39,250 nucleotides of DNA, from the IMG/VR virus record IMGVR_UViG_3300020044_010916, positions 1 to 39,250 of that record. One strand, given 5' to 3'. Position 1 is the stretch's first letter. Every line of letters starts with the position of its first letter. The notes below the pieces were generated by a model. The model made no database searches, was not told the DNA's origin, and worked only from the letters and a program-made list of their open reading frames with translations. Both the position numbers and the translations under genes were made by a program. Positions 1 to 39,250 of this stretch are shown here, in pieces. This DNA comes from a virus (taxonomy: Duplodnaviria; Caudoviricetes).

Positions 1-121
1 GTGCCCGAAAAATGGGCTTTTTATCGCATTTCCCCGAAATCAAATTTGGCCAAATGCTTTTTGATGAGCTGGGCGACATACTTGTTCGCGCTCCGATCTT
101 CCTGAGCTGCGAGAATCTTGA
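1..121. repeat. Terminal direct repeat, copy 1 (identical to 39130-39250)
   Basis: Exact 121-nt match between the start and end of the window; indicates circular closure, unit length 39129 bp. Confidence 0.97.
3..22 (+). terminator. Short hairpin with T-run, putative intrinsic terminator
   Basis: GCCC-GAAAAAT-GGGC followed by TTTTT, at the stop of ORF 21..542. Confidence 0.4.
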
Positions 122-542
122 GCTTATGTATGTCACTGCTTTTTAGCCTCATGATAAAGCTTACGTTGTCGTCTGCTTCCTCTGGTATCACTTTTGGATT
201 TGGCTGCGCCTTGGGCTTGTTCGCCACGTTCGCGGGCTTCTGCTCCTTTTCCTGAATTGCCTTCAAATTTGAATTCAGAATTGCCCTACTTTGGGGCGTT
301 CGCACGAAGCCAACAGGAGCCTTTGCCGCGTCTTCGATCACCTCAGGCGATGGGAAGGCATGTTTTGCTATATAATCGAGCGGAAGCAGTTCGATTTCCC
401 AGATCACACTTTTGCCCGTGCCACAAGATGTCAGATACCTTGTCAGATCCGCCCTGCTGAGTTCCTTGCTGCTCTTCTTCTCGCTTATGAAGTGCCGAAA
501 AGCTTTGTCTATGGCAGTCTTAGCCGATGCCGTTAGTTTCAT
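21..542 (-). CDS. Protein with C-terminal ribbon-helix-helix (Arc/HicB-like) DNA-binding domain
   Basis: C-terminus VSFIMRLKSSDIHKLKILAAQEDRSANKYVAQLIKKHL fits the RHH pattern; preceded by a Pro/Lys linker. Confidence 0.7.
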   Translation of the reverse strand: MKLTASAKTAIDKAFRHFISEKKSSKELSRADLTRYLTSCGTGKSVIWEIELLPLDYIAKHAFPSPEVIEDAAKAPVGFVRTPQSRAILNSNLKAIQEKEQKPANVANKPKAQPNPKVIPEEADDNVSFIMRLKSSDIHKLKILAAQEDRSANKYVAQLIKKHLAKFDFGEMR

Positions 543-933
543 TTTCTTGCTCCTTCTCCTGCAACGCTATAAGTATCTTTTTTGCTTTATCGTACTCAAT
601 ATATGCCGCATTGGCCAACTCGTTGGCCTTGTGGTAGCGCCCCATCGCTAAACCTGTGCGATATGCCGCCTCGGCTACCGTCGTAGGCTCTCCCGCTGCT
701 GCGAGAATCTTCTCCTTTGTCTTGCGGCTCACGAGCATTGCGGCAATGCTGACGTGCTCCGTGTCGTCGTGAAGGTCCACATAGAACTTCTTAATGACGC
801 CCTTATGCTTGTTCTCTACCTTCAAGATATCCACGTATTTATCGCAGGTAAATTGCCGCATTATCATGCGTTCGCCGTCGATAGGGTCTACCGAGTGGCC
901 CTCACATGAGAGCTTCCAAAGTAATAGTGCCAT
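520..933 (-). CDS. Hypothetical phage protein
   Basis: 137 aa, TAATG coupling to the upstream gene. Confidence 0.7.
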   Translation of the reverse strand: MALLLWKLSCEGHSVDPIDGERMIMRQFTCDKYVDILKVENKHKGVIKKFYVDLHDDTEHVSIAAMLVSRKTKEKILAAAGEPTTVAEAAYRTGLAMGRYHKANELANAAYIEYDKAKKILIALQEKEQENETNGIG

Positions 934-1181
934 TATTCACCTTCCGTCATCTCTTTTAATTGGTTTACAATCTGCTTTAGTTCGTCGTTGGCTGCTTTTA
1001 TCTTGGATATTCTCTCGCTAATATCCCTGTTTATCTGGTCGTATACCGGCCAATTATATTCATGAAGTTCATGCATTTTCTGTACTTCGAGGCTTCCGCA
1101 TTCGTTGAGACAAGTATTTATCTCTGATTTAATGATTGACATTTCTTTAACGCAATCAATAGCGCGTAATGTTTTGGTCAT
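933..1181 (-). CDS. Hypothetical coiled-coil protein
   Basis: 82 aa, ATGA overlap, GGAGG SD. Confidence 0.7.
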   Translation of the reverse strand: MTKTLRAIDCVKEMSIIKSEINTCLNECGSLEVQKMHELHEYNWPVYDQINRDISERISKIKAANDELKQIVNQLKEMTEGE

Positions 1182-1489
1182 TCTGCCTCCTCTATTTCTT
1201 CGTAATCAAACCATTTAACGAAAAGCTTGCCGACAAGTTCTTCTGCTCGAAAGTTTATGTATTTTTCGGTATAGATTCTCAAATACTTGCTGTGTCCGTT
1301 CGTGCCTTTTTCAAAATAAAGCTCTCTCCAATAGTTATTGACTCGCTTTACAAACCTATAGTTAGATACCGGCTGATTGTTGTAAAACTTTTTTTGTCTG
1401 CTCTCTTCTTCAACAAGTTGGAGGATATTATCGCCTTCGCAAATATCAAACATCTCACCGAAAAGGTTATCCCTGACGAAATAGCGCAT
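1178..1489 (-). CDS. Hypothetical phage protein
   Basis: 103 aa, aromatic-rich, coupled at both ends. Confidence 0.7.
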   Translation of the reverse strand: MRYFVRDNLFGEMFDICEGDNILQLVEEESRQKKFYNNQPVSNYRFVKRVNNYWRELYFEKGTNGHSKYLRIYTEKYINFRAEELVGKLFVKWFDYEEIEEAE

Positions 1490-1557
1490 TACTCCGCCGT
1501 AAAGTTGGGGTGGAAAGCATGGAAAAGAACGGATTTAGCAGCAGGTGAGTTATTCAT
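1489..1557 (-). CDS. 22-aa leader micropeptide MNNSPAAKSVLFHAFHPNFTAE
   Basis: GGGAGA SD upstream of ATG; stop overlaps next start (TAATG); absent from the ORF track. Confidence 0.5.
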   Translation of the reverse strand: MNNSPAAKSVLFHAFHPNFTAE

Positions 1558-1601
1558 TGTTGTTGTCTCCCATGGTGTTCTGTCGTACTTCCATGAGAGA
1601 C

Positions 1602-1655
1602 TTATTACACATATTTATAATTATGGCAAGTAAATTTTAGAGAATAAATAAAAGT
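1602..1655 (-). promoter_or_regulatory. Putative sigma70-type promoter
   Basis: TTGCCA (1629-1624), 16 nt, TAATAA; AT-rich upstream tract; lies in an intergenic gap. Confidence 0.45.
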
Positions 1656-1659
1656 CTGG

Positions 1660-1989
1660 TCATTCGCCTAGTTTGACAACGGTCTTGCAACGTCTGGTTG
1701 CTTCATCCAGGGCTTCGGCGAGATGGTCAGAGCCTCCAGCTTGCTCGACAAAGCGAAGCATGGAGTCATCTGGAAGCGTGATCACGCCTCGGTCAAAAAT
1801 TTTAGATCTCCGCATTTCGCTTAGGTCTTCGAGGGTCAACTCTCTAGTCAGAGCAAATTGATGGGTTGCAATCGTCTCATTTGGAACAATCGTTCCGCTT
1901 GTTGATCGATACCATTCTGCAAGAGGATGCCAGCCCGCTTGTTTTCTCGCTTCCCTGCGCCTTCGCTTCGCTTCGCTGGGTTTACTCAT
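1660..1989 (-). CDS. Hypothetical protein with basic N-terminus
   Basis: 109 aa, ATGA overlap. Confidence 0.65.
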   Translation of the reverse strand: MSKPSEAKRRRREARKQAGWHPLAEWYRSTSGTIVPNETIATHQFALTRELTLEDLSEMRRSKIFDRGVITLPDDSMLRFVEQAGGSDHLAEALDEATRRCKTVVKLGE

Positions 1990-2204
1990 GGCATCCCCCT
2001 TACGGTCCAGACAAGCGCCTCTTGGAGCCCCCTGAGGGCATGGACTCGTTCGTCGCTGTATTCACCCGGAAGAAGCGCGCAGACTGTTATAGCGGCAAAT
2101 TTAATCGCATTGCGCATCAGCTTCAGCTCTTCAAGGTCTGGACCAGTTTCTCGATCTTTCATCCAGGTTTCAAAACTTTCCAGGTCTTTTTCTGCTTCGG
2201 TCAT
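1986..2204 (-). CDS. Divergent Acb2/Tad1-like helical-hairpin protein (candidate anti-defence)
   Basis: LLPGEYSDERVHALRGLQEALVW resembles the P-x-S-R-E-x-S-L-A-x-T-x-L-E-E-A-x-M-W pattern. Confidence 0.5.
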   Translation of the reverse strand: MTEAEKDLESFETWMKDRETGPDLEELKLMRNAIKFAAITVCALLPGEYSDERVHALRGLQEALVWTVRGMP

Positions 2205-2524
2205 TTTTCGCCCTCCACTATCTCTCTCAGAATCTGAGCGAGTGCCTCAGAAAAGCCCTTATGCTTGTCGCTGTTGCGCATCGCTTCGTGCCACTCCCGG
2301 ATTTCGTCGATAAATGGGTAAGCTATGCTTGTCTCTCCAAGGTGTTCCTTCAACCTTGCCGTGATTCCCTCCTCCATTCCCAACAACACAAGCACTTTAA
2401 TTTGCAAATGCGCTTTGGCGTATCTTTTGGGAATCTGGTTCGTGATAAAAGCAGATGTTTGCTTTGTGAGTTTGTTAACAAAGACTTCAAAATCATCGAT
2501 TTCTTTTAACAGAAGTTCTCTCAT
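2201..2524 (-). CDS. Hypothetical phage protein
   Basis: 107 aa, in operon. Confidence 0.7.
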   Translation of the reverse strand: MRELLLKEIDDFEVFVNKLTKQTSAFITNQIPKRYAKAHLQIKVLVLLGMEEGITARLKEHLGETSIAYPFIDEIREWHEAMRNSDKHKGFSEALAQILREIVEGEK

Positions 2525-2530
2525 TCTTTT

Positions 2531-2629
2531 TTATCCTTTTTTATCCTTTATTTGCAGATAGAAGCATGCCAAAAGAGCGAAGAGACTAATTCCATACAAC
2601 AAAACTTCTTTAGTGTTTGCGTCCATCAT
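2531..2629 (-). CDS. 32-aa single-TM peptide MMDANTKEVLLYGISLFALLACFYLQIKDKKG
   Basis: Fills the operon gap, start overlaps the upstream TGA, hydrophobic core with basic tail; translated by hand. Confidence 0.6.
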   Translation of the reverse strand: MMDANTKEVLLYGISLFALLACFYLQIKDKKG

Positions 2630-2838
2630 CGCCCCTTTAAAACCGCTTTAATGCGCGGAATATCAACCAACGCCCGCTCTCTTTGCCGCAAAAGAGAGCA
2701 GTATTTTATCCGAGCTTCGTTTATCTCGTCAACCAACTTTTGCATCTCTTTGTCTGCAAAGGGCACATACATTTCAAGATTGACGAGCGTCTTTTCCAGC
2801 TCGTCCGTAGGCCATAGGTCGTAACGGCCTGGGGGCAT
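2626..2838 (-). CDS. Hypothetical phage protein
   Basis: 70 aa, TAATG coupling with bet. Confidence 0.65.
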   Translation of the reverse strand: MPPGRYDLWPTDELEKTLVNLEMYVPFADKEMQKLVDEINEARIKYCSLLRQRERALVDIPRIKAVLKGR

Positions 2839-3701
2839 TATTCGCCCCCAAATTCTGCGGCTTGTTGAATGTAGTGGTAGATATGTGTGTTAAGATTCTC
2901 CATCGGAATTCCTACTGCAATTTTCGACAATTCAACCATCTGAGCCTTGTCAGTCACGCCATTATCTAGGCAAATCTTTTGCAATTGGCGCTTTTGCGGG
3001 GGAGTCTCTGTGTAGATTTCGGGCTCTCTCGCGGCTGGGAGAGCTTCTAGGGCAGGAGAAGTTGCACGCCCTTCCGTGCCACTCCATACGTTCTCCTCTT
3101 CCACTTCGGCCTGCTGCATCTCCTCGGCGATATAGAGCTGGCTGGTGTCGTTGGGGCAAGCTTTGCGCAGGGCAAGGGCTTCTCCGCATTTTGCCAAAAG
3201 AACTTCTGGCATTTTAGCCCATAAACCCGAAGGCTTTCCATCGTAGAATTGGCAATAAGTTTTGTATAACGCGATTGCATAAAGAGGCTCCGGGAATCCT
3301 TCCACATACACGCCGACTTTTGCAGCGACGGGAGGGGTGCTTGCGAGCCATAGCTCTTTCCAAACCCCATCTGCACCGCAATAGAGCGGTAGCGTCTGGC
3401 CACGGTATTTACCGCCCCTCTGCGCAAGCACGCGCAGGCCATCAATTCCCGTCTGAATGGTCATGGTTTCGCCCCATGTGCCATTCGTGTTTTTGGACTT
3501 TCGTTTGATTGCATAAATTTGTTTTGAAAAAGGGTCGAGCCCGGTTTTTTTGCAGACCTGAACGAATAAGCCAAGCTCTTCATTCGTGCAATTCTTGGCT
3601 ATTTGAGACTTGATAATCTCAAGTTGCTCTTCGTTAAATGGCGAGACTTGGACGGCCATTTTTGAGGGATTGCCAATATTAACGAGCTGTTGTTCTGTCA
3701 T
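2838..3701 (-). CDS. bet: Phage single-strand annealing recombinase (Bet/RecT family)
   Basis: ELGLFVQVCKKTGLDPFSKQIYAI, TIQTGIDGLRVLAQR, WAKMPEVLLAKCGEALALRKA motifs. Confidence 0.92.
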   Translation of the reverse strand: MTEQQLVNIGNPSKMAVQVSPFNEEQLEIIKSQIAKNCTNEELGLFVQVCKKTGLDPFSKQIYAIKRKSKNTNGTWGETMTIQTGIDGLRVLAQRGGKYRGQTLPLYCGADGVWKELWLASTPPVAAKVGVYVEGFPEPLYAIALYKTYCQFYDGKPSGLWAKMPEVLLAKCGEALALRKACPNDTSQLYIAEEMQQAEVEEENVWSGTEGRATSPALEALPAAREPEIYTETPPQKRQLQKICLDNGVTDKAQMVELSKIAVGIPMENLNTHIYHYIQQAAEFGGE

Positions 3702-4366
3702 ACATTCCTCATCTTCAAGTGTGTCGATTTAGGCATTAACCTAGCTACATCTGTAGCAAAGTCTTGCTCATCTGTCATTTCAATGGGGGGATAATTTGGG
3801 GCAACATCCCATAGATTATTCTCATCAAATATCAGCATCAAGCGCCCGTCCCGCATATCTTTCGCGTATCTTTTGGTGTCGAAATGAAACACGGTCATCT
3901 TGGTAATGTATGCGGGGTCCACTTTCGCAACATCCACAGGGTCGATAATGTCGGTTAATTTCTGCAATCCTACCACCCACTTTACCGAGCGTTGACCGCC
4001 CTTTTCGATGCAAAATCTGCAATAGGTCCCGCTGATTTTAGGGGTCTCTGCAAAGGTCATTTCTTGGTACGTGCGTTCGCGTACCGAGTCGACAATCTTC
4101 TCAAGCCTGCCCTGACGCTCAGATATGGAATCGCGCATTTCGGAAAGTTGCAGGAGTGCATTTTCGCAAGTTTTAATGAGCCCCCATCGTCTATCCACGC
4201 TATCAACGATAGCCTCTTCTGTGCCTTTAAGAGCAGGTAAAAGGTCATCGGGTATTACTCCCTCGTTGTTCTCTGCAAACTCCAAAATGGACGCGAGTTG
4301 CATCAAGGATTCATGCAGGGGAATTCTTTTTACTGGAACTACTTCCAATTTTGTTTTTGGTGCCAT
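3698..4366 (-). CDS. Gp157/Mu-Gam-like coiled-coil protein
   Basis: Long helical N-half, RLEKIVDSVRERTYQEM...KISG; located upstream of bet. Confidence 0.55.
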   Translation of the reverse strand: MAPKTKLEVVPVKRIPLHESLMQLASILEFAENNEGVIPDDLLPALKGTEEAIVDSVDRRWGLIKTCENALLQLSEMRDSISERQGRLEKIVDSVRERTYQEMTFAETPKISGTYCRFCIEKGGQRSVKWVVGLQKLTDIIDPVDVAKVDPAYITKMTVFHFDTKRYAKDMRDGRLMLIFDENNLWDVAPNYPPIEMTDEQDFATDVARLMPKSTHLKMRNV

Positions 4367-4511
4367 TTGGGCTCCTCTTTTTAACGTAACTGGTGACGTA
4401 GGCTCCGAGCTTTGTCGAAACCGTCTCGCCTTCTTTAAGTAACAACTGTCTAAACTTCCGATATGTTGCCTCGTCTACGCCCACGCGCATAACGGTGCTC
4501 TTTTCTTGCAT
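4311..4511 (-). CDS. Small ribbon-helix-helix (CopG/Arc-like) regulator
   Basis: MQEKSTVMRVGVDEATYRKFRQLLLKEGETVSTKLGAYVTSYVK; GGAGG SD 9 nt upstream of ATG 4511. Confidence 0.65.
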   Translation of the reverse strand: MQEKSTVMRVGVDEATYRKFRQLLLKEGETVSTKLGAYVTSYVKKRSPNGTKNKIGSSSSKKNSPA

Positions 4512-4541
4512 TCCTTTGAACCTCCACATATAATCCGGTGT

Positions 4542-4596
4542 CACTGTAACATTGTAACTTGTTACAGTGGATAGCTCGCATATTCAAACCTGTCAA
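4542..4596 (-). promoter_or_regulatory. Leftward promoter with palindromic operator
   Basis: TTGACA(4596-4591)-17 nt-TATCCA; perfect 10-bp inverted repeat CACTGTAACA/TGTTACAGTG at 4542-4569. Confidence 0.6.
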
Positions 4597-4609
4597 GAGG
4601 ATCTAAAAA

Positions 4610-6121
4610 ATGAGTCTTGCTGATAAAAAAGGCGTCTGGATTTGGGAACTGGCGAAACTTCCACGCAACTATTTAGAGCTTTTGAAAAGGAGCGGGGTGC
4701 AGAGGGTCTTTCTCAAAACTTACGACGGCAAAAGCGCGGGCGATGGGATTTGGCGCTTTCAAGCAACGGCTGTCATTGTGGACAGTTTCAAAAAAGCGGG
4801 CATTGAAGTCTGGGCTTGGGGATACCATTACGGTGAGTCTGTTACGGAAGATTTCGAGGCTGTTAAATTTGCCAAGGCCATTGGCTGCGTTGGATATGTG
4901 CTTGATGTGGAGCAAGAATTTAAAGCAAAAAGCACCCACGCAAACCTTGAAGCTCTCCTCGAGCGTTGCACTCTAGAAATTCGAAACCCTGATTTCTTTT
5001 TGGGCTTTACCTCCTTTGGACACTGCGGCTTCCACTCCGAAATCCCTTGGTCGTTACTTTATCGCTTCTGCGATGTTTCGTTACCTCAGATTTATTACGA
5101 AAAGTTTGGCTTTGGGACAGATGCCCAAGAGATTAAGGAATGCATAGAATCCAATAAGAAATTTAGCGGTACTACACCCATTTGGCCCATCTTCGGGAGT
5201 GAGAGCGATACCGTAAAACCGGCTACGGTTGCATCTCTTCAAGAATCCCTGAACGCACATCCATCCGCCTCGATTTGGAGACTTCCAAACGCAGGGGAAA
5301 GGGGCCATGCATTCAGCCTCGTTTATGGCAAGACTTCAACGCCTGTGCCAACGCCACCGACTAAACCAGAGGTCTACATCCCCACAAAACCACTCTCTGA
5401 AGAATTGTCCTTTGGCCGAGAAGGCGAGATGGTTGCAGAGCTGCAAAAGGCTGTCTCTTCGCGTGGGCTCAAATGTGCAATTGATGGCAGCTTTGGCAGA
5501 GAAACCAAAGAGGCTGTCATGATGCACCAGAGACTAAAAAACCTCGATGTTGATGGCGTAGTAGGAAAATTTACTTGGGAATCCTTGGGTGGAAAATGGA
5601 TTACAGCGCCCGTGCCGAGCGGAAACGAAAAGCGCCTGCTCATGGCGGCTATCGCGAAAGAAGTCGCCCTTAATCATTACGAACTCCACAGCAAAGATTC
5701 ATTTGTTTGGAAAGAAATGGTTGCGCCGCTTGTACCTGCAATGAAGAAATTAGGGCATATCGGCGATGCCTACTTATTTGTCAACTGGTGTAGTGCTTAC
5801 GTAACCTACGTGGCGCGGCGAGCTGGTTACATAATCCCTGACATTCCCCCCGGCTTCTGGGCTTCTATGGCGCTTGTGGAGGCCTATGTTTTCTGGGCAA
5901 AGCAGAACGGAACTTGGAGAGAGAAACGGGAATTCAATCCGACCAAGGGCACAATTTGGATCGCCGATTGGGACGGGGACAAGATCGGCGATCACATTGG
6001 GATCGTTGACAGCTACGTGCCCGGTCAATCTACCTTCGTTTCAATAGAAGGTAACAAGTCAAACGTTTCCGGCGTTTTCACTCGCAATCTTTCGAATGTG
6101 AGGGGCTGGATTCAGCTTTAA
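4610..6121 (+). CDS. Modular endolysin: glycoside-hydrolase-like TIM barrel + peptidoglycan-binding domain + CHAP
   Basis: GVWIW...VFLK...DG...LDVE N-domain; VAELQKA...IDGSFGRETKEAV...DGVVGKFTW; CHAP motifs WCSAYV, DHIGIV, IEGN. Confidence 0.85.
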   Translation: MSLADKKGVWIWELAKLPRNYLELLKRSGVQRVFLKTYDGKSAGDGIWRFQATAVIVDSFKKAGIEVWAWGYHYGESVTEDFEAVKFAKAIGCVGYVLDVEQEFKAKSTHANLEALLERCTLEIRNPDFFLGFTSFGHCGFHSEIPWSLLYRFCDVSLPQIYYEKFGFGTDAQEIKECIESNKKFSGTTPIWPIFGSESDTVKPATVASLQESLNAHPSASIWRLPNAGERGHAFSLVYGKTSTPVPTPPTKPEVYIPTKPLSEELSFGREGEMVAELQKAVSSRGLKCAIDGSFGRETKEAVMMHQRLKNLDVDGVVGKFTWESLGGKWITAPVPSGNEKRLLMAAIAKEVALNHYELHSKDSFVWKEMVAPLVPAMKKLGHIGDAYLFVNWCSAYVTYVARRAGYIIPDIPPGFWASMALVEAYVFWAKQNGTWREKREFNPTKGTIWIADWDGDKIGDHIGIVDSYVPGQSTFVSIEGNKSNVSGVFTRNLSNVRGWIQL

Positions 6122-6369
6122 GCCTTCAACCCTTCGATAAGGGCAATCGTCACTTCTTGCGCTTCCACGAGGTCAAGGTCTTGAACTTCGGTAGGGAGGG
6201 CATTGAAATCAACCCCAACAAGCCCTTGCGCAACGCCGATAAGTTCGGATGCAATGGGGATAAGGTCCCAGAGTGAGCCCTTCTTGCCTAAAAGCTTCTT
6301 CACTACGCCAACAACTTTACCCGAAGTAAAAGCCACTTTCTTCAAATTAACGACGCCAACGCTAGACAT
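6118..6369 (-). CDS. Small lysis-region protein, amphipathic
   Basis: Start at MSSVGVV with TAGGAG SD; 83 aa ending EVQDLDLVEAQEV. Confidence 0.65.
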   Translation of the reverse strand: MSSVGVVNLKKVAFTSGKVVGVVKKLLGKKGSLWDLIPIASELIGVAQGLVGVDFNALPTEVQDLDLVEAQEVTIALIEGLKA

Positions 6370-6496
6370 ATAGACTCCTATTGTGTTGTTTGGAACCTCT
6401 ATATTTTGGCATGGATTTGTGGGTTTTCGATGGGTTTGCGAGTTTGACGTATGGTAAGAAATCGCGTTACCTTCAAAGCACATGAGGTAACAAAAA

Positions 6497-6832
6497 ATGA
6501 TTCACGTTGAATTCGCGCCCGACATCATCGTGTCTTTTTCCGATGCCGAAAAAGCAAAGAAATTCATCTCTGGCTACATGTTTGCACGCAGATTTCGCAC
6601 ATTTGACCCACTCTCGGGCAAGGCCAATGACTACTATTGCAGGGGAGCTGAATTTTGGGTTAAATTGTTCAAATTCTCTATATTTTGGGGAATAGATGAC
6701 AACCAAATGTGGCCGTTTGTTTACGACCAGGGCGAGGATAAGCACGCTACGCGCATGAATCGCCAGATCGGACGCTTTAACGTATTGCCGCCGTCGCGAG
6801 AGGAATCAAAGCGCGAGAATGATGCAGACTGA
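6497..6832 (+). CDS. Hypothetical protein
   Basis: GAGG SD, 111 aa, divergent from the 6369 gene. Confidence 0.6.
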   Translation: MIHVEFAPDIIVSFSDAEKAKKFISGYMFARRFRTFDPLSGKANDYYCRGAEFWVKLFKFSIFWGIDDNQMWPFVYDQGEDKHATRMNRQIGRFNVLPPSREESKRENDAD

Positions 6833-7370
6833 CGTACTCCGTGACTCGCTGCGCAATCGCCTTCCCCAGAGCGGGAATTCGTGCTGCATAAAGCGACGAA
6901 TTGGGGCCATTCAAGCTAAACGGCTCAATTCGAATTGCTGTAGAATCAGGCAATGAGAGTAGAGGCTCCGAAGAGGTCAATAGCTGCGTTTTTGCGTGGT
7001 CGCCATGGGTTACTATCCCCCATCGCGAAACTGCCGTCTCTAATTCTGCGATCAGAGGGTGGGAGGGGTCGAGCTGCGATGTTAATGCTGAACAATTGCG
7101 CTTTGTCTTCGCCTGCCAGCCTAAATTCAGGGAAAGTAACAAGCATCCAGCGGGAACATGCAGGTGGCGATCAGCGATTGGGATGCCTGGCCGTCTGCGT
7201 ACAGGCAGGATTTCAGTCCGAACTCTAGACAGCTCGAGGCACTCTAATAATTCTTCCGTAAGGGACAGTAGGATATCCCACTCACACAGCACGCCCATGC
7301 TGTTTCCGAAATCAAATCCCACACCATCCGCCCCGTGTCCGGGGTCTATTACCACCCTGTCAATGCTCAC
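6777..7370 (-). CDS. N-acetylmuramoyl-L-alanine amidase (Amidase_3)-like protein, possibly inactive
   Basis: VVIDPGHG, downstream E, AIRIEP; the SxH motif reads SLN. Confidence 0.75.
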   Translation of the reverse strand: MSIDRVVIDPGHGADGVGFDFGNSMGVLCEWDILLSLTEELLECLELSRVRTEILPVRRRPGIPIADRHLHVPAGCLLLSLNLGWQAKTKRNCSALTSQLDPSHPLIAELETAVSRWGIVTHGDHAKTQLLTSSEPLLSLPDSTAIRIEPFSLNGPNSSLYAARIPALGKAIAQRVTEYVSLHHSRALIPLATAAIR

Positions 7371-7373
7371 CTG

Positions 7374-7562
7374 TTACCTCTTTTGATTTGTCATACGGCT
7401 TTCAATTGAGTCGATTTTCTTCTCATGCACGCCAACGCGCTCAATGATTACCGATAATTTCATATTAACTTCATTGACAGAGTAAGCCAGAAATCCCAAA
7501 AAGCCAAAAAACATGCTCACAGAACAACTGATGAGCATTCCTAGAAAGCTTTGAAATTTCAT
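7374..7562 (-). CDS. Holin/XhlA-like single-TM coiled-coil protein
   Basis: FLGMLISCSVSMFFGFLGFLAY TM followed by coiled coil; directly upstream of the amidase; alternative ATG at 7577. Confidence 0.55.
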   Translation of the reverse strand: MKFQSFLGMLISCSVSMFFGFLGFLAYSVNEVNMKLSVIIERVGVHEKKIDSIESRMTNQKR

Positions 7563-7578
7563 CTCGTCGTCCTCCATG

Positions 7579-7911
7579 TTACTTTTCGACTGCCGCAACG
7601 GGCAGTGTTGCGGCCCTTGCGGCAGTCATTAAAGAGCCATTATGGACCGTCAAACGTGTTCTTTCTGCAAGTTTTGCAAGGTGGCGCGGCCTTTTTGATG
7701 CTATGTCAAGAAATGTTGCAAGCATCGCTGGACAATCTGTCACCTTAATTTCAAGCTTATCAGCGGATGATTTTGCACGCTCTGCTGTCGAAAGGTCCAC
7801 GCTAAGCGATAATAAAACCTGCGCAAAATGCGATTCTGCTTCGTCGCATTTTTGCAGGAATCTGTTTTCCTGCTCTCCTGCCAGTTCTGCTATTTTCTGA
7901 TATATTCCCAT
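7579..7911 (-). CDS. Hypothetical protein after tail fibre
   Basis: 110 aa, AGGG SD, in operon. Confidence 0.6.
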   Translation of the reverse strand: MGIYQKIAELAGEQENRFLQKCDEAESHFAQVLLSLSVDLSTAERAKSSADKLEIKVTDCPAMLATFLDIASKRPRHLAKLAERTRLTVHNGSLMTAARAATLPVAAVEK

Positions 7912-7925
7912 GAATTCCCTTTCTT

Positions 7926-10337
7926 TTAAATGTATTTAATAAGCAATCTGTAGTAAGCAATTACGCCTGTATTATGGATATATACATTCGTAGAGTCAAA
8001 TAGCTCTCTGGTGGTAGAACCAGTTCCGAACCTCACATCATTCGCAACAGCTACCGCTCCCCCTCCGGTGATTTCGTAGTTAGTTCCAGAGTAAGACGAT
8101 GAGTAACTCCAGATTCCAGTCACAGAAATGATGTTTGTAGAGGTGAGACCGTGAGCCACGTTTGTTGTTGTTGCTGCCGAAGCGGTTCCACTCAATACTT
8201 TCCATTTAATTCTGTGGGAACTTCCGAGGTAATCCGTGGAAATCCCGCCACCAAAGTCTGTGTTTCCATTTCCGTACACTATGAGTGGTTGGGCTTCTCC
8301 TGAGCGAGCTAAGTTTGCGCCTCCTGTTTGAGTAGTTGTATTAAACATAAGCGTCATAATTGGATTTGTTGCTGCACTTCTTCTCGCTAGTTCAAGGATT
8401 GAGTAGCCTGTGTTACCTGATATTGCACGGAAGTTTCCAACATTATCATAGTAGTTATTTGTTCCTAGGAAGATGAAGTCGGTTGAACCTAAGCTTCCTG
8501 AACTTCCGGAATCGGTATTGGTGATGACTGCTGCACCCCGGAACCAGTGGTAGGCATCTCCAATGCTTGATCCACCGAATCGCCAAGCGCGAGATGTTTC
8601 AATTGAACCCGCAGATGCAGCTGCTCCATCGACTGAGAAGTGTAGTGGTTGAGATAATGAGTATAAATGTGGCCTAGTATTTGCATGATCGTAATACATC
8701 CCGATTCGAGTCACAGAGGCTTGCGCCACCGCAAATCCGGGCGATCGTAGAGCTGCCGAATTGACAAGGCCCAGGTCTCCGTTGAGGGTCTGAACACCCG
8801 TAAATGAAACGGGGCCGATATTAAATGCACCTGCTGAACTCCAAGAGCCGACTTCCGCCCCTGCGGCTGCAAAGCCCACGCTGTCGGCTGCTTTACTGAA
8901 GAGACCTGTATTTGTGTCTCCCGAAAAAGCGATGCTTGGAGTGCCTGCGGAACCGGCTGCGGCCCTGAATTGGCCTGCCACGGTGAGCACACTGTTTGCA
9001 ACAATAGAGCTTGAGAATGTCGCTGTGTCAGAAACGAGCAGAGTCGAGCTAAGAGTTGCCGCGCCAGTGACTCCAAGGGTCGTGCTAAATGATGCTGAGG
9101 TCCCGGTAAGAGCCCCCGTGACTCCAAGGGTCGTAGTGATTGACACTGAATTGAGCGTTGCCAATTCAGATGACGCGAGCGTTGTAAACGAGCCCGAAGC
9201 GCCGCTTATCGGCGTACTTGCGATAGTTCCACCGATGATCGTCGGAGTGTTGATTGCGGGGGATGTCAGCGTTTTTGACGTCAACGTCTGAGTTGCTGCG
9301 ACTCCCACAAACGTGTCAGAGACGTTGGGGAGGGTCCATTGCCGATCTGCTGACGCTGTGCTGATAATTTCGCTCGAAAAAGCCGCACTACCCGGAGTCA
9401 GGCGAATTGTTCCCGCTGCGGCAGGAGCGAGAAATTCCCAGCTCGATCGCGAGTTCCCAACTTTAACGTAACCAGTCGCAACAGAGTTTTCTTCAACTTC
9501 AATGCCTGAGGCATTGCCAGAGGCTGCAGCTCCACCCTTATTTAACGTGATAATCTTGTCTGTTACCTTGAGGTCCGTTACATCAACCCATGCCAAAGTT
9601 CCGGCAATATAAACAGTGTCCCCAGCTCCACCGATGTTGATATTCTGTGTAGTGCCACCTGTCCCGATGTTGATGATTGCGGCATTTACTGTCCCGATGC
9701 TCAACGTATCAAGTGCTGTCGAGACATCAATTCGAGTCCCAGGCCCCGCAAGAATATTGCCGTTGCATACAATCGAGCTGGCAAATGTTGCGGTATCAGC
9801 TACGGCGAGCGCTTTTGTTACGTTAAGGCCACCTTCGATGTCATGAACTTGCACCCCACCACTCGCGCCGAGTGTGAATTTTCCTAGTGCGCTCCACTGC
9901 CCAACGAATACGCCCCCAGCGACAAAACCCACGCTGTTTGCAGAATTTAGGAAAAAACCCGTGTCGGTGTCGGTGGTCCAAGAGATCGAGGGAAGGAGGA
10001 TGGTCCCATCTGAGACGCGCAATTTATTGGCGACCTGAAGCACAGCCCCATTCACGTACATACTGCTTGCTGCGGTTACATCATCCGTCACGCCAAGTGT
10101 TCCACCGATTGTTACAGCTCCGGAAAAAGCCCCCGTCGTTGCTGTAATCGCCCCGCTCGCAAGGGTGCCAATACCCGAAATGTTGTTGGAGTCATCAACC
10201 ACAATCCCGGAGCCCTGCGCACGCTTTCCGCTCGTTCCATCAAATCTTACTAACGTATTATCCGTCGAAGAAGCGGGCCCATCCATATCACCCGTGAGGT
10301 AAAGTGAGCCCTTAAAAGGGTCGAATTTCCAGTACAT
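7926..10337 (-). CDS. Tail fibre / receptor-binding protein
   Basis: 803 aa G/S/T/A-rich; GPASSTDNTLVRFDGTSG, PSIAFSGDTNTGLF, DKIITLNKGG and TTLGVTGA fibre-type motifs. Confidence 0.85.
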   Translation of the reverse strand: MYWKFDPFKGSLYLTGDMDGPASSTDNTLVRFDGTSGKRAQGSGIVVDDSNNISGIGTLASGAITATTGAFSGAVTIGGTLGVTDDVTAASSMYVNGAVLQVANKLRVSDGTILLPSISWTTDTDTGFFLNSANSVGFVAGGVFVGQWSALGKFTLGASGGVQVHDIEGGLNVTKALAVADTATFASSIVCNGNILAGPGTRIDVSTALDTLSIGTVNAAIINIGTGGTTQNINIGGAGDTVYIAGTLAWVDVTDLKVTDKIITLNKGGAAASGNASGIEVEENSVATGYVKVGNSRSSWEFLAPAAAGTIRLTPGSAAFSSEIISTASADRQWTLPNVSDTFVGVAATQTLTSKTLTSPAINTPTIIGGTIASTPISGASGSFTTLASSELATLNSVSITTTLGVTGALTGTSASFSTTLGVTGAATLSSTLLVSDTATFSSSIVANSVLTVAGQFRAAAGSAGTPSIAFSGDTNTGLFSKAADSVGFAAAGAEVGSWSSAGAFNIGPVSFTGVQTLNGDLGLVNSAALRSPGFAVAQASVTRIGMYYDHANTRPHLYSLSQPLHFSVDGAAASAGSIETSRAWRFGGSSIGDAYHWFRGAAVITNTDSGSSGSLGSTDFIFLGTNNYYDNVGNFRAISGNTGYSILELARRSAATNPIMTLMFNTTTQTGGANLARSGEAQPLIVYGNGNTDFGGGISTDYLGSSHRIKWKVLSGTASAATTTNVAHGLTSTNIISVTGIWSYSSSYSGTNYEITGGGAVAVANDVRFGTGSTTRELFDSTNVYIHNTGVIAYYRLLIKYI

Positions 10338-10338
10338 T

Positions 10339-10839
10339 TTACGTCCTTGTTACTGTACTTATTTGCACCTTTGTAGAGTCCACATACGCAATTGCAACCG
10401 TTGCAACCGTCGCCCCTCCAGAGCCTCCGACTTTATAAACGTAAGTTTCCGTTGTTGCCGTTGGATAACTCACAGAAATATAGTCGTAGCGCGGAACGCC
10501 CATCAAATTTATTGCCTCCGCCGAGTCCATGGCAGAAGCATCATTTGCAGCAGATTTTCGAAATGCTGTACGGGTAAAGGTCTTGTAACCCGTGGCACCT
10601 GCGGTATCCACCACATCGGGAGATCCAATAACTGCGGCCTGTCTTGGAACGGTTGAAGGGTCCCCAAGCCCTAGCGTTGTTGAACCACCCGTTGCATTGA
10701 CCGGAAGCTGCCCCGTGAATTGGTCGACTTCAAGGACATAAATTTCATCATCGGAACCCTTGGCGCACAAGAGAATGATTGGCCCGACTTTTCCGCGTGC
10801 AAAGTTATTCGTAAACGTCTTGACTGGTTGTAGTGCCAT
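10339..10839 (-). CDS. Tail-associated structural protein
   Basis: C-terminal YDYISVSYPTATTETYVYKVGGSGGATVAT motif; directly upstream of the tail fibre. Confidence 0.65.
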   Translation of the reverse strand: MALQPVKTFTNNFARGKVGPIILLCAKGSDDEIYVLEVDQFTGQLPVNATGGSTTLGLGDPSTVPRQAAVIGSPDVVDTAGATGYKTFTRTAFRKSAANDASAMDSAEAINLMGVPRYDYISVSYPTATTETYVYKVGGSGGATVATVAIAYVDSTKVQISTVTRT

Positions 10840-10842
10840 GAT

Positions 10843-11328
10843 TTACCCCGAAATTTCGTATTTGCGGGCACATCCAGACGCTACAATGGAGACGATAACG
10901 GTTGCAGCATCTGCCGCGATGGCTGTGTTAACGAAGCGCCCAGCAAGCCCCCACATGACAGGAACGCGTTGCTTAAAGCTCTTGTTGGTTGTACCTGAGT
11001 CACCTTTAAATGCCTGTTTCCAAATCAGACGCGCCTTAAATTTTGCTTGTTGTGCAACGAGATATGTGTTGGTGATAGCTGTTCCGGTGTTGGTATTGTC
11101 ACTTCCACCTTCAGGAAGTCCGCCAATATCCCACAGTTCAAATTCCCCTCCATCTGTTGATGCGGGCATGATATCGCAGAAATAGAGCACGCCTTCGGTA
11201 GACTGGCGTACCTGAGTTCCCATTGTGGTTGCACCACTCCCAGCGGTACAAAACGAAGGGTAGAGCTGCACAAGGTTACCCGTAGCCGAGGCTACGTTTG
11301 TGAGCGTCAAAGGGCTCCATGGTTGCAT
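10843..11328 (-). CDS. Small beta-rich putative virion protein
   Basis: 161 aa T/G/A-rich; GGGAGA SD. Confidence 0.6.
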   Translation of the reverse strand: MQPWSPLTLTNVASATGNLVQLYPSFCTAGSGATTMGTQVRQSTEGVLYFCDIMPASTDGGEFELWDIGGLPEGGSDNTNTGTAITNTYLVAQQAKFKARLIWKQAFKGDSGTTNKSFKQRVPVMWGLAGRFVNTAIAADAATVIVSIVASGCARKYEISG

Positions 11329-11340
11329 AACTTGTCTCCC

Positions 11341-11376
11341 AACAACATCCTGTTGTTAAATTGCGCATCCTTGCGC
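11341..11376 (-). promoter_or_regulatory. Tandem GGA-loop hairpins (CsrA/RsmA-type sites)
   Basis: GCGCA-AGGA-TGCGC and AACAACA-GGA-TGTTGTT immediately 5' of the SD. Confidence 0.65.
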
Positions 11377-11386
11377 GTGGAAAATC

Positions 11387-11620
11387 TTATCGTTTCGTTA
11401 ATCGAAAATACTTTTCAAGCTCGTCATCTTCTGCCGCTGCAAGGGGACTCTCACCGAATAAAGCCTTTAATCCAGGTTTTTTCATTTTGAGTCCATATGA
11501 TTTCAGATGAGGTACTTCCTCACCTTCATCTGCCTTGATTCCGCTCGCCAAAGCTTCAAGCTTTGCCCGTTTCTCCTCAGAAAGCCTTGCTAAATTAAAT
11601 GCCCCAGTCGCTACCCGCAT
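11387..11620 (-). CDS. Small charged protein
   Basis: Start MRVATGAF with GGGGAG SD; 77 aa. Confidence 0.6.
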   Translation of the reverse strand: MRVATGAFNLARLSEEKRAKLEALASGIKADEGEEVPHLKSYGLKMKKPGLKALFGESPLAAAEDDELEKYFRLTKR

Positions 11621-12092
11621 CTCCGTACTCCCCGCTGTCCTCATCGATGCCGGTATCGGCCTCGTGTTCCCATTCGCGCTTCTTTTTAGCTTGTCCGGCA
11701 AGCTCAGGCACTTTGACAGTAAACGGATCATGCGTTCCGGGCTTAAGGTTTGCCTCACGCTCCCTCGCGACCTTCTCTCCCTGGCCCGGAGGAGGGCCAC
11801 GCTTCACCGAAGGGTCGACAGTCATTTTCGGGGTGCGGCCCAAGCGCAGGTCGCTGTTACCTTGTTGAGGCGCCGGGTTTTTACTCTCTGGCCCCACGAG
11901 TGGCCCGGATGGCTCCATGCGTTTCGAGAGGCTTTTTTTGAATCCCTCCCAATCCGTGACCCCCGTGTAAGTATCAGGGAGGGAGTTGACGATCTCAAAA
12001 AGTTTGCCCGTGTCCACGTTTTGAACAACGGTCATCAGGGTCTGTCTGTCGCTGCTAGAGAGCCACATCTTAGGGTCGTTTATTAGCGTCAT
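11595..12092 (-). CDS. Hypothetical low-complexity protein after portal
   Basis: 165 aa, ATGA overlap with portal, GGAGG SD. Confidence 0.7.
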   Translation of the reverse strand: MTLINDPKMWLSSSDRQTLMTVVQNVDTGKLFEIVNSLPDTYTGVTDWEGFKKSLSKRMEPSGPLVGPESKNPAPQQGNSDLRLGRTPKMTVDPSVKRGPPPGQGEKVAREREANLKPGTHDPFTVKVPELAGQAKKKREWEHEADTGIDEDSGEYGDAGSDWGI

Positions 12093-14551
12093 ACCTGAAT
12101 GCCTCCCCCTCCTTGTGTTGGACTTCTGCGGCCCTGCTGCGTGTTTGCAGCCGGAGCGTTGGGATCTTGCGATCTGGCCCCAGGCTCACCTGGTGGCTTG
12201 GGTTGCGTTGGAGCTGCTGGACGTTGCCCCACGGGTGCCCCTTGCGGCTGTGCCTGTGGTGGTTGCTGCGCCTGCATTTGCTGTTTTTGTTGCTGCTTTT
12301 GTGCCTGCTCTTGGTAAACCTGCTGCACCGGCTTTGTGGGCTGGTTTTGCGTCATGCTGCTTTGTTGCGCGGCTGTTTGAGTGGTCCCAATGGGAACTTG
12401 GCCTTGTTTTTCCTTGTACTGGATGCTGTGCTTGTTCTGGTGACGAGTATAAATCAACAATAGAGTCGGGTTTTTCTGCAATTCAGAAGCGTTTTGCAGA
12501 GCCCATTCCTCATGATCCGCCATATGGATCAGGTCATCGTCTTCCTTCATCACTTCCGGCTGATTGAGCCCTCTCGCATCCTCGCCCAAACGTAACATGT
12601 CGGCAAAGACTTCATTCTCCTTGGCAGCCCTGTCCGTGTGGACCATGCGAGGGTCCCGAATAGCGTCGGCATCGAAGAATTTAAGGTACGCATCGAGCGT
12701 CTTTGGATGGTTCAAAAGGTTTGCTATTGCTGGATTACTCTTCACTAAATCCGAAATGGTGGCCTGCGCTGTGGCTTTGGATTTGTACGCCATACTGGAT
12801 TCATCGATTTTAACATCCACCCCATAATCGAGTGGAGTAGACAGGAATGAGATGACATCTTGCGTATCAAATTCCCCTGCCGCGTTGCGCATCAAAAAGC
12901 CCATCACTTCAGGGTTAGGCTCTTTCAAATTCGCTTTTAAGCAATAGATAAGCTTCTCCCCAGCACTTGCAACCCCTTGAGAAAAGTTCTTTCTTGGTGG
13001 GGTTAATCTCTTTTCCTCTCGTTCCTGTTGCTGTCTGAGGGCATACCCGGCTGATATCCCCTTGGAACGCTCTCCGCGCAGGGCTTCACCGGCTCCAGAG
13101 ACTTCGTAAACGTCATCTTTATCTTGCTGTCGGAGTTGGTTGATGACGGGGGGAATGGGCTGCTCGTCATGCAGATATCGGGCACTTGTGAGGGGGTCTG
13201 TGACTTCGATAATTTGCCCAGGAGTACCGGTAAACTTCTGAGCGTCAAGGCCACTGCCTTGCTTAATAAGTAATTGCGAGCCCATGTTCCGAAGAGTGGC
13301 AGTAAAGATGAGAGAATCTTTTGCATTTAACTCCTTGTTTTTTGATACAACATCGTTGATAGGAGCAGACGACATCGAAGAAGGGGCGATGTTAAGCCAA
13401 TTGACTTCAACGAAGGGATGCCAGCCGTCAAGCTTGTTTGTTTGATATGTGGGCTCTGTTACGTGTGTACAAAGTCCATTTGCCACAACGGTTTTTCGCC
13501 CTAAAGGCCATAAATCCGGATTGGGTTTGTCGTAGTGCTCAATGACCAAGACCTTGTGTTTAAAGAGATTTGAACTCAAGGGATTCTCGGCCCTGTTCAT
13601 GCTGTCAGACACCATTTGCGGCGTAATGAAGGCCATTCTCATGAAATGCTTGAAGGCAAAACGAAACAAATCGGCATTCATGCTTCCAGGCTTTACGGCC
13701 ATAAAGTTGCCGGTTTTGCCGCCCAAATGCTTGTACTCTTGGATAAAATCATCGTAATCCATGAGCCTAATTTGCTCGATCCACTTGGCTTTGTGCATGC
13801 CAGGGCTTCCGGGTTCGCGCCGGTACTCAAACGGTGTGAGCACGTCGAAAGACACGTCTCCGGTGAATTCGCTCTTGTATTTCTGCTTCCCTTGTTCGTC
13901 TAAGACAGGCACCCATTGCGTATCAGTCATCGGCTCACCGTTGGAATTCAAGCTGTCTACAGGAGCTTCCAGGGGTCCGAAGGGTCCGTTTTCTTCCATG
14001 CCGGTAGTTTGCAGTGTTACCTTTTGCTGCTCCATCATCGGGACTTTACGAATGCGTCCCGCGTTCTTTTTCCAATCGACTTTAAAGGCTAATTGACCGT
14101 ATGTGACGTACACATAGGATGCCATTTTAAGCTCTTGGTCCATGCAAAGCCGTTGCATGTAGCAATCGAGAATCTTTTGACAGAGGACTTTATAGCGTTT
14201 GCCCTGCGTACTGGATTCATCCATCGCCTGCGCATCCCAGGTGGGCAAATCGGAGTAAATAAGCGATGCCAGGGCTTCCACGACGACCCTGGTAATGTTG
14301 GTCTGCGACCTTCGCGAAATGGTGGGATTGCGCGAAAGAAAATCCACATCCACAGCAAATCCATATCGCCTTGACCAACGCAGGTTGTGATTCCCGTAAA
14401 CAAACTGTTGATTTTCGAACCACTTCTGCGCCCACGAGTTGTAGTATCTCTCGTGTTCAAGCATGAAATTGGTGATGACTGCGCCAAGTTCTTTTGTTTC
14501 TCTTACGCACCATGGGAGATGTTGCATGGTCTGCATGTTAGCCCAATACAT
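12089..14551 (-). CDS. Portal protein
   Basis: 820 aa; W-x-E-N-x-x-F-x-x-G-N-H start, TNITRVVVE, NMGSQLLI, DDVYEVSG, DDDLIHMADH motifs, Q/P-rich tail. Confidence 0.85.
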   Translation of the reverse strand: MYWANMQTMQHLPWCVRETKELGAVITNFMLEHERYYNSWAQKWFENQQFVYGNHNLRWSRRYGFAVDVDFLSRNPTISRRSQTNITRVVVEALASLIYSDLPTWDAQAMDESSTQGKRYKVLCQKILDCYMQRLCMDQELKMASYVYVTYGQLAFKVDWKKNAGRIRKVPMMEQQKVTLQTTGMEENGPFGPLEAPVDSLNSNGEPMTDTQWVPVLDEQGKQKYKSEFTGDVSFDVLTPFEYRREPGSPGMHKAKWIEQIRLMDYDDFIQEYKHLGGKTGNFMAVKPGSMNADLFRFAFKHFMRMAFITPQMVSDSMNRAENPLSSNLFKHKVLVIEHYDKPNPDLWPLGRKTVVANGLCTHVTEPTYQTNKLDGWHPFVEVNWLNIAPSSMSSAPINDVVSKNKELNAKDSLIFTATLRNMGSQLLIKQGSGLDAQKFTGTPGQIIEVTDPLTSARYLHDEQPIPPVINQLRQQDKDDVYEVSGAGEALRGERSKGISAGYALRQQQEREEKRLTPPRKNFSQGVASAGEKLIYCLKANLKEPNPEVMGFLMRNAAGEFDTQDVISFLSTPLDYGVDVKIDESSMAYKSKATAQATISDLVKSNPAIANLLNHPKTLDAYLKFFDADAIRDPRMVHTDRAAKENEVFADMLRLGEDARGLNQPEVMKEDDDLIHMADHEEWALQNASELQKNPTLLLIYTRHQNKHSIQYKEKQGQVPIGTTQTAAQQSSMTQNQPTKPVQQVYQEQAQKQQQKQQMQAQQPPQAQPQGAPVGQRPAAPTQPKPPGEPGARSQDPNAPAANTQQGRRSPTQGGGGIQV

Positions 14552-14768
14552 GATCCACCTCGTCCCTGTGAATGCCCTTTAAATAGACATCAAAGCGGTC
14601 TTCGAGTTCTTCAGTCAGGAAGTCCGTTTGAGGCTCTGGCTTTTTGGAAACGGTTTCCACGGGGTCATCAATCTGGCTCGCGATCGCGATCATCGTGCGC
14701 AAAGAGGAAAGTTGCTGCTCAATGCAAAGCACATGCTGCAACAGACAATTTTTTGTCAGTGAGTTCAT
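14538..14768 (-). CDS. Hypothetical protein upstream of portal
   Basis: 76 aa, GAGG SD. Confidence 0.65.
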   Translation of the reverse strand: MNSLTKNCLLQHVLCIEQQLSSLRTMIAIASQIDDPVETVSKKPEPQTDFLTEELEDRFDVYLKGIHRDEVDHVLG

Positions 14769-14777
14769 TGTTACCTC

Positions 14778-14804
14778 AAAAAAAAATGGCAGGTTTCCCC
14801 GCCA
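14778..14804 (-). terminator. Intrinsic terminator
   Basis: TGGCGGG-GAAA-CCTGCCA followed by T9. Confidence 0.85.
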
Positions 14805-14834
14805 CTGTAACCTTATTCTTCAGTCAATTCCAAA

Positions 14835-15275
14835 TCAGTAGGAATAGGTAACAGGAAGCTTCGAGTTCTGGAGATTAAGAACGACAGTGAGAGTCAGTGC
14901 AGTAATCCCCTCAGCCGCGTTGAAAAGAATTTCAGGGGCCAATGCTGTCCCGTTATATTTCACGAGTCCCGCGCCGATTGCCGAAGCTCCGGCTGGGGCC
15001 TTATTCTTATCGATTTCGAACGAATAAAGGTTGATTACGCTTGCAGCATTCGCAAGAATTTGAGTCCAATATGTCTTGGCCGTCGTTGCTGATGTGCCAT
15101 ATGTTACGTTTGCGATTGCTGCGGTCCAAAAGGTCCCTGCAACATCTCCAAAGTCAAGGTCCACGTCCGCGCCTGCTGCGGTAATCGTAAAGCGCACGAT
15201 TTGCACTGCGCGTTTTTGAATAGGCTCATCAATTTGCAAAGGAAACGCTTCAAACGAGGTAAGAGCAAATGCCAT
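14835..15275 (-). CDS. Putative capsid decoration / minor structural protein
   Basis: 146 aa A/T-rich beta protein, strong AAGGAG SD, followed by a terminator. Confidence 0.5.
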   Translation of the reverse strand: MAFALTSFEAFPLQIDEPIQKRAVQIVRFTITAAGADVDLDFGDVAGTFWTAAIANVTYGTSATTAKTYWTQILANAASVINLYSFEIDKNKAPAGASAIGAGLVKYNGTALAPEILFNAAEGITALTLTVVLNLQNSKLPVTYSY

Positions 15276-15286
15276 TTAGGAACTCC

Positions 15287-17017
15287 TTATTGACCGCCAT
15301 ACAGTTTTTTGGCGTTCGTTTTTTTGAAAAATGCGCGCAGTTCTTCGGGTTCATAATCTTTCGGTTTTTTGGAGACCTGATCGAGTCCCTGCCGTGCCAA
15401 GAGCCGATTTTCCCATGGGTTCGTCAAAGTCCCTAAGGTTTGCATTCCGCGCCCTGTAGCAGAGGCAAGCTTTCCGGTGTTTCGCACACCTCCCAATGCC
15501 TTTTTCGTCGCGTAATCCAGGCCGTCCTCGATGCCTTTCCCAGCCCTGCGGAAGTCATCTAAGGTTTTGCCCACGGCTTCTCCGGTCTTCCCGCCTGCCA
15601 TGGAATTTTGGGCTCTTTTTTGCGCCGCTAGAACGCTCGCAACGTCATCTGTGGCCCCCTTTGGGTTGATGTACGCTTGGCCTTCTTTGAGGAAGGCCTT
15701 CGGATTGATTTTGAACCCTATCTTCTCGCCCAGGTTGCCCATGATGTCGCGAGCTGAGGCTTTGGGTCTCACCTCCTCAGCTCCAATCATCTCCACCTTT
15801 GGCTTGGGCTTGTTGACTTTGGCCACGTTCTCGGCTGCTTTTTCCGCTGCGCTTACGATTTCGTCGGAAGGCCCACGCGGCTGCATCAAGTCGTCAGTAA
15901 ATTGAGCCGTTTTGCCGCCCCATTCGGACACTTTTTGCCGCGCAGCTTCGCCAATGCGCCCCCAGGAGCCTTGCGGCTTACTTGCCGTCATCGCTTTTGT
16001 GGTAGCGTCTCCGCCTGTTTTGTTGCCTAACCACTTGGCCCCTCTGTTGATTAATTCGGTTCCTTTTGTTGCGATGTATCCCGGTGCCTGCGCTGCAAAT
16101 GCTCCCAGCTCAAGCCCACCCGTCACGGGGGATCGGATAATCGCCCGACCAATTTGATTATCGACAACATTAGCTGCGCCTTGCGTGACGTTTCCCGCTG
16201 TTTTAAGGGCGCTTCCTGCCCCTCTCGTGGCCTGAGAGATGGCCCCTTTGGCAAAAAGTTTGGGAACAGCCCCTGCAAAGCCTCCCGTGACGCCATCGAG
16301 GGCCATGTCGAGTTTGTTTTCTCCAAGGTCTCCCACGAGGTGGTTTAGTGCCCCTTTGCCGTGCTTTTTGTCGGCGTATTCGCTTTCAAGCCTGCCAATA
16401 TCGGGGTCCAATCCGCTCGAAATCAGCTTGTTGAGGTAGTGGCCGCCTCTTCCGCCCAGAACAGCCCCAGCAGCTCCCGTAGCTGCACTTGCAATCCCTC
16501 CGCCTGCGATAGCTGCACTTGTTCCTCCAATTGCCGCGCCAATGGCTTTAAGCGCGGTTGGAGCAAGTCCAGCAAGGGTTGCTGTGGTCATCCCTTCACC
16601 CGATGTCAAAGCCATCCATTTACGCTGCTCTGGGTTGAAATAGTACCAATCCGAGCCCTTCCCCTGCACTTGTGGGTTCTGTACACCGGCTTCTTTGCTC
16701 AATTTGGACGTAATGAAGGCTTTTCGCACGTCGTCATCTTCGGGAAGTGATTCCACCCCATAGCGCCACAGAGCATTAATTCCGGACTCATCCGCGCCTT
16801 GAGGTTTGACTCCTGCGAGTTTAACGCCAACATTTTGCAGGACTTCGTTAATGGGCATGGTGTAATCGCCCTGGTCATCCGTCATAATGATATTCATGCC
16901 GTCCGGGGTCGTAGCCTTTGGGCTGTATCCCGCATTCTGCAACTGCCCCATAATGGTGTTCACATCCGTAGGGTGGCTGTTACCTTCTTTGTCGATGATT
17001 TCAAGGTCTAAAGGCAT
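15287..17017 (-). CDS. Putative DNA ejection / internal virion protein
   Basis: 576 aa G/A/K-rich with glycine-zipper segment AIGAAIGGTSAAIAGGGIASAATGAAGAVLGG. Confidence 0.65.
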   Translation of the reverse strand: MPLDLEIIDKEGNSHPTDVNTIMGQLQNAGYSPKATTPDGMNIIMTDDQGDYTMPINEVLQNVGVKLAGVKPQGADESGINALWRYGVESLPEDDDVRKAFITSKLSKEAGVQNPQVQGKGSDWYYFNPEQRKWMALTSGEGMTTATLAGLAPTALKAIGAAIGGTSAAIAGGGIASAATGAAGAVLGGRGGHYLNKLISSGLDPDIGRLESEYADKKHGKGALNHLVGDLGENKLDMALDGVTGGFAGAVPKLFAKGAISQATRGAGSALKTAGNVTQGAANVVDNQIGRAIIRSPVTGGLELGAFAAQAPGYIATKGTELINRGAKWLGNKTGGDATTKAMTASKPQGSWGRIGEAARQKVSEWGGKTAQFTDDLMQPRGPSDEIVSAAEKAAENVAKVNKPKPKVEMIGAEEVRPKASARDIMGNLGEKIGFKINPKAFLKEGQAYINPKGATDDVASVLAAQKRAQNSMAGGKTGEAVGKTLDDFRRAGKGIEDGLDYATKKALGGVRNTGKLASATGRGMQTLGTLTNPWENRLLARQGLDQVSKKPKDYEPEELRAFFKKTNAKKLYGGQ

Positions 17018-17026
17018 TGCTACTCC

Positions 17027-18661
17027 TTACTTTCTCACGCTTGATTGTGGGCGCATAGACTTTCTTGGAGCCGGGGCAGGAGGTGGGGCTCCTTGGCCTG
17101 GCCCTACTCCCTGAGTCTGGATGTATTGCGGAAATGCTCCACCCTGCGGCGCGGGTTGTGCGGGCTGATTCCATTGGGGCACTGGGGCACTGAATGGATC
17201 AAAAGTGCCCGTATCGCGCATTTGACCGCTTCCATTTGCATAGGGAGTAAACCCAATGGCTTGAAGGCTATTGCGCACGCCTTCGGAATCTGCATGTGCA
17301 GAGAGCCTCTTGTTAGCCTGCGCGCGAATGCGGCTAATCCCTTTGGAAATAGCCGACCTCACGGTCGTTTGATTGCCTACACTCCATCCTTCCCGCACCT
17401 GTTGAGCGAGACCTTTTTCGCCTGCTTGTTCCAAGTAATCGGCAATTTTGTCCCGGTCATTTTCAGCGGCTGCGCTGTCCCACATTGGCCCAGAGTCCGA
17501 TTTATAGGTCTGCTCCATGACTTGCAAATCACCAATGATGTTTTGATACGTATTCGCTTCTGCCAACGCTTGCCGCCTGTTTTCCACCTTCGCGGCATAC
17601 TCTGGATCTTGTTTCTTTAATTCGTTCTGCAAGAATGCAGACTGTTGGTCATTCATTCTGTTTTTGTGTTGTGCTTCTGCGACCTCCTCAGGAGTATAAT
17701 CCTTCAGTTTCGCAACAGAACGAGGGTCTTGAGAACGCAGGATCATACCTATATCTGTAAGGCGTGCTTGCTTAAACTTCCCAGTATAATCGAGTTTGTC
17801 ATTTTTATTTCTGAGTTCTTGGCCTTCGTTGGACACGTATTGTCCAGCGATTTGGCTCTGAATTAGCTTCCTATTGAGCGGGGCATTGGCGATGGCCTCT
17901 TTGAGCTGCTGCTCTTTAAGGGTCAGCTCTGCGGTCCTTTGTTTAGAATCTGTGACCCGAAGCTCTGCCTCAGTGCGCATTATCCAGCTTTTAATGCTTT
18001 CCCCCTTCCGCGCTCCGGCGAGCCCTGCGGCCTCCGCGCTCGACTGCTGAAAATTCATTTCAGCGCGTCTCTCCTCCTCGGTTAGCTGCGCAAGGGCGGC
18101 TTCCGACTTGGCTTTGTCATTCAGAGTTTCTTGGTACGTTATTTGTTGCTTGGCTTTGGTTCCTGCATTGTCAGCCTCGACTTCGGCAACCTTCGCGCCC
18201 GCTTCCGCACCTCTAACGCCTGCCTCTTCTCTCCGTTCTGCAAACTTCGCCCCAACTTCGGCAGTTTTGAGGTTCGCCTTATTGAGGTCCAACCCAACTT
18301 GGCGCTCTTGTTCGCCATAGCCTTCGTTCATTCTATTCTCAAACTGCTTGCCTCGGATTTGCTCCTCGGAAAGCTTACGCTGGACAGCACTATCACGACC
18401 CCTTTGATAGCCCTCAACGGCCCCGGAAATCATGCGACCTTGCTCACGGCCCGCTTCCTTGATGTTTTCTTGTTCCGTCGCTGCCCGTTGTTCCTTTTGT
18501 CTCAGCTCAATATCTCGGTTATCCCGAATGTTTTCTTTGAGCATCGCCCCGGCGTTTTCTTCAGCAAGGGGCACATCATCATAGAGTCGTCTCTGTTGCT
18601 GCAGGGGCAGGGGTCTCCTCTGCTCTTCGCTCAGGTAATACGGGTTTGCTCTCATTCCCAT
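17027..18661 (-). CDS. Putative DNA ejection protein, coiled coil
   Basis: 544 aa Q/E/A/R-rich, helical; downstream of the nozzle-like gene. Confidence 0.6.
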   Translation of the reverse strand: MGMRANPYYLSEEQRRPLPLQQQRRLYDDVPLAEENAGAMLKENIRDNRDIELRQKEQRAATEQENIKEAGREQGRMISGAVEGYQRGRDSAVQRKLSEEQIRGKQFENRMNEGYGEQERQVGLDLNKANLKTAEVGAKFAERREEAGVRGAEAGAKVAEVEADNAGTKAKQQITYQETLNDKAKSEAALAQLTEEERRAEMNFQQSSAEAAGLAGARKGESIKSWIMRTEAELRVTDSKQRTAELTLKEQQLKEAIANAPLNRKLIQSQIAGQYVSNEGQELRNKNDKLDYTGKFKQARLTDIGMILRSQDPRSVAKLKDYTPEEVAEAQHKNRMNDQQSAFLQNELKKQDPEYAAKVENRRQALAEANTYQNIIGDLQVMEQTYKSDSGPMWDSAAAENDRDKIADYLEQAGEKGLAQQVREGWSVGNQTTVRSAISKGISRIRAQANKRLSAHADSEGVRNSLQAIGFTPYANGSGQMRDTGTFDPFSAPVPQWNQPAQPAPQGGAFPQYIQTQGVGPGQGAPPPAPAPRKSMRPQSSVRK

Positions 18662-18878
18662 TTTTGAAGTCCTTTATGAGCCAATCCCTGGCCCAAATGT
18701 TGGAGATTACGATAAATTGTCCCTGTGTTGTCTCTAAAACCATCCTTGGATTTATTGGCACATGGGCAAGCTTTCCTGCTTGTTTTACTTCGATATGCGT
18801 CTCGTAAAAGTGATTTGTTACCTTGTAAAACGTGTACCCAAACCAAAATTTACGCTTAATTCCAATTGTATATTCCAT
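18579..18878 (-). CDS. Hypothetical protein
   Basis: MEYTIGIKRKFWFG... with GAGGA SD. Confidence 0.6.
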   Translation of the reverse strand: MEYTIGIKRKFWFGYTFYKVTNHFYETHIEVKQAGKLAHVPINPRMVLETTQGQFIVISNIWARDWLIKDFKNGNESKPVLPERRAEETPAPAATETTL

Positions 18879-18885
18879 AAATTCC

Positions 18886-19326
18886 TCATGCCAGGAGCGC
18901 ATCATTTGGCTCTAGATATTGAGCCCAATAGGATTCAACAGTAGATGCCAGCACTCCGGTTATTGTTACTGCACTGTGATTCATCCCGTGCAGTATGAGG
19001 TATCCCGGCCATTTTTCAACACCCTTAACCCTGTAGGTGGCAGATATCGCGGTTGAGCCATTGGTGTCGTTTCCGGCTATCGTAACAGTCACCTCGCCCA
19101 CCACTTTCAAAAAGAGGAAGTGCGAGACGTTGATAAGCACAGAGGGCCGTTTTAGGCTGCGAGACTCAGCAACGCTGATGATTGAGGTGTCTGCGCTGAA
19201 CTCCGTAAGGTTCAAAACATTATCAATTCCGAGCCCAATGGAGCCCGATGCCACATAAGGAAAATCGGATTGCTTTGTTTCTTTAACCACAAAAAGCGGG
19301 CTGATAAAATTCGTAAAATATCCCAT
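18886..19326 (-). CDS. Small beta-rich structural protein, paralog B
   Basis: 146 aa; TAATG coupled. Confidence 0.65.
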   Translation of the reverse strand: MGYFTNFISPLFVVKETKQSDFPYVASGSIGLGIDNVLNLTEFSADTSIISVAESRSLKRPSVLINVSHFLFLKVVGEVTVTIAGNDTNGSTAISATYRVKGVEKWPGYLILHGMNHSAVTITGVLASTVESYWAQYLEPNDALLA

Positions 19327-19775
19327 TACACCACGTCCTGAAAGTTAGAGTCCTCGGTGATATCCGGTAGCGTAAGTAATTCATAATAGAGATATTGCGT
19401 TGTCGCTGCGGTATTAACCACAGTTAAAGCGGTAAACCTATCAGCGCACACCATGATTCCGGGTCGTACTGAACTCCCATAAATCAAGGATTTCTGCGTT
19501 GAACCTTGTCCTGATATAGTGGCTTCTACTCGCATTGTGGCCTCGGTTCTGAAATACACATGCAGATAACGGGCATTCGTGTAGTCCGAAGGAAGAGGCA
19601 GGGTGTAGGTCGCACCTGTGGCGATAGCCACGTATCCCTTGGTCATCTCGGTAACGCCGATTTCGATGTAGGGATATCCTGAGGGCTTTATTTCAACCAA
19701 CGCCTGAGGCTTTGATTTGAGACTTGTCACAGTCCCATTGACTATTCGTGAGAAGATTTGACGATAAAAGTACAT
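19326..19775 (-). CDS. Small beta-rich structural protein, paralog A
   Basis: 149 aa; TAATG coupled. Confidence 0.65.
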   Translation of the reverse strand: MYFYRQIFSRIVNGTVTSLKSKPQALVEIKPSGYPYIEIGVTEMTKGYVAIATGATYTLPLPSDYTNARYLHVYFRTEATMRVEATISGQGSTQKSLIYGSSVRPGIMVCADRFTALTVVNTAATTQYLYYELLTLPDITEDSNFQDVV

Positions 19776-21250
19776 TATGCTGGCCTCATGTGTTGGGCGA
19801 CACCCTTTTTAGCGATATCGTCATATGCGGGATTTGTACTACCACCGGCGGCCGTCCCTGCTGCATTCCCTACTGCGCCGCCTGCTGCTGCTCCTGCGGG
19901 ACCGCCGTAGATACCTCCAATAACGCTTCCCGCTGCACTAGCCACGGCTGTATTCGTTGCATTATCTGCGGCTTTTCCAGCTTCCACCTTGCCGAGCGTC
20001 GCATAGCCATCTTGGCGCATGTTTTGCGCCACACCATTGGATTGAGCCATATCTGCATCGTCAAAGCCCTTCTGGGTATTGGCATCTTGCGTGTTAAAGT
20101 TCTGTGTTTCGTTATAATCAGAGGTACTATTCGTCATATCCTGATTAAAATCTTCCGAGTTATTCCCGTAGGCCCTGGATGTATCGGCTTGCTTCATGCC
20201 CCTATCCGTGCTCATCACGGATTGCACGTTGTTATTTCGTGTGGATTCCTCGGTGGCGGATGAATTGCGAATATCGCCGGTATATCCTGCTTGCTCCCCG
20301 CGCATTCCTTGGGCTTGGGAGTTGAAGCTATTTCCTGCGTTTTGGTAATTATTGACGCTGTTATCGTAGGCCATATTGGCGGCCACGCCCCTATCATACT
20401 GACGCGAGGACTCATCAAATCCCCTGTTAATCCCTTCGTCTTCTAGGGATTGAGAGCGTTGCAGAGCGTTGTTATATGCGCTTCCCGCTTGTCGGTTGTT
20501 GGCGGCCTGCACGTTTTGGAGCTGCGAGCCCGTCATTGGCCCGCCTGCGTTGCCCGTTGCCTGCGCCCCGAGAGCTGCAAGCATCCCGTAGTCTGCAAGG
20601 CCTTGCCGACGTGCTCCAGCGCCTCTTTCGTCGTACAGGCTTCTCACGCCTTTATGGACGGAGTTATTAACGTCTCCGGCCTCTTTCAGGCTCATGGCGC
20701 TAGATGCATCCTGCTTCCTGGCATCCATCTGGGACTTCAAACGAGGATTGATCTCAGTATCGTAATCCTTGCGTAGCCGGTCCTCATCCCCTGCTGAACG
20801 GCTCTTGAGGTCTGAAAGTTCTTTTCTGAAATTACCTTCATTCTTTGAGACGTTTTCCGTGTTTTTGTTGGCTTCTCCGGTGAATTTATCGAGATAATCC
20901 TTGTCATCTGCTCTCGCCCTGTCGTCGATGGTGCTTCGGGTTTTGCGATAGTCCCCCGTCCTGGCATCCCGTGTTGAACGGTACTTTTCGGATTGAGAGT
21001 TGCGGTTGGTCTTGTAATCCCCCGCGTCCTTCTTCATTTTCTCGCTGATACGCGTATAGTCAGATTCCTGCCTGGATTTCGCCTCTGCTACTTTTGCTTC
21101 ACCTTCTTCCTTCTCGCGCTTGGCTTTATCCTTTTTATACTGCACATCATCGTAGAGTGCTTTGACAGGATTTAAGGCCTTGCCGATTGCATTCTCTCCA
21201 TTAACTGTCTCTTTAACTGCTTTTTTTGCCTTATCCCACCATGTAGCCAT
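19775..21250 (-). CDS. Putative DNA ejection / pilot protein
   Basis: 491 aa hydrophilic helical with C-terminal GSVIGGIYGGPAGAAAGGAVG zipper; directly after the nozzle-like gene. Confidence 0.65.
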   Translation of the reverse strand: MATWWDKAKKAVKETVNGENAIGKALNPVKALYDDVQYKKDKAKREKEEGEAKVAEAKSRQESDYTRISEKMKKDAGDYKTNRNSQSEKYRSTRDARTGDYRKTRSTIDDRARADDKDYLDKFTGEANKNTENVSKNEGNFRKELSDLKSRSAGDEDRLRKDYDTEINPRLKSQMDARKQDASSAMSLKEAGDVNNSVHKGVRSLYDERGAGARRQGLADYGMLAALGAQATGNAGGPMTGSQLQNVQAANNRQAGSAYNNALQRSQSLEDEGINRGFDESSRQYDRGVAANMAYDNSVNNYQNAGNSFNSQAQGMRGEQAGYTGDIRNSSATEESTRNNNVQSVMSTDRGMKQADTSRAYGNNSEDFNQDMTNSTSDYNETQNFNTQDANTQKGFDDADMAQSNGVAQNMRQDGYATLGKVEAGKAADNATNTAVASAAGSVIGGIYGGPAGAAAGGAVGNAAGTAAGGSTNPAYDDIAKKGVAQHMRPA

Positions 21251-21255
21251 GCCTT

Positions 21256-24200
21256 TTATTCCTCATATTGCTTTAAATTGCCTAAATCGCCGGGCATGCA
21301 CTCAAACGCTAAAGAGACGAGTTGCCAGCTCCCCCCAATGTGAGAGCCTGAGATTTTAAATCTCATCGCCTGCCCTTGGGTTGCGCCATACTGATTTTTA
21401 AGCGCCAGAACCCGTTGGCTGTACCCGGTGCTTCCTTGATTGTCTGTCAAGGTAACAGTGTTCGCCAAGAGAGTGGCAGACAGGTTACTCGCGTAAGAGA
21501 ATGTCGTCGTTTGGGCGCTAGCAGACGAGAGGAGGTCGACTTTGAACAAGAGATGGCCCTTGAGCCACAAAAACCAGGATTTAAGCCCAGCGGGTGCCCA
21601 CAAACGGGATTGGAGCACATAGGTGATGCCGTTATTGCCTTGATGGTACATCGGGATCATGTTGGGCTGTACCGTGATACTCGTTGCCGAGCTAGAATCT
21701 GCGAGCGAAACACTGGCTGCGGTAAAATTAGGTAACACGGTAGTTCTTGACACCACGTCAATATAATATTTGCCTTCTGTCCCGTCTAAACCTGTTCCGT
21801 TGACAACATAAATTCCATCAATTGAGGTTGTCCCAAGGGGGTTTCCGGACCCCTGGTAAGCCAATGACTGGCAAATTGCGATCTTATCAAGAGCTGCGAT
21901 GCCAACGATGGCTGCGGCTCCGTAGCCTGCGGGCAGATAGAGACGGTAGATACTATTCCCTTGTGAGGCACATTTATAGAGGAATAAATCCTTGCCAGGA
22001 TACATATCTCCCGTTTTATTTAGCGAGTCGAAGTAGAAGAGAGTCGAGCTGGCGTCGGCTGCGGCTTGTCGGATTGCCACCAATGTTCGCTTGTCTCCGA
22101 GCTTATTTGTACCGGAATCGGCGCTAGAATCTTCTCGTTGTAAATCGCGTGCCCAATCCACCACAAACGGAAAATAAAGATTATAAAAACGGCCTTTATC
22201 AACATGATAAGCCAGTGCCCACGTAGTATTTGCATTAACCGTTGCCTCATCTTTAACATAAAACCAGATAATTTCTCTGGATGATTCATTAAAAATGCAG
22301 TGTATCCTGTCAACATATTGATGTGCATAAAGCGTCAAAATATCGGGTTCTAAATCCTTGGAAATCTTTTCAGGAGTCTGCACCCCATTATCGCGGTAGA
22401 TCCCCTTCGGTCCCCAAAAATAAAGAATTCCATTGGCAACTACCGCTGCCCTTCCTGAAAATGCCGTCGCATTATACCGGAAGCTCACCTCGAAATCAGA
22501 GCCGTCTAGCTCATAGGCGGCTGTGCTCCCATCGGACAACGAAACAGGCACTTCGACCCCATAGCCTGCGCCCTTCATCACTCCGCCGTAGTATTGCTGC
22601 GCCCCAAAGATGCAAAGACGCGAAGTTTGATAACTCTCTCCATCGAATTGATGGATAATCATCCCATTGAATTTGTTCTCGGGTATGCTTACATTGTTAT
22701 ATATTGAGTAGGCAAAAGGGTTTCTCTTGCGGGAAAAGACCAGGTTGTTTGCTGAGAGCCAAAACGCCCTTTCTTGAAAGACTTTTACTTCTGTGTACTC
22801 GTCATTGGGCAACGGGCTGTAGTCATTGAATCCCCCCGGCTCACCGCCTGGAAGCCCCCCGATTGGTGCAGCGCATGCCCAAATGATGTCGTGATTGGGG
22901 TCTCCAAAGAACCGTGCGGCATCCATATAGAGAGCTGGGAACCATGTTTTTTGTCCAATTTCTCGGTAATAAAAGCGCAATTCCAATTGATTTAAGGCAA
23001 GCATTCCAAACTTATTTGAGAAGTCATTCCGATAGGTAAAATTCACAGGCAATCGAAAAGTATTGTTTGCGCCAAGGTAACAGTTTTGTTCGGGCACAGT
23101 GGGACCACCAAGCTGCCGAAAGAGGGAGATAGCGACGAAATCAGCGGTCCCCACGCGAAATTTGACGGGAGCCCCTACATTGGTTTCCGTGCTCGTGGTC
23201 TTATCAAACCATGCAAAGGTCAATTCGTAGTCCCTGTTGGCTCTTAGAAGCCCACTTCCCGCTGCTCCCAACGTAATTTGTGTGCTTGCGGTTCGTGCAG
23301 TCGCTGCGCTGTTGGGTAACGCAGATCCATTAAAGCTTGGCCATGTGTAGAAAGACGTGGCTTTAGTCACCAAAAATTCTTCATAATCCGAAGAAGCCGT
23401 AGCTGGGTCATAGGTTCGAATGATGGGAGGTTCGAGAGAATTTACCGTCAAATCGAGGTATTGAAACATGCTTCTACCAAGGCCGGTGTACGCCCTTAAA
23501 TTCATCGTATCTTGCATCAAGAAGCACGTTGGTCTTTTTGCAGCGACGAAAATTGCTTTGTAGGCTGAATTTTGCGCGAGCAAATTGCACTCAATAAATG
23601 AGAACTTTATTGCTGTTCCAGCATAAGCAACACTACCATCCAAACGCCCGATTGTTGCTGTAGCTGTTGAAGTAAGGTTCATATCGGTTGTGGATTCACG
23701 CGCATTAAAGGTAGGAGTTGCAGCGGTTGAAGTCACTGTCTCTGTGTATTCCCTGCGCTCTTTAAGAGTAAAGCAATCGCCACTTGTCGCCTCAACAAGT
23801 GCATTCACGATGATTTTATTGACACCCGTTGGATAATCCAATGCAACCATGCTTGAAACAGGCCCAAAACACGTCAAGAAAGTTCCTGAACCACCGAGCG
23901 CATCAAGAAATCGCGAAAAGGTTGCATGTGCGATATTGTTATCGACACACTCGCCGATAACGCAAGAAACTGGATACAATTGACCCGAGAATGTGTAAGA
24001 GGCAATGTCCGCATTTGTTACGTTAGTTTCGCTTTTGTGAGCCTTTATAAGCCTTGGGTCTGAATGAACTTGTGAATCCGTTGAAAAACTCGTGTTATAT
24101 AGCCGTGCATATGTTGATTCGTCAGGGATAGACTGAAGATAGATCATCTTATCAAGCCCTGCTCCGGGCTCCCTGAAATACTCGCCAGCAACAGAAGATA

Positions 24201-24591
24201 TGCCTGTCGAGCACTCGATCCAAAATGTGGGTGTGCCTAAACGGTTCCGCTCTTTCGTGAAAATGTGGAAATAATACACAGAGGAGCCAATCTTTATAGG
24301 CACAATTCCAAGCGAATTTCTTTTGGTTTGGTTCGCCGGGAAAAGGTCCGTGAGCTGTCGTTCGCCGCCGTAGTGTTCTAGATATGTCGTCCCGTTGTCT
24401 TGCCTCTCGGCATATTGGCTGTGCATGTAGAGGGGTGTGATGCCATATCGTGGCCCGACTCCCTGCACGCGGTTCATCGAGACATTGTAACTGCTAAAAG
24501 AAAGTAACGGCTCCCTGGTAAAATCGCGTGAATATGCGTCTAAACCTGCTTCAAAATTCTCATCTTCAAATCGAATTAATTCATTAAACAT
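21256..24591 (-). CDS. Tail nozzle / tubular protein B-like (packaged-DNA stabilisation)
   Basis: 1111 aa; VFQERAFW, VVANGILYFWGPKGIY, PEKISKDLE and C-terminal GQAMRFKI propeller-type motifs. Confidence 0.75.
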   Translation of the reverse strand: MFNELIRFEDENFEAGLDAYSRDFTREPLLSFSSYNVSMNRVQGVGPRYGITPLYMHSQYAERQDNGTTYLEHYGGERQLTDLFPANQTKRNSLGIVPIKIGSSVYYFHIFTKERNRLGTPTFWIECSTGISSVAGEYFREPGAGLDKMIYLQSIPDESTYARLYNTSFSTDSQVHSDPRLIKAHKSETNVTNADIASYTFSGQLYPVSCVIGECVDNNIAHATFSRFLDALGGSGTFLTCFGPVSSMVALDYPTGVNKIIVNALVEATSGDCFTLKERREYTETVTSTAATPTFNARESTTDMNLTSTATATIGRLDGSVAYAGTAIKFSFIECNLLAQNSAYKAIFVAAKRPTCFLMQDTMNLRAYTGLGRSMFQYLDLTVNSLEPPIIRTYDPATASSDYEEFLVTKATSFYTWPSFNGSALPNSAATARTASTQITLGAAGSGLLRANRDYELTFAWFDKTTSTETNVGAPVKFRVGTADFVAISLFRQLGGPTVPEQNCYLGANNTFRLPVNFTYRNDFSNKFGMLALNQLELRFYYREIGQKTWFPALYMDAARFFGDPNHDIIWACAAPIGGLPGGEPGGFNDYSPLPNDEYTEVKVFQERAFWLSANNLVFSRKRNPFAYSIYNNVSIPENKFNGMIIHQFDGESYQTSRLCIFGAQQYYGGVMKGAGYGVEVPVSLSDGSTAAYELDGSDFEVSFRYNATAFSGRAAVVANGILYFWGPKGIYRDNGVQTPEKISKDLEPDILTLYAHQYVDRIHCIFNESSREIIWFYVKDEATVNANTTWALAYHVDKGRFYNLYFPFVVDWARDLQREDSSADSGTNKLGDKRTLVAIRQAAADASSTLFYFDSLNKTGDMYPGKDLFLYKCASQGNSIYRLYLPAGYGAAAIVGIAALDKIAICQSLAYQGSGNPLGTTSIDGIYVVNGTGLDGTEGKYYIDVVSRTTVLPNFTAASVSLADSSSATSITVQPNMIPMYHQGNNGITYVLQSRLWAPAGLKSWFLWLKGHLLFKVDLLSSASAQTTTFSYASNLSATLLANTVTLTDNQGSTGYSQRVLALKNQYGATQGQAMRFKISGSHIGGSWQLVSLAFECMPGDLGNLKQYEE

Positions 24592-24691
24592 AAAACCCCT
24601 CGCGTTGGAATGAGGGGATTATAGGGGCATTTGTGGGGATTTCGTGAGCTTTGGGAAACTTGACAGGCAAAGCGAAAAGGCAGAAAAAGAA

Positions 24692-24731
24692 ATGCCCCGT
24701 AGAGTTGAACTTTTACATTCCTACGGGGCAT
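24692..24731 (+). promoter_or_regulatory. Leader hairpin upstream of the antirepressor-like gene
   Basis: Perfect 11-bp stem ATGCCCCGTAG/CTACGGGGCAT, downstream of TTGACA at 24660-24665. Confidence 0.6.
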
Positions 24732-24828
24732 CTGACAGAACAACCGATTCGAACAGAGCGACTAGATTCCGAAAAGAGTTTCACCTAATTTCGAGAGAAC
24801 GTCCCAATGAAAGAGAGGGTCACGCTAA

Positions 24829-25521
24829 ATGAAACAGATACAGACTGCCCCGCACTTCGTCAAGCCCTACCCACAAGCTGCCTTGGGTGGTGAGCTTGGA
24901 CTCACTCTGACCGATATCGCCCAAAGCCTTGGAGCCGAGGTGTTCAACGTCCGAAAGAAGTTTCTCGCCCGAGGGATGAGTGAAAGACTCGAAAGGCTGT
25001 CCTTGACCGCCATTCCAATTGGAATGGCCAACAAATCCAACGGATTGGAAGTCACGGAATACGTTCTGCCTGTTGAAGCAGCAAAGTTCTTTATCGCTCG
25101 CTGGGATAGCGAGCTTGGGGACGGCTACCTGCGGATGCTGATTGAATATGAGCGCATCGTACTGGAAGAGATGCCAAAGCTCATTCGCGCCCTTCAAGAA
25201 CAAAAAGCTGTCATCATCAAGCTTAAAGCCAATGCTATGCAGCTCCCCCGTCGCAAACCCGGCCCCAAAAAGGGCAATGTTCCAGTTTTCATGTTGGAAG
25301 ACAGCCTCTTTCAGCGATTTGATGACGAAGTACATATCCCGACAAAGGTAAAAAAGGTCTTTGTGCCACGCTCAGAACTCACGCAAAAAGAAATCCTTGC
25401 GAACGAAAATATTTCGATGAATTACTGTATTGACGGGATGATGAGGAAGATAATTAAAAATCAGGCTTTGATAATGTACTATGAGCAGCCTGCGCATGTA
25501 CGCTTAAAACCGGCAAAATAA
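24829..25521 (+). CDS. AntA/AntB- or Rha-like antirepressor
   Basis: LTLTDIAQSLG...NGLEVTEYVLPVEAAKFFIARWDSELGDGYLRMLIEYE pattern. Confidence 0.65.
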   Translation: MKQIQTAPHFVKPYPQAALGGELGLTLTDIAQSLGAEVFNVRKKFLARGMSERLERLSLTAIPIGMANKSNGLEVTEYVLPVEAAKFFIARWDSELGDGYLRMLIEYERIVLEEMPKLIRALQEQKAVIIKLKANAMQLPRRKPGPKKGNVPVFMLEDSLFQRFDDEVHIPTKVKKVFVPRSELTQKEILANENISMNYCIDGMMRKIIKNQALIMYYEQPAHVRLKPAK

Positions 25522-25523
25522 AA

Positions 25524-25576
25524 CCAGGGAATCATTTCCCTGGCCCCCGTACACAGTTAGCTGATACTGTGGACGC
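25524..25576. terminator. Two hairpins between convergent genes
   Basis: CCAGGGA-ATCATT-TCCCTGG and CGTACACAGT...ACTGTGGACG. Confidence 0.5.
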
Positions 25577-25605
25577 CGCCACCATATCTAGCCGATTATT
25601 CAATG

Positions 25606-25854
25606 TCAACGCCGCCATTTAGTTCGAGCCTTCGGAACGATCCCCGTCGCGTTAATTTCTTCGAGAAGCAACAGAAGTTTGTGACGCCATCCTGGCTGTG
25701 GGCAACGGTCCCCACGTCGCCATGCATGGATGGATTCTTGGGATGTTTTAATCTCGCCCGCAATCGTCACAGCATCCATGCCGTACTTGTTTACTAGCTC
25801 ATTAATCACGTCCTGCGTTAGCAGGATTTCAGACCTTCGGTACTCATCATCCAT
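25606..25854 (-). CDS. Cro/CI-type HTH protein
   Basis: MDAVTIAGEIKTSQESIHAWRRGDRCPQ. Confidence 0.7.
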   Translation of the reverse strand: MDDEYRRSEILLTQDVINELVNKYGMDAVTIAGEIKTSQESIHAWRRGDRCPQPGWRHKLLLLLEEINATGIVPKARTKWRR

Positions 25855-26098
25855 TCGCGACCTTTTTTTGCGCTACGGGCTTAAAATCGCCTCTGTCGCC
25901 CACTGGCCCTTTGCACGAGGTAACAACCCATCCCATATCATACAGCGAGCGTTGCTCTGCAACGGCAATGGCTTTGGCTTCGGCTGCCTCTCGGGTCGGG
26001 GCGATTTTTGCCTGCACGCGTACCGTGATTTTAGGGTCTCCACTTTTCGGGGTCGTAGCATGCAATTGCACGATGTAAACTAATTCATTTCCAGACAT
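25847..26098 (-). CDS. Hypothetical protein
   Basis: 83 aa, in operon. Confidence 0.6.
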   Translation of the reverse strand: MSGNELVYIVQLHATTPKSGDPKITVRVQAKIAPTREAAEAKAIAVAEQRSLYDMGWVVTSCKGPVGDRGDFKPVAQKKVANG

Positions 26099-26400
26099 TG
26101 ATTAACCTTATCATCAAACAATTTTGGTGACTTTGACATGGGGCTTATACGCATGACAGGCTTCTTTTGTCGCCCCTCTGCCTTCCAAATAGTATCTTTA
26201 GGGTCGTAAGGAAATGCGCCGCGCTCAAGGGTCCTGCATTCAATTTTAATCGCACCTTTGCTATACAAATGCATAACAATTTTTGTGATTTTAATCTTAC
26301 TGATACGCATTTCACGGGTGATATTATCCAGAGATGTTTCTGGAAACTCAAAGATGAATTGCGCAACTTGATAAATCAGGTTCGAATTGATTGCGGCCAT
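26080..26400 (-). CDS. Winged-helix-like protein
   Basis: TSLDNITREMRISKIKITKIVMHLYSKGAIK. Confidence 0.55.
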   Translation of the reverse strand: MAAINSNLIYQVAQFIFEFPETSLDNITREMRISKIKITKIVMHLYSKGAIKIECRTLERGAFPYDPKDTIWKAEGRQKKPVMRISPMSKSPKLFDDKVNQCLEMN

Positions 26401-26403
26401 ATC

Positions 26404-26760
26404 TCACGCCTGTTGCTTTGGGGCAAGGAGAGCGTTGACAATGCGCCCCTTGATCAATTCGATCTCGCCAAGAATCGGTCCAAAGCCAGCAGAGCCATTC
26501 GAGTAAGCGTGTGCAGCTTGAGGATTAGGCCCTACAGAGACGATTGCAAGTCCTGTTACTTCATCTAGCTGTACTTTTCGTATCATTTCTTGCAAGGCTT
26601 GAATGGTCTTTGCTTTGTGTTCGTCGATTGGCTTTTCCTGCTTTGATTGCAGAGCAGCAGCGATTTTCTTGTCCATAATGGCAGAGAATTTCTCAATGAT
26701 ACTTGGAGCCGCTGGCCCTTCGGTGACTTCTAAATCATCGTACACTAAATCATCGTACAT
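26404..26760 (-). CDS. Small alpha-beta-beta-alpha phage protein
   Basis: AGGAG SD before MYDDL; EVTGLAIV...ILGEIELIK. Confidence 0.65.
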   Translation of the reverse strand: MYDDLVYDDLEVTEGPAAPSIIEKFSAIMDKKIAAALQSKQEKPIDEHKAKTIQALQEMIRKVQLDEVTGLAIVSVGPNPQAAHAYSNGSAGFGPILGEIELIKGRIVNALLAPKQQA

Positions 26761-26761
26761 A

Positions 26762-26989
26762 TTAAATCTCCTTATTGTGTTCTTGTTGTCCTTGCAAATG
26801 AGAAACAAGTTCCGTTTTAATTTTCTCTAATTGCGCGATAAGCTGGCATATTTGCAGATAATGGCCATTCCCATCAATTGAAGCTCTAACAATTGAGTGA
26901 TGTATGCCTTCTTTATCTGCGCAAATAAAGGCAACAAATTTGATATCGGTATCTTCTGCTAGTTTCTCCATGTACTCTTTGCCAGTCAT
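26762..26989 (-). CDS. Small alpha-beta-beta-alpha phage protein, likely paralog of 26404..26760
   Basis: DIKFVAFI...LIAQLEKIK; GAGG SD. Confidence 0.65.
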   Translation of the reverse strand: MTGKEYMEKLAEDTDIKFVAFICADKEGIHHSIVRASIDGNGHYLQICQLIAQLEKIKTELVSHLQGQQEHNKEI

Positions 26990-26996
26990 TAGCCCC

Positions 26997-27611
26997 TCAC
27001 GTCATCAATTGTTCAAAGCTATCGCGTACAATTTGCTCTTTTTTAGCCTTTTCAAGCTCTGATTTCTTCATCACATATGCACAAAGATACTCTGTAGCAG
27101 AAGGCTTTGAATCGCCTACGTTGTTCTCTTTGTTGTGCTCACGTTGTTTCTTTAAATGCTCGTGCATCTTGGTGACGTGGGTCATGCAGCGCTTCAGGCT
27201 CAACTCTGCGGCTTTGGCCCTTAATGACGCAACTTCGGCGTCAAGTTCGGGTGGCAGACGCTTACCATTGGCCAAATACCAGTTTAAAGAATCCTGGATT
27301 TCGTCGGTGAAATTGAGCATAACGATCCCGGTCCAATCTGTTTCGCGAGACTGCGCCCCATCTTCGCCGCCCGAGAGCCACAAGAAAAGGTCGGGGTTTG
27401 TTACCATTTTTGGACGGTCATAATACATGATTACATCGCCAGCAGAGCGTGGAACCTGGATAGAAAAACGTTCTTTTCTCCAGATTCTGTCGGATTCCAC
27501 TTCTTCCATCACAGTATCTAACGTAACAACCAACGGAGGCTTTCCATCCTCATGGACGGTAAACCTCGGCTGAAAAATCTTTGCCAAAGGGCAAAGGGCG
27601 ATAAGCATCAT
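26997..27611 (-). CDS. Hypothetical protein
   Basis: 204 aa, in operon. Confidence 0.7.
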   Translation of the reverse strand: MMLIALCPLAKIFQPRFTVHEDGKPPLVVTLDTVMEEVESDRIWRKERFSIQVPRSAGDVIMYYDRPKMVTNPDLFLWLSGGEDGAQSRETDWTGIVMLNFTDEIQDSLNWYLANGKRLPPELDAEVASLRAKAAELSLKRCMTHVTKMHEHLKKQREHNKENNVGDSKPSATEYLCAYVMKKSELEKAKKEQIVRDSFEQLMT

Positions 27612-27617
27612 TGGAAG

Positions 27618-27863
27618 TTATTCCTTTGTGATGGGGCTTTGACGCGCAATAGATGCATTTGCCAAAAACATTGCGTGATTCAGATATTTTAATGCGTCTT
27701 TCTGGTCGTCATCAATTGGGCAATTTTCCAAAATTGCATAAGCTGCGGCCTTAAGAGCAGCACGAACATTCTGAAAATTTCCGGCATACTCGCTTGCATC
27801 ATGATAGGTAAAGTCATTTTCAACTTTGGCCTTCTGGTAGTCCTTAAAGAGAGCTATCGTCAT
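27618..27863 (-). CDS. Acb2/Tad1-like helical-hairpin protein (candidate nucleotide-signal sponge)
   Basis: ENDFTYH...VRAALKAAAYAILENCP...ALKYLNHAMFLANASIAR matches the FTYH...CP...A-x-x-x-ANA-x-IAR family pattern as I recall it. Confidence 0.7.
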   Translation of the reverse strand: MTIALFKDYQKAKVENDFTYHDASEYAGNFQNVRAALKAAAYAILENCPIDDDQKDALKYLNHAMFLANASIARQSPITKE

Positions 27864-28312
27864 TTCTTGAGTCCTCGTAATTTAGATGCTGGAACGTGTT
27901 TTGCGATGTTGTCTAAATTGATTTCTTGGATGCCATTCTTTGCCACGCGTTCAACAAGGTCTTCGTTTTTTTTGATGAGCTTTAGAGCCTCCGTTGCGAA
28001 CTCCTGGCGATGTTCTTCTACTTTGGCGTGCTCAAGTTCAACGGCTGCGGTTTTTGCCTCCTCCGCGTCCCAAATCTCCCTTCGCGTGAGGTCCAGCTTC
28101 CTGCACCACTTTTCGACAAAAGACTTGGTGATTTCGATGTTCCGCATGCCCTGCAAGATGTACTTCCATTGGGTCATGGAAGGAATCAAAGGGCAATTGT
28201 AGAACTCTCGAATGGCCCACTCGCCATCTTCAAAGGTAACAATATCAAGCTGTGGGTACCCAAGCTCAACGAACCAATGGTAGTAGTCTGAATTGGCATA
28301 GCTTACTTTCAT
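27860..28312 (-). CDS. Hypothetical protein after adaptor
   Basis: 150 aa, ATGA overlaps. Confidence 0.7.
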   Translation of the reverse strand: MKVSYANSDYYHWFVELGYPQLDIVTFEDGEWAIREFYNCPLIPSMTQWKYILQGMRNIEITKSFVEKWCRKLDLTRREIWDAEEAKTAAVELEHAKVEEHRQEFATEALKLIKKNEDLVERVAKNGIQEINLDNIAKHVPASKLRGLKK

Positions 28313-28953
28313 TCGAAATCTCGTATGAATTGTGGAACCCTAGAGCGGTTATCGAGCATCTTTTTAAGAGCTTCGTACCACTCGCCCTCATATTCCTTCC
28401 AGTCCGAAACTCGCTTGCCCACTTGCGAAAGTAACTGGCTTGCAGCCCGCCACTTCACGTAATTTCGAGCCGTGTTGTCGAATTGTGGGTCCACGATGTC
28501 GCCATCGGCAAGAAGCACGCGAGGATAGAGAGAGCATTCCAAACGAAGGTAACTCGTGCCCCCTTCGGAGAGGAGAGAGGGGAACATGATCTTGTTACCC
28601 ATCAACTTATAACGGGTGGGAAACGCTTCGCCCGAGTCCACCGAGAGGTCCATGTCAAAGGACCCATCATCGAAGCGCAGCGGCAAATAGTCGGTGCCAT
28701 TGAGATAGCTGATTTTGTGAATCATCCCGATTTGAGGGGGAAGCTCGCAATTATTCGTTCCGGCTGTGGTGTTCAAGAACATGACTTGTTGAAGCCACCC
28801 TTCGCCTGCAATCATCATATGCACTGCCACATAATCCAGACAATCCTTGATGGCTCCATGCACTTTTGCGGGAGTGAAAAAACCCGTGTAAGTCGTGTCT
28901 CGGTTCAACAATTCGAGGATTTCGCCTTCTAATTCTGCTCTGGTTAATCCCAT
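28309..28953 (-). CDS. Head-tail adaptor protein
   Basis: Start MGLTRAELEGEI; PTRYKLMGNKIMFP...LRLECS...IVDPQFD...YVKWRAA architecture; 214 aa. Confidence 0.7.
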   Translation of the reverse strand: MGLTRAELEGEILELLNRDTTYTGFFTPAKVHGAIKDCLDYVAVHMMIAGEGWLQQVMFLNTTAGTNNCELPPQIGMIHKISYLNGTDYLPLRFDDGSFDMDLSVDSGEAFPTRYKLMGNKIMFPSLLSEGGTSYLRLECSLYPRVLLADGDIVDPQFDNTARNYVKWRAASQLLSQVGKRVSDWKEYEGEWYEALKKMLDNRSRVPQFIRDFE

Positions 28954-30260
28954 TCTCTGTAATCCTGTGACATGGCCCTTCGCATGTTCCACGCTGCTGC
29001 TGATAGATCATCATCCATGTGTGGGTTGCGTTCAGGCTTTTTGCGTTCGAAATTTGACAGTTCGCGAACAAGGTAACGCAAGGCCGCCTCGGCGTCAAAA
29101 TGTCCCCATGTGCATTGGGAATAGTCGATTTCCCCCTCTTTGGTCGCCTTTTTGGTTTCCCAAACTGCCGCGTTCAAGTCTCGAATGAGGTTCTTGCACC
29201 GTGGGTGGATTTTGATCCTGTCCTTCCAAAACATCTCTTTGATCTGCATGCGTGCGCCCATTATGTTTATCTTATTGGCAAGCCCCGCTTGAATTCCGCG
29301 CCTGTTTAACTCTTCAATCTTGGCGGGGTCATGGTCCGAAACACAGGCAAATGACGTTACTTTATAGTGCTCATGCACGGATTTAATGCTTGCAGCTGTT
29401 ACCTCTGGCATCTCGTTTTTCTTGTAGTGTTCATCAAACACATGCAGCACTTCGTCTTTTACGTACGCAAAGAGCACGCAGGTTGCAGATGGATCAAAGC
29501 CCCAGTCAATCGCCTCCACAACCATTTGCCAGTCGCCAGGGTTCTCAATGGTGGGGTCGATGTGATTTGCTGTGAATTCTGGATAAGCACGCCCTTGGAA
29601 AGTCACCCATTCGCATTCATATTCCTGTCGGAAAATATCGGGAAGCGTGGTTTTTCGAAGCTCCTCGAATTCCTCTATCGTAACAAGCCCCATTTCAACA
29701 AGGCGAGACAAAGGAATGCGGATGGACTTGAATCCTAGCTCTGCTGCATTGTCAAAAAGGTCTTTCCAGCCGTTGTGCCCGTTGGTTGTCGACTCTAATA
29801 ACACATAGCCCGCTGTGGTTCGAAGCGTGGGCTTTATGCACTTTTGAAACACGTCATTTACTGTTACGCCATGCTCAAGTTTCGAGAAAGCCACCTCAGA
29901 CCAATGAATAAAGTGATAAGTCCCCCCTCGAAGTCTATCGGGGTCCTTGTCAACGCTATCCAAAAAGCAGATGGCCGTTTTGTGGTCCTTGCGGATGATC
30001 GCTTCAGTGTTAACGTTGAAGGCTTCCTTCTGGAAAAGTCGAAAGAATTTCTCCCGTGCTGCCTTTTTGCCTGCACTCTTAGACTTCGCTAGAAACAGGG
30101 CAGAATGGGTTTGTGGCACATCTAAAAGTTGCCTGACCATTCGTACCCCAAGCTCTGTTTTGCCCTCCTGCCGGGGCAGAATGAGCATCAGGCGACGTTC
30201 GCGCAGAAGCACGCTTGCACACAGGGCTTGAATGGGCTTTAGAGTGCGGAAATCGATCAT
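28944..30260 (-). CDS. terL: Terminase large subunit
   Basis: Walker A PRQEGKT, DRLRGG, ESTTNGHN, FRQEYECEW, nuclease AIDWG. Confidence 0.92.
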   Translation of the reverse strand: MIDFRTLKPIQALCASVLLRERRLMLILPRQEGKTELGVRMVRQLLDVPQTHSALFLAKSKSAGKKAAREKFFRLFQKEAFNVNTEAIIRKDHKTAICFLDSVDKDPDRLRGGTYHFIHWSEVAFSKLEHGVTVNDVFQKCIKPTLRTTAGYVLLESTTNGHNGWKDLFDNAAELGFKSIRIPLSRLVEMGLVTIEEFEELRKTTLPDIFRQEYECEWVTFQGRAYPEFTANHIDPTIENPGDWQMVVEAIDWGFDPSATCVLFAYVKDEVLHVFDEHYKKNEMPEVTAASIKSVHEHYKVTSFACVSDHDPAKIEELNRRGIQAGLANKINIMGARMQIKEMFWKDRIKIHPRCKNLIRDLNAAVWETKKATKEGEIDYSQCTWGHFDAEAALRYLVRELSNFERKKPERNPHMDDDLSAAAWNMRRAMSQDYREWD

Positions 30261-31042
30261 CTGCGGCGCAGGGCATTCTTGTTACGTTGCGCAAGGAACT
30301 CTTGGCGCAGAGTCGCTTGGACTTCGGAACGTAGTTGCGAGTCTTCAATCATCTGCGCTTCTTGCCAAGCCTGGGAGAAGTCTTCTTGCGTGATCGGAGC
30401 GGTTGCCTCACGCACTTCTTCGACGATTTGCCGAGCTTTGGGAGGCACTGCGGCCATCACAAAGTGCTTTACCATTTTCTTACGCGCTGCATCATCATTG
30501 ATGACTTTCTGGAAAATCGCAGGCTCTTTTTCGCGCAGATATTTAAGTTCTTGAACGATAGAGCCCTCAATTGCGGTCCTGATATGGGGCGATTCTTGCC
30601 CGCCATAGACTTGGTTTAGCTGCGCCCGAATTGTCTTGTCGATATCGGAATAGGCCATATTTTCATCGGTGGTAGACGGGTCATCTAGCCGCTCTTGGCG
30701 TGCTTGGAGCTGCTGGATGATTTGCGTGGCCTTAGCAAGCTGCTTTTGGGTGTCCATCAATTGCGTGGCGACTTGCACGGTGATGGGCATGGGCTGACCG
30801 TTTTTCTCTGCTTCAAATGCCGCATTCATAATCTGGTCGAACCATTCGTCTTGTGCGGGTTCGCCGTCTTCGCCAGTAAAAACTGCTTGAAGTTTGGAGA
30901 GGATTTGCTCGTTCCTTGAAGATTTGCTTGCGGCCTCTGAGGCTGTTTGTCGAGTCTCGCCCATTTCGCGTTGGTACTGCTGAAAAAAATCGGAGCCTGT
31001 GCTTTCACCTGCTCCGCCGTCGCCGCCTGTTTCTACGCTCAT
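30257..31042 (-). CDS. Putative capsid scaffolding protein
   Basis: 261 aa acidic, Q/E-rich helical with basic C-terminus. Confidence 0.5.
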   Translation of the reverse strand: MSVETGGDGGAGESTGSDFFQQYQREMGETRQTASEAASKSSRNEQILSKLQAVFTGEDGEPAQDEWFDQIMNAAFEAEKNGQPMPITVQVATQLMDTQKQLAKATQIIQQLQARQERLDDPSTTDENMAYSDIDKTIRAQLNQVYGGQESPHIRTAIEGSIVQELKYLREKEPAIFQKVINDDAARKKMVKHFVMAAVPPKARQIVEEVREATAPITQEDFSQAWQEAQMIEDSQLRSEVQATLRQEFLAQRNKNALRRR

Positions 31043-31078
31043 TGTTACCCCTGTCTATGGTAACAAAGACGCGCTCTG

Positions 31079-31486
31079 TTACCTGTGTTTTAGTGCAGAA
31101 ATTATCTTGGAAAACGTGTTGGAAATCTTAGTTTTCTGGGAAAAAGCTTTCGGTGCAGCTTCAAGCGCGGTCGCGGCTCTACGTGCCAGAACTAGATTAC
31201 GCGATGACTCTTCTTCCGCTTCTTCTTCCAAGAAATCGTCGTTCAAAGCCTGCTTGGGACTAAGCCCCAATGCTCTGGAACGCTCCAAAATGCCCAACTT
31301 CTGTTCAGTGTTACGGTATTTATTCTCTTTCCTTTTCAGGAATTTGTCTAGCAGCGTGTCCGCAACGGCATCGGTCATCTTGATTCTGTTCGCCGAAATA
31401 AGACCACGGTCAAGGAGATCGTTTAAGGTCCGATCTGTTTCCGTTTCGTTATTTCTGCGCTTTGCCAGCATCCAGTCATACGCCAT
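31079..31486 (-). CDS. Small charged helical protein
   Basis: 135 aa, in operon. Confidence 0.65.
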   Translation of the reverse strand: MAYDWMLAKRRNNETETDRTLNDLLDRGLISANRIKMTDAVADTLLDKFLKRKENKYRNTEQKLGILERSRALGLSPKQALNDDFLEEEAEEESSRNLVLARRAATALEAAPKAFSQKTKISNTFSKIISALKHR

Positions 31487-32096
31487 TTTGAACCTGCTTT
31501 TTCTTCTTGCGGTTGCGAAGTGCTTGGGCTTTATTTTTGATAAAGTCTGCCTGCATTCCTTCGTCTGACCCTATCGCTGCGGAACCAGCGCCCCCAAGAG
31601 ACGCACCCAGCATTGAGCCGAGCATCGTTCGCGTCTTGCTGGGATCAGCACCCCATTTTTTGAATTTATCTATGACCATGTTTTCCGAAGGAGCTGCATT
31701 TTTGAGACCATTGGCAATTTTAGAGCCCATTTTCCCGGTTTTTCCGATGGCATCAACCATTCTTCCGAGCTTCCCGGATGCTGCCACCCCTCCAATCCCT
31801 GCACCCAAAAGACCACCACCAACAAGGCCCCCAAGAGCGCCCCTGTTGGTAAATCCATCTGTTTCGTTAGCCTTTGGTGCTCCCAGGATTAAATCACCTG
31901 CCAGACCTGCGGTACCAGCCAGGAGAGAGGAGATGACTGCTCCTTTTCCACCGGCTTTTGCGATCTGCTTAAAGGACTTCGTACCCTCGCCCATGAGAGC
32001 TTGCCCACCACCTAAAGCAGCGCCCCCCGCCGCAGCGGAGAGCATAAAATCGCGCAGACGTTGGGCACGGGTTTTTTTGCTGAAATCTTCAGACAC
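31476..32096 (-). CDS. Glycine-zipper protein
   Basis: Several GxxxG segments, e.g. GALGGLVGGGLLGAGIGG; basic tail. Confidence 0.7.
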   Translation of the reverse strand: MSEDFSKKTRAQRLRDFMLSAAAGGAALGGGQALMGEGTKSFKQIAKAGGKGAVISSLLAGTAGLAGDLILGAPKANETDGFTNRGALGGLVGGGLLGAGIGGVAASGKLGRMVDAIGKTGKMGSKIANGLKNAAPSENMVIDKFKKWGADPSKTRTMLGSMLGASLGGAGSAAIGSDEGMQADFIKNKAQALRNRKKKKQVQNGV

Positions 32097-32099
32097 CTG

Positions 32100-32480
32100 T
32101 TACCTCTTTTCTGCAAAGTTGGCGGCCAACTTTTTTAGCCTTTGCATGTCTTCAGAAGAGAGAGCTTGCTTGGCGTCTCCGATGTGTCCTGAGGTCTTCT
32201 CTGCCAAGCCCAAAAATCGCTGCGTTGTGGGATGGTCCAAAAGCTTAGGCAAAAGAGCCCCAAGACCTGCGACACCACCCATTGCGGCCCCTTTTCCAAG
32301 GTTCTGCAGGATGATTTCTTTGCGCTTGAGGTCTTTATACTGCTCAAGCCCTTTGTGCGCCCCATACGCTGCAACGGGTGCTCCAACTGCTGCCGCTGCT
32401 GTGGTCTTAGGGTTTTCGGCAAGCTTTTTGACGAGCCCACTGTTACCTATTTTTTGCAGAATGGACGCTAGCTTTTGCAT
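32100..32480 (-). CDS. Amphipathic glycine-zipper small protein
   Basis: MQKLASILQKIGNSGL N-helix; GAAMGGVAGLG. Confidence 0.7.
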   Translation of the reverse strand: MQKLASILQKIGNSGLVKKLAENPKTTAAAAVGAPVAAYGAHKGLEQYKDLKRKEIILQNLGKGAAMGGVAGLGALLPKLLDHPTTQRFLGLAEKTSGHIGDAKQALSSEDMQRLKKLAANFAEKR

Positions 32481-32483
32481 GAA

Positions 32484-32768
32484 TTACTCCATCCAGTCGC
32501 GGGATTTCTTCTTGGCTTTCTTGAAAATTTCTTCCATTCCTTCGTCTTCGTCGTCGTCTTTCGTGCCTAAATAGGCAGCCCCTGCACCTGCCCCTGCTGT
32601 TACTCCAAGTGCCCTATTGCGCATTTGTTGCCGGCTGATGCCTGCCTTTGGCTTGGCGCGAACTAAGCCCTCTCCGCCTTCGCCAAGAGCCTTTTGTCCT
32701 GCATGACCAACCTTCTCAGCTAGGCCACTTTTTCCCAATTTAGAGAGGAGACGCTTTATAAATTCCAT
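32484..32768 (-). CDS. Amphipathic glycine-zipper small protein
   Basis: Likely start MEFIKRLLSKLGKSGL (GGAG SD); 94 aa. Confidence 0.7.
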   Translation of the reverse strand: MEFIKRLLSKLGKSGLAEKVGHAGQKALGEGGEGLVRAKPKAGISRQQMRNRALGVTAGAGAGAAYLGTKDDDEDEGMEEIFKKAKKKSRDWME

Positions 32769-32769
32769 T

Positions 32770-32976
32770 TTATTTCTCCATATACTTTCGCCAATTTTTC
32801 TTCTTTTTATCGGGGCCAGGATAATAATCTTCTTCTTTGCCGACTTCGCCCCGTGTGTACTTATCGTCGATATCAGCGGGCCGAGCGTATTCCTCGGTCG
32901 CAAACCAACCTTCGCCCGCATATTTCATTGGGTTTATGTCGTCTTTTGCAGCCTGTTTAAACTCGTCCCGCGTCAT
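32770..32976 (-). CDS. Small charged protein
   Basis: 68 aa; fills the operon gap without overlap. Confidence 0.6.
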   Translation of the reverse strand: MTRDEFKQAAKDDINPMKYAGEGWFATEEYARPADIDDKYTRGEVGKEEDYYPGPDKKKKNWRKYMEK

Positions 32977-32981
32977 CTTCT

Positions 32982-33314
32982 TTACCCCTTTTTTTTTTCA
33001 GGGATGGTTCCTTTAGGGGCACGGTAGCGGTGGACTTTCTTGTCCCAGCCGATAGTTTTTCCCTTTTTGTCCTTGCGGTCTGTGCGGGATATATCCACGA
33101 GATAATCAAAGGGGTCTTCATCATCAGACGACTTGTTACCCATCTGAGACATCACGCCGCCACCACCTCCCCCAGAAGGAGGATTTGCGCGCCTGTCCAT
33201 CGCTTCGCCGTAGTGATTGTTTACCACACTGCGAGCTTCTTTGGCCCCCATGGAGCTTTTAAGCAGGTCCACAAGCGTTTCACGTAACTGGTCATCAGGT
33301 TTAACTCTAGCCAT
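32982..33314 (-). CDS. Small basic protein
   Basis: Start MARVKPDD with GGAGG SD; 110 aa. Confidence 0.65.
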   Translation of the reverse strand: MARVKPDDQLRETLVDLLKSSMGAKEARSVVNNHYGEAMDRRANPPSGGGGGGVMSQMGNKSSDDEDPFDYLVDISRTDRKDKKGKTIGWDKKVHRYRAPKGTIPEKKKG

Positions 33315-33340
33315 TTGCAGCCCTCCCAAGCGTTTCTTTC

Positions 33341-34633
33341 TTAGATTACGCCTGAAGGGATAGCAAGGCCAGAAATCTTGCCAGTCAGGTTACGTTGTTT
33401 AACAACGGTATTCGCCCAAAAACGATAGAAGGAGCTGAGGGAGTCGTAGCCTTGGCGGAAGCGGAATTCTGAGCCGTCTTCATCAGCCAACGAAGGCGCA
33501 TCGCTGTAGTCAGTTCCCAGCATCATCGCGCTAGGGTGCCAGAAATAAAACACGTCAGGCTCACAGTTTTTATCTTCGAGCATGTCGAATTCTGTGGGCT
33601 TCATGTTCTTCTGGTCTTCGCCCATTTTAAGGGGAGAGAAGGTCAAGGAAGACGCGCCTGTATCGAAGTTATTCGAGTTGAAACGACGTTGGTTGAGGAA
33701 CTGGCTAAGGTAACTGCGCTTTTGACCAGGGTTGAACACCATGTTCTTAGGGTATTTTCCACCGATGATGTACATACTGTCGAACTGCAACTGCAAGAGT
33801 TCTTGCGAGATGTTACCATTTGCAGCGCTCTGATTTGTGCTCATCCATTGGGCATATGTTGAAGGGGATAAATTTCCTAGTGAAAGGGAGTTGTCCGTCA
33901 TTCGGTCGAGACCGCAAATATATCTGCCGTCAGAAGGCTCATTTGCTGCTAGTGCCCCATACACAACTAGCTTATCACCCGCTACAGCTCCCGCAGGAAC
34001 TGCACCCGATCCAAAGGTTGCGTCAATGTAAGGTTTGCGGGCCATGCGGTCTGTTCCCTTAACCGCAATCATGATCGAGCCACGCTTGGTAGCGTAAGTC
34101 GAGTCGTACCAGTCAAATTTCATTTCAGGGCGAATACGGGCAGTCGTCACAGCCGTAAAAGATGCAGCGGCTGCGGTTGCAGTGTCCACTGTTGCGCGGT
34201 ATCCACGGCCATTACCGTAAAGGTCGAAGTCCAAGTTGGACATGAAGGACAACAAGGTTCCCTTCAACAAATCGTCCATGTACTTGCCGCCTGCACGACC
34301 ACCGTTGTGCCCACGGGTAGCAGCAAACTGGGTCGCTTCTGCGGTTGAGTACATCAATTTAGCGCGGTATTTAGCGAATACTTCTTTAACCATGCCAGAC
34401 TCAGGAAGACGTTCACCATCGACAATTGCCGCGTAGGACTCATTGATAGTCAATTTCACTGGTACGTTAAAATTGAGTCCATCAAATTGCACGCCTTCAT
34501 CGCCAGACGAAACCTTACGAATTTTGTTGTAAAGCGAGCTTTGGATGTGCTCTTGGTACTCCACATCGTTTGCATAAAGTTCTTGCAATCCACCAAAAGT
34601 TTCAAAATTACTATCAAAAATAGCAGCAGTCAT
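33341..34633 (-). CDS. Major capsid protein (HK97 fold)
   Basis: 430 aa from MTAAIFD; GLNFNVPV...GERLP...DLYGNGRG...ICGL...QRNLTGKISGL pattern. Confidence 0.85.
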   Translation of the reverse strand: MTAAIFDSNFETFGGLQELYANDVEYQEHIQSSLYNKIRKVSSGDEGVQFDGLNFNVPVKLTINESYAAIVDGERLPESGMVKEVFAKYRAKLMYSTAEATQFAATRGHNGGRAGGKYMDDLLKGTLLSFMSNLDFDLYGNGRGYRATVDTATAAAASFTAVTTARIRPEMKFDWYDSTYATKRGSIMIAVKGTDRMARKPYIDATFGSGAVPAGAVAGDKLVVYGALAANEPSDGRYICGLDRMTDNSLSLGNLSPSTYAQWMSTNQSAANGNISQELLQLQFDSMYIIGGKYPKNMVFNPGQKRSYLSQFLNQRRFNSNNFDTGASSLTFSPLKMGEDQKNMKPTEFDMLEDKNCEPDVFYFWHPSAMMLGTDYSDAPSLADEDGSEFRFRQGYDSLSSFYRFWANTVVKQRNLTGKISGLAIPSGVI

Positions 34634-34654
34634 TAAATTTTCCCCTGGTTTTTT

Positions 34655-34690
34655 GGCAGTCATCCATGACCGCCTAAGTTCTTCCTGAAC
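34655..34690 (-). promoter_or_regulatory. Tandem GGA-loop hairpins (CsrA/RsmA-type) in the capsid leader
   Basis: GTTC-AGGAA-GAAC and GGCGGTCA-TGGA-TGACTGCC. Confidence 0.6.
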
Positions 34691-34718
34691 GCAAAACCCC
34701 AGAAACTGCACAAAACCC

Positions 34719-34745
34719 TGTTACTGTGTCAAGTAACAACGTAAC
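34719..34745 (-). promoter_or_regulatory. TTGACA box flanked by GTAAC repeats
   Basis: TGTTAC-TG-TGTCAA-GTAACAAC-GTAAC in the divergent intergenic region. Confidence 0.45.
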
Positions 34746-34774
34746 GGCAAGAATCGCAGGCATGAGAGGATGGT

Positions 34775-35122
34775 ATGACGCGGCCAAAGAAGCCCAAAGA
34801 GTTTGCAAAACCAACAGTGAGAAAGAAGCCCAATCCAAGGCCAAAGAAGGCCCCTATCCCCTCTCCACCCACCGAAGAGGAGGAACTAGCTGCGATTGAG
34901 AAAGAGGCGGTTAGCGAGATTAAAATCGGGCTTGAGGTACTTCGGGAGATTGCTTCGGGTGCGGGGCAGTATGAGCCCACGGAACGAGTGGCGGCCGCCA
35001 AGGCTTTGATTGCCTACGGCAGTTCTCAGATTGTGCATGTTCGAAAGGTCAGAAAGCCGGTGGAAAAGCCGCAGGAAAAGATTGCGCAGTTAACTTTGTT
35101 CGATTTTCCGATTTCGAAATGA
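34775..35122 (+). CDS. Terminase small subunit-like protein with C-terminal QLTLF motif
   Basis: LEVLREIA...ERVAAAKALI helical core, basic N-terminus, GAGGA SD. Confidence 0.5.
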   Translation: MTRPKKPKEFAKPTVRKKPNPRPKKAPIPSPPTEEEELAAIEKEAVSEIKIGLEVLREIASGAGQYEPTERVAAAKALIAYGSSQIVHVRKVRKPVEKPQEKIAQLTLFDFPISK

Positions 35123-35240
35123 GTGTTGCACGCGCACAAATCGCCATCGCTGCAACGCGATCAAAGGCTGAAGGTAAGAGATGGACCCAATTAATTAGGT
35201 GCGGCTTGTGTTACTTTGATGGCACTAAGAGAGCATGGAA

Positions 35241-35384
35241 TCAAAATTTCTGCAAGTTCGTAAGAATGACGATAACGCCTTCAATCATCAAGCCCACACA
35301 TGCAATCGTCATCAGTCCCATGAAAAGGAGCAAGAGGAACAATCCGCAGAGCTGCAAGATCTTGTTCGTGTACTTATTTAGCAT
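35241..35384 (-). CDS. 47-aa hydrophobic membrane peptide
   Basis: MLNKYTNKILQLCGLFLLLLFMGLMTIACVGLMIEGVIVILTNLQKF; GAGGA SD; translated by hand. Confidence 0.6.
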   Translation of the reverse strand: MLNKYTNKILQLCGLFLLLLFMGLMTIACVGLMIEGVIVILTNLQKF

Positions 35385-35395
35385 GTTCAATGTCC

Positions 35396-35659
35396 TCAAG
35401 AGCAACGATAGGCAAGTCTTTCCTCTTTTTCCGGTTCTTTTTCCGGTTCTCTTTCGCTCTTTTGCTCATCGCTCCACCTTTCAAAATACTCTTCAAATCC
35501 AATTTTGCTTAGTGAGTAAGCAAGGTTAATGAATTCAATTATAGGGCAAGATTTCCGCTTTCCCGATGGTGCTTCTATCACGACCCAATCACAATTATGT
35601 CTAATGCGTACAATATACCCATAGGATTCTACGGTCTCCCAAGCTTGGGAAAGGTTCAT
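35396..35659 (-). CDS. Hypothetical protein
   Basis: 87 aa, ATGA overlap; EPEKEPEKE repeat. Confidence 0.65.
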   Translation of the reverse strand: MNLSQAWETVESYGYIVRIRHNCDWVVIEAPSGKRKSCPIIEFINLAYSLSKIGFEEYFERWSDEQKSEREPEKEPEKEERLAYRCS

Positions 35660-35877
35660 TCCATCACCCCGGATTCAAGCTCTTTGTCTGTGAGAAATCG
35701 CCCAAAATATGCCTTAAAAAACATCTGAATGGGTGACACATTGTCTCTCTCAAGGCTCTCATGAACGCGCCTTTCCAGGTCGGGGTCTCTCAACACCCGC
35801 CTATTCATTTCTTCCTGCATGACCAGCCTTAGCCGGTCTGCGGCCTCTTTGCTGAGTTCATTCCATCGCCTTTCCAC
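35656..35877 (-). CDS. Hypothetical protein
   Basis: 73 aa, GAGG SD. Confidence 0.6.
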   Translation of the reverse strand: MERRWNELSKEAADRLRLVMQEEMNRRVLRDPDLERRVHESLERDNVSPIQMFFKAYFGRFLTDKELESGVME

Positions 35878-36178
35878 CGCACGTTACCTCGTAATTTGGA
35901 GGGCTCTTTTCCTTAACCTGTCGAGCCAAGCCCTGATAGCTGAGAGAGCTAAGTGCTTGGCGTAACCTGTCTCTTTCTCGCTCTAGCTGCAGCCGGTAAT
36001 CCCATTGAGCCCCGCTTGTATCGAGTTTGCACAACTCCCTCTGTAATTTTTCAACTTCTTTTCCAAGCTGGAAAAACTGGAACAAATCTTCGAGAGAAAA
36101 TGATGTTTTTTGTGCTGCCCCAAAAATTATTCTGTCAATTTCTTTCTGCCGCGCTTCAATCTCGTCAAATTTGGTCAT
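35858..36178 (-). CDS. Hypothetical coiled-coil protein
   Basis: 106 aa, GGGAG SD. Confidence 0.65.
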   Translation of the reverse strand: MTKFDEIEARQKEIDRIIFGAAQKTSFSLEDLFQFFQLGKEVEKLQRELCKLDTSGAQWDYRLQLERERDRLRQALSSLSYQGLARQVKEKSPPNYEVTCGGKAME

Positions 36179-36210
36179 CTCTCATTCTCCCGATTGTTAC
36201 GTAATAACAC

Positions 36211-36366
36211 CTACTCATCTTCTCTCATCCTTCCAATCGTTACGTCTGCGCCAAGGGCTTTGGCGACGGTAATGCAGTCAACGCATTTCTCTGCTGTTTC
36301 CTTATCCACATCTGGAAAGTTAAGCTGAAATTTTGCCCAAGTAAGCGCCCAAGTTTTGTTTGACAT
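36211..36366 (-). CDS. Small hypothetical protein (MSNKTWAL...VTIGRMREDE)
   Basis: Fills the gap after VRR-NUC; frame supported by a synonymous duplicate of its tail; start uncertain. Confidence 0.5.
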   Translation of the reverse strand: MSNKTWALTWAKFQLNFPDVDKETAEKCVDCITVAKALGADVTIGRMREDE

Positions 36367-36682
36367 CTTCTGTTCCAGTCGCGATAAAGGCGATGCCTCC
36401 TCGCGCATTAATGGCTTGGATTGTATCCAGCTGGGCAGAGGAGATTTCTCCCCCTGGCCTTTTAACCTCGATCGCGAAGAAGCGGCCATCTGGGAGCACT
36501 CCAATGATGTCGGGCATTCCGACCTGAAGAGAGGGGAGAAACTTGTTACCTCTGTAAACCCTTGGCCCCGTGTACATGCGCCAATGGAAGATTTTAAAGT
36601 AACGTAATAATGTTTCGATAGACTTCACAATCAGGGATTCTTTAGGCGACCCCGCCAGCTTTCCGGGTGCTTTAGTTGTCAT
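36320..36682 (-). CDS. VRR-NUC domain nuclease (Holliday junction resolvase-like)
   Basis: ESLIVKSI...GMPDIIG...FFAIEVKRPGGEISSAQ PD-(D/E)xK motif. Confidence 0.92.
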   Translation of the reverse strand: MTTKAPGKLAGSPKESLIVKSIETLLRYFKIFHWRMYTGPRVYRGNKFLPSLQVGMPDIIGVLPDGRFFAIEVKRPGGEISSAQLDTIQAINARGGIAFIATGTEDVKQNLGAYLGKISA

Positions 36683-36959
36683 AATACAGCTCTACCACTC
36701 GAGGAAGCCCCTCTAATTGCTCCTTCATCAGTCGATTTGCTCGCACGGTTCTGATGATTTCCTCTGTTACTTCGAATCGCCGTTCGTGCAACTCCATCCA
36801 GTCTTCTTGTGTCTTATCAGCCACATTTTTCATGTCGGCATCAAGCACATCCAGCTCTTCTGAGAGGATATCGATGCGCTCCTCGGCTACTTCGATAGCT
36901 TCAAAAAGCTCAATCCGGTTGAGTTCGCGTGTGTCAGATGGGTCAATTTTTGTGGTCAT
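36672..36959 (-). CDS. Hypothetical acidic coiled-coil protein
   Basis: 95 aa, ATGA overlap. Confidence 0.65.
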   Translation of the reverse strand: MTTKIDPSDTRELNRIELFEAIEVAEERIDILSEELDVLDADMKNVADKTQEDWMELHERRFEVTEEIIRTVRANRLMKEQLEGLPRVVELYYDN

Positions 36960-37999
36960 TGCCGGCTTACTCCTAAAGCTCTATAATCGGACCCACTTAC
37001 TCTAAAAATGCGTGTAGTTCCCTTTAGTCTGCTTAAAAATCTTTCGTCAAAATGCTCTGATATCCCCTTGGGGTCTAGGTTCGTGGTGAAAAATGTGGGG
37101 AGTTTTCGTTCCATGCGGAAATTTAGAATCTCGTACCAGACGGATTGTGTGAAGTCCGTTGTCGCCCCAACCCCCAGATCGTCGATGACCAGCAAATCAC
37201 ACCGTAATGCATCATCTTTGAGCAGTTTGGCGCGATCTTTGTTGTGATTGTTTTCGGAAAAAGCGAGGCCCTTGTACTCATTCAGGAAGTTCAGAGCCCC
37301 GTGATAGCGCACCATCATGCGCTTTCTCAGGTACTTCGTAGCGATGGCGCATATGAGGTGACTCTTGCCGATGCCAGGACTCCCCAGAAGCATTACAGGC
37401 GGGTCTTTGGGCTTCCAGGCTGCAAGGACCTCAACCAACGGCTGATCACGCTGCCAGCGAGTCTTGGGCTGCCCCTGCTCATCCTCCACGACTACAGCCT
37501 CATCGGCTTTGATGCGTGTGGGGTTAAAGGCCTCGAATGTGCATTGCTGGGCCATTTCGAGGGGCAGATTTGCCGAAGCACAGCGATCCTCGAATTCTTT
37601 CTGGGTCATGTCGCGTTCGGGGCAGGGAGCCCCTTGCCCCCGGATGTAGGCGTCATGCGATTCTTTTGCGGCCAAAGCACACGCTTCATGTCCTGGTGAC
37701 GCGTCAAAATCACAGTCCCAGTAGGCCAATGCCCAATGTTTGGGCATATATTCGCTAGTGAATGGGGGCGAACGATGGCCCCCATCAAAATTTGCAGCAT
37801 CCTCGAAATTTTCAAAATACCGCGCAACGTAGCCGCTATCTGTGTGGATGTGTCTTAGCCACGCGGGCGATTTGCGCCACTTCACCGGCTGTTTGCACGT
37901 CCAACACCTGCCGCCGTTGGGATGGCATGGGGCATATTCATCCGTATAAGCCCTGGGTGGTGGCCCTGGCTTTGAGAACATAAGTTCAAAAATGCTCAC
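36956..37999 (-). CDS. DnaC/IstB-like AAA+ helicase loader
   Basis: Walker A GSPGIGKSHL, Walker B LLVIDDLG, PTFFTTNL, RFLSRL, GSDYR; N-terminal CxxC. Confidence 0.9.
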   Translation of the reverse strand: MSIFELMFSKPGPPPRAYTDEYAPCHPNGGRCWTCKQPVKWRKSPAWLRHIHTDSGYVARYFENFEDAANFDGGHRSPPFTSEYMPKHWALAYWDCDFDASPGHEACALAAKESHDAYIRGQGAPCPERDMTQKEFEDRCASANLPLEMAQQCTFEAFNPTRIKADEAVVVEDEQGQPKTRWQRDQPLVEVLAAWKPKDPPVMLLGSPGIGKSHLICAIATKYLRKRMMVRYHGALNFLNEYKGLAFSENNHNKDRAKLLKDDALRCDLLVIDDLGVGATTDFTQSVWYEILNFRMERKLPTFFTTNLDPKGISEHFDERFLSRLKGTTRIFRVSGSDYRALGVSRQ

Positions 38000-38008
38000 A
38001 ATATCCCC

Positions 38009-38893
38009 TCAGAATGGCAAGGCTTCGGCTTCGTAATCTACCGTGTCATTTTCTGCGCAAAGTGACTGTTTTTTTGGCTGCTTTTTCGTGTGCCCAGTTT
38101 CCATTTGCTTAAGGATATTGTCAATTTTTAGACGCCCGTTGGACTTCGATTTTACGAGTAATCTCGCGGCGCTTCGGCCATTGTCGAACCAAAATTCATG
38201 ATCTTCTTTGATGAACTCAAAGACCATTTTTAGCGCCGCTGGGGTCATCTTCTTGCGCTTGGCAACCTTGGCTAGGGCTACGTCATAATTTTTCGCCTGG
38301 AGAGCGTTCTCGGGGTGTTCTGCTCTCACCCAAGCTTCCCACTCTCTGCCGAGAGCGACGATTTCGGGGTCGATTGGTGCAGGCACATCTTTTTCAATGG
38401 GGGGGGGCGTTGCAAAGCGCTCTTCTTCTTTTCTTAGAGGGGGATCTGCTTCAATGGGATCTTCTTTATGTCTACGTGGTAGACTACCCTGGTCTTTCTC
38501 AGAGACTACCCCTAGTCTTTGTGGTAGACTACCCTGGTCTTTCTCAGAGACTACCCCCCCCTCTTTTTTGCATGGCAACCACACGCTTTTATCATTGACG
38601 GTTACATGATTTGTATTCTTGCACCCGTCTTTATCGACACTTCGAACGATCGAAATGATGTTCTTTTTTTCAAGTTTTTTGAGCGTAGATATGACTTTGC
38701 AGCGGGATATAAGGGTCGCTTCGCTAATACTCTTGATGCTTTCGAAGCAAGTCGATTTGAAGCCTGCACGCCGTGCAATGCGCCCGAGAATGCGGAACTC
38801 GTAGGGGTCTAAAAATATATCGTCTGCTTCAAGATCGAGCCAGATGAAGGGAGTCTTGCGGGAATCACTAACGACTATCATATCTTCGGCCAT
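38009..38893 (-). CDS. Replication initiator with N-terminal HTH (lambda O-analogous)
   Basis: CFESIKSISEATLISRCKVISTLKKLEKKNII wHTH; internal DNA repeats; upstream of the DnaC-like gene. Confidence 0.85.
   Translation of the reverse strand: MAEDMIVVSDSRKTPFIWLDLEADDIFLDPYEFRILGRIARRAGFKSTCFESIKSISEATLISRCKVISTLKKLEKKNIISIVRSVDKDGCKNTNHVTVNDKSVWLPCKKEGGVVSEKDQGSLPQRLGVVSEKDQGSLPRRHKEDPIEADPPLRKEEERFATPPPIEKDVPAPIDPEIVALGREWEAWVRAEHPENALQAKNYDVALAKVAKRKKMTPAALKMVFEFIKEDHEFWFDNGRSAARLLVKSKSNGRLKIDNILKQMETGHTKKQPKKQSLCAENDTVDYEAEALPF
38476..38557. repeat. Iteron array / probable replication origin inside the initiator gene
   Basis: 37-nt exact repeat at 38476 and 38521; AGACTACCC four times (38481, 38503, 38526, 38548). 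Confidence 0.85.
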
Positions 38894-39129
38894 ATCGTCC
38901 TTTCCTTGGACCCATGACCGGCCTGCCTCTAGTTACGATAAATGCTCAAAACTTGCGTATGAATCGCACTCATGGTACCCAAAAAGCAGTCCGTCCTTGG
39001 GACTCTAGAACCCTGGTCTTCGCGGTCTACCAAAACTAGCGATAACCGGGGTTATTTATTTCTGGCCGATCAGTAACATTGTACTTGTGTCCTGACAAGT
39101 TAGCCGAACCACAAAGCAAAATGCAAGAT
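38894..39129 (-). promoter_or_regulatory. Structured non-coding leader/promoter region of the replication operon
   Basis: GGA-loop hairpins at 38897-38911 and 38988-39004, long hairpin at 39009-39053, GTAACATTGTA box, TTGTCA. Confidence 0.6.
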
Positions 39130-39250
39130 GTGCCCGAAAAATGGGCTTTTTATCGCATTTCCCCGAAATCAAATTTGGCCAAATGCTTTTTGATGAGCTG
39201 GGCGACATACTTGTTCGCGCTCCGATCTTCCTGAGCTGCGAGAATCTTGA
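39130..39250. repeat. Terminal direct repeat, copy 2
   Basis: GTGCCCGAAAAATGGG...GAGAATCTTGA identical to 1-121. Confidence 0.97.

What the first reader, a model, noticed from the sequence alone, without database searches (positions are those of the whole stretch)
34655..34690. CsrA/RsmA-type GGA hairpin pairs in three key leaders: candidate host-CsrA-controlled phage regulon
Seen: the mRNA-sense leader of the major capsid gene has two adjacent hairpins with GGA loops (GUUC-AGGAA-GAAC; GGCGGUCA-UGGA-UGACUGCC), about 20 nt before the ATG. The same paired arrangement occurs before the tail operon (11341-11376) and the replication initiator (38897-38911, 38988-39004). Established: CsrA/RsmA dimers bind pairs of CA(N)GGA(U)G hairpin loops near the SD. 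No csrA-like ORF is visible here. Inference: the phage gates replication, capsid and tail translation on a host post-transcriptional regulator, which would couple development to host physiological state.
Basis: partly seen in the sequence, partly recalled or inferred. Interest (0 to 1): 0.8.

Follow-up and report, generated by a model that had tools for sequence, protein, structure and literature searches.

The report
CsrA-type twin hairpins in phage leaders
An uncultured freshwater phage with no detectable csrA gene carries small hairpins tipped with the GGA motif in front of its capsid, tail-module and replication genes, one of them kept by paired mutations in a close relative, and they likely bind the host's translation regulator CsrA, which would tie virus protein synthesis to the state of the host cell.

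Summary
The hairpins are real. Five C-A(N)GGA-N-G hairpins lie in 1,858 nt of intergenic DNA, all on the mRNA strand (shuffles: mean 0.06, maximum 1 of 1,000; opposite strand 0). The pattern is the top one of 1,024 possible loop patterns. A roughly 89%-identical relative has two compensatory pair changes in the capsid-leader stem, with both loops unchanged. The capsid and tail-module leaders share a twin geometry (GGA to GGA 20 nt). The replication leader is not such a pair: its hairpins are 91 nt apart, one is terminator-like and one holds the ribosome-binding site. No csrA was found in this complete 39.1-kb genome or in 7 related phage records. The best reading is that host CsrA/RsmA binds these leaders and represses translation (about 0.6). 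Against it: the host is unknown, binding is untested, covariation rests on one hairpin in one relative lineage, and only 1 of 21 distant relatives has an upstream site (chance level). My searches found no paper showing host CsrA binding phage mRNA. This scan has noted similar leaders in many other phages.

The parts
34679..34691 (-). H1: 4-bp hairpin, AGGAA pentaloop on a C-G pair (CAGGAAG)
   Evidence: no change listed in the X6 relative
34655..34674 (-). H2: 7-8-bp hairpin, AUGGAU hexaloop on a C-G pair, one G-U pair
   Evidence: two compensatory pair changes in X6, loop and G-U kept
34641..34646 (-). Capsid Shine-Dalgarno-like word (AGGGG) ending in a third GGA, 22 nt after the H2 GGA
   Evidence: SD role inferred from position
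34699..34709 (-). Predicted 5' strand of a basal helix pairing with the SD flank and the first capsid codons
   Evidence: both X6 changes keep pairing; SD pairing not above shuffled flanks, 97 of 300
33341..34633 (-). Major capsid protein gene, 430 aa
   Evidence: phrog_14242 E 5e-23; 219 homologues
11363..11376 (-). H3: 4-bp hairpin, AAGGAU hexaloop on a C-G pair (CAAGGAUG, SELEX core)
11340..11358 (-). H4: 7-bp hairpin, AGGAU pentaloop (ACAGGAUGU); abuts the SD
11336..11340 (-). SD-like word (GGGAG) of gene 10843-11328, predicted to pair with a UUUCC run 5' of H3
   Evidence: pairing 0.80; 16 of 300 shuffled flanks as high
10843..11328 (-). 161-aa gene of no known family, first of a module that goes on to a tail-fibre-like, holin-like and amidase-like gene
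38988..39004 (-). H5: hairpin with CAAGGACG site, followed by a U-run (terminator-like)
38897..38911 (-). H6: hairpin with AAGGAAA loop holding the SD of the replication gene; its predicted lower stem holds the start codon
38009..38893 (-). Replication initiator gene (lambda O-like) with two 43-nt internal repeats
   Evidence: phrog_678 E 1e-7; repeats at 38470-38557
39083..39100 (-). H7: further GGA-loop palindrome, not a consensus site; may be a DNA operator, not counted among the five

Best explanation
The capsid, tail-module and replication-gene leaders of this phage carry selected RNA hairpins with A(N)GGA loops that likely serve as binding sites for the host's CsrA/RsmA dimer, which would repress translation of these genes until host CsrA is titrated. 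Shown: the hairpin sequences, their enrichment on the mRNA strand of intergenic DNA, covariation of one stem, the same 20-nt loop spacing in two leaders, and no detectable phage csrA. Inferred: a dimer bridges the two loops (H1+H2, H3+H4), or H2 and the GGA in the capsid SD 22 nt on. In the tail-module leader the bound protein would sit beside the SD and could clamp the SD-holding helix shut, as RsmA does on psl. In the replication leader it would lock H6, which holds the SD. Also inferred: the host has csrA, and the abundant late mRNA would itself soak up CsrA and so release the block.
For: Enrichment 5 vs 0.06, none on the antisense strand; top of 1,024 patterns. X6 contig (74 differences in 660 nt): of 7 listed substitutions, 4 form two compensatory pairs in H2 (256 of 2,000,000 random placements give two or more); 2 others keep predicted basal pairs (U-G to U-A; A-U to G-U); none hits a loop. 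Protein P0001 from a JGI assembly has the N-terminal residues that the 3'-arm changes predict. All five sites fit A(N)GGAX on a C-G pair (PMC4005645 passages) and CAGGA(U/A/C)G or the SELEX core (PMC7652899 section 4). The 17 nt between GGAs lie within the 10-63 nt bridging range, near the >18 optimum. Twin ANGGA stem-loops are the CsrA site of C. jejuni flaA (PMC4894983 passages). No CsrA in own genome. Absence in distant kin fits a host-specific adaptation better than a clade-wide phage protein (inference).
Against: Host not identified; only about 30% of bacterial genomes have csrA (PMC13443453 passages). Distant relatives at 54-66% capsid identity: 1 of 21 has an upstream site (shuffle mean 0.27, P 0.24) and 3 of 21 have an SD-zone site (control 1.18, P 0.12); none of 11 homologue rows for gene 10843-11328 shows the twin by eye. 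Covariation rests on one contig and one hairpin; H3-H6 have none tested. Capsid hairpins lie outside the SD, and SD pairing to the 5' flank is not above shuffles (97 of 300). SELEX ligands mostly have 4 or fewer pairs, whereas H2 and H4 have 7-8. The same paper shows that GGA hairpins do not guarantee repression by every CsrA homologue. Forcing the loops open did not change SD pairing in folding, so folding alone gives no switch.
Confidence: 0.6

Rival explanations
1. A phage-encoded RNA-binding protein not recognisable as CsrA (for example the putative scaffold, or a small early protein) reads the GGA-loop hairpins and co-ordinates replication and virion protein synthesis.
For: Most small genes have no family. 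Autoregulation by phage proteins such as the P22 scaffold or T4 RegA is recalled knowledge. The 87-aa ORF 35396-35659 is predicted as an alpha-beta-beta-beta-alpha domain (pLDDT 73.5). Earlier scan notes e1-10237036 and e1-6281325 argue for non-CsrA readers of similar leaders (not checked by me on their DNA).
Against: The loops match the CsrA consensus including the C-G closing pair, which another protein need not require. The putative scaffold (30257-31042) and the structural genes have homologues in distant kin but the hairpins do not, and none of the five consensus hairpins lies in the scaffold gene's own leader. Fold searches for ORF 35396-35659 gave no clear match (best Z 4.5; HicA3 Z 2.9; Foldseek none at E<=0.001).
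Confidence: 0.15
2. The hairpins are protein-independent RNA structures (5' stabilisers, spacers that keep the SD open or shut, an attenuator at H5); the GGA loops are SD-like decoys or ribosome standby sites.
For: H2 is stable (-11.4 kcal/mol) and covaries, as any structural element would. H5 is terminator-like. H6's GGA is simply the SD. An in-frame ATG lies in H2 with an SD-like word in its 5' arm, so H2 could just hide an upstream start.
Against: Does not explain why five intergenic hairpins with unrelated stems share one loop consensus out of 1,024, nor the same 20-nt spacing in two leaders. H1 and H3 have only 4 pairs. Homologues begin at the second ATG.
Confidence: 0.15
3. The inverted repeats are DNA operators for the phage's Arc/ribbon-helix-helix repressors.
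For: An Arc-like gene (21-542) and GTTAC/GTAAC palindromes near likely promoters exist; H4's arms and H7 resemble them; symmetric changes can occur in operators.
Against: The arms of H1-H6 share no sequence while the loops do. The loop motif is strand-specific (5 vs 0). H2 keeps a pair that is G-U on the mRNA strand and a mismatch on the other while neighbouring pairs swap.
Confidence: 0.05
4. CsrA-family binding is real but mainly activates or stabilises the mRNAs, or the late mRNA acts as a sponge for host CsrA, instead of being repressed.
For: Capsid sites lie upstream of the SD; CsrA activates ymdA, moaA and phz2 and stabilises flhDC (PMC7652899 passages); flaA mRNA titrates CsrA (PMC4894983 passages).
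Against: Activation cases open a hairpin that holds the GGA; here the GGAs are in loops, so binding should stabilise the stems; H4 abuts and H6 contains the SD.
Confidence: 0.1

Closest known systems
Campylobacter jejuni flaA 5'UTR (CsrA-FliW system; PMC4894983, passages)
   Same: Two adjacent stem-loops with ANGGA loops in front of a very abundant structural protein; compensatory changes in relatives.
   Different: In flaA the second loop covers the ribosome-binding site; here both capsid hairpins lie upstream of it. Here the mRNA is viral and binding is untested.
RsmE/CsrA high-affinity hairpins: hcnA leader, RsmZ SL2-SL4, CsrB repeats, SELEX consensus (PMC4005645 passages; PMC7652899 section 4)
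   Same: A(N)GGAX penta- and hexaloops directly on a C-G pair; each twin has one hexaloop and one pentaloop site.
   Different: Two sites per leader in cis, not a many-site decoy sRNA; H2 and H4 stems are longer than most SELEX ligands; no Rfam match.
P. aeruginosa psl leader and E. coli glgC leader (PMC7652899 passages)
   Same: psl: RsmA stabilises an SD/anti-SD helix, as predicted for the tail-module leader. glgC: repression needs two-site bridging.
   Different: The SD-holding helix here is only predicted (16 of 300 and 97 of 300 shuffles as good).
CsrA repression of the ColE7 plasmid lysis gene cel (PMC2896534, abstract)
   Same: Host CsrA controls a gene of a mobile element through an upstream loop site and an SD site.
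   Different: One plasmid gene, tested; here three phage leaders, untested.
Phage-encoded CsrA/RsmA homologues (PMC8450108 and PMC11879866, passages)
   Same: Link between phages and the Csr system.
   Different: Those phages bring the protein, proposed to act on host genes; this phage has the sites but no detectable protein.

Membership tests
CsrA/RsmA-regulated mRNA leaders | A(N)GGAX loop of 5-6 nt directly on a stem closed by C-G | tested here: met
   H1-H5 (H5 with a 1-nt bulge); H6 has a 7-nt loop
CsrA/RsmA-regulated mRNA leaders | Sites on the mRNA strand in 5' leaders, beyond chance | tested here: met
   5 vs 0.061 in shuffles, 0 antisense; top of 1,024 patterns
CsrA/RsmA-regulated mRNA leaders | Two sites 10-63 nt apart for dimer bridging | tested here: met
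   Met for capsid and tail-module leaders (GGA starts 20 nt apart); H5 to H6 is 91 nt, outside the range unless the intervening predicted hairpin brings them close
CsrA/RsmA-regulated mRNA leaders | A site overlapping or abutting the SD or start codon | tested here: inconclusive
   Yes for H6, H4 abuts; in the capsid leader only a weak third GGA lies in the SD
CsrA/RsmA-regulated mRNA leaders | Structure conserved with loops kept in relatives | tested here: inconclusive
   Met for H1/H2 in one close lineage; not kept in 20 of 21 distant relatives; H3-H6 had no close relative to test
CsrA/RsmA-regulated mRNA leaders | CsrA present in the same cell | tested here: inconclusive
   None found in the phage; host not identified
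CsrA/RsmA-regulated mRNA leaders | Direct GGA-dependent binding and change of expression | not testable with these tools
   Needs gel shift, footprint and reporter assays
CsrB/RsmY/RsmZ decoy sRNAs | Stand-alone RNA with many GGA loops and its own terminator | tested here: not met
   Two loops per leader, running into a coding gene; no terminator after H2 or H4; no Rfam match at E<=1
Phage-encoded CsrA circuits | csrA-family gene in the phage genome | tested here: not met
   PF02599 0 matches in the whole record; phmmer --max of one CsrA against 893 six-frame segments, best E 2.8; 0 of 7 related phage records. A very divergent homologue is not excluded.
Intrinsic terminators | G+C stem followed by a U-run | tested here: not met
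   Not met for H1-H4 and H6; met only for H5

The most novel reading that the evidence does not exclude
A phage with no CsrA of its own has wired its replication initiator, capsid and tail/lysis modules to the host's CsrA, so that the host's Csr state (nutrient or flagellar status) licenses replication and virion building, and the abundant capsid mRNA then titrates host CsrA as a positive-feedback switch.
Probability: 0.3. Interest if true: 0.78.

Novelty: new variant of a known kind. Interest (0 to 1): 0.5.

Why it matters
CsrA is among the best-studied bacterial RNA-binding regulators, and phage-borne csrA genes are known, but their role in the phage cycle was described as untested before a 2025 knockdown (PMC11879866 passages). 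My five searches found no paper showing host CsrA bound to phage mRNA leaders. If true, this is a way for a phage to read host physiology at the level of translation. It gives three short leaders that can be tested at once by gel shift and reporter in laboratory strains, and such sites could hint at which hosts an uncultured phage infects. The limits: the parts are canonical, a plasmid precedent exists (ColE7 cel), and this phage is uncultured with an unknown host.

Tried and rejected
Host search led nowhere: cultured-phage tblastn gave one uncultured relative and distant RecT/terminase hits; the genome index gave only phage-sized or short contigs in bins and short DNA matches; atlas and homologue tables named no host. 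One relative sits on a 44-kb contig of an Armatimonadota bin that has csrA, but binning does not show a host and its capsid leader lacks the hairpins, so I do not use it. So this exact pair is not a widespread phage motif; looser versions were not testable. No sigma-70 promoter passed the scan in any of the three leaders, so the 5' ends used for folding are my guesses. No RNA holder was listed. The upstream in-frame ATG inside H2 (a 440-aa call in P0001) was considered as the real start and rejected as the main one because homologues begin at 34633. ORF 35396-35659 as a HicA/dsRBD-like reader: 4 homologue rows, no clear fold match; inconclusive. The genome-index search with gene 10843-11328 and with its homologue P0124 did not complete, so intermediate relatives of H3/H4 are untested. 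Rows dropped before the 21-leader count: 7 loci without a called ATG, loci covering only the gene's 3' part, 14 duplicates, 1 short leader and 2 near-identical leaders. Eight further leaders viewed by eye showed no twin. Supplements of the cited papers were not read.

Full report
Context. The window is a whole virus record with direct terminal repeats (121-nt repeat), about 39.1 kb, 49% G+C, with nearly all genes on the minus strand. Family scans of 53 proteins found a major head protein, terminase, portal, an SU10-type adaptor, RecT, Gam-like, DnaC-like, lambda O-like initiator, VRR-NUC, Arc-like repressor, endolysin and holin-like genes, and no integrase or CsrA. Runs holding related DNA are labelled freshwater, drinking-water and sediment metagenomes. 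No Rfam family or tRNA was found.

Observation. I defined the site from the literature form: C-A-(N)-G-G-A-N-G with the C and G paired, plus at least 3 more pairs. The form was first recalled and then checked in PMC4005645 (passages) and PMC7652899 (section 4). The minus strand has 35 such words, 8 with a stem; 5 of the 8 lie in 1,858 nt of intergenic DNA (H1-H5) and 3 in about 37 kb of coding DNA. The plus strand has 14 words and none with a stem. Dinucleotide shuffles of the intergenic segments gave a mean of 0.061 and never more than 1 in 1,000. Because the pattern was chosen after seeing the finding, I counted all 1,024 analogous loop patterns: this one is top with 5, the next has 2, and the best pattern in 500 shuffles reached at most 3. 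The capsid and tail-module leaders share a geometry: one pentaloop and one hexaloop site with GGA starts 20 nt apart, then a third GGA in the SD. The replication leader differs: GGA starts are 91 nt apart, H5 is terminator-like, and H6 holds the SD with the start codon in its predicted lower stem.

Selection on structure. A contig of run X6 covers the capsid leader (74 differences over 34581-35240). Laid on 34585-34830 it has 14 differences, of which the tool lists 7 substitutions away from the ends; I assume the other 7 lie near the ends. Four of the 7 fall in the H2 stem as two compensatory pairs (34657/34672 and 34660/34669). The loop, the G-U pair and all of H1 are unchanged. Random placement of 7 changes gave two or more compensatory pairs in 256 of 2,000,000 trials. 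Two more changes keep predicted basal pairs; the seventh (34730) lies upstream of the folded part. The JGI protein P0001, called from an ATG inside H2, has the residues that these changes predict, so the variant is on record in a second source. X1 covers the leader without a difference. This is one lineage and one hairpin; H3-H6 could not be tested.

Distant relatives. Capsid homologues are many (219) and I fetched loci from three collections. Of 21 distinct leaders at 54-66% capsid identity, 1 has an upstream ANGGA-loop hairpin (L009, the closest; shuffle P 0.24) and 3 have one in the SD zone (P 0.12). Homologues of gene 10843-11328 start close behind the upstream gene and show no twin (11 rows). 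So the element is lineage-specific. None of 7 related phage records encodes CsrA.

Who reads it. The genome has no CsrA by profile, by Pfam scans of 53 and 20 ORFs or by phmmer without filters over 893 six-frame segments. One small early ORF was modelled as a possible RNA binder and gave no clear fold match. The host could not be found. About 30% of bacterial genomes carry csrA (PMC13443453 passages).

Mechanism. I commit to host CsrA/RsmA binding with translational repression (0.6). A dimer can bridge sites 10-63 nt apart, which fits both twins and H2 plus the capsid SD site. In the tail-module leader H4 abuts the SD, and a UUUCC run before H3 is predicted to pair with it (0.80; 16 of 300 shuffled flanks as high), like the psl leader that RsmA stabilises. 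In the capsid leader the same helix is predicted but is not above chance (97 of 300). Forcing the loops single-stranded left SD pairing unchanged, so any switch must come from the protein. Binding, direction and physiological coupling are all inferred. Rivals: a phage-encoded reader (0.15), protein-independent structure (0.15), CsrA as activator or sponge target (0.1), DNA operators (0.05). The sponge and activation reading shares the CsrA premise, so a CsrA-family reader of some kind stands at about 0.7.

Comparison and novelty. It works like C. jejuni flaA (twin ANGGA stem-loops; PMC4894983 passages), glgC and psl. Membership among CsrA targets is met on sequence, strand and spacing and is open on host and binding. 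It is not a CsrB-type decoy and not a phage-CsrA circuit. Host CsrA controls a plasmid lysis gene (PMC2896534 abstract), and phage csrA genes are known (PMC8450108, PMC11879866 passages). Five searches of the open-licence library found no paper on host CsrA binding phage leaders; subscription journals and supplements were not covered. Searches were seen as listings only, apart from the papers named. Earlier notes of this scan describe similar leaders in many other phages, with and without their own csrA, and one argues against CsrA; none concerns this genome or its capsid family. They are unchecked and I used them as leads only.

Verdict. A real, selected RNA element; a CsrA-type reading is likely but unproven; new variant of a known kind; interest 0.5.

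Noticed in passing
L008 ~9750-10010; L029 ~2350-2610; L217 (same genome as L003), 5' end of capsid gene: Three distant relatives carry an insertion of roughly 250-270 nt after about codon 14 of the major capsid gene. The first part ends in T, the insertion ends in G, the flanks would rejoin in frame to the family consensus, and shared blocks resemble a group I intron (recalled resemblance); Rfam gave no match at E<=0.1. The window's gene has no insertion.
   Followed up: partly
window 34722-34739, 4550-4575, 39075-39100, 31045-31065: GTTAC/GTAAC palindromes or repeats near likely promoters, possible operators for the Arc-like protein 21-542 or an RHH-like ORF in 4311-4544 (label by eye).
   Followed up: no
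window 38470-38557: Two 43-nt direct repeats (95% alike) inside the O-like replication gene, likely origin iterons. No integrase was found among 53 scanned proteins, so the lifestyle is open.
   Followed up: no
window 34663-34661: An in-frame ATG inside H2 would give a capsid 10 residues longer; the frame is also open in the relative (P0001). Both starts begin with the same seven bases.
   Followed up: partly
window 32770-32976 (minus): A 68-aa ORF of no known family two genes after the capsid gene is the best conserved small protein (hits in 44 loci, 60-70% identity in the rows shown).
   Followed up: no
window 27618-27863 (minus): 81-aa ORF with a weak Acb2/Tad1 hairpin-domain match (E 0.005, under the cut-off), a possible anti-defence nucleotide sponge.
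   Followed up: no
window 35396-35659 (minus): 87-aa early ORF predicted as an alpha-beta-beta-beta-alpha domain with only weak HicA/dsRBD-like structural neighbours.
   Followed up: partly
window 24829-25521 (plus): Rha/AntA-like antirepressor gene inserted against the direction of the late genes, flanked by terminator-like hairpins seen by eye.
   Followed up: partly
L009 capsid leader; L010 and L043 capsid SD: The closest distant relative has one upstream AUGGAU-loop hairpin plus a CAUGGAGG SD; two others fold the SD into a consensus-like hairpin. Not above chance as a set.
   Followed up: yes
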